Source: a virus
Taxonomy: Duplodnaviria > Heunggongvirae > Uroviricota > Caudoviricetes
Virus record (IMG/VR): IMGVR_UViG_2695420698_000002
Strand: one strand, 5' to 3'
Length of the DNA stretch: 7,700 bases
In this document: positions 1 through 7,700 of the stretch, piece by piece
How positions within the stretch are numbered: the stretch's first letter is position 1
How the letters are laid out: every line of letters begins with the position of its first letter
The notes under the pieces: generated by a model
What the model saw: only the letters and a program-made list of their open reading frames with translations
Told to the model about the DNA's origin: nothing
Databases searched by the model: none
Position numbers and translations under genes: made by a program

Positions 1-2126
1 AACGATACCGACGCCGGATCGCCCTGCTGCCCCCACGCATTTACTGCCCGGACTGTCAGCCTGTAGTTCCCCAGCGCCAGTTGTGTGAAGCGGTAAGTGG
101 TTTCCGTCGTCCGGGCCGTGCTGACCAGCCGCTCACTGCCGTCATCCGCTGTTACGGTCAGACGGAGCAGGAAGCTCACGCCCTTCACCACCTTCGGCGT
201 GTCCCAGCGCGCCAGCACCTGATATTCCCCGCTGTCTGCGGTGACTTCGGCAGTCAGGTGCTGCACCGCTGGCGGCGTGACACCATTCACCGTGCCGCTC
301 TGGTCGCCGTCAAAGTGCGCCCCGTTATCCACGATGGCTTCTTTTTCCGGCACATGCTGCACGGCGGTGATGGCATACGTGCCGTCGTCGTTCTCACGGA
401 TACTCACGCAGCGGAACAATCGCTGGTGCAGCGTCGGCAGCTTCAGCCCCCACACGCTGTATTCAGCAACACCGTCAGGAACACGGCTCACTTTTACCTT
501 CACGCCGTCGGTGACGGACTGGACCTCCACGCTGACCGGATTCCCCTGCCCGTCAACCAGGCTTATCAGCGTGGTGCCGGAGGATGGCAGCGTGATTTCA
601 CGGTCGAGCGTCAGCGTCCGGGTCTGGCTGTTCACCGCCAGCACGCGCCCGCCGGTGCGGATACCGGCATAGTCATCATCGCAGATTTCAATGACATCGC
701 CCGGTACATGACGAAGCCCTTCAGCACCCACGCTGAAATCCACGGTCTGCGTCTCCAGCAGTTCCGTTTTAATCAGCCACAGCCCGGCGCGGTGTGCCTG
801 CCCCCGGCTGGTACAGCCAAAGGCATCCATCTTCGTGACGTTACGACCGTAACGGACAATGGCCTGCGTATCCTCCACAAGCTCTGTCGCCGTCTCCCAG
901 CCGTTATCCGGGTCAATCCAGTTCACCTCAACGGCATTATGGCGGTCTTTCAGGGCGCTGAAACTGTAGCGGAACGGCGCGCCATCATCCGGCATCACCA
1001 CATTACTGCGGTTATAGGCCCACACCTTATCCGACTGTCGGTCCTGCACGAACGTCAGCGTCTGCCCGTTCCATACCGGCATACAGCGCATCGCCGAGCA
1101 GAAATCACTGAGCACATCCCACGCCTTGCGCTGTGTGGTCAGCCAGGCATTACAGGTGATGCGCGGCTCCGTGCTGCCAAAGCCGTCCGGCACCGACTGG
1201 TCACAGTACTGGCCGATGACATACAGCGCCCATTTATCCACATCTGCCGCACCAAGACGTTTCCCCATGCCATAGCGCGGATGGGTCAGCATATCCCACA
1301 GACACCAGGCCATGTTGTTGCTGTATGCCGGTTTTAACGTTCCGTCCCAGATACCGCTGTATTGCCGCGTCTGCGGATTATAGTTCGACGGCACCTGCAG
1401 AATGCGCCCGCGAAGATGATAATTACGGCTCACCTGCTGGCTGCCGAACTGCTCCGAATCCACCTGTACGCCGACCAGTGCCGTGTTCGGGTAGCACTGT
1501 TTCACATCGATGATTTCGGTGTATGACGACCAGAGCGTTTTGTTCTGCAGCTGGTCTGTGGTGCTGTCCGGTGTCATCCTGCGCATCCGGATATTAAACG
1601 GGCGCGGCGGCAGGTTATCCACCACCACCGAGGCCAGATACTGCGAGGTGGTTTTGCCCTTAATGGTGATGTCTTTTTCCGTCACCCAGCCACCGTTACG
1701 CTGTATCTGAACCAGCAGGCGAACTTCAGACGGATTCCTGTCTCCCTTTGAGGTGGTTTCCACCAGTGCCTGTACACCGAAGGTAAAACGCAGTCGGTCA
1801 ATGTTTGCCGACGTGATGGTCCGGGTGATCGGCGTGTCATATTTCACTTCCGTACCCAGCACCGTCTCGGAGCCGGAGGATTCAAATCCCTCCGGCGGTG
1901 ACTGCTCCTGCTCACCTGCCCGGAACACCACCGTGACGCCGGAGATGTTGGTATTCCCCTCACTGTCCAGCACCGGCGTACTGTTCAGCAGCACGCTTTT
2001 TAATCCATCCACCGGACCTTCAACCGGCCCTTCGCTGATGGCATCGATCACACTCAGCAGCTGCGTGGACTTCAGGTTGTCCTTCGCTTCGCGCGGGGTA
2101 TGCCCCTTACTGCTGCCTTTACCCAT
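1..2126 (-). CDS. J: Tail-tip host-specificity / central tail fibre protein (lambda gpJ-type), N-terminal ~708 codons; 3' end beyond window start
   Basis: Minus-strand ATG at 2126 (plus 'cat' 2124-2126) encodes MGKGSSKGHTPREAKDNLKSTQ. The ORF track lists no minus-strand ORF anywhere in 1-2186, consistent with this frame staying open to the window edge. My own translation of the reverse complement gives PAYSNNMAWCLWDMLTHPRYGMG (~1270-1340) and LTVRAVNAWGQQGDPASVSF (1-59), both matching lambda gpJ as I recall it. gpJ is 1132 aa, so the receptor-binding C-terminus is outside the window. Confidence 0.9.
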   Translation of the reverse strand, partial: MGKGSSKGHTPREAKDNLKSTQLLSVIDAISEGPVEGPVDGLKSVLLNSTPVLDSEGNTNISGVTVVFRAGEQEQSPPEGFESSGSETVLGTEVKYDTPITRTITSANIDRLRFTFGVQALVETTSKGDRNPSEVRLLVQIQRNGGWVTEKDITIKGKTTSQYLASVVVDNLPPRPFNIRMRRMTPDSTTDQLQNKTLWSSYTEIIDVKQCYPNTALVGVQVDSEQFGSQQVSRNYHLRGRILQVPSNYNPQTRQYSGIWDGTLKPAYSNNMAWCLWDMLTHPRYGMGKRLGAADVDKWALYVIGQYCDQSVPDGFGSTEPRITCNAWLTTQRKAWDVLSDFCSAMRCMPVWNGQTLTFVQDRQSDKVWAYNRSNVVMPDDGAPFRYSFSALKDRHNAVEVNWIDPDNGWETATELVEDTQAIVRYGRNVTKMDAFGCTSRGQAHRAGLWLIKTELLETQTVDFSVGAEGLRHVPGDVIEICDDDYAGIRTGGRVLAVNSQTRTLTLDREITLPSSGTTLISLVDGQGNPVSVEVQSVTDGVKVKVSRVPDGVAEYSVWGLKLPTLHQRLFRCVSIRENDDGTYAITAVQHVPEKEAIVDNGAHFDGDQSGTVNGVTPPAVQHLTAEVTADSGEYQVLARWDTPKVVKGVSFLLRLTVTADDGSERLVSTARTTETTYRFTQLALGNYRLTVRAVNAWGQQGDPASVS

Positions 2127-2147
2127 TCGTCATGCTCCATAAACGAT

Positions 2148-2168
2148 AAAACCGCCCGGAGGCGATTT
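2148..2168 (-). other. Imperfect hairpin in the I'-J intergenic spacer (copy 1)
   Basis: aaaaccgcc-cgga-ggcgattt: a 4-bp perfect GC core with flanking A/T pairs and one C.A mismatch. It sits in the ~60-nt gap between the I' stop (2187-2189) and the J start (2126). Confidence 0.3.
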
Positions 2169-2186
2169 CACATAAAACATTTTGCA

Positions 2187-2898
2187 TCAGCGACCAATCA
2201 CCACAACCTGACCACCGTCCCCTTCGTCTGCCGTGCTGATCTCCTGAGATACCACACGTGACCCCACGCGCATTTCACCATACAGAACAGGCATAACATT
2301 GCCCTGGGCAACCATGTTATCCAGTGAGGAGAAATAGGTGTTCTGCTTACCGTTATCCGTTGTCTGTGTGCGGGGAGTTCTGGCTTTCGGTGCCAGCATC
2401 TGAGCCACACCGCCGAGCACCATACTGGCACCGAGAGAAAACAGAATGCCGGTCATACCACCGGCACCAATGGCAGCCCCCCATGCTGCNNNNNNNNNNN
2501 NNNNNNNNNNNNNNNNNNNNNNNNNCTGCAAGGGTGGCTCCGGCGGTAAAGAATGATCCGGCAATGGCGGCTGCTCCCAGGACAATCTGGAATACACCAC
2601 CTGACTTGGCCCCGGCGACTCTGGGAACAATATGAATCACAGCGCCGTCAGGCAGAGCCTCATGTAACTGTGCCGTTAATCCGGACGTGCTAACATCCTG
2701 CCCGGCAATACGCACCTGATACCAGCCGTCGCTCAGCTTCTGACGAAACGCAGGGAGCTGTGTGGCCATCGCCCGGATGGCTTCGGCACCCGTTTTCACA
2801 CGAAGGTCGATGCGGCGGCCAAATCGTTGCAAATCCCCGTAAAGGCAGATGCGTGCCATGCCCGGTGACGCCAGAGGGAGTGTGTGCGTCGCTGCCAT
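2187..2898 (-). CDS. I: Tail-tip assembly protein I (lambda gpI-type, 223-aa allele), interrupted by a 36-nt N run
   Basis: Start at 2898 encodes MAATHTLPLASPGMARICLYGDLQRFGRRIDL; stop is TGA (plus 'tca' 2187-2189); C-terminus is ...ISTADEGDGGQVVVIGR. The frames either side of the N run differ by one, but the flanks overlap by 4 nt (ctgc). Removing the Ns and one ctgc gives a 672-nt ORF reading ...GATLAAWGAAIGAGG..., which is contiguous gpI. Confidence 0.8.
2490..2525. other. Run of 36 N (gap or masked bases) inside I'
   Basis: Directly visible; flanked by a duplicated ctgc. Confidence 0.99.
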
Positions 2899-3422
2899 TT
2901 GTCGGTATACCTCTCTCGTTTGCTCAGTTGTTCAGGAATATGGTGCAGCAGCTCGCCGTCACCACAGTAAATGGCGGCATGATTCGGCACCGATGAACCA
3001 AAACAGCACAGCAGCACATCGCCCGGCTGCGCCGCTGACAACGGCACCTGATACAGCCCTGTGGCCTCCAGATTATCCAGATAGAGATTCTGACCGTGAC
3101 GCCACCAGTCATCCTCACGATGAAAATCCGGCATCTCAATCCCCGCCAGATGGTAAGCATCCCGGAACAGCGTGTAACAGTCCGTCACCCCGTGCTCAAA
3201 GCGCCGCCCGGTAAGATGTGGCACACAGCGGAACTTGTGAATCGCCCCCCGGCAGACCAGCCACCACGGCAAATCACTCTGCACCTGCAGCCGCCGGTCG
3301 GCCTCACTCAGCCAGGGCAGACCACCGGGGTGGCTGTGGACCAGTGCCACAATCTCACCCTGCATCTCTGCCTGCAGCCAGTCTTCCGGCGACATACGGA
3401 AATACGCCTCCGGCTCACCGGA
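2796..3422 (-). pseudogene. K: Tail-tip assembly protein K (gpK-type, MPN/JAMM + NlpC/P60), C-terminal ~208 codons, fused in frame to a J N-terminal fragment
   Basis: Lower part of the 334-aa ORF 2796..3800. After the X it reads SGEPEAYFRMSPEDWL...HSHPGGLPWLSEAD...GVTDCYTLFRDAYHLAG...ASTFV, which is collinear with residues ~40-247 of the full K copy at 4400..5143. Its 3' end overlaps the I' start, as in the intact copy. Confidence 0.75.
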
Positions 3423-3423
3423 N
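3423..3423. other. Single ambiguous base (N) at the J-fragment / K-fragment junction
   Basis: 'ccggaNgaggtggtttcc': the left flank matches K (ccggagatatt at ~5030) and the right flank matches J (gaggtggtttcc at ~1750). Confidence 0.95.
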
Positions 3424-3800
3424 GAGGTGGTTTCCACCAGTGCCTGCACACCGAAGGTCAGGCGCAGACGGTCGATGTTTGCCGACGTGATGGTCCGGGT
3501 GATCGGCGTGTCATATTTCACTTCCGTACCCAGCACCGTCTCGGAGCCGGAGGATTCAAAACCCTCCGGCGGTGTCTGCTCCTGCTCACCTGCACGGAAC
3601 ACCACCGTAACACCGGAAAAGTTTGTCTTCCCCTCGCTGTCCAGGACCGGCGTACCGTTCAGCAGCACGCTTTTTAATCCATCCACCGGACCGTCAACCG
3701 GCCCTTCGCTGATGGCATCAATCACACTCAGCAACTGCGTGGATTTCAGGTTGTCCTTCGCTTCGCGCGGGGTATGCCCCTTACTGCTGCCTTTACCCAT
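3424..3800 (-). pseudogene. J: Host-specificity protein J, N-terminal ~126-codon fragment (second, diverged copy)
   Basis: ATG at 3800 encodes MGKGSSKGHTPREAKDNLKSTQLLSVIDAISEGP...RLRLTFGVQALVETT, then switches to K sequence at the N at 3423. It differs from the copy at 1750-2126 by several substitutions, seen in the paired antisense ORFs 1753..2142 and 3427..3816. Confidence 0.75.
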
Positions 3801-3822
3801 TCCTCACGCTCCATAAACGACA

Positions 3823-3842
3823 AAACCGCCCGCAGGCGGTTT
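3823..3842 (-). other. Perfect 8-bp hairpin in the I-J intergenic spacer (copy 2)
   Basis: aaaccgcc-cgca-ggcggttt. On the sense (minus) strand it is followed by TTTTGTCGTTT and lies ~20 nt upstream of the J-fragment ATG. Possible RNA structure or weak attenuator; function not established. Confidence 0.35.
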
Positions 3843-3860
3843 CACATAAAACATTTTGCA

Positions 3861-4502
3861 TCAGCGACCAATCACCACAACCTGACCACCATCCCCTTCG
3901 TCTGCCGTGCTGATCTCCTGAGAAACCACACGTGACCCCACGCGCATTTCACCGTACAGAACGGGCAGAACATTGCCCTGGGCAACCATGTTATCCAGTG
4001 ACGAGAAATACGTGTTCTGCTTACCGTTATCCGTTGTCTGTGTACGGGGAGTTCTGGCTTTCGGTGCCAGCATCTGTGCAACACCGCCAAGCGTCATACT
4101 GGCACCGAGAGAAAACAGCAGATTACTCGCCATAATTCCTACCCCCGGCATCCATATAGCAACCGCCATAACAGCCGCCCCCAGCACCGCCTGAAACACA
4201 CCGCCACTTTTAGCTCCCACCAGACGCGGTACTATGTGGATCACTGCACCATTTGCCAGCGGCTCATTAAGACGGGCAGACAATTCGGTTTCACCTGCAT
4301 CACGCCCGGCAATGCGCACCTGATACCAGCCGTCACTCAGTTTCTGACGAAACGCCGGGAGCTGTGTGGCCAGTGCCCGGATGGCTTCAGCCCCCGTTTT
4401 CACACGAAGGTCGATGCGGCGACCAAATCGTTGTAAATCCCCGTAAAGGCAGATGCGCGCCATGCCCGGTGACGCCAGAGGGAGTGTGTGCGTCGCTGCC
4501 AT
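3861..4502 (-). CDS. I: Tail-tip assembly protein I (gpI-type), 213-aa allele
   Basis: Complete ORF from MAATHTLPLASPGMARICLYGDLQRFGRRIDL to ...ISTADEGDGGQVVVIGR. It is 10 aa shorter than the I' allele, with the difference in the hydrophobic Gly/Ala-rich central segment. Confidence 0.9.
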   Translation of the reverse strand: MAATHTLPLASPGMARICLYGDLQRFGRRIDLRVKTGAEAIRALATQLPAFRQKLSDGWYQVRIAGRDAGETELSARLNEPLANGAVIHIVPRLVGAKSGGVFQAVLGAAVMAVAIWMPGVGIMASNLLFSLGASMTLGGVAQMLAPKARTPRTQTTDNGKQNTYFSSLDNMVAQGNVLPVLYGEMRVGSRVVSQEISTADEGDGGQVVVIGR

Positions 4503-5143
4503 TTGTCGGTGTACCTCTCTCGTTTGCTCAGTTGTTCAGGAATATGGTGCAGCAGCTCGCCGTCACCACAGTAAATGGCGGCATGATTCGGCACCGATGA
4601 ACCAAAACAGCACAGCAGCACATCGCCCGGCTGTGCCTCTGTCAGTGCGACACGGTAAAAACCCGTCACCTCCATATTGTCAAGATAGAGATTCTGACCG
4701 TTACGCCACCAGTCATCCCCGCGATGAAAATCCGGCATCTCAATCCCTGCCAGATGATAAGCATCCCGGAACAGCGTGTAACAGTCCGTCACCCCGTGCT
4801 CAAAGCGCCGCCCGGTGAGATGCGGCACACAGCGGAACTTGTGAATCGCCCCCCGGCAGACCAGCCACCACGGCAAATCACTCTGCACCTGCAGCCGCCG
4901 GTCGGCCTCACTCAGCCAGGGCAGACCACCGGGGTGGCTGTGGACCAGTGCCACAATCTCACCCTGCATCTCTGCCTGCAGCCAGTCTTCCGGCGACATA
5001 CGGAAATACGCCTCCGGCTCACCGGAGATATTCACGCAGGGGAAATATCTTTCCCCCTCCGGCGTTCTTACCACGAAGCCGCACGACTCCGCTGGAGCAC
5101 ATCGCCGGGCGTGCGCCAGAATCGCTGATTCTGTCTCTGTCAT
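4400..5143 (-). CDS. K: Tail-tip assembly protein K (gpK-type), 247-codon ORF with MPN/JAMM motif and NlpC/P60-like Cys/His region
   Basis: Starts MTQTESAILAHARRCAPAESCGFVV. JAMM signature H-x-H-x7-S-x2-D is present as HSHPGGLPWLSEAD (residues ~68-81). Cys/His-containing region GVTDCYTLFRDAYH...HAAIYCGDGELLHH follows. The ATG lies 5 nt downstream of the L' stop. The ORF overlaps the I start by ~103 nt in another frame. Confidence 0.9.
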   Translation of the reverse strand: MTETESAILAHARRCAPAESCGFVVRTPEGERYFPCVNISGEPEAYFRMSPEDWLQAEMQGEIVALVHSHPGGLPWLSEADRRLQVQSDLPWWLVCRGAIHKFRCVPHLTGRRFEHGVTDCYTLFRDAYHLAGIEMPDFHRGDDWWRNGQNLYLDNMEVTGFYRVALTEAQPGDVLLCCFGSSVPNHAAIYCGDGELLHHIPEQLSKRERYTDKWQRRTHSLWRHRAWRASAFTGIYNDLVAASTFV

Positions 5144-5148
5144 GGGAT

Positions 5149-5847
5149 TTACTGCGAAAGTTTGTTAATGGAAAGGAAGCCGCCAAAGTTGCCGACGTTA
5201 TTGCGAAACTTACAGCCACTCAGGCATTTGCTGCATTTATCCTTCGTGATGTCGGACGTTGGCTGGTCATATTCATCCGCGACCGCCGGACCGTGATAAC
5301 CGCACTCATCGCCGCGATAGGTCCAGGTGCAGGTGTTGGCCAGCATGATACGTCCCGGAAAAACAGCGCCATCTGTTTCCGTCGGCGTGGACAGTACAAA
5401 AGAGGCACTCACCGCGCTCAGTTCGCTGCACTGCTCAATGCGCCAGCGGCTGATCACCTCCTGCTCCGGATCGGCGTCACTGTTTCCGTTGACGAAGTTC
5501 ACCGCATCCAGAAAACGGGCGTAAACCTTACGCCGGACCACCGTTCCGCCGACCAGACTCTGTAGATCTTCCGCCATCCCGGTGACCATACCGTACAGGT
5601 TAGAAACCATCAGCGTGGGGCGCGTACTGGTGCCTTTGCCATTCAGTTCAAAACCACTCCCCTGAATGGGATACGGCTGATACTGTCGCCCCTGCCAGGT
5701 GACCGGCTCACCTTTTTCGTTCTGCTCATTACAGAAAAAATAACGTTCTCCACCGACCTCTGTCAGATCGATTTCCCAGAGCACCACGCTGGCCGACTGC
5801 TCCGCACGGGTGCATTCATTCAGTGTTTCCTGCCGGATATCCTGCAT
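5149..5847 (-). CDS. L: Tail-tip assembly protein L (lambda gpL-type), 232 aa
   Basis: MQDIRQETLNECTRAEQSASVVLWEIDLTEVGGERYFFCNEQNEKGEPVTWQGRQYQ...CSKCLSGC...FLSINKLSQ. Length and sequence match lambda gpL as I recall it. The C-terminal cysteine cluster is present. The start overlaps the M' stop (TGATG). Confidence 0.92.
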   Translation of the reverse strand: MQDIRQETLNECTRAEQSASVVLWEIDLTEVGGERYFFCNEQNEKGEPVTWQGRQYQPYPIQGSGFELNGKGTSTRPTLMVSNLYGMVTGMAEDLQSLVGGTVVRRKVYARFLDAVNFVNGNSDADPEQEVISRWRIEQCSELSAVSASFVLSTPTETDGAVFPGRIMLANTCTWTYRGDECGYHGPAVADEYDQPTSDITKDKCSKCLSGCKFRNNVGNFGGFLSINKLSQ

Positions 5848-6125
5848 CAGTTCACCACCTGTTCAAACTCTGCGCTGAACTCAACACGCAGCATACTGAC
5901 CCGCGACGACCATTTTGCGCAGGTCACCTTTATCTGCCGCCACTCATAAGGCGGCGTCCACAGAAAGGCTTTCCAGCCCCCGTGCTCTTCCAGAAACGAC
6001 TCCAGTACCATGGCCTCCTCACGGGGGACAGAAAGCGTCACGCTGTACGTTTTCAGGTTGGCATTCAGCCCGGCAGGCGCTCGCTGGGAATAGCCATCAC
6101 CAAAGCGCACCTTTCTTACAGAAGG
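5847..6125 (-). pseudogene. M: Tail-tip assembly protein M, diverged allele, C-terminal ~92 codons; 5' end replaced by N run and K sequence
   Basis: PSVRKVRFGDGYSQRAPAGLNANLKTYSVTLSVPREEAMVLESFLEEHGGWKAFLWTPPYEWRQIKVTCAKWSSRVSMLRVEFSAEFEQVVN aligns collinearly with residues ~18-109 of the M at 7261..7590 (shared GDGY, TYSV, FLExHGG, WTPPY, KW, FEQVV) but with many substitutions. Stop is TGA at 5847-5849. Confidence 0.7.
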
Positions 6126-6136
6126 NNNNNNNNNNN
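6126..6136. other. Run of 11 N at the K-fragment / M'-fragment junction
   Basis: Directly visible. The right flank (ccggcatctcaatccctgcc) is K sequence, identical to ~4733-4752; the left flank is M' sequence. Confidence 0.99.
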
Positions 6137-6548
6137 CCGGCATCTCAATCCCTGCCAGATGATAAGCATCCCGGAACAGCGTGTAACAGTCCGTCACCCC
6201 GTGCTCAAAGCGCCGCCCGGTGAGATGCGGCACACAGCGGAACTTGTGAATCGCCCCCCGGCAGACCAGCCACCACGGCAAATCACTCTGCACCTGCAGC
6301 CGCCGGTCAGCCTCACTCAGCCAGGGCAGACCACCGGGATGACTGTGGACCAGCGCCACAATCTCACCCTGCATTTGTGCCCGCAGCCAGTCCTCCGGAG
6401 CCATCCGGAACCGTTCCTCCGGCTCACCGGAGATATTCTCGCTGGGAAGATACCTGTCTCCCTCCGGCGTTCTTACCACGAAGCCACACGACTCCGCTGG
6501 CGCACATCGCCGGGCGTGCGCCAGAATCGCTGATTCTGTCTGTGTCAT
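6137..6548 (-). pseudogene. K: Tail-tip assembly protein K, N-terminal ~138 codons (diverged allele), truncated at the N run and fused in frame to the M' fragment
   Basis: ATG at 6548 (plus 'cat' 6546-6548), 4 nt after the L stop. Encodes MTQTESAILAHARRCAPAESCGFVVRTPEGDRYLPSENISGEPEERFRMAPEDWLRAQMQ...HSHPGGLPWLSEAD...HLAGIEMP and then runs into the Ns. It differs from the K at 4400..5143 at several residues. Confidence 0.75.
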
Positions 6549-6552
6549 GGAT

Positions 6553-7251
6553 TTACTGAGAAAGTTTATTGATGGAAAGGAAACCGCCGAAATTACCGGT
6601 ATTGTTGCGCAACTCACACCCGCGCATACACTTGCTGCATTTGTCCTTCCGGATATCCGTCGTTGGTTTGTCGAACTCGTCAGCCACTGCCCTGCCCGTG
6701 TAACCACACTCATCAGAACGGTAAGTCCACATACAGGTATTCGCCAGCATGATACGCCCCGGGAAAACCGCGCCATCCGTCTCCGTTGGTGTGGCCAGCA
6801 CAAAAGAGGCACTGACCGCGCTCAGTTCGCTGCACTGCTCGATGCGCCAGCGGCTGATCACCTCCTGTTCCGGATCGGCGTCGCTGTTTCCGTTGACGAA
6901 GTTCACCGCATCCAGAAAACGGGCGTAAACCTTACGCCTGACCACCGTTCCGCCGACCAGACTCTGCAGGTCTTCCGCCATCCCGGTGACCATTCCGTGC
7001 AGGTTAGAAACCGTCAGTGTCGGACGGGCAGCACTGCCCTTGCCGTTCAGTTCAAATCCCGTCCCCTGAATGGGGTATGCCTGATACTGCCGCCCCTGCC
7101 AGGTAACCGGCTCACCTTTTTCGTTCTGCTCATTACAGAAAAAATAACGTTCTCCACCGACCTCTGTCAGATCGATTTCCCAGAGCACCACCTGGGCTGA
7201 CTGAGTGAGGCGTGTCGTCTCATGATGTGTTTCCTGTGGAATATCCTGCAT
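6553..7251 (-). CDS. L: Tail-tip assembly protein L (gpL-type), 232 aa, diverged allele
   Basis: MQDIPQETHHETTRLTQSAQVVLWEIDLTEVGGERYFFCNEQNEKGEPVTWQGRQYQ...CSKCMRGC...FLSINKLSQ. Same length as L', with substitutions clustered at the N-terminus and around the cysteine region. Confidence 0.9.
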   Translation of the reverse strand: MQDIPQETHHETTRLTQSAQVVLWEIDLTEVGGERYFFCNEQNEKGEPVTWQGRQYQAYPIQGTGFELNGKGSAARPTLTVSNLHGMVTGMAEDLQSLVGGTVVRRKVYARFLDAVNFVNGNSDADPEQEVISRWRIEQCSELSAVSASFVLATPTETDGAVFPGRIMLANTCMWTYRSDECGYTGRAVADEFDKPTTDIRKDKCSKCMRGCELRNNTGNFGGFLSINKLSQ

Positions 7252-7260
7252 CAGAGCCTC

Positions 7261-7590
7261 CTATGCCACGACCTGTTCAAAATCTGCCGTTATGGTTACC
7301 CACAACGCCCCCACGCTTGCCGACCATTTACGACAAACCACCCTGATCGGCTTCCAGTCATAAGGTGGCGTCCACTGAAATGCGCGGACGCCACCGTGCC
7401 GTTCCAGAAAGGCTTTTAAAAATGGGTGTTCACCTTTACGAACACGTATCTTCACGCTGTAAGTCGACAACTGGTTATTCAGTCCCGCCGCACGACGCTG
7501 TTCATAACCATCGCCCAGCTTCACTGTCACCACTTTCGGCTCTGATACCACATTCATATCCGGGCGCACTTTCCAGTGAAACGTCTCCAT
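7261..7590 (-). CDS. M: Tail-tip assembly protein M (lambda gpM-type), 109 aa
   Basis: METFHWKVRPDMNVVSEPKVVTVKLGDGYEQRRAAGLNNQLSTYSVKIRVRKGEHPFLKAFLERHGGVRAFQWTPPYDWKPIRVVCRKWSASVGALWVTITADFEQVVA. Length matches lambda gpM. Position is between the H end and L. Confidence 0.9.
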   Translation of the reverse strand: METFHWKVRPDMNVVSEPKVVTVKLGDGYEQRRAAGLNNQLSTYSVKIRVRKGEHPFLKAFLERHGGVRAFQWTPPYDWKPIRVVCRKWSASVGALWVTITADFEQVVA

Positions 7591-7700
7591 TACCGGTATG
7601 CTCCACTTAACCGGCCACCATCACGGGCCTGCTGTTGCATAAAGTCCGCGGCCGCTTTTTTCCCGAGGTCATAAACCACCTTCAGGGCAGCCGGACCTAT
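7590..7700 (-). CDS. H: Tape-measure protein (gpH-type), last 36 codons plus stop; 5' end beyond window
   Basis: My translation of the only open minus-strand frame gives IGPAALKVVYDLGKKAAADFMQQQARDGGRLSGAYR, ending in a TAA that shares its last A with the M start (TAATG). The other two frames have stops within the first 20 nt. Assignment is by synteny (H precedes M in lambda); the peptide was not matched from memory. Confidence 0.6.
   Translation of the reverse strand: MGPAALKVVYDLGKKAAADFMQQQARDGGRLSGAYR

Follow-up and report, generated by a model that had tools for sequence, protein, structure and literature searches.

The 7,700 nt of DNA analysed in this work, which as a whole are referred to as the window, are very probably a draft scaffold in which repeats induced a mis-assembly, and not a tandem array carried by a genome. 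According to sequence comparisons, the window appears to hold pieces of two lambda-like prophages of a Shigella sonnei-type genome, designated P1 and P2, and the biology is ordinary, with two normal lambdoid tail modules and nothing new. The entire window corresponds, Ns included, to the public draft scaffold CXCP01000192.1 (7,700 nt; assembly GCA_001257415.1).

Homologues of gpM, gpL, gpK (Prok-JAB and NLPC_P60), gpI and gpJ were all found in the window with Pfam, all with matches that exceed the curated cut-offs (bit scores of 133 for Phage_min_tail, 323 and 336 for Phage_tail_L, and 84 for Lambda_tail_I). These five gene families with full-strength matches are those of the lambda tail-tip module (gpH-gpM-gpL-gpK-gpI-gpJ). 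However, the scaffold as deposited does not keep a single H-M-L-K-I-J order, and its minus-strand order is H'-M-L-K' / 11 N / M'-L-K-I-J' / 1 N / K'-I-J. The initial annotation had described an order restarting twice, from K into M' and from J into K, and the same coordinates were obtained by Pfam and self-BLAST; these restarts would be a property of the scaffold rather than of a phage. The genes and the ambiguous positions are the following:

7700-7591, minus strand: end of the tape-measure gene H, in the piece called contig A below
7590-7261, minus strand: M_a, full-length Phage_min_tail
7251-6553, minus strand: L_a, Phage_tail_L
6548-6137, minus strand: N-terminus of K_a, 137 aa, JAB domain only
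6126-6136: run of 11 N, putative false join from K codon 137 to M codon 17
6125-5847, minus strand: C-terminus of M_b, Phage_min_tail profile positions 17-108
5847-5149, minus strand: L_b, Phage_tail_L
5143-4400, minus strand: K_b, 247 aa, JAB and NlpC/P60
4502-3861, minus strand: I_b, Lambda_tail_I
3800-3424, minus strand: N-terminus of J_b, 125 aa, FNIII-A_GpJ
3423: single N, putative false join from J codon 125 to K codon 40
3422-2796, minus strand: C-terminus of K_c, 208 aa, K codons 40-247
2898-~2178, minus strand: I_c, interrupted by 36 N
2490-2525: run of 36 N, probable spurious gap inside a correct join, with flanks that overlap by 4 nt (ctgc)
2126-1, minus strand: J_c, 708 aa, running off the window end; Phage-tail_3, FNIII-A_GpJ and Ig_J

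These three runs are the only non-ACGT positions of the window, and their addition by masking was rejected because the same Ns are present in the public record. Comparison of the window with itself by BLAST gave four alignments, 4732-5850 with 6137-7254 (88.1% identity), 2694-3422 with 4298-5026 (94.5%), 1750-2444 with 3424-4118 (94.2%) and 3128-3422 with 6137-6431 (93.2%). All of them terminate precisely at N runs, so the restarts are real, as are their positions and the fact that they fall on ambiguous bases, and the earlier placement of the iteration boundaries on N runs, at 6126-6136 and 3423, was borne out. The copies had also been described as diverged alleles, which agrees with their overall identity of 88-95% but not with the stretches abutting the Ns, which are exact duplicates. 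Thus, the end of contig A (6137-6308) is repeated exactly over 172 nt at 4732-4903, and the end of contig C1 (3220-3422) over 203 nt at 4824-5026, both inside the middle contig B. The first duplicate indicates that contig A and the P1 part of contig B are overlapping pieces of one molecule, and the second indicates the same for contig C1 and the P2 part of contig B. A genuine tandem segmental duplication is not what these data resemble, since no defined bases stand at the junctions and the identity between copies in self-BLAST is 88-94.5%.

The reading frame is kept across both putative false joins, and for this reason long fused ORFs run through the Ns. Such continuity would fit a real tandem array of three broken tail modules generated by prophage recombination, with the Ns as short unresolved stretches, but a frame kept at two junctions has a chance of about 1 in 9. 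In addition, both junctions consist of Ns adjoined by exact duplicates of internal sequence, and iterations with 88-95% identity are unlike a recent duplication. Selection as the cause of frame preservation was rejected on account of the same chance and of the junctions being Ns.

When the pieces of the window were re-threaded against finished genomes, they could be assigned as follows:

6137-7700, minus strand: contig A, P1; end of H, M_a, L_a and first 137 K codons
4904-6125, minus strand: contig B, P2-specific part; C-terminus of M_b, L_b and N-terminal part of K
4824-4903, minus strand: contig B, shared core; 80 nt of gene K in which P1 and P2 are identical, site of the apparent parent switch
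3424-4823, minus strand: contig B, P1-specific part; C-terminal part of K, I_b and first 125 J codons
2526-3422, minus strand: contig C1, P2; K codons 40-247 and start of I_c
1-2489, minus strand: contig C2, P2; remainder of I_c and first 708 J_c codons

The real P1 module would thus read 7700-6137 and then 4731-3424. This P1 path (3424-4731 plus 6137-7700; 2,872 nt) gave one ungapped match with 3 mismatches (99.90%) in 10 fetched loci, and with 4 mismatches in L005 and 5 in L022. Among the P1-path loci are CP023645.1 and CP179977.1, which PMC11594029 and PMC12511311 name as S. sonnei. Contig A alone, 1,564 nt long, showed one mismatch to P1 in loci L002-L009, where K runs on normally, and the P1-specific part of contig B truly continues contig A; in CP104423.1 a single prophage encodes both L_a and the exact I_b protein.

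In turn, the real P2 module would read 6125-5027, then 3422-2526 and then 2485-1. The P2 path (1-2485 plus 2526-3422 plus 5027-6125; 4,481 nt) matched loci L011 and L012 without gaps and with 2 mismatches (99.955%). Contig C1, which truly continues the P2 part of contig B, was identical to P2 at 897 of 897 positions (L011 8822-9718), and contig C2 at 2,487 of 2,489, with the P1 base at the two mismatches (1572 and 1578). The run of 36 N lies between these two contigs; C2 ends at position 9715 of L011 and C1 starts at 9718, and once the 36 Ns and one copy of ctgc are taken out, the I ORF is whole again and the match to P2 is ungapped. Thousands of E. coli genomes have this region in colinear form, over 3,382 nt compared with 3,422 in the window. 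The run is located just outside the start of the region delimited in the initial annotation and corresponds to no iteration boundary.

Both re-threaded paths have the canonical H-M-L-K-I-J order and spacing of finished prophages, and every locus retrieved from finished genomes through an exact protein match shows this order intact. The window shares identical L_a, L_b and I_b proteins with the S. sonnei-type prophages P1 and P2, the tail-tip modules (H-M-L-K-I-J) of which are 88-95% identical and have short exact stretches in common. In complete Shigella sonnei-type genomes P1 and P2 are about 690 kb apart. The P1 prophage of CP104423.1 is an IS-riddled remnant at ~1.99 Mb and P2 is intact-looking at ~1.30 Mb, while in JBEAAA010000004.1 both prophages are placed at 1.87 Mb and 2.55 Mb; in the two genomes they share orientation and their gene order is normal. 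The window differs from P1 and P2 of S. sonnei at the five residual mismatches, and five of five carry the base of the other prophage, as expected from cross-talk between paralogues during assembly. The finished genomes used for comparison belong to other strains, and the source strain could differ from them. The initial proposal that contig ends of different lambdoid prophages had been joined is supported by this re-threading, with two sources instead of three alleles. The candidate of three distinct prophage alleles was rejected, since the pieces collapse onto two references and each defined base is explained by one of them.

The middle iteration, earlier taken as one allele, appears from its base-by-base agreement with both references to be a P2/P1 chimera itself (contig B, 3424-6125). 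Positions 4824-6125 showed no mismatch to P2 (L011) and many to P1, whereas 3424-4823 had 2 mismatches to P1 (4557 and 4568, both with the P2 base) versus 118 to P2, and the match to P1 extends over 3424-4903 with 2 mismatches. The parent switch is therefore bounded by the last P2-discordant site (4823) and the first P1-discordant site (4904). The K_b protein is identical to P2 K through residue 141 and to P1 K from residue 59, with one residue excepted. The exact K_b protein was present on one contig only, with no second contig in an index of 153 billion genes, whereas L_a, L_b and I_b had exact matches in 2,352-5,306 blocks each of this index. Contig A carries the P1 sequence entering the core, the core and 92 nt of the P1 sequence leaving it, and contig C1 carries 123 nt of P2 entering, the core and P2 leaving. 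Thus, the window contains both parental routes through the K core in addition to the recombinant route.

Lambdoid prophages are mosaic and recombine at short shared stretches. On this basis contig B could be genuine even with artefactual N joins, as part of a third, naturally mosaic prophage that is P2-like from M to the middle of K and P1-like from there to J, in which case the scaffold would link contigs from three prophages. The established mosaicism of lambdoid prophages, the number of matching places per E. coli genome (median 3, up to 15) and the 80-nt identical stretch at the switch, which is also open to homologous recombination, are in agreement with this possibility. Against it, the hybrid K occurs on no other contig while the exact proteins of its neighbours occur in thousands of blocks, and the two halves of contig B match P1 and P2 themselves and not a third diverged allele. 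Moreover, sequence of contig B to either side of the core is repeated exactly in the terminal stretches of contigs A and C1, which is expected if contig A and the left part of B are one molecule, and the right part of B and contig C1 another. A hybrid produced by recombination between P1 and P2 in direct orientation would be the product of a deletion of about 690 kb, and this is incompatible with both parental routes being present. A third mosaic prophage is therefore considered very unlikely.

With mis-assembly as the preferred explanation, the following course can be proposed. The source genome would be Shigella sonnei-like, with the two lambda-type prophages P1 and P2, and the assembler would have yielded four contigs from the tail region. 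Contig 3424-6125 may have left the 80-nt K core shared by both prophages by the wrong exit, thus fusing the upstream half of P2 (M'-L-K 5') to the downstream half of P1 (K 3'-I-J'). This would leave over the genuine upstream contig of P1 (6137-7700) and the genuine downstream contigs of P2 (2526-3422 and 1-2489), which were presumably placed either side of the chimeric contig with N fillers in between. The four contigs follow one another by start coordinate when they are projected on one shared tail module. The comparisons show which prophage each piece matches, where the parent switches, that contig ends are duplicated and that the junctions are absent from the other genomes searched, whereas we infer which program erred and how, as well as a source strain with the two-prophage layout of the finished genomes.

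The window resembles described short-read misjoins and chimeras (PMC5320598) in having N fillers at the joins, contig ends in paralogous repeats, a path switch inside an exact repeat shorter than the read length and duplicates beside the gaps. In a widely used Illumina pipeline, SSPACE and GapFiller are described as greedy, with false joins possible and N gaps left (PMC5320598). However, the deposited layout implies overlaps (negative gaps) of ~1.4-1.6 kb, which are beyond the tolerance of a standard paired-end scaffolder. A simple paired-end SSPACE route to the A-B-C order was not adopted, because with a 300-500 bp insert such overlaps exceed what the links should permit.

Public gene calls derived from the scaffold are on record. 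One is a J-K fusion of 334 residues that falsely combines FNIII-A_GpJ, JAB and NlpC/P60, another reads through the K'/N/M' junction, and a third is the hybrid K protein, absent elsewhere in the index of 153 billion genes. Such entries seed protein databases with seemingly novel architectures. A diagnosis that requires no reads is provided by re-threading against finished relatives, by exact duplicates located beside Ns and by hybrid proteins restricted to a single record.

The junctions were also searched in other genomes. The 11-N junction, with exact flanks and a gap of 0-30 nt, gave no hit in 185,579 species genomes in a scan that may not match N, and neither junction was found at the window breakpoints among 5,426 complete E. 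coli genomes. The K'-to-M' halves were close together in 2 of these 5,426 genomes, both of them L deletions with normal order. The J'-to-K' halves were close together in 3 of the 5,426, namely a fetched K-to-J deletion with normal order, the unfetched H86 with an equal match pattern, and E. coli FY26. Each junction flank runs on colinearly in lambda gene order in finished genomes, and each segment of the window is colinear in thousands of complete E. coli genomes with a best identity of ~96%, which places the source outside that set. Among species-representative genomes, the exact J_b 54-mer was found only in the soil MAG L001, within a normal module of 92-94% identity, and L001 was rejected as the source.

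A possible precedent for a real tandem array of broken tail modules is FY26 (NZ_CP101741.1, 4146242-4159722), deposited with four partial, diverged M-L-K-I-J' iterations without Ns, including J'-to-K' and J'-to-M adjacencies. It resembles the window in its several diverged partial M-L-K-I-J' iterations and in the J'-to-K' type of junction. In contrast to the window, it lacks Ns, has other breakpoints and four iterations, and is located within a full prophage of a closed chromosome. If genuine, it would indicate that such multi-iteration arrays can exist. Nevertheless, the pieces of the window re-thread without gaps into two normal prophages of many finished genomes, and its breakpoints were present in 0 of the 5,426 complete E. 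coli genomes and, with exact flanks, in none of the species-representative genomes. FY26 itself also shows signs of contig concatenation. A real array in the window is thus regarded as extremely unlikely, and it is highly improbable that the rearranged tail region is real in either form, a third mosaic prophage or a true array of truncated modules with FY26 as a second natural example. The piece boundaries of FY26 contain a 65-nt exact tandem duplicate and an overlap-like duplicate of ~245 nt, and these are the features that suggest concatenation. This RefSeq 'complete' genome is therefore flagged, as it may hold an assembly error of similar type with no Ns to betray it.

The window matches CXCP01000192.1 (7,700 nt; draft assembly GCA_001257415.1) end to end as its exact reverse complement, Ns included, and therefore represents one whole small scaffold built from four contigs, named A (6137-7700), B (3424-6125), C1 (2526-3422) and C2 (1-2489). 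Ambiguous bases are present in three runs, and every recognisable gene is carried by the minus strand. Gene identities were assigned with Pfam, and all matches exceeded the curated cut-offs.

Genes and N runs of the window, in order along the minus strand.
From 7700 (minus strand): tape-measure gene, end only
7590-7261 (minus strand): gpM homologue, full
7251-6553 (minus strand): gpL (L_a)
6548-6137 (minus strand): gpK, first 137 codons, JAB domain only
6126-6136: run of 11 N
6125-5847 (minus strand): second gpM, last 92 codons (Pfam profile positions 17-108)
5847-5149 (minus strand): second gpL (L_b)
5143-4400 (minus strand): gpK, complete (K_b)
4502-3861 (minus strand): gpI (I_b)
3800-3424 (minus strand): gpJ, first 125 codons (J_b)
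3423: single N
3422-2796 (minus strand): third gpK, last 208 codons
After the third gpK (minus strand): gpI, split by 36 N
2490-2525: run of 36 N, inside gpI
2126-1 (minus strand): gpJ, 708 codons, open at the window end

The initial annotation had described three M-L-K-I-J iterations with their boundaries on N runs, and this restarting gene order was borne out by the Pfam order and by self-comparison, in which four repeat pairs (88-94.5% identity) were detected, all four alignments stopping precisely at an N run. The copies had also been considered diverged and not identical, which holds for these repeat pairs but not for exact duplicates of 172 and 203 nt located beside the gaps. The reading frame is kept across both the 11-N and the 1-N junctions (chance of 1 in 9), which is why the public gene calls extend across them.

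When the L_a, L_b and I_b proteins were looked up by exact match, they were found in finished, IS-rich chromosomes about 4.8 Mb in size, two of which, CP023645.1 and CP179977.1, have been assigned to Shigella sonnei in publications (PMC11594029 and PMC12511311). CP104423.1 carries L_b at about 1.30 Mb, within a lambdoid prophage that looks intact (P2), and L_a together with I_b at about 1.99 Mb, within a single prophage riddled with IS elements (P1). The pair is also present in JBEAAA010000004.1, about 686 kb apart. In the finished genomes carrying P1 and P2 the M-L-K-I-J order is normal and both prophages have the same orientation. Base-by-base comparison revealed 1 mismatch in 1,564 between contig A and P1, 0 in 897 between C1 and P2, 2 in 2,489 between C2 and P2, and, for contig B, 0 mismatches to P2 at 4824-6125 and 2 to P1 at 3424-4903.

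When the pieces were joined in the order of the finished prophages, 3424-4731 plus 6137-7700 gave a single ungapped 2,872-nt match to P1, with 3 mismatches in ten P1 loci (4 and 5 in the loci L005 and L022, respectively). The joined segments 1-2485, 2526-3422 and 5027-6125 aligned to P2 as one block of 4,481 nt, without a gap and with 2 mismatches. At each of the five remaining differences the window has the other prophage's base, that of P1 at 1572 and 1578 on the P2 path and that of P2 at 4557, 4568 and 7153 on the P1 path, and P1 or P2 therefore explains all defined bases of the window. Five-of-five other-parent sites hardly ever arise by random mutation; they would derive either from cross-copy consensus errors in the assembly or from gene conversion between P1 and P2. 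The 36-N run hides no sequence: on P2 its two flanks share a 4-nt overlap (ctgc), and without the Ns the gpI ORF is intact again; it is a spurious, harmless gap.

The three iterations are thus very probably an assembly artefact and not a real feature. The earlier proposal of a scaffold of contig ends from different lambdoid prophages is supported by the ungapped matches to P1 and P2 and by the absence of the window's junctions from the genomes searched; more than one prophage did contribute, but the pieces collapse onto two sources and not three, the middle contig being chimeric. The genes are typical of the lambda tail-tip module, with the same gene families, and the prophages are known S. 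sonnei-type ones; the re-threaded paths follow the finished-prophage order, whereas the deposited scaffold restarts.

IS3-family and IS1 transposases (~5600-7300 and ~15000-16200 in L002-L009, loci from finished S. sonnei-type genomes) bracket the P1 tail module, and head and tail-shaft genes are missing, so that P1 is a decayed remnant. According to the block-length distribution, most draft assemblies have L_a on contigs of 5-10 kb, which is probably explained by this decay and IS bracketing.

One half of contig B corresponds to P2 and the other to P1, and the parent changes within 80 nt (4824-4903) identical in both; accordingly, the K_b protein equals P2 K up to residue 141 and P1 K from residue 59, save one residue. 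Contig A crosses this shared core and continues into 92 nt of P1-specific downstream sequence, and C1 begins in P2-specific sequence 123 nt upstream of the core, the window thus holding both parental routes. That contig B comes from a genuine third, mosaic prophage and that the N joins alone are false is very improbable, because the exact K_b protein was found on no contig of a large gene index other than CXCP01000192.1 (its neighbours' exact proteins were present in 2,352-5,306 blocks), both halves of contig B match P1 and P2 themselves (with an identity described as perfect, 2 mismatches being located in the P1 half), and the core-side ends of A and C1 repeat internal contig B sequence exactly, over 172 and 203 nt, respectively. 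Because the chromosome carries P1 and P2 as direct repeats, a genuine P2-in/P1-out hybrid would have to come from a deletion of about 690 kb, and it would be incompatible with both parental routes unless a third copy were present. Contig B is best explained as a chimera of P2 and P1, not as a third prophage.

In none of the finished genomes examined do the two flanks of the 11-N run, or those of the 1-N run, lie next to each other. A search for the exact flanks (0-30 nt gap) in 185,579 species-representative genomes, by a scan that may not match N characters, yielded 0 matches. One species representative, the soil MAG 'Proteobacteria bacterium CTSoil_132' (scaffold_26, 92.5 kb, JAGTSE010000010.1), carries an Escherichia/Shigella-type lambdoid tail module with 92-94% identity to the window and an exact 54-mer of J_b. 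Thousands of complete E. coli genomes carry each window segment in colinear form with the usual lambda gene order, but the closest identity is only about 96%, and therefore the source is absent from this set. With junction-spanning queries, both halves were nearby in only 2 and 3 of 5,426 complete E. coli genomes. Three of these five were fetched, and all are genuine-looking prophage remnants with an internal deletion and normal gene order.

Fetched E. coli loci with both junction halves nearby.
L028 3418-3582: OU342919.1
L030 3416-4090: CP025840.1
L029 2390-3836: CP104123.1

A truncated L adjoins M in two of them and a partial K adjoins a partial J, without I, in one; these few matches are due to such internal deletions. 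Another, unfetched genome shows a match pattern like that of deletion remnants. A real tandem array of tail modules is likewise very improbable, being contradicted by the Ns at the junctions with exact duplicates beside them, the divergence among copies and the absence of these junctions elsewhere.

The fifth genome, E. coli FY26 (RefSeq 'complete', NZ_CP101741.1 4146242-4159722, corresponding to L031 8243-21723), contains four partial tail-module iterations without Ns, described as "89-96% diverged", in the order H-M-L-K-I-J' / M-L-K(frameshifted)-I-J' / K-I-J' / K'-I-hyp-J'..J. Its piece boundaries include an exact tandem duplicate of 65 nt (L031 12409-12473/12474-12538) and a second duplicate, of about 245 nt, that resembles an overlap (L031 18922-19166/19157-19400), and the colinear J'-to-K' adjacency was found in FY26 alone among the 5,426 genomes. 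This array is probably the same class of repeat mis-assembly as the window.

Concerning the origin of the artefact, a short exact repeat within K would have led the assembler to pair the wrong entrance and exit, and the left-over true partners would then have been chained onto the chimeric contig. In locus coordinates on one tail module, contigs A, B, C1 and C2 start at 7552, 7723, 8822 and 9715, exactly their order in the scaffold, which suggests that a layout step aligned the overlapping, paralogous contigs to a common axis and output them one after another, separated by filler Ns. According to the description of one Illumina pipeline in wide use, SSPACE and GapFiller work greedily, may join sequences falsely and leave gaps of Ns (PMC5320598). 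Overlaps of 1.4-1.6 kb, as implied here, ought to be rejected by a standard paired-end scaffolder.

Three public gene calls on CXCP01000192.1 are likely spurious database entries.

Public gene calls.
2796-3800 (minus strand): J(1-125)-X-K(40-247) fusion, 334 aa, with FNIII-A_GpJ, JAB and NlpC/P60 domains
5847-6548 (minus strand): call across the K'/N/M' junction
81-1337 (plus strand): antisense ORF inside gpJ, 418 aa

The chimeric proteins of CXCP01000192.1 already sit in public protein collections, which is a concern for database hygiene.

What the first reader, a model, noticed from the sequence alone, without database searches (positions are those of the whole stretch)
2796..3800. In-frame chimeric ORF: J N-terminus (~126 aa) joined to K residues ~41-247
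The 334-aa ORF reads as J up to ...ALVETT, one X, then K from SGEPEAYF onward. The frame is kept across the join, and the flanks share a short ga/gag microhomology. If real, it would produce a J-K fusion protein that keeps the K JAMM motif and Cys/His region. If an artefact, it marks a mis-join.
Basis: seen in the sequence. Interest (0 to 1): 0.45.

Follow-up and report, generated by a model that had tools for sequence, protein, structure and literature searches.

The report
Scaffold mis-join, not a gene fusion
The apparent J-K fusion gene is an assembly artefact: the single N at 3423 joins pieces of two different prophages that lie about 689 kb apart in finished Shigella sonnei-type chromosomes, so no such protein should exist.

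Summary
ORF 2796-3800 (-) reads as tail-tip protein J residues 1-125, one TCN codon (Ser whatever the N is), then tail protein K residues 40-247.

It is not a gene. The window is a complete 7,700-bp draft scaffold (CXCP01000192.1). It interleaves two lambdoid prophage tail modules:
- **X**, an intact prophage: window 6125->4824, 3422->2526 and 2489->1, at 99.9-100% identity.
- **Y**, a remnant flanked by insertion sequences: window 7700->6137 and 4903->3424, at 99.9% identity.

X and Y lie about 689 kb apart on the same finished chromosome, CP104423.1. The N at 3423 sits exactly where Y's J meets X's K.

Further signs of mis-assembly:
- The 203 bases left of the N duplicate 4824-5026 exactly.
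- Block 3424-6125 switches from Y to X inside an 80-bp stretch identical in both.
- All five single-base differences from the references carry the other copy's base.
- The 36-N gap is really a 4-bp overlap.

None of 5,426 complete E. coli genomes has this junction. None of the 120 best protein hits in a 5.8-billion-protein database is a J-K fusion. The join also cuts both adjoining domains.

Interest is very low.

The parts
1..2489 (-). Block 1, prophage X. Holds the J gene start (ATG at 2126) through residue ~708, running off the window end, plus the C-terminal part of tail assembly gene I (2187-2489).
   Evidence: 99.92% identical (2 mismatches in 2489) to L014 = CP104423.1, locus positions 10203-7715. 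Pfam finds FNIII-A_GpJ, Phage-tail_3 and Ig_J.
2490..2525 (.). 36-N scaffold gap inside gene I of X. The true distance is a 4-bp overlap (CTGC).
   Evidence: The flanks map to L014 7715 and 7718, so they overlap by 4 bases. The same is seen in E. coli L004, at 3004/3001.
2526..3422 (-). Block 2, prophage X. Holds K residues 40-247 (2796-3422) and the N-terminal part of I (2526-2898).
   Evidence: 100% identical (897/897) to L014 7718-6822. In X the sequence preceding it on the sense strand is ...GTGAATATC, the normal K N-terminus.
3220..3422 (.). Redundant edge of block 2: an exact 203-bp duplicate of 4824-5026, the same piece of X's K represented twice.
   Evidence: Exact run of 203 bases.
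3423..3423 (.). Single N, the mis-join point between X's K (left) and Y's J (right).
   Evidence: Homology to X ends at 3422 and homology to Y starts at 3424.
3424..3800 (-). Prophage Y: J gene nucleotides 1-377 (residues 1-125 plus 2 bases).
   Evidence: Part of 3424-4903, which is 99.86% identical to L024/L007/L032. In Y the J gene continues as AAAGGGTGACCGG.... The block end lies inside a 29-bp stretch identical in X and Y.
2796..3800 (-). The reported 334-aa chimeric ORF (Y J 1-125, Ser, X K 40-247).
   Evidence: It is also called as a 334-aa gene in the source record.
3861..4502 (-). Prophage Y: tail assembly gene I (213 aa).
   Evidence: The exact protein is found in normal M-L-K-I-J context in finished chromosomes. 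A source names it '[Shigella sonnei]'.
4400..5143 (-). K ORF that is itself a hybrid: X at the N-terminus (down to 4824), Y at the C-terminus (below 4824), with a small X-like patch at 4512-4633.
   Evidence: Mismatch maps. This exact protein occurs on one contig only, this one, among the 153 billion gene positions indexed.
4824..4903 (.). 80-bp stretch identical in X and Y, where block 3424-6125 switches from Y to X.
   Evidence: The last mismatch to X is at 4823 and the first dense mismatch to Y is at 4904.
4824..6125 (-). Prophage X: K N-terminal part, L (5149-5847) and M residues ~18-109 (5847-6125).
   Evidence: 100% identical (1302/1302) to L014, L015 and L022.
6126..6136 (.). 11-N scaffold gap: a second non-collinear join (Y K residue ~137 to X M residue ~18), also in frame.
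6137..7700 (-). Block 4, prophage Y: K residues 1-137 (6137-6548), L (6553-7251), M (7261-7590). The first 172 bases (6137-6308) duplicate 4732-4903 exactly.
   Evidence: 99.94% identical (1 mismatch in 1564) to L007-L010, L024, L026 and L032. The exact run of 172 bases is.

Best explanation
The J-K ORF is a scaffolding and gap-filling artefact in a short-read draft assembly.

The isolate, of Shigella sonnei type, carries at least two lambdoid prophage tail modules that are about 85-95% identical and share short exact stretches:
- X, an intact lambda-like prophage.
- Y, a remnant flanked by insertion sequences.

The assembler could not resolve these copies. Pieces of X and Y were chained into one 7.7-kb scaffold in the order Y-left | X-left+Y-right | X-middle | X-right, with N marks at the joins.

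The single N at 3423 marks a join between the end of the Y piece (J nucleotide 377) and the start of an X piece (K codon 40). Those two pieces are not adjacent in the genome. Because both happen to be in the same reading phase (a 1-in-3 chance), a gene caller reads one 334-aa ORF.

Shown here: the mapping of each block to X or Y, the redundancy of the block edges, the switch inside block 3424-6125, and the mixing of bases between the two copies.

Inferred: the software steps. Greedy paired-read scaffolding followed by edge extension, as in SSPACE plus GapFiller, would give this picture. I do not know which pipeline made this record.
For: 1. The window is the entire record CXCP01000192.1 (7,700 bp, GCA_001257415.1), made only of repeated prophage tail genes.

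2. Every break in collinearity coincides with an N-run. 3423 joins J back to K and 6126-6136 joins K back to M, each a backward jump of about 1.4-1.6 kb in gene-order coordinates.

3. Blocks map as follows:
   - To X: 1-2489 at 99.92%, 2526-3422 at 100%, 4824-6125 at 100%.
   - To Y: 3424-4903 at 99.86%, 6137-7700 at 99.94%.

4. X and Y lie on the same finished chromosome. In CP104423.1 the K codon-40 site is at about 1,305,194 and the J nucleotide-377 site at about 1,993,945, which is 688.8 kb apart. They are about 687.5 kb apart in JBEAAA010000004.1.

5. In those chromosomes Y's J continues normally to 1159 aa, and X's K has its normal N-terminus.

6. The block edges are redundant exact copies: 3220-3422 = 4824-5026, and 6137-6308 = 4732-4903.

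7. Block 3424-6125 switches from Y to X in an 80-bp shared stretch.

8. All 5 single-base differences from the reference loci carry the base of the other copy.

9. The 36-N gap is in truth a 4-bp overlap, so N-run lengths here are estimates made by a scaffolder.

10. The junction is absent from 5,426 complete E. coli genomes, from one genome per species in GTDB and from IMG/VR. None of the 120 best protein hits is a J-K fusion.

11. The join truncates both adjoining folded domains.

12. Page et al. 2016 (PMC5320598) state that SSPACE and GapFiller are greedy and can make false joins. Boetzer & Pirovano 2012 (PMC3446322) state that GapFiller extends both gap edges base by base and closes a gap only if at least 10 nt overlap.
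Against: - No reads were available, so the absence of reads spanning 3423 is inferred, not observed.
- The comparison genomes are other strains, not this isolate.
- One RefSeq 'complete' E. coli genome (FY26) does contain J-fragment-to-K-fragment joins without N, at other breakpoints. Such joins are therefore not formally impossible, although that case is unique to FY26 and may itself be a mis-assembly.
Confidence: 0.97

Rival explanations
1. A real chromosomal rearrangement in this isolate. Illegitimate recombination joined Y's J (nucleotide 377) to X's K (codon 40), for example the junction of a ~689-kb tandem duplication or an excised circle. This would create a genuine in-frame J-K fusion gene, and the N would be a single uncalled base.
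For: - The frame is kept and the ORF is open for any base at 3423.
- X and Y have the same orientation in CP104423.1, so a duplication junction would have this topology.
- FY26 shows that N-free J-to-K joins exist in a deposited complete genome.
Against: - The only single N in 7.7 kb falls exactly on the homology breakpoint.
- The scaffold also contains a second backward join at an N-run, redundant exact edge copies, an X/Y switch inside an 80-bp repeat, and mixed bases from the two copies. These point to assembly confusion, not to one clean rearrangement.
- No other assembly or protein record has this junction.
- Both joined domains are truncated.
Confidence: 0.015
2. A chimeric template rather than a software join: a PCR or library chimera, or a chimeric read, between the two prophage copies was assembled as continuous sequence, with the N as a low-quality consensus base.
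For: - The join lies in stretches shared between copies. The J edge is inside a 29-bp stretch identical in X and Y.
- Mixed bases from the two copies are present.
Against: - Template switching needs homology at the switch point. Here J sequence is joined to unrelated K sequence with at most 2 shared bases.
- The other N-runs have variable lengths (11 and 36) and behave as scaffold gaps.
- Either way the feature would still be an artefact.
Confidence: 0.015

Closest known systems
Repeat-induced scaffold mis-joins in short-read bacterial drafts (greedy paired-read scaffolding and gap filling, e.g. SSPACE/GapFiller, as discussed in PMC5320598 and PMC3446322)
   Same: - N marks at the joins, with variable and wrong lengths.
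- Contig edges extended into repeats, so that they duplicate each other.
- Copies of a repeated region placed in series.
- Mixed consensus bases from the two copies.
- A short scaffold made only of repeats.
   Different: The pipeline used for GCA_001257415.1 is not known to me. That a single N is what remains of a gap filled from both sides is my inference, not something I checked.
Phage lambda tail tip genes M-L-K-I-J (gpK = JAB/MPN + NlpC/P60 'C40 family peptidase'; gpJ = TipJ tip attachment protein)
   Same: Each half of the ORF is ordinary gpJ or gpK sequence, 99.9-100% identical to prophage genes of finished Shigella sonnei-type chromosomes. The gene order within each block is the lambda order.
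   Different: In every finished genome examined, K precedes I and J, and each is a separate full-length gene. Here a J fragment precedes a K fragment in one ORF.
E. coli FY26 chromosome NZ_CP101741.1, 4146242-4159722
   Same: A chain of partial tail modules in series (M L K I J' | M L K I J' | K I J' | 'K I .. J), including J-fragment-to-K-fragment joins.
   Different: It has no N at the joins. The breakpoints differ (J ~152 aa / K from ~36; J 201 aa / K). The alleles are 92-96% identical to the window's. It is unique to that one record among 5,426 genomes. I did not determine whether it is real or also a mis-assembly.
Other chimeric K proteins in public protein collections
   Same: Singleton products from one contig each that join K to something else or to itself: K-K internal duplications (P0001-P0005), L-K, K-I, K with a middle part of J (P0053), and an unrelated N-terminus joined to K (P0012).
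   Different: None of them is a J N-terminus joined to K residue 40.

Membership tests
Lambda gpK-type tail protein (Prok-JAB + NlpC/P60, 'C40 family peptidase') | Complete JAB/MPN domain, including the upstream catalytic Glu as well as HxHx7SxxD | tested here: not met
   Prok-JAB matches profile positions 45-103 of 114 only, at 25.1 bits against a cut-off of 25. K residues 1-39, including E19, are absent. The HSHPGGLPWLSEAD segment is present. The motif definition is from my own knowledge.
Lambda gpK-type tail protein (Prok-JAB + NlpC/P60, 'C40 family peptidase') | Complete NlpC/P60 domain | tested here: met
   NLPC_P60 matches profile positions 1-105 of 105, E = 1.1e-12.
Lambda gpK-type tail protein (Prok-JAB + NlpC/P60, 'C40 family peptidase') | Gene sits between L and I | tested here: not met
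   I follows it, but a J fragment precedes it instead of L. In finished genomes the order is always L-K-I-J.
TipJ / lambda gpJ tip attachment protein | Full domain series: FNIII-A, Phage-tail_3, Ig_J and so on, about 1130-1165 aa | tested here: not met
   Only FNIII-A profile positions 3-47 of 126 are present. Full J proteins in related loci are 1132-1165 aa.
Genuine gene fusion | Junction is continuous determined sequence | tested here: not met
   An N lies exactly at the breakpoint, 3423.
Genuine gene fusion | Junction recurs in independent assemblies or protein records | tested here: not met
   Found in 0 of 5,426 complete E. coli genomes, 0 in genome contigs and viral contigs, and no J-K fusion among the best 120 protein hits. 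The companion hybrid K protein occurs on this contig only.
Scaffold mis-join between copies of a repeated region | The two flanks map at near 100% identity to two separate loci of a finished genome of the same lineage | tested here: met
   X and Y are 688.8 kb apart in CP104423.1 and 687.5 kb apart in JBEAAA010000004.1. Flank identities are 100% and 99.86%.
Scaffold mis-join between copies of a repeated region | Redundant contig edges, and consensus bases mixed between the two copies | tested here: met
   Exact duplicates of 203 and 172 bp at block edges. 5 of 5 differences from the references carry the other copy's base.
Scaffold mis-join between copies of a repeated region | No reads or read pairs support the junction | not testable with these tools

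The most novel reading that the evidence does not exclude
In this one isolate, a real illegitimate recombination between two prophages 689 kb apart (for instance a large tandem-duplication junction) created an expressed J(1-126)-K(40-247) fusion protein, and the N is just an uncalled base.
Probability: 0.015. Interest if true: 0.25.

Novelty: not a real feature. Interest (0 to 1): 0.03.

Why it matters
It matters only as quality control. The 334-aa 'protein' is called as a gene on the public record. The same applies to the hybrid K at 4400-5143 and the K-M ORF across the 11 N. Such products can pollute protein databases as false domain architectures (FNIII-A_GpJ + JAB + NlpC/P60).

The protein search suggests this is common for prophage tail genes: many singleton K chimeras are on record. 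There is no biological consequence for phage tail assembly or for Shigella.

Tried and rejected
- **Junction pattern scans.** CCTCCGGCTCACCGGANGAGGTGGTTTCCACCAG gave 0 hits in genome contigs and viral contigs. A target N may not be matched by a pattern N, so the source record itself could be missed.
- **Exact look-up of the 334-aa product.** Not on record, probably because of the X residue. The source was found instead through the hybrid K protein.
- **The three 'at least 80% covered' hits in E. coli genomes.** H2 and H3 are K-fragment-then-J-fragment deletion remnants in the normal gene order, not this junction. H1 (FY26) has the same topology at other breakpoints.
- **P0001 and P0002.** Their bit scores (675 and 647) looked like fusions. 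They are K proteins with internal K-K duplications.
- **A recent tandem duplication of K..J.** Rejected: the two copies of the repeated unit are only 94.2-94.5% identical and map to different loci.
- **The N as an IUPAC G/T ambiguity between two read populations.** Not needed, and it would not change the protein (TCN = Ser).
- **The fetch of an annotated region for CP023645.1.** Failed; the record is not in those collections.

Full report
**What is in the window**

All genes lie on the minus strand and are lambdoid tail-tip genes. Read from 7700 down to 1, the order is:
- M, L, K (residues 1-137)
- [11 N, 6126-6136]
- M (residues ~18-109), L, K, I, J (residues 1-125)
- [1 N, 3423]
- K (residues 40-247), I (interrupted by 36 N, 2490-2525), J (residues 1-708, running off the end)

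The only non-ACGT characters are these three N-runs. The window is the whole of one public record, CXCP01000192.1 of assembly GCA_001257415.1, 7,700 bp. It is therefore a small scaffold made only of repeated prophage genes.

**The observation**

ORF 2796-3800 (-) is 334 aa, as described. The 'X' codon is TCN, which is Ser for any base, so resolving the base would change nothing. J's own residue 126 is Ser (TCA).

On the sense strand the join reads J ...GAAACCACCTC + N + TCCGGTGAG... K. It is blunt, with at most two shared bases.

Pfam shows that both domains at the join are cut:
- FNIII-A_GpJ stops at profile position 47 of 126.
- Prok-JAB starts at profile position 45 of 114.
- NlpC/P60 is whole.

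K's first 39 residues are missing, including the Glu of AESCGF. By my knowledge of the JAMM motif, that is the upstream catalytic Glu. Being in frame is a 1-in-3 event. The second odd join, across the 11 N, is also in frame (ORF 5847-6812).

**Internal signs of assembly trouble**

Self-comparison gave these results:
- 2694-3422 matches 4298-5026 at 94.5%.
- 1750-2444 matches 3424-4118 at 94.2%. The repeated units are therefore different copies, not a fresh duplication.
- The last 203 bases before the N (3220-3422) are an exact copy of 4824-5026.
- The first 172 bases after the 11-N gap (6137-6308) are an exact copy of 4732-4903.

Blocks next to the N-runs thus end in redundant exact copies of sequence that is present elsewhere in the scaffold.

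**Mapping to finished genomes**

Exact-protein look-ups brought in finished chromosomes. Two loci explain every base of the window.

- **Locus X** is an intact lambda-like prophage with head and tail genes upstream (L014 = CP104423.1 1298373-1311071; also L015, L022).
  - Window 4824-6125: 100% (1302/1302).
  - Window 2526-3422: 100% (897/897).
  - Window 1-2489: 99.92%.
- **Locus Y** is a tail-gene remnant flanked by insertion sequences (L024 = CP104423.1 1988523-1995221; also L007-L010, L026 and L032 = CP000038.1).
  - Window 6137-7700: 99.94%.
  - Window 3424-4903: 99.86%.

The wrong assignments give only 86-94%.

X and Y are on the same chromosome. The K codon-40 site of X and the J nucleotide-377 site of Y are 688.8 kb apart in CP104423.1 and 687.5 kb apart in JBEAAA010000004.1, computed from the ranges and the alignments. 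In those genomes, J of Y runs on to 1159 aa (after nucleotide 377: AAAGGGTGACCGG...). K of X has its normal N-terminus (...GTGAATATC before TCCGGTGAG).

**More detail that fits mis-assembly**

- Block 3424-6125 is itself a hybrid. It has no mismatch to X from 4824 upward and only two mismatches to Y below 4904, so the switch lies in the 80 bases (4824-4903) that X and Y share exactly.
- The K ORF at 4400-5143 is therefore also artificial. Its exact product occurs on no contig but this one among the gene positions indexed.
- The Y block ends at J nucleotide 377, inside a 29-bp stretch identical in X and Y.
- All five single-base differences between the window and the reference loci (1572, 1578, 4557, 4568, 7153) carry the base of the other copy.
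- The 36-N gap corresponds to a 4-bp overlap of its flanks (CTGC; L014 7715-7718). The N-run lengths are therefore estimates, not measured sequence.

**Is the junction seen anywhere else?**

- No complete E. coli genome of 5,426 has it.
- The pattern is absent from one genome per species in GTDB and from IMG/VR.
- A search of 5.8 billion proteins with the fusion (X set to Ser) gave no J-K fusion among the best 120 hits. A close J-K fusion should outscore the K-only hits (about 499 bits) and so would appear among them.
- The two top hits are K proteins with internal K-K duplications.
- Many other singleton K chimeras are on record (L-K, K-I, K with a piece of J). This suggests that such artefacts are common for these genes.

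**One caveat: strain FY26**

E. coli FY26 (NZ_CP101741.1) is labelled a complete genome. It holds a chain of partial tail modules with N-free J-fragment-to-K-fragment joins at other breakpoints. That junction is unique to FY26. I did not determine whether it is real.

**Mechanism**

The steps shown are the interleaving of two loci, the redundant edges, the switch inside a shared stretch, and the mixed bases from the two copies.

The inferred step is the software cause. Paired-read scaffolding linked contigs of the two copies that should overlap, not follow each other. Edge extension then filled the gaps until almost nothing was left.

Two papers support this in general terms:
- Page et al. 2016 (PMC5320598) describe such a pipeline (Velvet, SSPACE, GapFiller) and say that both tools are greedy and can make false joins. 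Their public dataset includes 299 S. sonnei assemblies.
- Boetzer & Pirovano 2012 (PMC3446322) say that GapFiller extends each gap edge one base at a time and closes a gap only with an overlap of at least 10 nt.

That would leave the 4-bp overlap at 2490-2525 unclosed. I do not know which pipeline made this record.

**Organism**

The three exact proteins I looked up carry the source name '[Shigella sonnei]'. CP000038.1 is, to my knowledge, S. sonnei Ss046. The best identity of block 2526-3422 in complete E. coli genomes is only 98.8%. A Shigella sonnei draft is the likely source, but this is inferred.

**Verdict**

The fusion-protein reading is rejected and the mis-join reading accepted, with confidence 0.97. 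It is not a real feature, and interest is 0.03.

Noticed in passing
window 5847-6812 (-): A second in-frame chimeric ORF (321 aa) runs across the 11-N gap. It joins Y's K residues 1-137 to X's M residues ~18-109. It is the same kind of artefact as the reported one.
   Followed up: yes
window 4400-5143 (-): This K ORF looks intact at 247 aa but is a hybrid of X (N-terminal part) and Y (C-terminal part). The switch lies in an 80-bp shared stretch (4824-4903). Its exact product is on record for this one contig only.
   Followed up: yes
window 2490-2525: The 36-N gap inside gene I of X corresponds to a 4-bp overlap (CTGC) of its flanks. It splits I into two ORFs in different frames (2353-2898 and 2187-2630).
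   Followed up: yes
window 1572, 1578, 4557, 4568, 7153: All five single-base differences from the finished X and Y loci carry the base of the other copy. This points to reads from the two copies being mixed in the consensus, or less likely to gene conversion.
   Followed up: partly
L003 (NZ_CP101741.1, E. coli FY26) 11243-24723: A RefSeq 'complete' chromosome has four to five partial tail modules in series: M L K I J' | M L K(frameshifted) I J' | K I J' | 'K I hyp J' | 'J. There is no N at the joins. The J'-to-'K join is unique to this record among 5,426 genomes. It is possibly a mis-assembly of the same kind.
   Followed up: partly
P0001-P0005, P0012, P0053: Public protein collections hold many singleton chimeric K proteins. 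These include K-K internal duplications, a K joined to a middle part of J, and an unrelated N-terminus joined to K at residue ~40 (P0012; the same K breakpoint region, ISGEPEAYF). They are probably assembly artefacts in prophage repeats.
   Followed up: partly
L002 (NZ_CP104123.1) 3390-4836; also NZ_CP159689.1: Two complete E. coli genomes have a degraded prophage in which a K fragment abuts a J fragment in the normal gene order, with I deleted. This differs from the window's J-then-K order.
   Followed up: partly
L007-L010, L024-L033 (locus Y): In finished chromosomes the Y tail module is a prophage remnant. Insertion-sequence transposase genes lie directly upstream of M, and late-regulation genes (DUF1367, YbcO, a Q-like antiterminator) lie beyond them. 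There are no head genes or tape-measure gene.
   Followed up: no

Follow-up and report, generated by a model that had tools for sequence, protein, structure and literature searches.

A window of 7,700 nt, the whole stretch of DNA that was analysed, carries tail genes related to those of phage lambda, and in one of these, gene I', a run of 36 N interrupts the coding sequence. This raises the question of whether I' is disrupted, with foreign or lost sequence hidden behind the Ns, or whether the run arose in assembly and the gene is intact. From the sequence comparisons described here, we put the probability at about 0.9 that the run marks a scaffold gap left open in a short-read draft, with no sequence missing, and that I' is an intact 672-nt gene encoding a 223-aa gpI.

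Gene I' and the N run within it

The features at this locus, which belongs to prophage P1, one of two lambdoid prophages (P1 and P2) represented in the window, are as follows.

2187..2898, minus strand: gene I' of prophage P1, encoding a lambda-type tail tip protein (gpI) and assigned from its translation, Pfam PF06805 and alignment with lambda gpI and with chain I of PDB 8iyk
2530..2898, minus strand: I' codons 1-123, covering the Lambda_tail_I domain at the N-terminus and running into the Gly/Ala-rich hydrophobic segment
2187..2489, minus strand: I' codons 124-223 and the stop, including residues 135-223 (the plug)
2486..2489, plus strand: left copy of ctgc, the final 4 bases of the left contig end; a single ctgc occurs in relatives
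2490..2525, no strand: run of 36 N, read as an unfilled scaffold gap with a true size of -4 nt, as the flanks adjoin each other in closed genomes and overlap there by 4 nt
2526..2529, plus strand: right copy of ctgc, the first 4 bases of the right contig end and apparently the same genomic bases as 2486-2489

The 36 Ns are the sole non-ACGT characters near the gene I' junction. The left flank ends in ...ccccccatgctgc and the right flank starts with ctgcaagggtgg, so that the plus strand across the gap reads ...ggcagccccccatgctgc, then 36 N, then ctgcaagggtggctcc.... The positions of the run and of the 4-nt duplication that flanks it agree with those reported in the initial annotation. For two random 4-mers in the composition of the window, the probability of being equal is approximately 0.0056 (about 0.6%).

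As a separate observation, CTGC/GCAG is over-represented in the window as a whole, with 144 sites on both strands compared with 86 ± 8 expected from dinucleotide-preserving shuffles. This excess is probably a codon-usage effect of the Ala/Leu/Gln-rich tail proteins, and because of it the chance of a terminal match in ctgc is slightly higher.

As written, gene I' consists of two minus-strand halves in different frames, within open reading frames (ORFs) at 2898..2353 and 2630..2187. Removal of 2490-2525 together with one ctgc (40 nt) shortens 2187..2898 from 712 to 672 nt and gives the junction sequence catgctgcaagggtgg. The minus strand then reads as one ORF of 223 aa plus stop, M...TAGATLAAWGAAIGAGG...VVVIGR, with ...FFTAGATLAAWGAAIGAGG... 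over the join, which falls at codons 124/125. This is the single 672-nt frame and 223-aa product that had been predicted for such a removal. The N run lies just upstream of residues 135-223, within the Gly/Ala-rich hydrophobic segment of gpI.

The restored product has the features of a lambda-type gpI. It scored 95.1 bits against Pfam PF06805 (Lambda_tail_I; gathering threshold 23.8), with residues 14-97 of I' on positions 2-83 of the 83 in the profile, and chain I of PDB 8iyk aligned over residues 1-223 with E = 1.9e-139. Compared with lambda gpI (NP_040599.1), 218 of the 223 residues are identical with 0 gaps, the differences being the five substitutions L44M, R67Q, T81A, I164T, and L189M. 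Residues 135-223 of gpI form a trimeric plug in the lumen of the lambda tail tip, under the gpH coiled coil (PMC10721106), and all of these residues are present in the restored product. The likeness extends to gene order, since I' is placed, as the Pfam families of its neighbours also show, between K (a JAB/NlpC-P60 peptidase) and J (the central tail fibre) in a lambda-type tail module, with the start of I overlapping the end of K, and the block that holds I' is colinear with lambda 14250-17630. The prophage itself differs from lambda in being that of a Shigella/E. coli lineage.

Two lengths are in use for gpI. In E. coli RefSeq records annotated with PGAP (loci L002, 6001-6573, and L003, 5187-5759), gene I is called as 573 nt and 190 aa, starting from the end of K. 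In the classical lambda annotation and in the deposited PDB chain, gpI has 223 aa and the gene overlaps K by about 100 nt. The length given for gpI thus varies with the pipeline, and the 223 aa given here follow the classical lambda annotation.

An uninterrupted ORF after joining is a weak test of how the flanks belong together. In-frame joins that removed -4, -1, +1, +4, +7 or +10 extra bases all stayed open, and we therefore rejected the single ORF as a discriminating criterion. Because of this, the decisive evidence must come from relatives.

The junction in related genomes

In the closed chromosome CP023645.1 (locus L024), the left flank (1-2489) aligned to 12858->10370 with 99.92% identity and the right flank (2526-3422) to 10373->9477 with 100% identity. 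The two alignments are contiguous and share 4 nt (10370-10373). Both flanks mapped with a 4-nt overlap and 99.9-100% identity in each of two closed chromosomes (L024 and L025). When the 3,382-nt block that contains the restored gene was compared with L024, the alignment was free of gaps and had 2 mismatches, both far off in J and none in I'. The restored 672-nt I' was found base for base in 8 fetched loci, 2 of which are closed chromosomes, and it is this exact identity to relatives that singles out the removal of 40 nt from the other in-frame joins. The exact 223-aa protein is likewise already on record, in 605 contig blocks of which 10 are contigs of more than 1 Mb, and the source name of the record is tail assembly protein, Shigella sonnei.

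Wider searches gave the same picture. Among the matches listed to 2187-2898, from complete E. coli genomes and from phage records including lambda, each was exactly 672 nt in the subject. An exact 62-nt probe from the left flank was present in 18 IMG/VR contigs and was directly followed by aagggtgg in 18/18, and the intact 32-nt junction was present in 20 IMG/VR contigs. The 300-nt restored junction was covered over at least 80% of its length in 2,831 complete E. coli records. For inspection of individual matches we used a sample of 60 rows out of 3,286 matching E. coli records. In this sample, all 51 rows with at least 80% coverage were single pieces, and none of the 9 partial rows ended at the junction (query position 150); they ended at query positions 79-105, at the edge of a variable segment. 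Because there is a single ctgc in every relative, the window has 4 extra bases in addition to the Ns.

Several ways in which the Ns could stand for real bases were rejected on these data. A mask that preserves the length of real homologous sequence was rejected, as the relatives are 40 nt shorter than the window and not of equal length. A real insert of 22-50 nt is contradicted by zero matches to a junction with 22-50 intervening bases in viral_contigs (IMG/VR) and genome_contigs; this range defines the scan, and the gapped pattern matches the window itself, so it works on N runs. A real tandem duplication, ctgcctgc, was likewise rejected, as no example was found at the I' junction in the IMG/VR contigs scanned and such a duplication would have assembled straight through. 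Together, these comparisons support the earlier proposal that nothing has been lost and that the Ns only hold the place between contig ends that overlap, the flanks being contiguous with a 4-nt overlap in L024. They also bear out the advice against scoring the gene as disrupted, in so far as exactly the same restored gene and protein occur elsewhere.

A counterpoint to the reading as a scaffold gap is that the target-site duplication of an insertion sequence (IS) would likewise leave short direct repeats around an assembly gap. The gap might hide a strain-specific insertion, for example an IS of a family, common in Shigella, that makes 3-4 bp target duplications, in which case ctgc would be a real duplication and I' would be disrupted. 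The likeness to an IS with a short target-site duplication lies in the direct repeat of a few bases that flanks the gap, with a chance of only about 0.6%, and in the lineage, which is rich in IS and has several IS1 and IS3-family transposase genes near P2 in closed genomes; the break also falls in sequence that is unique within the window. By contrast, both flanks agree perfectly with P1 as far as the Ns and show no IS-terminal bases, whereas the other contig ends in the window run 203 and 172 nt into repeats (blocks A and C, listed below), and the gap is written as 36 nt and not as about 1 kb. The relatives differ from this expectation as well. Only intact junctions were found at the I' site in the 22-50 nt scan (20 intact IMG/VR junctions and 0 with an insert) and in the 60-row sample of 3,286 E. 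coli records, where no partial match ends at the junction, and no transposase gene lies within 10 kb of P1 in closed genomes. With no IS-end sequence in the flanks, we consider a hidden IS very unlikely. If it were there, the gene for the tail-tip plug of one lambdoid prophage would have been inactivated by an isolate-specific element, as one more step in the IS-driven decay of prophages in a Shigella-like lineage.

Two prophage tail modules in one draft contig

The window is the reverse complement of a whole 7,700-nt draft contig, CXCP01000192.1 (GCA_001257415.1). It contains three N runs, with lengths of 1 (3423), 11 (6126-6136), and 36 (2490-2525), and the pieces between them do not follow one another as in lambda. 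The features of the window as a whole are as follows.

1..3422, minus strand: Block A, prophage P1, carrying 2.1 kb from the 5' end of J, I' and the larger part of K, in pieces 1-2489 and 2526-3422, 99.9-100% identical to L024
3423..3423, no strand: single N, read as a scaffold misjoin between the middle of K in P1 and codon ~126 of J in P2, as the pieces are non-colinear
3424..6125, minus strand: Block B, an apparently chimeric contig, P2 then P1, with the switch in an 80-nt exact repeat (4824-4903)
3424-4903, minus strand: P2 part of Block B, with the 5' end of J, an I of 213 aa and the 3' part of K
4824-6125, minus strand: P1 part of Block B, with the 5' part of K, L and most of M
6126..6136, no strand: run of 11 N, read as a scaffold misjoin between M in P1 and the middle of K in P2, as the pieces are non-colinear
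6137..7700, minus strand: Block C, prophage P2, with the 3' end of H, M, L and the 5' part of K, 99.94% identical to L028

Each block is colinear with lambda on the minus strand, and the blocks overlap one another in lambda coordinates: window 1-3422 corresponds to lambda 17630->14250, window 3424-6125 to lambda 15881->13151, and window 6137-7700 begins at lambda 14543 and continues across L and M into H at its 3' end. Tiling against loci from closed genomes showed that two prophages suffice to explain the window, P1 (L024) and P2 (L028), both of which are in CP023645.1. The stretch at 4824-4903, within gene K, is identical in P1 and P2 and contains the switch in Block B. Sequence of Block B also recurs in its neighbours, 4824-5026 as the final 203 nt of Block A and 4732-4903 as the opening 172 nt of Block C. 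We re-cut the window into P1 (1-2489 + 2530-3422 + 5027-6125) and P2 (3424-4903 + 6309-7700). This gave two gap-free segments that account for the whole contig and match one closed chromosome, P1 with 4,481 nt at 99.955% identity to L024 and P2 with 2,872 nt at 99.896% identity to L028. These data indicate that scaffolding has tangled two lambdoid prophage tail modules together in the window.

Three ORFs in the window cross these joins. The first, of 247 aa (4400..5143, minus strand), is a hybrid of the P1 and P2 forms of K and is on record only on CXCP01000192.1 among the public assemblies searched. Because it is on record on one contig only, the hybrid K is probably a misassembly, and because the reverse complement of that contig is the window, the window is a scaffolded draft contig in its entirety. 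Less probably, the hybrid could come from a genuine third, recombinant copy of the prophage. The second is a J-K fusion of 334 aa (2796..3800, minus strand) that spans the single N at 3423 and was not found on record. The third, of 321 aa (5847..6812, minus strand), runs over the 11 Ns and consists of out-of-frame L sequence, the 5' part of K and then the 3' part of M. All three are probably assembly artefacts.

Because overlapping or paralogous pieces meet at the other N runs, the short N runs in the window are understood as links that the scaffolder placed between pieces whose true distance is negative. On the evidence of the alignments, the runs at 3423 and 6126-6136 are true misjoins, unlike the 36-N run, a distinction that the initial annotation had not made.

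The three N runs also bear on a second alternative, in which the Ns in I' are an artefactual stretch (adaptor, contaminant or low-quality bases) that the assembler placed there and that was then masked, the gene still being intact in the organism. Submitters are known to mask internal stretches with Ns. A length of 36 is odd for a gap estimate, and the occurrence of three different lengths in one window (1, 11, and 36) would fit with masking. However, masking leaves unexplained why the 1-N and 11-N runs lie exactly at joins of non-colinear pieces, and a 4-nt overlap of the ends requires no such assumption. We regard masking as highly improbable, and the biological conclusion would be unchanged if it were true.

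Least likely of all is that the flanks come from two prophage copies and that the restored I' is a chimera existing nowhere in the genome: the same event is seen 2.3 kb away, where P2 gives way to P1 within the K gene of Block B, and the other two N runs join different prophages, but here both flanks are P1, with 99.92% and 100% identity to the same closed-genome prophage, the gap lies inside a P1-specific segment (2445-2693) that has no DNA-level counterpart in P2, and the restored gene is present base for base in 8 loci.

Origin of the gap and its meaning for annotation

With the reading of the 36-N run as an unclosed scaffold gap, events in the assembly may have been as follows. The contig would have broken at I' for a technical reason, the simplest being a local lack of spanning k-mers or a dropout in coverage. 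Read pairs would then have re-linked the two P1 contig ends, and an N run of mis-estimated, in this case overestimated, length (36) would have been written between them. The true overlap of the ends, 4 nt (ctgc), would have been too short for an automatic merge, and gap filling could not have joined them. The content of the gap in CXCP01000192.1 is deduced from relatives.

A pipeline of the type Velvet + SSPACE + GapFiller would fit this sequence of events, because GapFiller makes a closure only when the extensions have 10 nt or more in common (the default) and the length of the fill departs from the estimate by no more than 50 nt (PMC3446322). The locus resembles the negative gaps left by SSPACE and GapFiller in having an N run between ends that really abut or overlap, with 4 nt being below the 10-nt threshold. 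The Sanger high-throughput pipeline, which combines Velvet, SSPACE, and GapFiller, is the source of very many bacterial assemblies in ENA, and its authors warn of greedy false joins and of N gaps that are left in place (PMC5320598). Two such false joins occur in CXCP01000192.1. In the portion of the accession list of that paper available to us, the CXCP prefix is not among the entries; 111 Shigella sonnei assemblies are given there, with prefixes such as CWWN.

The position of the break is a counterpoint to this account. It lies in the segment 2445-2693, which has no paralogue in the window, so repeat collapse is no obvious cause of the contig end. Sequence shared exactly with Block B stops at 2444, and no second copy of either flank end is present in the window. 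We also considered whether the boundary of a repeat shared with the paralogous I gene had caused the break, and rejected this, as the gap is 45 nt inside the P1-specific segment.

The N run in I' is an ordinary draft-assembly artefact in a well-known gene, and nothing about it is biologically new. As judged from the identical copies in relatives, gene I' is almost certainly intact. Because of the gap artefact, however, I' has already been lost from annotation. Existing gene calls on CXCP01000192.1 include only an 89-aa C-terminal fragment of I' (window 2187-2456; L037 5245-5514), which has no Pfam match, and there is no gene call for the N-terminal domain. With a frameshifted I' and an 89-aa fragment, a pseudogene count or a score of prophage intactness would wrongly call the tail module defective. 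I' should thus be treated as an intact gpI and not scored as disrupted. The 334-aa, 321-aa, and 247-aa ORFs could be mistaken for novel domain fusions and should be taken as artefacts until reads say otherwise. More generally, short N runs in scaffolded drafts should be compared with closed relatives before they are interpreted. The importance of these results is limited to annotation hygiene.

Single-N joins were also observed in related IMG/VR contigs from isolate genomes, at 5497 in L005, at 8215 in L015, and at 8199, 9658, and 11532 in L019. In these contigs the lambda-colinear blocks on either side of the N overlap in lambda coordinates, and in L005 and L015 the identity of the blocks to lambda differs across the single N (81% and 77%, respectively, compared with ~95%). 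This pattern points to the same scaffolding artefact, with single Ns linking different prophage copies, recurring in other draft assemblies.

A duplicated tail module was found in CP019689.1 (4630872-4651513; L034), where the P2-type module M-L-K-I-J occurs twice in tandem, at ~8318-14182 and 17735-20642. The two copies are ~9.4 kb apart, with IS3-family transposase genes between them. This indicates that duplication of the tail module occurs in this lineage.

Follow-up and report, generated by a model that had tools for sequence, protein, structure and literature searches.

The DNA considered here, hereafter the window, is the whole 7,700-nucleotide stretch of IMG/VR virus record IMGVR_UViG_2695420698_000002 (Caudoviricetes). 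Its genuine genes all lie on the minus strand and are the tail-tip genes of phage lambda, with M, L, K, I and J each present in more than one complete or partial copy (Table 1). Two copies of gene I occur, a short allele (I) and a long, lambda-type allele (I'), and the segment under study falls within the short one.

Table 1. Features of the window, with positions counted from its first letter
Feature	Position	Strand	Remarks
M (complete copy)	7590-7261	minus	
L (first copy)	7251-6553	minus	
K, 5' part only	from 6548	minus	ends at the 11-N run
Second M, 3' part only	to 5847 (5847-6125)	minus	after the 11-N run
L (second copy)	5847-5149	minus	
K beside the short I allele	4400-5143	minus	Prok-JAB and NlpC/P60 peptidase; overlaps the first 34 codons of I
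I, short allele	3861-4502	minus	213 aa / 642 bp
Diverged mosaic cassette, short allele	4122-4304	minus	codons 67-127, equivalent to lambda codons 67-137
Gly-Gly, codons 100-101, predicted processing site	4200-4205	minus	end of the ubiquitin-like domain
Segment under study	4119-4190	minus	most of helix H1, W-M-P-G turn, first residues of helix H2
J, 5' 125 codons, downstream of short I	3424-3800	minus	starts at 3800; broken off at the single N at 3423
Third K, 3' part only	to 2796	minus	after the single N
I', long lambda-type allele	2187-2898	minus	36 N inside
False gap in I'	2490-2525		36 N; within the H1-H2 connection, between ...GATLA and AWGAAIG...
J downstream of I', 5' 708 codons	1-2126	minus	runs past the window edge

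Runs of N interrupt the window at 2490-2525 (36 N), 3423 (1 N) and 6126-6136 (11 N), and the N joins fuse unrelated gene halves, linking J at codon 126 to the middle of a K gene and the middle of a K gene to the 3' part of M. The window consists of contigs chained together at chimeric junctions, and the repeated M, L, K, I and J genes, each in two to three complete or partial copies, are the scaffolding product of several lambdoid prophages. A genuine tandem duplication of the tail genes was ruled out, given that all three copy joins sit exactly at N runs. Because the changes of copy fall on N runs, I and I' are alleles of different prophage tail modules; they are not neighbours in any real genome and were placed side by side by the scaffolder. 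The complete M copy is similar to the M genes of cdtI and FDAARGOS_944, a type only ~56% identical to lambda M, and the partial M copy upstream of short I is lambda-like, with 96.8% identity to lambda DNA over window positions 4303-6125, so at least two tail-module lineages are mixed in the scaffold. Two plus-strand open reading frames beneath the segment (3973-4194 and 3932-4135) had no PHROG match and were treated as spurious.

Short I sits between K and J and matched the lambda gpI chains of 8iyk, 8iyl, 8k35 and 8xcg at 2.8e-109 by phmmer, and its residues 126-212 matched the 90-residue gpI chains of 9E7M at 5e-48. On the minus strand, 4119-4190 translates as residues 105-128 of short I, AVLGAAVMAVAIWMPGVGIMASNL, just as it had been quoted in the first-pass annotation. 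The two flanks of the 36-N gap in I' are in different frames and share 4 nt (GCAG); joining them on this overlap gives 672 nt, or 223 aa and a stop codon. The best matches to I' in complete E. coli genomes are exactly 672 bp long and align in two pieces at 98.7% identity, and the repaired I' is identical to lambda gpI at 218 of its 223 residues. The proposals that I and I' are two alleles of lambda gene I, that I' measures 223 aa after gap repair and that the two proteins hardly differ at their ends (65/66 N-terminal and 83/86 C-terminal residues identical) were all borne out, with the 223-aa length following, as we infer, from homology and not from the window alone.

The start of gene I is annotated inconsistently, as seen at window positions 4403-4502, at 6001-6642 of locus L002 and at 2601-3242 of locus L004. 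The lambda RefSeq record starts I at the ATG of codon 1 (223 aa), PGAP and several phage records start it at the GTG of codon 34, overlapping the K stop, and many database entries begin at M14 (200 aa), as do Pfam and distant homologues. A start at GTG codon 34 would remove the first beta-strand of the ubiquitin-like domain. The sequence GAGAGG stands 11 nt upstream of the first ATG, and no Shine-Dalgarno-like sequence is present before M14 or V34.

Short I is laid out as a ubiquitin-like domain (residues 14-97), a hydrophobic hairpin (100-146) and a plug or C-terminal part (147-213), and PF06805 (Lambda_tail_I) covers only residues 14-97 (84.3 bits, cut-off 23.8). The AlphaFold2 model of the N-terminal domain (pLDDT >90) matches SAMP1/MoaD beta-grasp structures with a TM-score of 0.67-0.75 (normalised to the target), and the domain ends in AKSGG at residues 97-101. 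For the hairpin of short I, AlphaFold2 predicted two helices, H1 (100-117) and H2 (123-145), linked by a W-M-P-G-V turn (118-122), with a pLDDT of 66-71 in this segment. The lambda-type hairpin was predicted to comprise H1 at 100-118, an extra short helix at 123-131 (TLAAWGAAI), a GAGG break and H2 at 136-155. These hairpin models are of only moderate confidence (pLDDT 58-75) and represent a monomer outside its trimeric lumenal context. The hairpin spans of both alleles hold zero charged residues (residues 100-147 in short I), and the maximum Kyte-Doolittle mean over 19 residues was 2.04 for the short and 1.78 for the long allele; by hydropathy, which was how membrane character was assessed here, the earlier description of a hydrophobic, Gly/Ala-rich, membrane-associated stretch is apt. 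The C-terminal part of short I (83/86 to I') is homologous to the lambda plug (TAPI-C, lambda residues 135-223). In the neighbouring K, a Pfam profile search placed PF14464 at residues 4-98 and PF00877 at residues 111-224, and the JAMM motif HSHPGGLPWLSEAD is intact.

At the DNA level, I and I' are 94% identical over codons 1-66, 56% over codons 67-96, 44% over codons 105-137 and again 94% over codons 138-223; a block of ~70 codons (67-137) at 44-67% identity is thus enclosed by flanks at 94%. Within this block, codons 85-104 encode 18/20 identical residues, yet 17/20 of their third positions differ, compared to 10/66 and 11/87 codons in the flanks. Residues 67-84, which belong to the ubiquitin-like domain, are identical at only 6/18 positions, and the divergence reaches beyond the hydrophobic stretch because the cassette also covers these residues of the N-terminal domain. 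Identity returns at LFSLGASM, lambda residue 139, which is the right edge of the cassette, and this edge coincides with the point (lambda ~135) from which gpI is ordered in every virion structure and contacts its partners. The difference between I and I' is a lambdoid mosaic, in which an anciently diverged cassette of ~70 codons lies between recently homogenised flanks. The first-pass annotation had described a 10-aa indel with length variation confined to the segment at 4119-4190. The net difference of 10 residues does lie within the hydrophobic stretch, but it is not a clean indel; a block of ~70 codons has been replaced, including half of the ubiquitin-like domain, and the idea of confinement has to be given up. 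Since I and I' diverged over the whole block, the "10-aa indel" is the net length difference of two barely alignable connections.

Close relatives of these proteins fall into discrete length classes of 213, 215, 223 and 225 aa. Hybrid hairpins exist among them, such as AVLGAAVMAVAIWMPGVAIGTGGMTGI, and recombination therefore occurs inside the hairpin as well. In two homologues (P0005 and P0047), a short-type H1 is joined to the end of a lambda-type connection (27-aa segment), and in P0090 a lambda-type H1 start occurs in a 24-aa segment. Homologue P0025 shows a 4-residue deletion within H1 (20-aa segment), which, if real, shortens a helix that is otherwise of fixed length.

We aligned 61 full-length homologues, reaching down to ~30% identity and drawn from searches at the 90%- and 50%-identity cluster levels. 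All 61 have residues at lambda positions 104-118 (the H1 core) and 136-156 (H2), and G108, G143 and G150 (lambda numbering) are invariant; short I keeps these glycines as G108, G133 and G140. Near the end of the beta-grasp domain, G96 is found in 98% and G101 in 92% of the homologues, and H1 closes with two adjacent aromatic residues, after which comes a [T/M/N/V]-[G/P/A]-G turn. Gaps and insertions in the hairpin are all located between lambda residues 119 and 135, and positions 130-135 (IGAGGM in lambda) are filled in only 2/61 homologues. From G108 to G143 the spacer measures 18 to 38 residues; 24 is the commonest length (14/61) and 28 the next (11/61). The short allele has the spacing of 24, and lambda's 34 lies in the upper tail. 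By this comparison it is the short allele that is typical, and lambda is an atypical long outlier. The first-pass annotation had allowed for a segment equally variable throughout the family; variability was instead not uniform, and given that indels occur only at 119-135, there is a clear structural pattern of fixed-length helices joined by an apolar connection of free length. One candidate homologue, P0166 (2783 aa with 23 matched stretches), was discarded as spurious, being a translated tandem simple repeat with units such as CTFGDFENLSRRMDLKVFADAIRASIREQL.

The short cassette was found at >=80% coverage in 1414/5426 complete E. coli genomes and the long, lambda-type cassette in 2810/5426, with up to 7-12 matching I-gene loci in each complete genome. 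The short cassette was also found in deposited phage genomes, and both alleles are widespread, already-catalogued "tail assembly protein" genes. The 642-bp short gene occurs at 100% identity in the complete genome NZ_CP065613 and at >=99% identity in nine others. In the NZ_CP065613 prophage (L002), the tape-measure gene (1371-4328) and J (6703-10175) are annotated as frameshifted pseudogenes, and this prophage may be defective. The I gene of mEp332 (PV340541.1, L005 2601-3241) carries a 1-nt deletion after about codon 152, which puts the entire C-terminal plug part out of frame, so that the annotated 209-aa product ends in unrelated sequence; either the deletion is a sequencing error or the phage has a defective or unusual gpI. 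Some carriers of the short allele therefore have frameshifted tail genes (NZ_CP065613, mEp332), and not every carrier is demonstrably functional. A literature search on the origin of the PhiR49_1 and mEp332 records found nothing, and we assumed the viability of these phages from their GenBank descriptions.

To place the cassettes beside their partner genes, 11 loci were compared for the tape-measure C-terminus, M, L, K and the N-terminal and C-terminal parts of J. In FDAARGOS_944 the short cassette is accompanied by a tape-measure C-terminus and an M that are both cdtI-like, and in PhiR49_1 and mEp332 by lambda-like versions of the two. The last 250 residues of J are 100% identical between mEp332 (short) and phiSTEC1575 (long), and J proteins of two C-terminal types, only 54% identical to each other, accompany the long cassette. 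K and J residues 1-400 are 93-99% identical across three length classes in nine lambda-like loci and ~80-86% identical in two Stx phage loci. Where the tape-measure C-terminus of a long allele's locus could be scored in this small sample, it was lambda-like (4/4), both 215-aa alleles sat with a cdtI-like one, and no strict linkage of hairpin class to any partner was seen in the 11 loci. One of these Stx phages, Stx2a_WGPS8 (NC_049944, L011 316-1911), has three regulatory genes between tail genes L and K, encoding an Arc family protein, an Arc-like repressor and the anti-repressor Ant.

The first-pass annotation had called the role of gpI in the tail tip poorly defined, a view that recent structures have made outdated (PMC10721106; PMC11101478; PMC12617516). 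[quoted passage not shown] In the closed state 8IYK, gpI is reportedly traced from residue 101, H1 and H2 included; both helices are predicted to be transmembrane by TMHMM; and in the LamB-bound open state gpI is visible only from residue 167, and H1/H2, now gone, are proposed to have dropped into the outer membrane (PMC11101478). Likewise, the F7 pyocin homologue has two hydrophobic helices for which a transmembrane location is predicted (PMC12874032). Iyer et al. had in 2006 described the N-terminal domain as MoaD/ubiquitin-like and the stretch after it as a glycine-rich linker, and had predicted cleavage of I by K at the C-terminal-most glycine (PMC1779556); the F-pyocin homologue PA0640 loses its N-terminal domain to proteolysis (bioRxiv 10.64898/2026.02.24.707460). 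The adjacent K with its intact JAMM motif is consistent with, though no proof of, the predicted cleavage of I by K.

Collectively, these observations suggest how the segment at 4119-4190 may be understood. In the explanation we favour, gpI consists of a beta-grasp domain ending in Gly-Gly, a charge-free two-helix hairpin and a C-terminal part that threads into gpJ and gpL, with the trimeric C-terminal part plugging the tail-tip lumen and holding the C-terminal coiled coil of the tape-measure protein. The 97% C-terminal identity suggests that gpI of the short allele also forms such a trimeric lumenal plug on the tape-measure C-terminus. The segment corresponds to H1, the turn and the start of H2 of the hydrophobic hairpin, running H1, W-M-P-G and H2 in the short allele and H1, turn, extra helix TLAAWGAAI, GAGG break and H2 in the lambda type. 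The hairpin would be kept in the tip lumen until receptor binding, upon which it would be released downward and, as others have proposed for H1/H2, insert into the host outer membrane. The H1-H2 connection would be a mere tether between two helices of fixed length, with both lengths working, and its length would therefore be nearly free to vary. Building on the protein identity, mosaic structure, family indel pattern and reassortment established in the present analysis, we consider it highly probable that this full explanation is correct, namely, that the segment belongs to the gpI hairpin, that the two alleles carry different mosaic cassettes and that the net 10 residues fall in an indel-tolerant H1-H2 connection. 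The length difference is likely to be functionally neutral, judging from the occurrence of both alleles in deposited phage genomes and from the reassortment in 11 loci.

We considered whether the short allele could be an artefact, produced by faulty sequencing or assembly or derived from a lambda-type gene through a compensated double frameshift, given that the scaffold is of low quality, with three N gaps and chimeric joins, and that I' itself is broken by a gap. A three-frame translation of the variable DNA showed that no alternative frame of either allele resembles the peptide of the other; BLOSUM62 local scores between I and I' were 17-22 for alternative frames and 95 in frame, and a compensated double frameshift was ruled out because only the annotated frame matches the other allele. 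The short allele is not an artefact, since it is 100% identical in a complete RefSeq chromosome and no alternative frame matches, and the frameshift that the first-pass annotation had feared in the short copy drops out on the same grounds; the short cassette moreover recurs in the 1414 complete genomes and among deposited phages, and no length is more frequent in the family than the short one, all of which leaves an artefact with a next to negligible probability. A recent, simple in-frame deletion (or insertion) of 30 bp in an otherwise unchanged gene would account for the near-identical termini and for a length difference of exactly 10 codons. It is, however, hardly credible beside the low identity of the ~70 surrounding codons relative to their flanks, the synonymous sites that are near saturation where the protein is conserved, and the presence of both length classes in backgrounds only 61-68% identical overall (Stx2a_JNE091235, Stx2a_WGPS8).

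The remaining alternatives concern what the connection does. If the stretch were an unstructured, glycine-rich, low-complexity linker that tolerates any length, this would agree with its description in 2006 (PMC1779556), with its Gly/Ala/Ser content of 41-52% and with the two of three virion structures that resolve nothing before residue 134/135; we regard this as very unlikely, given that the 61 homologues share two gap-free blocks with invariant glycines, that charged residues are absent from the hairpin stretch in most homologues, both alleles included, that AlphaFold2 predicts helices in both alleles, that H1/H2 are reported as resolved in 8IYK and are predicted to be transmembrane (PMC11101478), and that the same hydrophobic helices are predicted for the F7 pyocin homologue (PMC12874032). 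The connection length could also be adaptive, being tuned to the tape-measure C-terminus, the gpJ/gpL lumen, the outer membrane or the receptor and kept by selection. The cassettes are anciently diverged and yet both very common, and the long and 215-aa alleles do accompany lambda-like (4/4 scorable) and cdtI-like tape-measure C-termini, respectively. Against this, the short cassette is found with both tape-measure and M types, short and long cassettes share 100% identical J C-terminal domains, the long cassette goes with two J types, K and the N-terminal 400 residues of J hardly change across the classes of the nine lambda-like loci, and recombinants within the hairpin exist. The cassette reassorts freely in the 11 loci, which argues that connection length is tolerated rather than co-adapted, and we consider tuning by selection unlikely. 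We also doubt that the hairpin-connection classes (short W-M-P-G, W-W-N-P and long Gly/Ala-rich) represent an anciently maintained functional polymorphism, which we hold to be quite unlikely; if they did, connection length would set the packing of the hairpin around the tape-measure C-terminus or its insertion into the outer membrane, and ejection kinetics or host range would be altered independently of the receptor-binding domain.

The protein has several known counterparts. Lambda gpI (8IYK, 8IYL, 8K35, 8XCG, 9E7M) agrees with both window copies in the order of its domains and in being encoded between K and J, and it is identical to the short allele at 65/66 of the N-terminal 66 and 83/86 of the C-terminal 86 residues. 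The short allele differs from it in having the other cassette for residues 67-137 and a connection shorter by 10 residues, with the W-M-P-G turn, and it has neither lambda's extra short helix nor the GAGG break. The tip plug protein of F-type pyocins (PA0640; THIP in the F7 pyocin) is like gpI in that its N-terminal domain is missing from mature particles, that it has two hydrophobic helices and that its C-terminal part is a trimeric plug encircling the tape-measure C-terminus; it is, however, a distant homologue in a tailocin and not in a phage, and the two are likened by architecture. In phage T5 the plug domain of pb3, a trimeric tripod, has the same position and role, sealing the lumen of the tube and, it is proposed, touching the outer membrane (PMC10721106). 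The pb3 plug is a domain inserted in the baseplate hub protein rather than a separate gene product and has no ubiquitin-like pro-domain, and the analogy is one of function only. Residues 14-97 of gpI have the ubiquitin-like beta-grasp fold of MoaD, ThiS and SAMP and end in conserved glycines, but in gpI a membrane-type hairpin and a virion plug follow the beta-grasp domain in the same polypeptide; a sulfur-carrier or conjugation role for this domain is not implied.

In summary, the observation is real but ordinary, a known kind of mosaic allelic variation in a structurally solved protein, and it is ordinary because both versions have already been catalogued in thousands of E. coli genomes. It carries little weight by itself, with the alleles present in a quarter to half of the complete E. 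coli genomes and gpI placed by cryo-EM. The only small addition is a family-wide rule on where length varies, together with the recognition of lambda as an atypical long form, because of which what is learned from lambda's disordered residues 119-135 need not apply more widely. For studies of how the hairpin leaves the tail tip and enters the outer membrane, this provides a constraint: the helices are fixed in length and carry three invariant glycines, and the connection between H1 and H2 may be anywhere from ~4 to 24 apolar residues.

Follow-up and report, generated by a model that had tools for sequence, protein, structure and literature searches.

An in-frame junction of tail genes K and M in a small draft scaffold is almost certainly a scaffolding product of two prophage tail modules

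Tail genes of the window and the K::M' open reading frame

The window, i.e., the whole stretch of 7,700 nt that was analysed, is the reverse complement of the entire record GCA_001257415.1:CXCP01000192.1 (locus L245), one small WGS scaffold, which was reached by an exact-protein look-up with the hybrid 247-aa K of its block C. Three runs of N, at positions 2490-2525 (36 N), 3423 (1 N) and 6126-6136 (11 N), separate the N-free blocks A (1-2489), B (2526-3422), C (3424-6125) and D (6137-7700), and all genes are located on the minus strand. In minus-strand order, block D contains the end of H, M, L and K (codons 1-137); block C contains M' (18-109), L', K', I' and J' (1-125); block B contains K'' (~42-247) and the 5' part of I''; and block A contains the 3' part of I'' and J'' (1-708). 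Two prophage tail modules, designated P1 and P2, account for every determined base of the window.

Block D was assigned to P1. It starts with the 3' end of a tape-measure (H) remnant (7591-7700), recognised from its translation; the spot upstream of M is occupied by ORFs of 121-127 aa in L227, L228 and L235. The remnant is followed by an intact 109-aa M (7261-7590; Phage_min_tail 1-108), whose exact protein was found in CP000038.1 and other chromosomes, by a 232-aa L (6553-7251; Pfam Phage_tail_L, E 8e-97) and by the N-terminal 137 codons plus one base of K (6137-6548; Prok-JAB at aa 3-98). The whole block differed by one mismatch in 1,564 nt from ten megabase-scale NCBI records. Beyond the 11-N run, block C opens with P2 genes: codons 18-109 and the stop codon of a lambda gpM-like M' (5847-6125; Phage_min_tail 13-108 of 108), a 232-aa L' (5149-5847; Phage_tail_L, E 1e-100; exact protein in CP104423.1 at ~1.30 Mb) and the N-terminal 80 codons of K (4904-5143), which were 100% identical to the P2-type loci L084, L039, L089 and L027 and 89% identical to P1-type loci. 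After an 80-nt stretch identical in P1 and P2 (4824-4903), the remainder of the block (3424-4823) belongs to P1 and comprises the remaining part of K, I' (3861-4502) and codons 1-125 of J' (3424-3800), with 99.85% identity to L141, L194 and L196, where it is contiguous with D. The single N at 3423 joins J' to K'', which extends from approximately aa 42 to its end and is followed by the 5' part of I'' (2526-3422; P2, 100% identical to L084). The 36-N gap (2490-2525) lies inside I'' and breaks its frame. Positions 1-2489, again of P2, hold the remaining 3' part of I'' together with codons 1-708 of J'' (start 2126; Pfam FNIII-A_GpJ, Phage-tail_3 and Ig_J). Two short duplications are present within the window, 6137-6308 of D being equal to 4732-4903 of C and 3300-3422 of B to 4904-5026 of C.

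The K::M' ORF runs on the minus strand from 6548 to 5847 (702 nt, 233 codons and a stop codon). It is composed of 137 complete K codons (MTQTES...HLAGIEMP; 412 nt, that is, 137 codons and one base), four X codons formed by this one K base and the 11 N, and 92 codons of M' (PSVRKVRFGDGY...EQVVN) with the stop codon; the N run is thus placed exactly between the two parts. Pfam assigned Prok-JAB to aa 3-98 (E 5e-14) and Phage_min_tail to aa 138-232 (profile 13-108 of 108, E 9e-34). The preliminary description had correctly reported an in-frame ORF made of K, 11 N and the C-terminal ~92 aa of M', in which K precedes M' and the usual order of M and K is inverted. The K part was also rightly identified, its length being 137 aa and not the ~138 aa given there, and the JAMM motif is indeed kept (HSHP...SEAD). 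The NlpC/P60-like half, described as lost, is missing only for the most part: the domain starts at aa 111 of intact K (Pfam), and its first ~27 residues are retained.

Each half of the ORF keeps its native frame. That the frame stays open is due only to the total length (412 + 11 + 279), which happens to be a multiple of three; this is a 1-in-3 event for an arbitrary N count and no more than chance. Members of the gpK family carry JAB/MPN together with a complete NlpC/P60 domain and are encoded between L and I; the K::M' ORF has Prok-JAB only. Members of the gpM family contain the full ~108-residue domain and are encoded between H and L, and here the match covers profile positions 13-108 and is located after K. 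In a natural JAB + gpM fusion the domain boundary would be crossed by uninterrupted determined sequence, whereas four codons are undetermined at this point of the ORF. A public gene collection includes the ORF among its called genes (L245 1153-1854), with 185 product residues and no Pfam match on record, and the 233-aa translation itself was not on record in the exact-protein look-up.

Sequences flanking the 11-N run in genomes and metagenomes

When compared with the canonical M-L-K-I-J module of L001, from a complete E. coli genome, blocks D, C and B+A formed three staggered, overlapping copies, with backward jumps of 1,393 nt at the 11-N junction and 1,632 nt at the 1-N junction. Blocks D and C, each taken alone, were found as one colinear piece over 100% of their length in thousands of complete E. 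coli genomes, and A+B gave two colinear pieces, divided at the 36-N run, over 99%; the best block identity among these genomes was only ~96%. A junction-spanning query was recovered from complete E. coli genomes only as two pieces spanning 1,394 nt in permuted M-L-K order.

The 50 nt of M' that end at the gap were matched exactly in at least 119 IMG/VR contigs and in L001. In 120 of 120 of these loci the following bases were GGCCGAAGCCACATCCAT... or single-base variants of it, encoding the M' N-terminus MKTFRWKVKPGMDVASA, and at none of them (0/120) was the M' end followed by K. On the other side of the gap, block D was present in the IMG/VR contigs L141, L194 and L196 at 99.7-99.8% identity and ran on there into positions 4731 to 3424 of block C at 99.85%. 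The K side continued into the K C-terminus in three IMG/VR contigs and in ten megabase-scale NCBI records, gap-free in the latter, and the true continuation of the K part (6137-6548) is window position 4731 downward.

At each of the 19 public places listed, M, L and K are three distinct genes, arranged M-L-K. The junction was also sought with a pattern in which the last 21 nt ahead of the gap and the first 22 nt behind it are separated by any 0-30 nt. It recovered the window itself as a positive control; neither the 2.9 million IMG/VR contigs nor the JGI metagenome contigs gave a match. Genome-contig scans for the N-containing junction and for the M' 50-nt end also gave no match. The JAB + gpM architecture did not recur as a DNA junction in complete E. 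coli genomes, IMG/VR or JGI metagenome contigs.

Reconstruction of modules P1 and P2 and the switch within block C

P1 was rebuilt as the reverse complement of D followed by that of C 3424-4731 (2,872 nt) and showed three mismatches and no gaps against each of ten megabase-scale NCBI records. These records are the places listed for the exact M protein; seven of them have chromosome-type CP accessions, including CP000038.1, which is Shigella sonnei Ss046 (PMC6562246). P2, rebuilt from the reverse complements of C 4904-6125, B 2526-3299 and A 1-2485 (4,481 nt), showed two mismatches and no gaps against L236 (CP104423.1), L237 and L244. Both reconstructions therefore reached an identity of 99.9% or better, without gaps, to finished relatives. 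The two modules occupy the same strand of CP104423.1, P2 at ~1.30 Mb and P1 at ~1.99 Mb, with ~687 kb between them; the separation in JBEAAA010000004.1 is ~686 kb. Consistently, the exact-protein look-up placed L' of block C elsewhere than the P1 M in some of the same records. On comparison with these relatives, the re-ordered blocks are two ordinary M-L-K-I-J tail modules. The isolate is probably of Shigella type, as P1 was found at 99.9% in ten megabase-scale records, one of them S. sonnei Ss046, and complete E. coli genomes reached ~96%.

The real genes underneath the ORF are a 247-aa tail-tip assembly protein K with JAB and NlpC/P60 domains and a 109-aa tail-tip protein M. The K fragment resembles lambda gpK (Prok-JAB + NlpC/P60) in its JAB/JAMM domain and in its position after L; it differs in that the K of the record ends at aa 137, without most of NlpC/P60, and the cause of this is the scaffold and not the gene. 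The P1 reconstruction gives an intact 247-aa K with both domains, Prok-JAB and NLPC_P60, as do the 247-aa K genes of the finished chromosomes. The reconstructed protein was 93% identical to the product of an Escherichia phage PhiR55_1 gene annotated as 'tail tip assembly protein K', and at least 80% of its 247 aa were covered in 1,719 of 1,757 phage-record matches. Likewise, M' resembles lambda gpM (PF05939; PDB 8iyk chain M): the fragment matches profile positions 13-108, and the full-length P2 protein of the finished chromosomes, where the complete domain is present between H and L, is aligned over residues 1-109 with E 1.3e-70. The first 17 codons and the upstream H gene, in contrast, are missing from the record, because the contig ends there. 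In view of the match to 8iyk, the designation of M' as diverged was not borne out; P2 M' is 56% identical to the P1 M of block D, and the term therefore fits M' no more than M.

In the megabase-scale records L226-L235, the region upstream of the P1 M (locus coordinates ~5900-8000) has the appearance of a decayed prophage. IS3-family and IS1 transposase genes are located shortly upstream of M, and the ORF directly before M, where one is called, is only 54-127 aa long, has no Pfam family on record and occupies the position of the H remnant. P2 is part of a full head-tail module in the megabase-scale records, with an 853-aa tape-measure gene.

We conclude that the K::M' ORF is almost certainly a product of draft-genome scaffolding and not a gene, in which two ordinary prophage genes located ~687 kb apart have been joined. 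The preliminary description, which implied a single chimeric gene, had proposed that placement of the K and M' parts at different loci would speak against it; the finished chromosomes, CP104423.1 in particular, provide this in substance, with the K part continuing gap-free into K in the ten megabase-scale NCBI records and M' lying in the second prophage. A real K(1-137)-linker-M'(18-109) fusion gene, formed in this strain by illegitimate recombination or by the tandem duplication of part of the tail module, with the 11 N standing for unresolved bases, would agree with the open ORF, the native frames of its halves and the common strand of all blocks. We regard it as very improbable, since finished genomes carry the two flanking modules ~687 kb from each other, each flank has its true continuation at another place in the scaffold or in references at 99.9%, the IMG/VR and JGI metagenome contigs searched do not contain the junction, the other two N sites of the record are discontinuities as well, one of them with overlapping flanks, and an open frame has a prior of one third. 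A rearrangement private to this isolate is excluded by parsimony only. It is equally hard to credit that the isolate carries the K JAB domain fused in frame to most of gpM, with the 11 N hiding a short real linker; if true, a JAMM-type domain would be delivered within a tail-tip structural protein.

The passage of block C from one module to the other was mapped over the 295 nt common to blocks B, C and D. Block C carries the P1 alleles (those of D) up to offset 92 and the P2 alleles (those of B) from offset 173 onward; the 80 nt in between (window 4824-4903) hold no P1/P2 difference. The same 80 nt are read through by D with P1 sequence on both flanks and by B with P2 sequence on both flanks. 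Among the public gene positions that were searched, CXCP01000192.1 is the only contig with the hybrid 247-aa K of block C, and no complete E. coli genome matched the full length of block C above 96.4%. A 98-nt sequence across the switch zone was considered as a marker of a hybrid prophage and rejected, as it occurs in 25 IMG/VR contigs with other K alleles and unrelated flanks.

Block C is probably a chimeric contig, in which the assembler would have crossed between the copies within the identical stretch. The alternative that K::M' is an artefact and block C is nevertheless a real third recombinant prophage, formed by homologous recombination in the 80 identical nt, seems unlikely to us. Lambdoid tail genes are naturally mosaic, the switch-zone sequence is found with other K alleles in the 25 contigs mentioned above, and a switch within perfect identity is what homologous recombination also predicts. 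Against this, the hybrid K is confined to one contig, the full-length matches of block C in complete E. coli genomes do not exceed the value given above, and D and B already cross the 80 nt with unmixed flanks, which makes a third copy needless. Even a natural third recombinant copy would not rescue the K::M' junction.

Gap lengths, further joins and the origin of the scaffold

In the near-identical references L027, L084, L089 and L039 and in the gap-free P2 reconstruction, the sequences on either side of the 36-N run share a 4-nt overlap (ctgc). Judged from this overlap, the N counts in the record are not measured gaps. All three N sites of the window are discontinuities. To the question of the preliminary description, whether the 11 N equal the missing sequence or serve as a placeholder, the answer is a placeholder, given the backward jump of 1,393 nt on the canonical module and the overlapping flanks of the 36-N run. 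It could be argued that a database or pipeline has replaced real bases with N, the flanks being truly 11 nt apart, as some collections do mask short stretches in this way. This is extremely improbable: the public NCBI copy is identical to the window, N's included, and masking could not produce the overlap of the 36-N flanks seen in four references.

At position 3423, the single N gives rise to another in-frame chimera, J' (aa 1-125)::K'' (~42-247), in an ORF at 2796-3800 on the minus strand, in which Pfam identified FNIII-A_GpJ, Prok-JAB and NLPC_P60. The public collection includes this ORF as a called gene of 334 aa (L245 3901-4905); the chimeric protein was not on record in an exact look-up, and the single-N pattern of the J::K junction gave no match in IMG/VR. 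Comparable joins were observed in two other scaffolds. In L027 (IMG/VR UViG 2698536312_000003), a single N at position 5497 joins K to the tape-measure C-terminus (K::H), and in L220 (UViG 2690316210_000007) three single-N joins at 8199, 9658 and 11532 produce an L::H chimera, a duplicated L' segment and a J::IS-transposase chimera. The recurrence of single-N chimeras in further drafts with near-identical prophages suggests that a pipeline acted systematically on a batch of assemblies.

We propose that the 7.7-kb record was scaffolded from short contigs of P1 and P2, two lambda-like prophage tail modules that lie in the same orientation ~687 kb apart in finished Shigella sonnei-type chromosomes. 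Block C passes from P2 (M'-L'-K 5' end) to P1 (K 3' end-I-J) within the 80 identical nt. D, carrying the P1 M-L-K 5' part, truly leads into the P1 half of C, and B, carrying the P2 K 3' part, truly comes after its P2 half. A scaffolder treating C as a whole unit would then have set D in front of it and B behind it. The implied gaps would have been negative and filled with short arbitrary N runs of 11 and 1. On the minus strand, the P1 K codon 137 is thereby brought up to the P2 M' codon 18. Block ends at long exact P1/P2 repeats were considered and rejected, the longest shared words being 6-43 nt; extra prophage copies in the genome may be responsible for the positions of the contig breaks.

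The record closely resembles the misassemblies, by scaffolding gaps or chimeric contigs, of multi-copy lambdoid prophages in short-read drafts of Enterobacteriaceae. Shared features are junctions exactly at N runs, flanks at different loci in finished genomes, N lengths unrelated to distances, a contig that crosses copies in 80 identical nt, an orphan scaffold with sequence of the repeat family only, and sister scaffolds (L027 and L220) with the same pattern. The sole oddity is that two of the three N junctions keep an open frame. Through such scaffold-gap chimeras, apparently new architectures can find their way into protein databases, here JAB + gpM and gpJ + JAB + NlpC/P60, and the artefact is present in downstream protein data in some form, as the false ORF is listed as a called gene in a public collection. 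The significance of the finding is limited to this caution; two known prophage regions supply the genes, all of them ordinary lambda-type versions of M, L, K, I and J, with nothing biologically new.

Two further observations concern gene calling in the same modules. The start of gene I (window 4400-4502, and its equivalents in L226-L244) is called inconsistently, with products of 180 to 223 aa, and the longest calls overlap the 3' end of K by ~100 nt. Antisense to J'', an ORF of 418 aa (window 81-1337, plus strand) is called publicly (L245 6364-7620). No Pfam family is assigned to it, and most likely it only shadows the coding frame of J.

Follow-up and report, generated by a model that had tools for sequence, protein, structure and literature searches.

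The 7,700-nt stretch of viral DNA analysed here (hereafter, the window) carries two versions of the lambdoid tail genes M and L. The M at 5847-6125, designated M', adjoins a lambda-type L, designated L', and the question raised by this locus is whether a strongly diverged M allele was brought by recombination beside L', so that a mosaic boundary lies exactly where the two genes meet. From comparisons with phage lambda, with related phages and with the prophages of complete chromosomes, we consider, with a probability of about 0.9, that the window is a scaffold made of contigs from two prophages, that M' is the ordinary but truncated M gene of one of them (P1), and that the step in divergence belongs to the comparison with the other one (P2).

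Layout of the window and its two prophage parents

The window is the exact reverse complement of an entire draft record, CXCP01000192.1 of assembly GCA_001257415.1. It contains three runs of N, with lengths of 36 (2490-2525), 1 (3423) and 11 (6126-6136), and its real genes are located on the minus strand only. Long open reading frames on the plus strand, e.g., 81-1337, are antisense to J and other tail genes and were dismissed as being without support. An Rfam scan of both strands of the window gave no hits. The called gene products of CXCP01000192.1 were already present in the protein collection used for the look-ups, while a literature search for the accession gave no hits.

BLAST analysis against lambda detected three blocks in the window, which overlap in lambda coordinates and are placed end to end. 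Window positions 1-3422 correspond to lambda 17630-14250 (part of J, I and the 3' part of K), positions 3424-6125 to lambda 15881-13151 (the 5' part of J, I, K, L and the 3' part of M), and positions 6137-7700 to lambda 14543-12993 (the 5' part of K, L, M and the 3' end of H). By exact-protein look-up, the L and L' proteins were found together in complete chromosomes of the Shigella sonnei type. In CP104423.1, for example, they share one orientation and are separated by about 690 kb, with P1 around 1,304,000-1,309,000 and P2 around 1,991,000-1,996,000. The numbers of index blocks with L, L' and I' in the protein collection are 2,352, 5,306 and 363, respectively.

The prophage P1 (locus L013) is lambda-like and intact, with genes for the protease C, D, E, FI, FII, Z, U, V, G, T, H, M, L, K, I and J. 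In complete genomes, it is colinear with lambda 5429-18002 in a 12.6-kb block of 96.5% identity, and its head and tail genes have identities of about 96-98% to those of lambda. The order of the tail genes, i.e., tape-measure protein (TMP, 853 aa), M (109 aa), L (232 aa), K (247 aa), I and J, is the H-M-L-K-I-J order of lambda. P2 (locus L005), on the other hand, is a remnant with the order H'-M-L-K-I-J-lom, in which the tape-measure gene is cut by IS elements; in L005 and L006, an H remnant of 121-127 aa follows the IS genes and ends at the start of M. Between the last contig of the window (6137-7700) and L005 7552-9115, the identity is 99.94%.

The chromosome CP019689, which bears P2, is that of Shigella sonnei 75/02. 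When the middle and last contigs were compared with 5,426 complete E. coli genomes, the best full-length identity was only 96.4%, and the absence of a closer match among these genomes is consistent with an S. sonnei draft. The neighbouring WGS prefixes CXBN and CXBR are listed as drafts of S. sonnei, with an attribution to Holt et al. 2012. The isolate behind CXCP01000192.1 is most likely S. sonnei.

Each contig was assigned to a parent by means of the positions that distinguish P1 from P2 (informative sites). The first contig (1-3422) was P1-type at 305 of 307 sites, and the last one (6137-7700) was P2-type at 334 of 335. The middle contig was P1-type at all 254 sites over 6123-4904, and then P2-type over 4823-3447 (163/165). 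In the P2-type part, the I' sequence at 4310-4130 is less than 60% identical to P1. The sites against the assignment, which are 7153 in the last contig, 4568 and 4557 in the middle one and 1578-1572 in the first one, could be strain differences or micro-conversions. The features of the window with their parents are summarized in Table 1.

Table 1. Features of the 7,700-nt window, listed from the highest to the lowest position
Feature	Position	Strand	Remarks
H 3' end, P2	7590..7700	-	Tape-measure gene; IS-truncated remnant in complete genomes
M of P2, complete, 109 aa	7261..7590	-	mEp460/cdtI-type allele; PF05939, 133.3 bits, E=5.7e-39
M-L spacer, 9 nt, P2/mEp460 type	7252..7260	-	GCATAGGAGGCTCTGATG
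L of P2, 232 aa	6553..7251	-	PF05100, 322.9 bits, E=8.3e-97
True mosaic joint, P2 coordinates	7191..7192	-	Equivalent to 5787/5788 in the P1 copy
K 5' fragment, P2	6137..6548	-	Stops at contig end within three-copy K repeat; reaches L005 9115
11-N scaffold gap	6126..6136	.	Places P1 M fragment next to P2 K fragment; adjacency not biological
M', lambda-type M of P1, 3' 279 nt (92 codons + stop)	5847..6125	-	Cut at contig end
L' of P1, 232 aa	5149..5847	-	Lambda-type throughout; PF05100, 335.6 bits, E=1e-100
K', 5' part P1 and 3' part P2	4400..5143	-	Chimeric by mismatch positions against each parent
80 nt without differences between P1 and P2	4824..4903	.	Site of the P1-to-P2 switch
I', 213 aa, P2 allele	3861..4502	-	Exact protein match to the P2 I gene in CP023645 and CP019689; 100% to L005
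J 5' fragment, P2 allele	3424..3800	-	Stops at contig end
Single-N scaffold joint	3423..3423	.	P2 J fragment fused in frame to P1 K fragment
Third contig, P1	1..3422	-	99.9-100% identical to L013 8822-12203
K 3' fragment, P1	2796..3422	-	In third contig
I, P1	2187..2898	-	Interrupted by spurious 36-N gap, 2490-2525
J 5' 2,126 nt, P1	1..2126	-	In third contig

A parent switch within K and the joints of the scaffold

The K gene of the middle contig, designated K', differs from P2 K only at positions 4904 and higher (plus 4568 and 4557), while it differs from P1 K only at positions 4823 and lower. Its protein was found in only one contig of a collection covering 153 billion gene positions, and this contig is the record analysed here. 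A repeat within K (family D1) is present in three copies, at 3128-3427, 4732-5031 and 6137-6436, and the outer contigs end or begin exactly within it; in both of them, the sequence continues unrecombined (P1-P1 and P2-P2). On L013, the two flanks of the 36-N gap fall at 9715 and 9718; they overlap, and nothing is missing between them. Thus, identity to two parents, a switch inside a repeat, contig ends in that repeat and the absence of the junction product elsewhere, which are the signs by which an assembly chimera is recognized, were all observed. Judged by these signs, the P1-to-P2 switch of K', which is the sole sequence unique to the record, is almost certainly a chimera made during assembly.

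In this explanation, three contigs from two resident lambdoid prophages would have been chained by N gaps into one small draft scaffold. Velvet, SSPACE and GapFiller are an example of a short-read draft pipeline (PMC5320598), and the present record may have come from a procedure of this kind. Chimeras induced by repeats in drafts have the same appearance as the window, with its N runs of 1, 11 and 36, its contig ends in a three-copy repeat, its overlapping gap flanks, a switch between paralogs within an identical stretch and a product unseen elsewhere. A 334-aa open reading frame at 2796-3800 is likewise the artefactual product of the single-N joint between J and K.

There is a small chance that the switch in K', and perhaps the order of the fragments, is real, as a third recombinant tail module or as gene conversion between co-resident prophages. 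P1 and P2 share 80 identical nucleotides at this site, and as many as about 300 nt with an identity of 95% or more, which is enough for RecA or Red. The region is also known to rearrange, as the P2 tail module is tandemly duplicated in S. sonnei 75/02 with the copies 9,417 nt apart, and isolated sites of the wrong parent are present. However, the K' protein is restricted to this record as described above, and the first and last contigs keep the P1-P1 and P2-P2 continuations while ending inside the very same repeat. The joints are N runs, one of them with overlapping flanks, and the scaffold contains no unique flanking DNA. In addition, about 690 kb separates the two loci, which are in direct orientation, and a reciprocal crossover between them would delete 690 kb. 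A third prophage represented by the middle contig was ruled out by the split of its informative sites between P1 and P2 together with the uniqueness of K'. If the switch in K' were real, it would directly capture the swapping of tail genes between an intact lambda-like prophage and a defective neighbour on the same chromosome.

M' and L' compared with lambda and its relatives

M' belongs to PF05939 (Phage_min_tail), with a score of 117.4 bits (cut-off, 39; E=4.7e-34), and it matches residues 18-109 of the PDB chain 8iyk_M, 'Tail tip protein M' (E=7.8e-59). The gene is incomplete. It has neither the first 17 codons nor a start codon, begins directly at the 11-N gap and spans positions 17-108 of the 108 positions of the Pfam model. 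The M gene of L013 is complete with 109 aa, and is identical to M' at all 279 nucleotides of the shared part. Because M is whole in complete chromosomes such as L013, the truncation of M' is an effect of the assembly. The place between H and L, which is characteristic of the gpM family, is occupied by M in L013, and the gap and K fragment that precede M' in the window are an artefact.

M' and lambda M are identical at 276 of 279 nucleotides (98.9%) and 90 of 92 amino acids, with two amino acid differences. In the comparison between M' and the other M of the window (7261-7590), only 163 of 279 nucleotides (58%) and 50 of 92 amino acids (54%) were identical. The sequence-only reading of this locus had called M' a strongly diverged allele, and this description is correct with respect to the second M but not with respect to lambda. 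The same reading described L' as lambda-like along its whole length and more so than the other L, and this was borne out, since L' is identical to lambda L at 682 of 699 nucleotides (97.6%) and 228 of 232 amino acids (four differences), as compared with 588 of 699 and 203 of 232 for the L of P2. L' and L are 84% identical to each other. The overlap of the M' stop with the L' start that it reported was also seen: TGA and ATG share one base (TGATG, common base 5847), exactly as in lambda.

The numbers of mismatches to lambda, 3 in 279 nt for M' and 17 in 699 nt for L', are not different (Fisher p=0.22). Over all 977 nt, M' plus L' is 98.0% identical to lambda and up to 98.9% identical to phage Turner, and the pair is colinear at a coverage of 80% or more in 125 phage records. 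The L' protein has exact matches in L013 and in thousands of assemblies. The junction lies deep inside the P1-derived part of its contig, where the informative sites from 6123 to 4904 are all P1-type, and is therefore authentic sequence. In the lambda M/L region (NC_001416 13100-14127; gpM, PDB 8iyk), the same TGATG overlap is present, and only the M' of this record is without the 17 codons. The M'/L' junction is the native lambda junction, at which the two genes are presumably translationally coupled.

These comparisons bear directly on the idea that a foreign, diverged M was recombined beside a lambda-type L within this prophage, with the joint at 5847. The idea draws on the low identity of M' to the other M, 58% in nucleotides and 54% in amino acids, next to 84% between L' and L. 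M' is, however, almost the lambda gene itself and is exactly the M of the intact prophage; M' and L' are uniform in their divergence from lambda, the two genes are found together in the 125 phage records, and the step between the two copies is located at 5788, not at 5847. The chance that this idea is correct is close to negligible.

Both L' and L exceed the gathering cut-off of 25 for PF05100 (Phage_tail_L). The cysteines at positions 39, 140, 173, 182, 205, 208 and 212 are common to L', L and lambda L, and all eight cysteine positions of lambda L are kept in L'. The C-terminal cysteines of gpL reportedly serve as ligands of an Fe-S cluster, and the residues kept in L' may have the same role.

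By its sequence, the truly diverged, non-lambda M in the window is the gene at 7261-7590, which is of the mEp460/cdtI type, and not M'. The P2 M is identical to lambda M at 199 of 330 nucleotides and 59 of 109 amino acids, and to PhiR47_1 and mEp460 at 96-100% in 50-nt windows. The region from H to L, 6553-7700, is 93-94% identical to PhiR47_1, cdtI and mEp460. Between the M and L genes of P2, a TAG stop is followed by a GGAGG Shine-Dalgarno motif and then by the ATG of L, without any overlap of stop and start, as is also the case in mEp460. The P2 L is a mosaic of three parts. Codons 1-20 (7251-7192) are non-lambda, the middle part (7191 to about 6868) is near-identical to both lambda and mEp460, and a third allele, with about 76% identity to mEp460 and to lambda, makes up the 3' third (about 6820-6553). 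Accordingly, the P2 L has five mismatches to mEp460 over 7251-6868, and then 62 over about 260 nt. A donor for this 3' third was sought in 50,697 phage records, among which no match exceeded 80.3%.

The divergence step between the two copies and its origin

When M'L' was compared with ML, the best single breakpoint was found after 5788, within L and 60 nt (20 codons) from its start. The maximum chi-square value was 85.4, and the permutation maximum was 14.5, with 0 of 500 permutations reaching the observed value. Recursive segmentation divided the pair into 6125-5788 with 59.5% identity, 5787-5339 with 91.5% and 5338-5149 with 72.1%; L itself is therefore patchy between the copies. In the first 60 nt of L and L', only 38 positions are identical, as in M, while 86 of the next 87 are identical. 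On the P2 side, the dense run of mismatches to lambda has its last member at 7192. The sequence-only reading placed an abrupt change of divergence at the M'/L' gene boundary, and this did not hold, as the step lies 60 nt inside L'. Whether divergence is uniform across M' and L' depends on the reference: against lambda it is, and against the second copy it is not (chi-square 85.4). Position 5847 is not a mosaic joint.

The synonymous divergence (dS) between the window copies was 1.68 for M, 1.99 for L codons 1-20, 0.055 for codons 21-50 and 0.19 for codons 86-145, and it was saturated for codons 170-232. In the comparison between lambda and mEp460, the dS values for M and for L codons 1-169 were identical to these, and sliding windows revealed the same jump in identity. 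Because dS steps along with identity, the pattern reflects the history of recombination and not protein constraint. Because lambda and mEp460 show the same joint, the event predates this genome and is an old feature at the level of lineages. The mosaic joint between the lambda type and the mEp460 type is real, and is located in a conserved patch at L codon 20/21. Gene conversion within this genome was considered for the near-identity of L' and L at 5787-5701 and was rejected, since lambda and mEp460 share this block at 98-100%.

A history without recombination, in which M evolves fast and L is held by stronger purifying selection, was also weighed. The dN value of 0.44 in M, against 0.03-0.13 in most of L, agrees with it, and the Pfam domain of L starts only at residue 29, so that constraint on the N-terminal part of L may be weaker. 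Constraint on the proteins does not account for the shift in dS of about 30-fold (from 1.7-2.0 to 0.055) at L codon 20/21, with saturation again in codons 170-232, nor for the single mismatch in an 87-nt run that immediately follows a 60-nt run at 63%. Furthermore, the prophages L021 and L026 pair a non-lambda M with a lambda-type 5' end of L, a combination that requires exchange. We give this history only a slim chance.

In L021 and L026, the non-lambda M continues until about 20 nt before its stop. After the switch, these prophages have the TGATG overlap, then about two thirds of an L gene of the lambda type, and finally the 3' allele of P2. At least three combinations of M and L are thus found in nature. 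One joint is located in M, at its conserved 3' end (TTTGAACAGGT, encoding FEQVV), and the other in the conserved patch of L codons 21-27 (GTGGTGCTCTGGGAAATCGA), and the 80-nt piece between the two joints has two forms, the lambda form with the overlap and the mEp460 form with the TAG stop, the 9-nt spacer and GGAGG. The location of the joints at short conserved patches, and not at gene borders, fits homologous or homeologous recombination. The sequence-only reading spoke of modular exchange at gene boundaries; mosaicism of the lambdoid kind does exist between the copies, as the dS step indicates, but its joint is intragenic.

The preferred course of events would be as follows. In M and the first 20 codons of L, the P1 and P2 lineages are saturated with synonymous differences, they are near-identical from codon 21, and an ancestral homologous or homeologous recombination with its end-point in the conserved patch GTGGTGCTCTGGGAAATCGA would have produced this state, probably by exchange of the Red/Rad52 type at short conserved patches. 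According to Martinsohn et al. (2008; PMC2327257), lambda Red promotes the recombination of diverged sequences. In lambdoid phages, mosaics have a median size of 404-494 bp with about 95-96% identity (De Paepe et al. 2014, PMC3945230), small fragments are swapped more often than whole modules, and traces of homology flank about one third of the mosaics (PMC3945230). No information specific to M and L is given in a paper on co-transfer among lambdoid phages (PMC9836094).

The present locus resembles the published mosaics in several respects. Short blocks of high identity (87-449 nt) stand in a background of about 60%, their sizes are comparable to the published median, their end-points lie in conserved patches, and a defective prophage (P2) takes part in the exchange. 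Intragenic joints are found for most mosaics, as here, and nothing distinctive is seen in this case. Among the relatives, mEp460, cdtI and PhiR47_1 (NC_019716, NC_009514 and PV340566), the P2 copy shares the 9-nt spacer and the joint at L codon 20/21, while the 3' third of L in mEp460 is unlike that of P2. The mosaicism described here is ordinary and already known, as the M alleles, the L types and the joint are present in the published genomes of lambda, mEp460, cdtI and PhiR47_1.

The biological importance of the locus is accordingly small, short intragenic mosaics being the documented norm in lambdoid phages. The window is also cautionary, since the alleles standing side by side, the truncated genes and the fused reading frames, such as K joined to M' across the 11-N gap and the 334-aa fusion of J and K across a single N, would be products of the assembly of a repeat tangle. 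What is mildly useful is that the M-L junction occurs in at least three natural combinations, which fits recombination at conserved patches in preference to gene borders.

Contig joints and the ORFs that cross them

The N joints between contigs of the record lie within reading frames, and the ORFs that span them (Table) are artefactual fusions. Fusion products of this kind were found among the record's own gene calls (L027 1153-1854 and 3901-4905), and such products are therefore present in the protein collection. The 36-N gap at 2490-2525 is located within the I gene of the contig from P1, the intact lambda-like prophage. Its flanks were mapped to 9715 and 9718 of the P1 locus L013, where they overlap by 4 nt, so that no sequence is missing there, and the gap is spurious. 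The long plus-strand ORFs were without independent support and were treated as spurious.

Table. ORFs and the L allele segment considered in this part
Feature	Position	Strand	Size	Remark
J-K fusion ORF	2796-3800	-	334 aa	begins as J (N-terminus) and ends as K (C-terminus), with the single-N joint (3423) between them
K-M' fusion ORF	5847-6548	-		K 5' fragment and M' linked in frame by the 11-N gap
Long plus-strand ORFs	81-1337 and others	+	up to 418 aa	on the strand opposite J, I, K and L; GC-rich coding DNA
3' third of P2 L	6553-6840	-		separate allele; about 76% identity to lambda and to mEp460, a non-lambda-type lambdoid phage

The K reading frame and isolated sites

The chimeric K gene K' (4400-5143, minus strand) has an open frame of 247 aa, which starts 5 nt past L and is called in many genomes, whereas the lambda annotation (14276-14875) and some other records give K as 199 aa. 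The 247-aa product gains a match to Prok-JAB (PF14464) ahead of NLPC_P60. The difference between the two lengths looks like an inconsistency of annotation, not biology.

At 7153, at 4568 and 4557, and at 1578-1572, isolated informative sites show the base of the other prophage inside otherwise pure tracts of P1 or of P2, the IS-truncated prophage remnant. L013 and L016, both of them P1 loci, contain the 4540-4590 stretch, as does L017; it was not found in any of the 13 non-P1 loci checked (11 covering P2, together with the prophage loci L021 and L026). Strain SNPs and micro gene conversion are possible causes of these isolated sites, as are errors in the consensus where repeats were collapsed.

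P2 alleles in other genomes

In the published complete genome of S. sonnei 75/02 (CP019689, 4623455-4649513), two P2 modules (L023 and L024) are arranged in tandem, 9,417 nt apart. Each module consists of an H remnant, M, L, K, I, J and lom with flanking IS. Its double occurrence may reflect a genuine duplication, or it may have arisen in assembly.

Among 50,697 phage records, no match above 80.3% was obtained for the 3' third of L from P2. This allele, which keeps all seven Cys positions common to the L proteins, is carried at near-100% identity by L021 and L026. An IpaH-like gene (LRR_TTSS and NEL) adjoins L021. Both loci (6328-7355 in each) represent a third natural M-L combination, in which M is of the non-lambda type until about 20 nt before its stop and is followed by a lambda-type TGATG junction, the lambda-type 5' two thirds of L, and then the P2-type 3' third.
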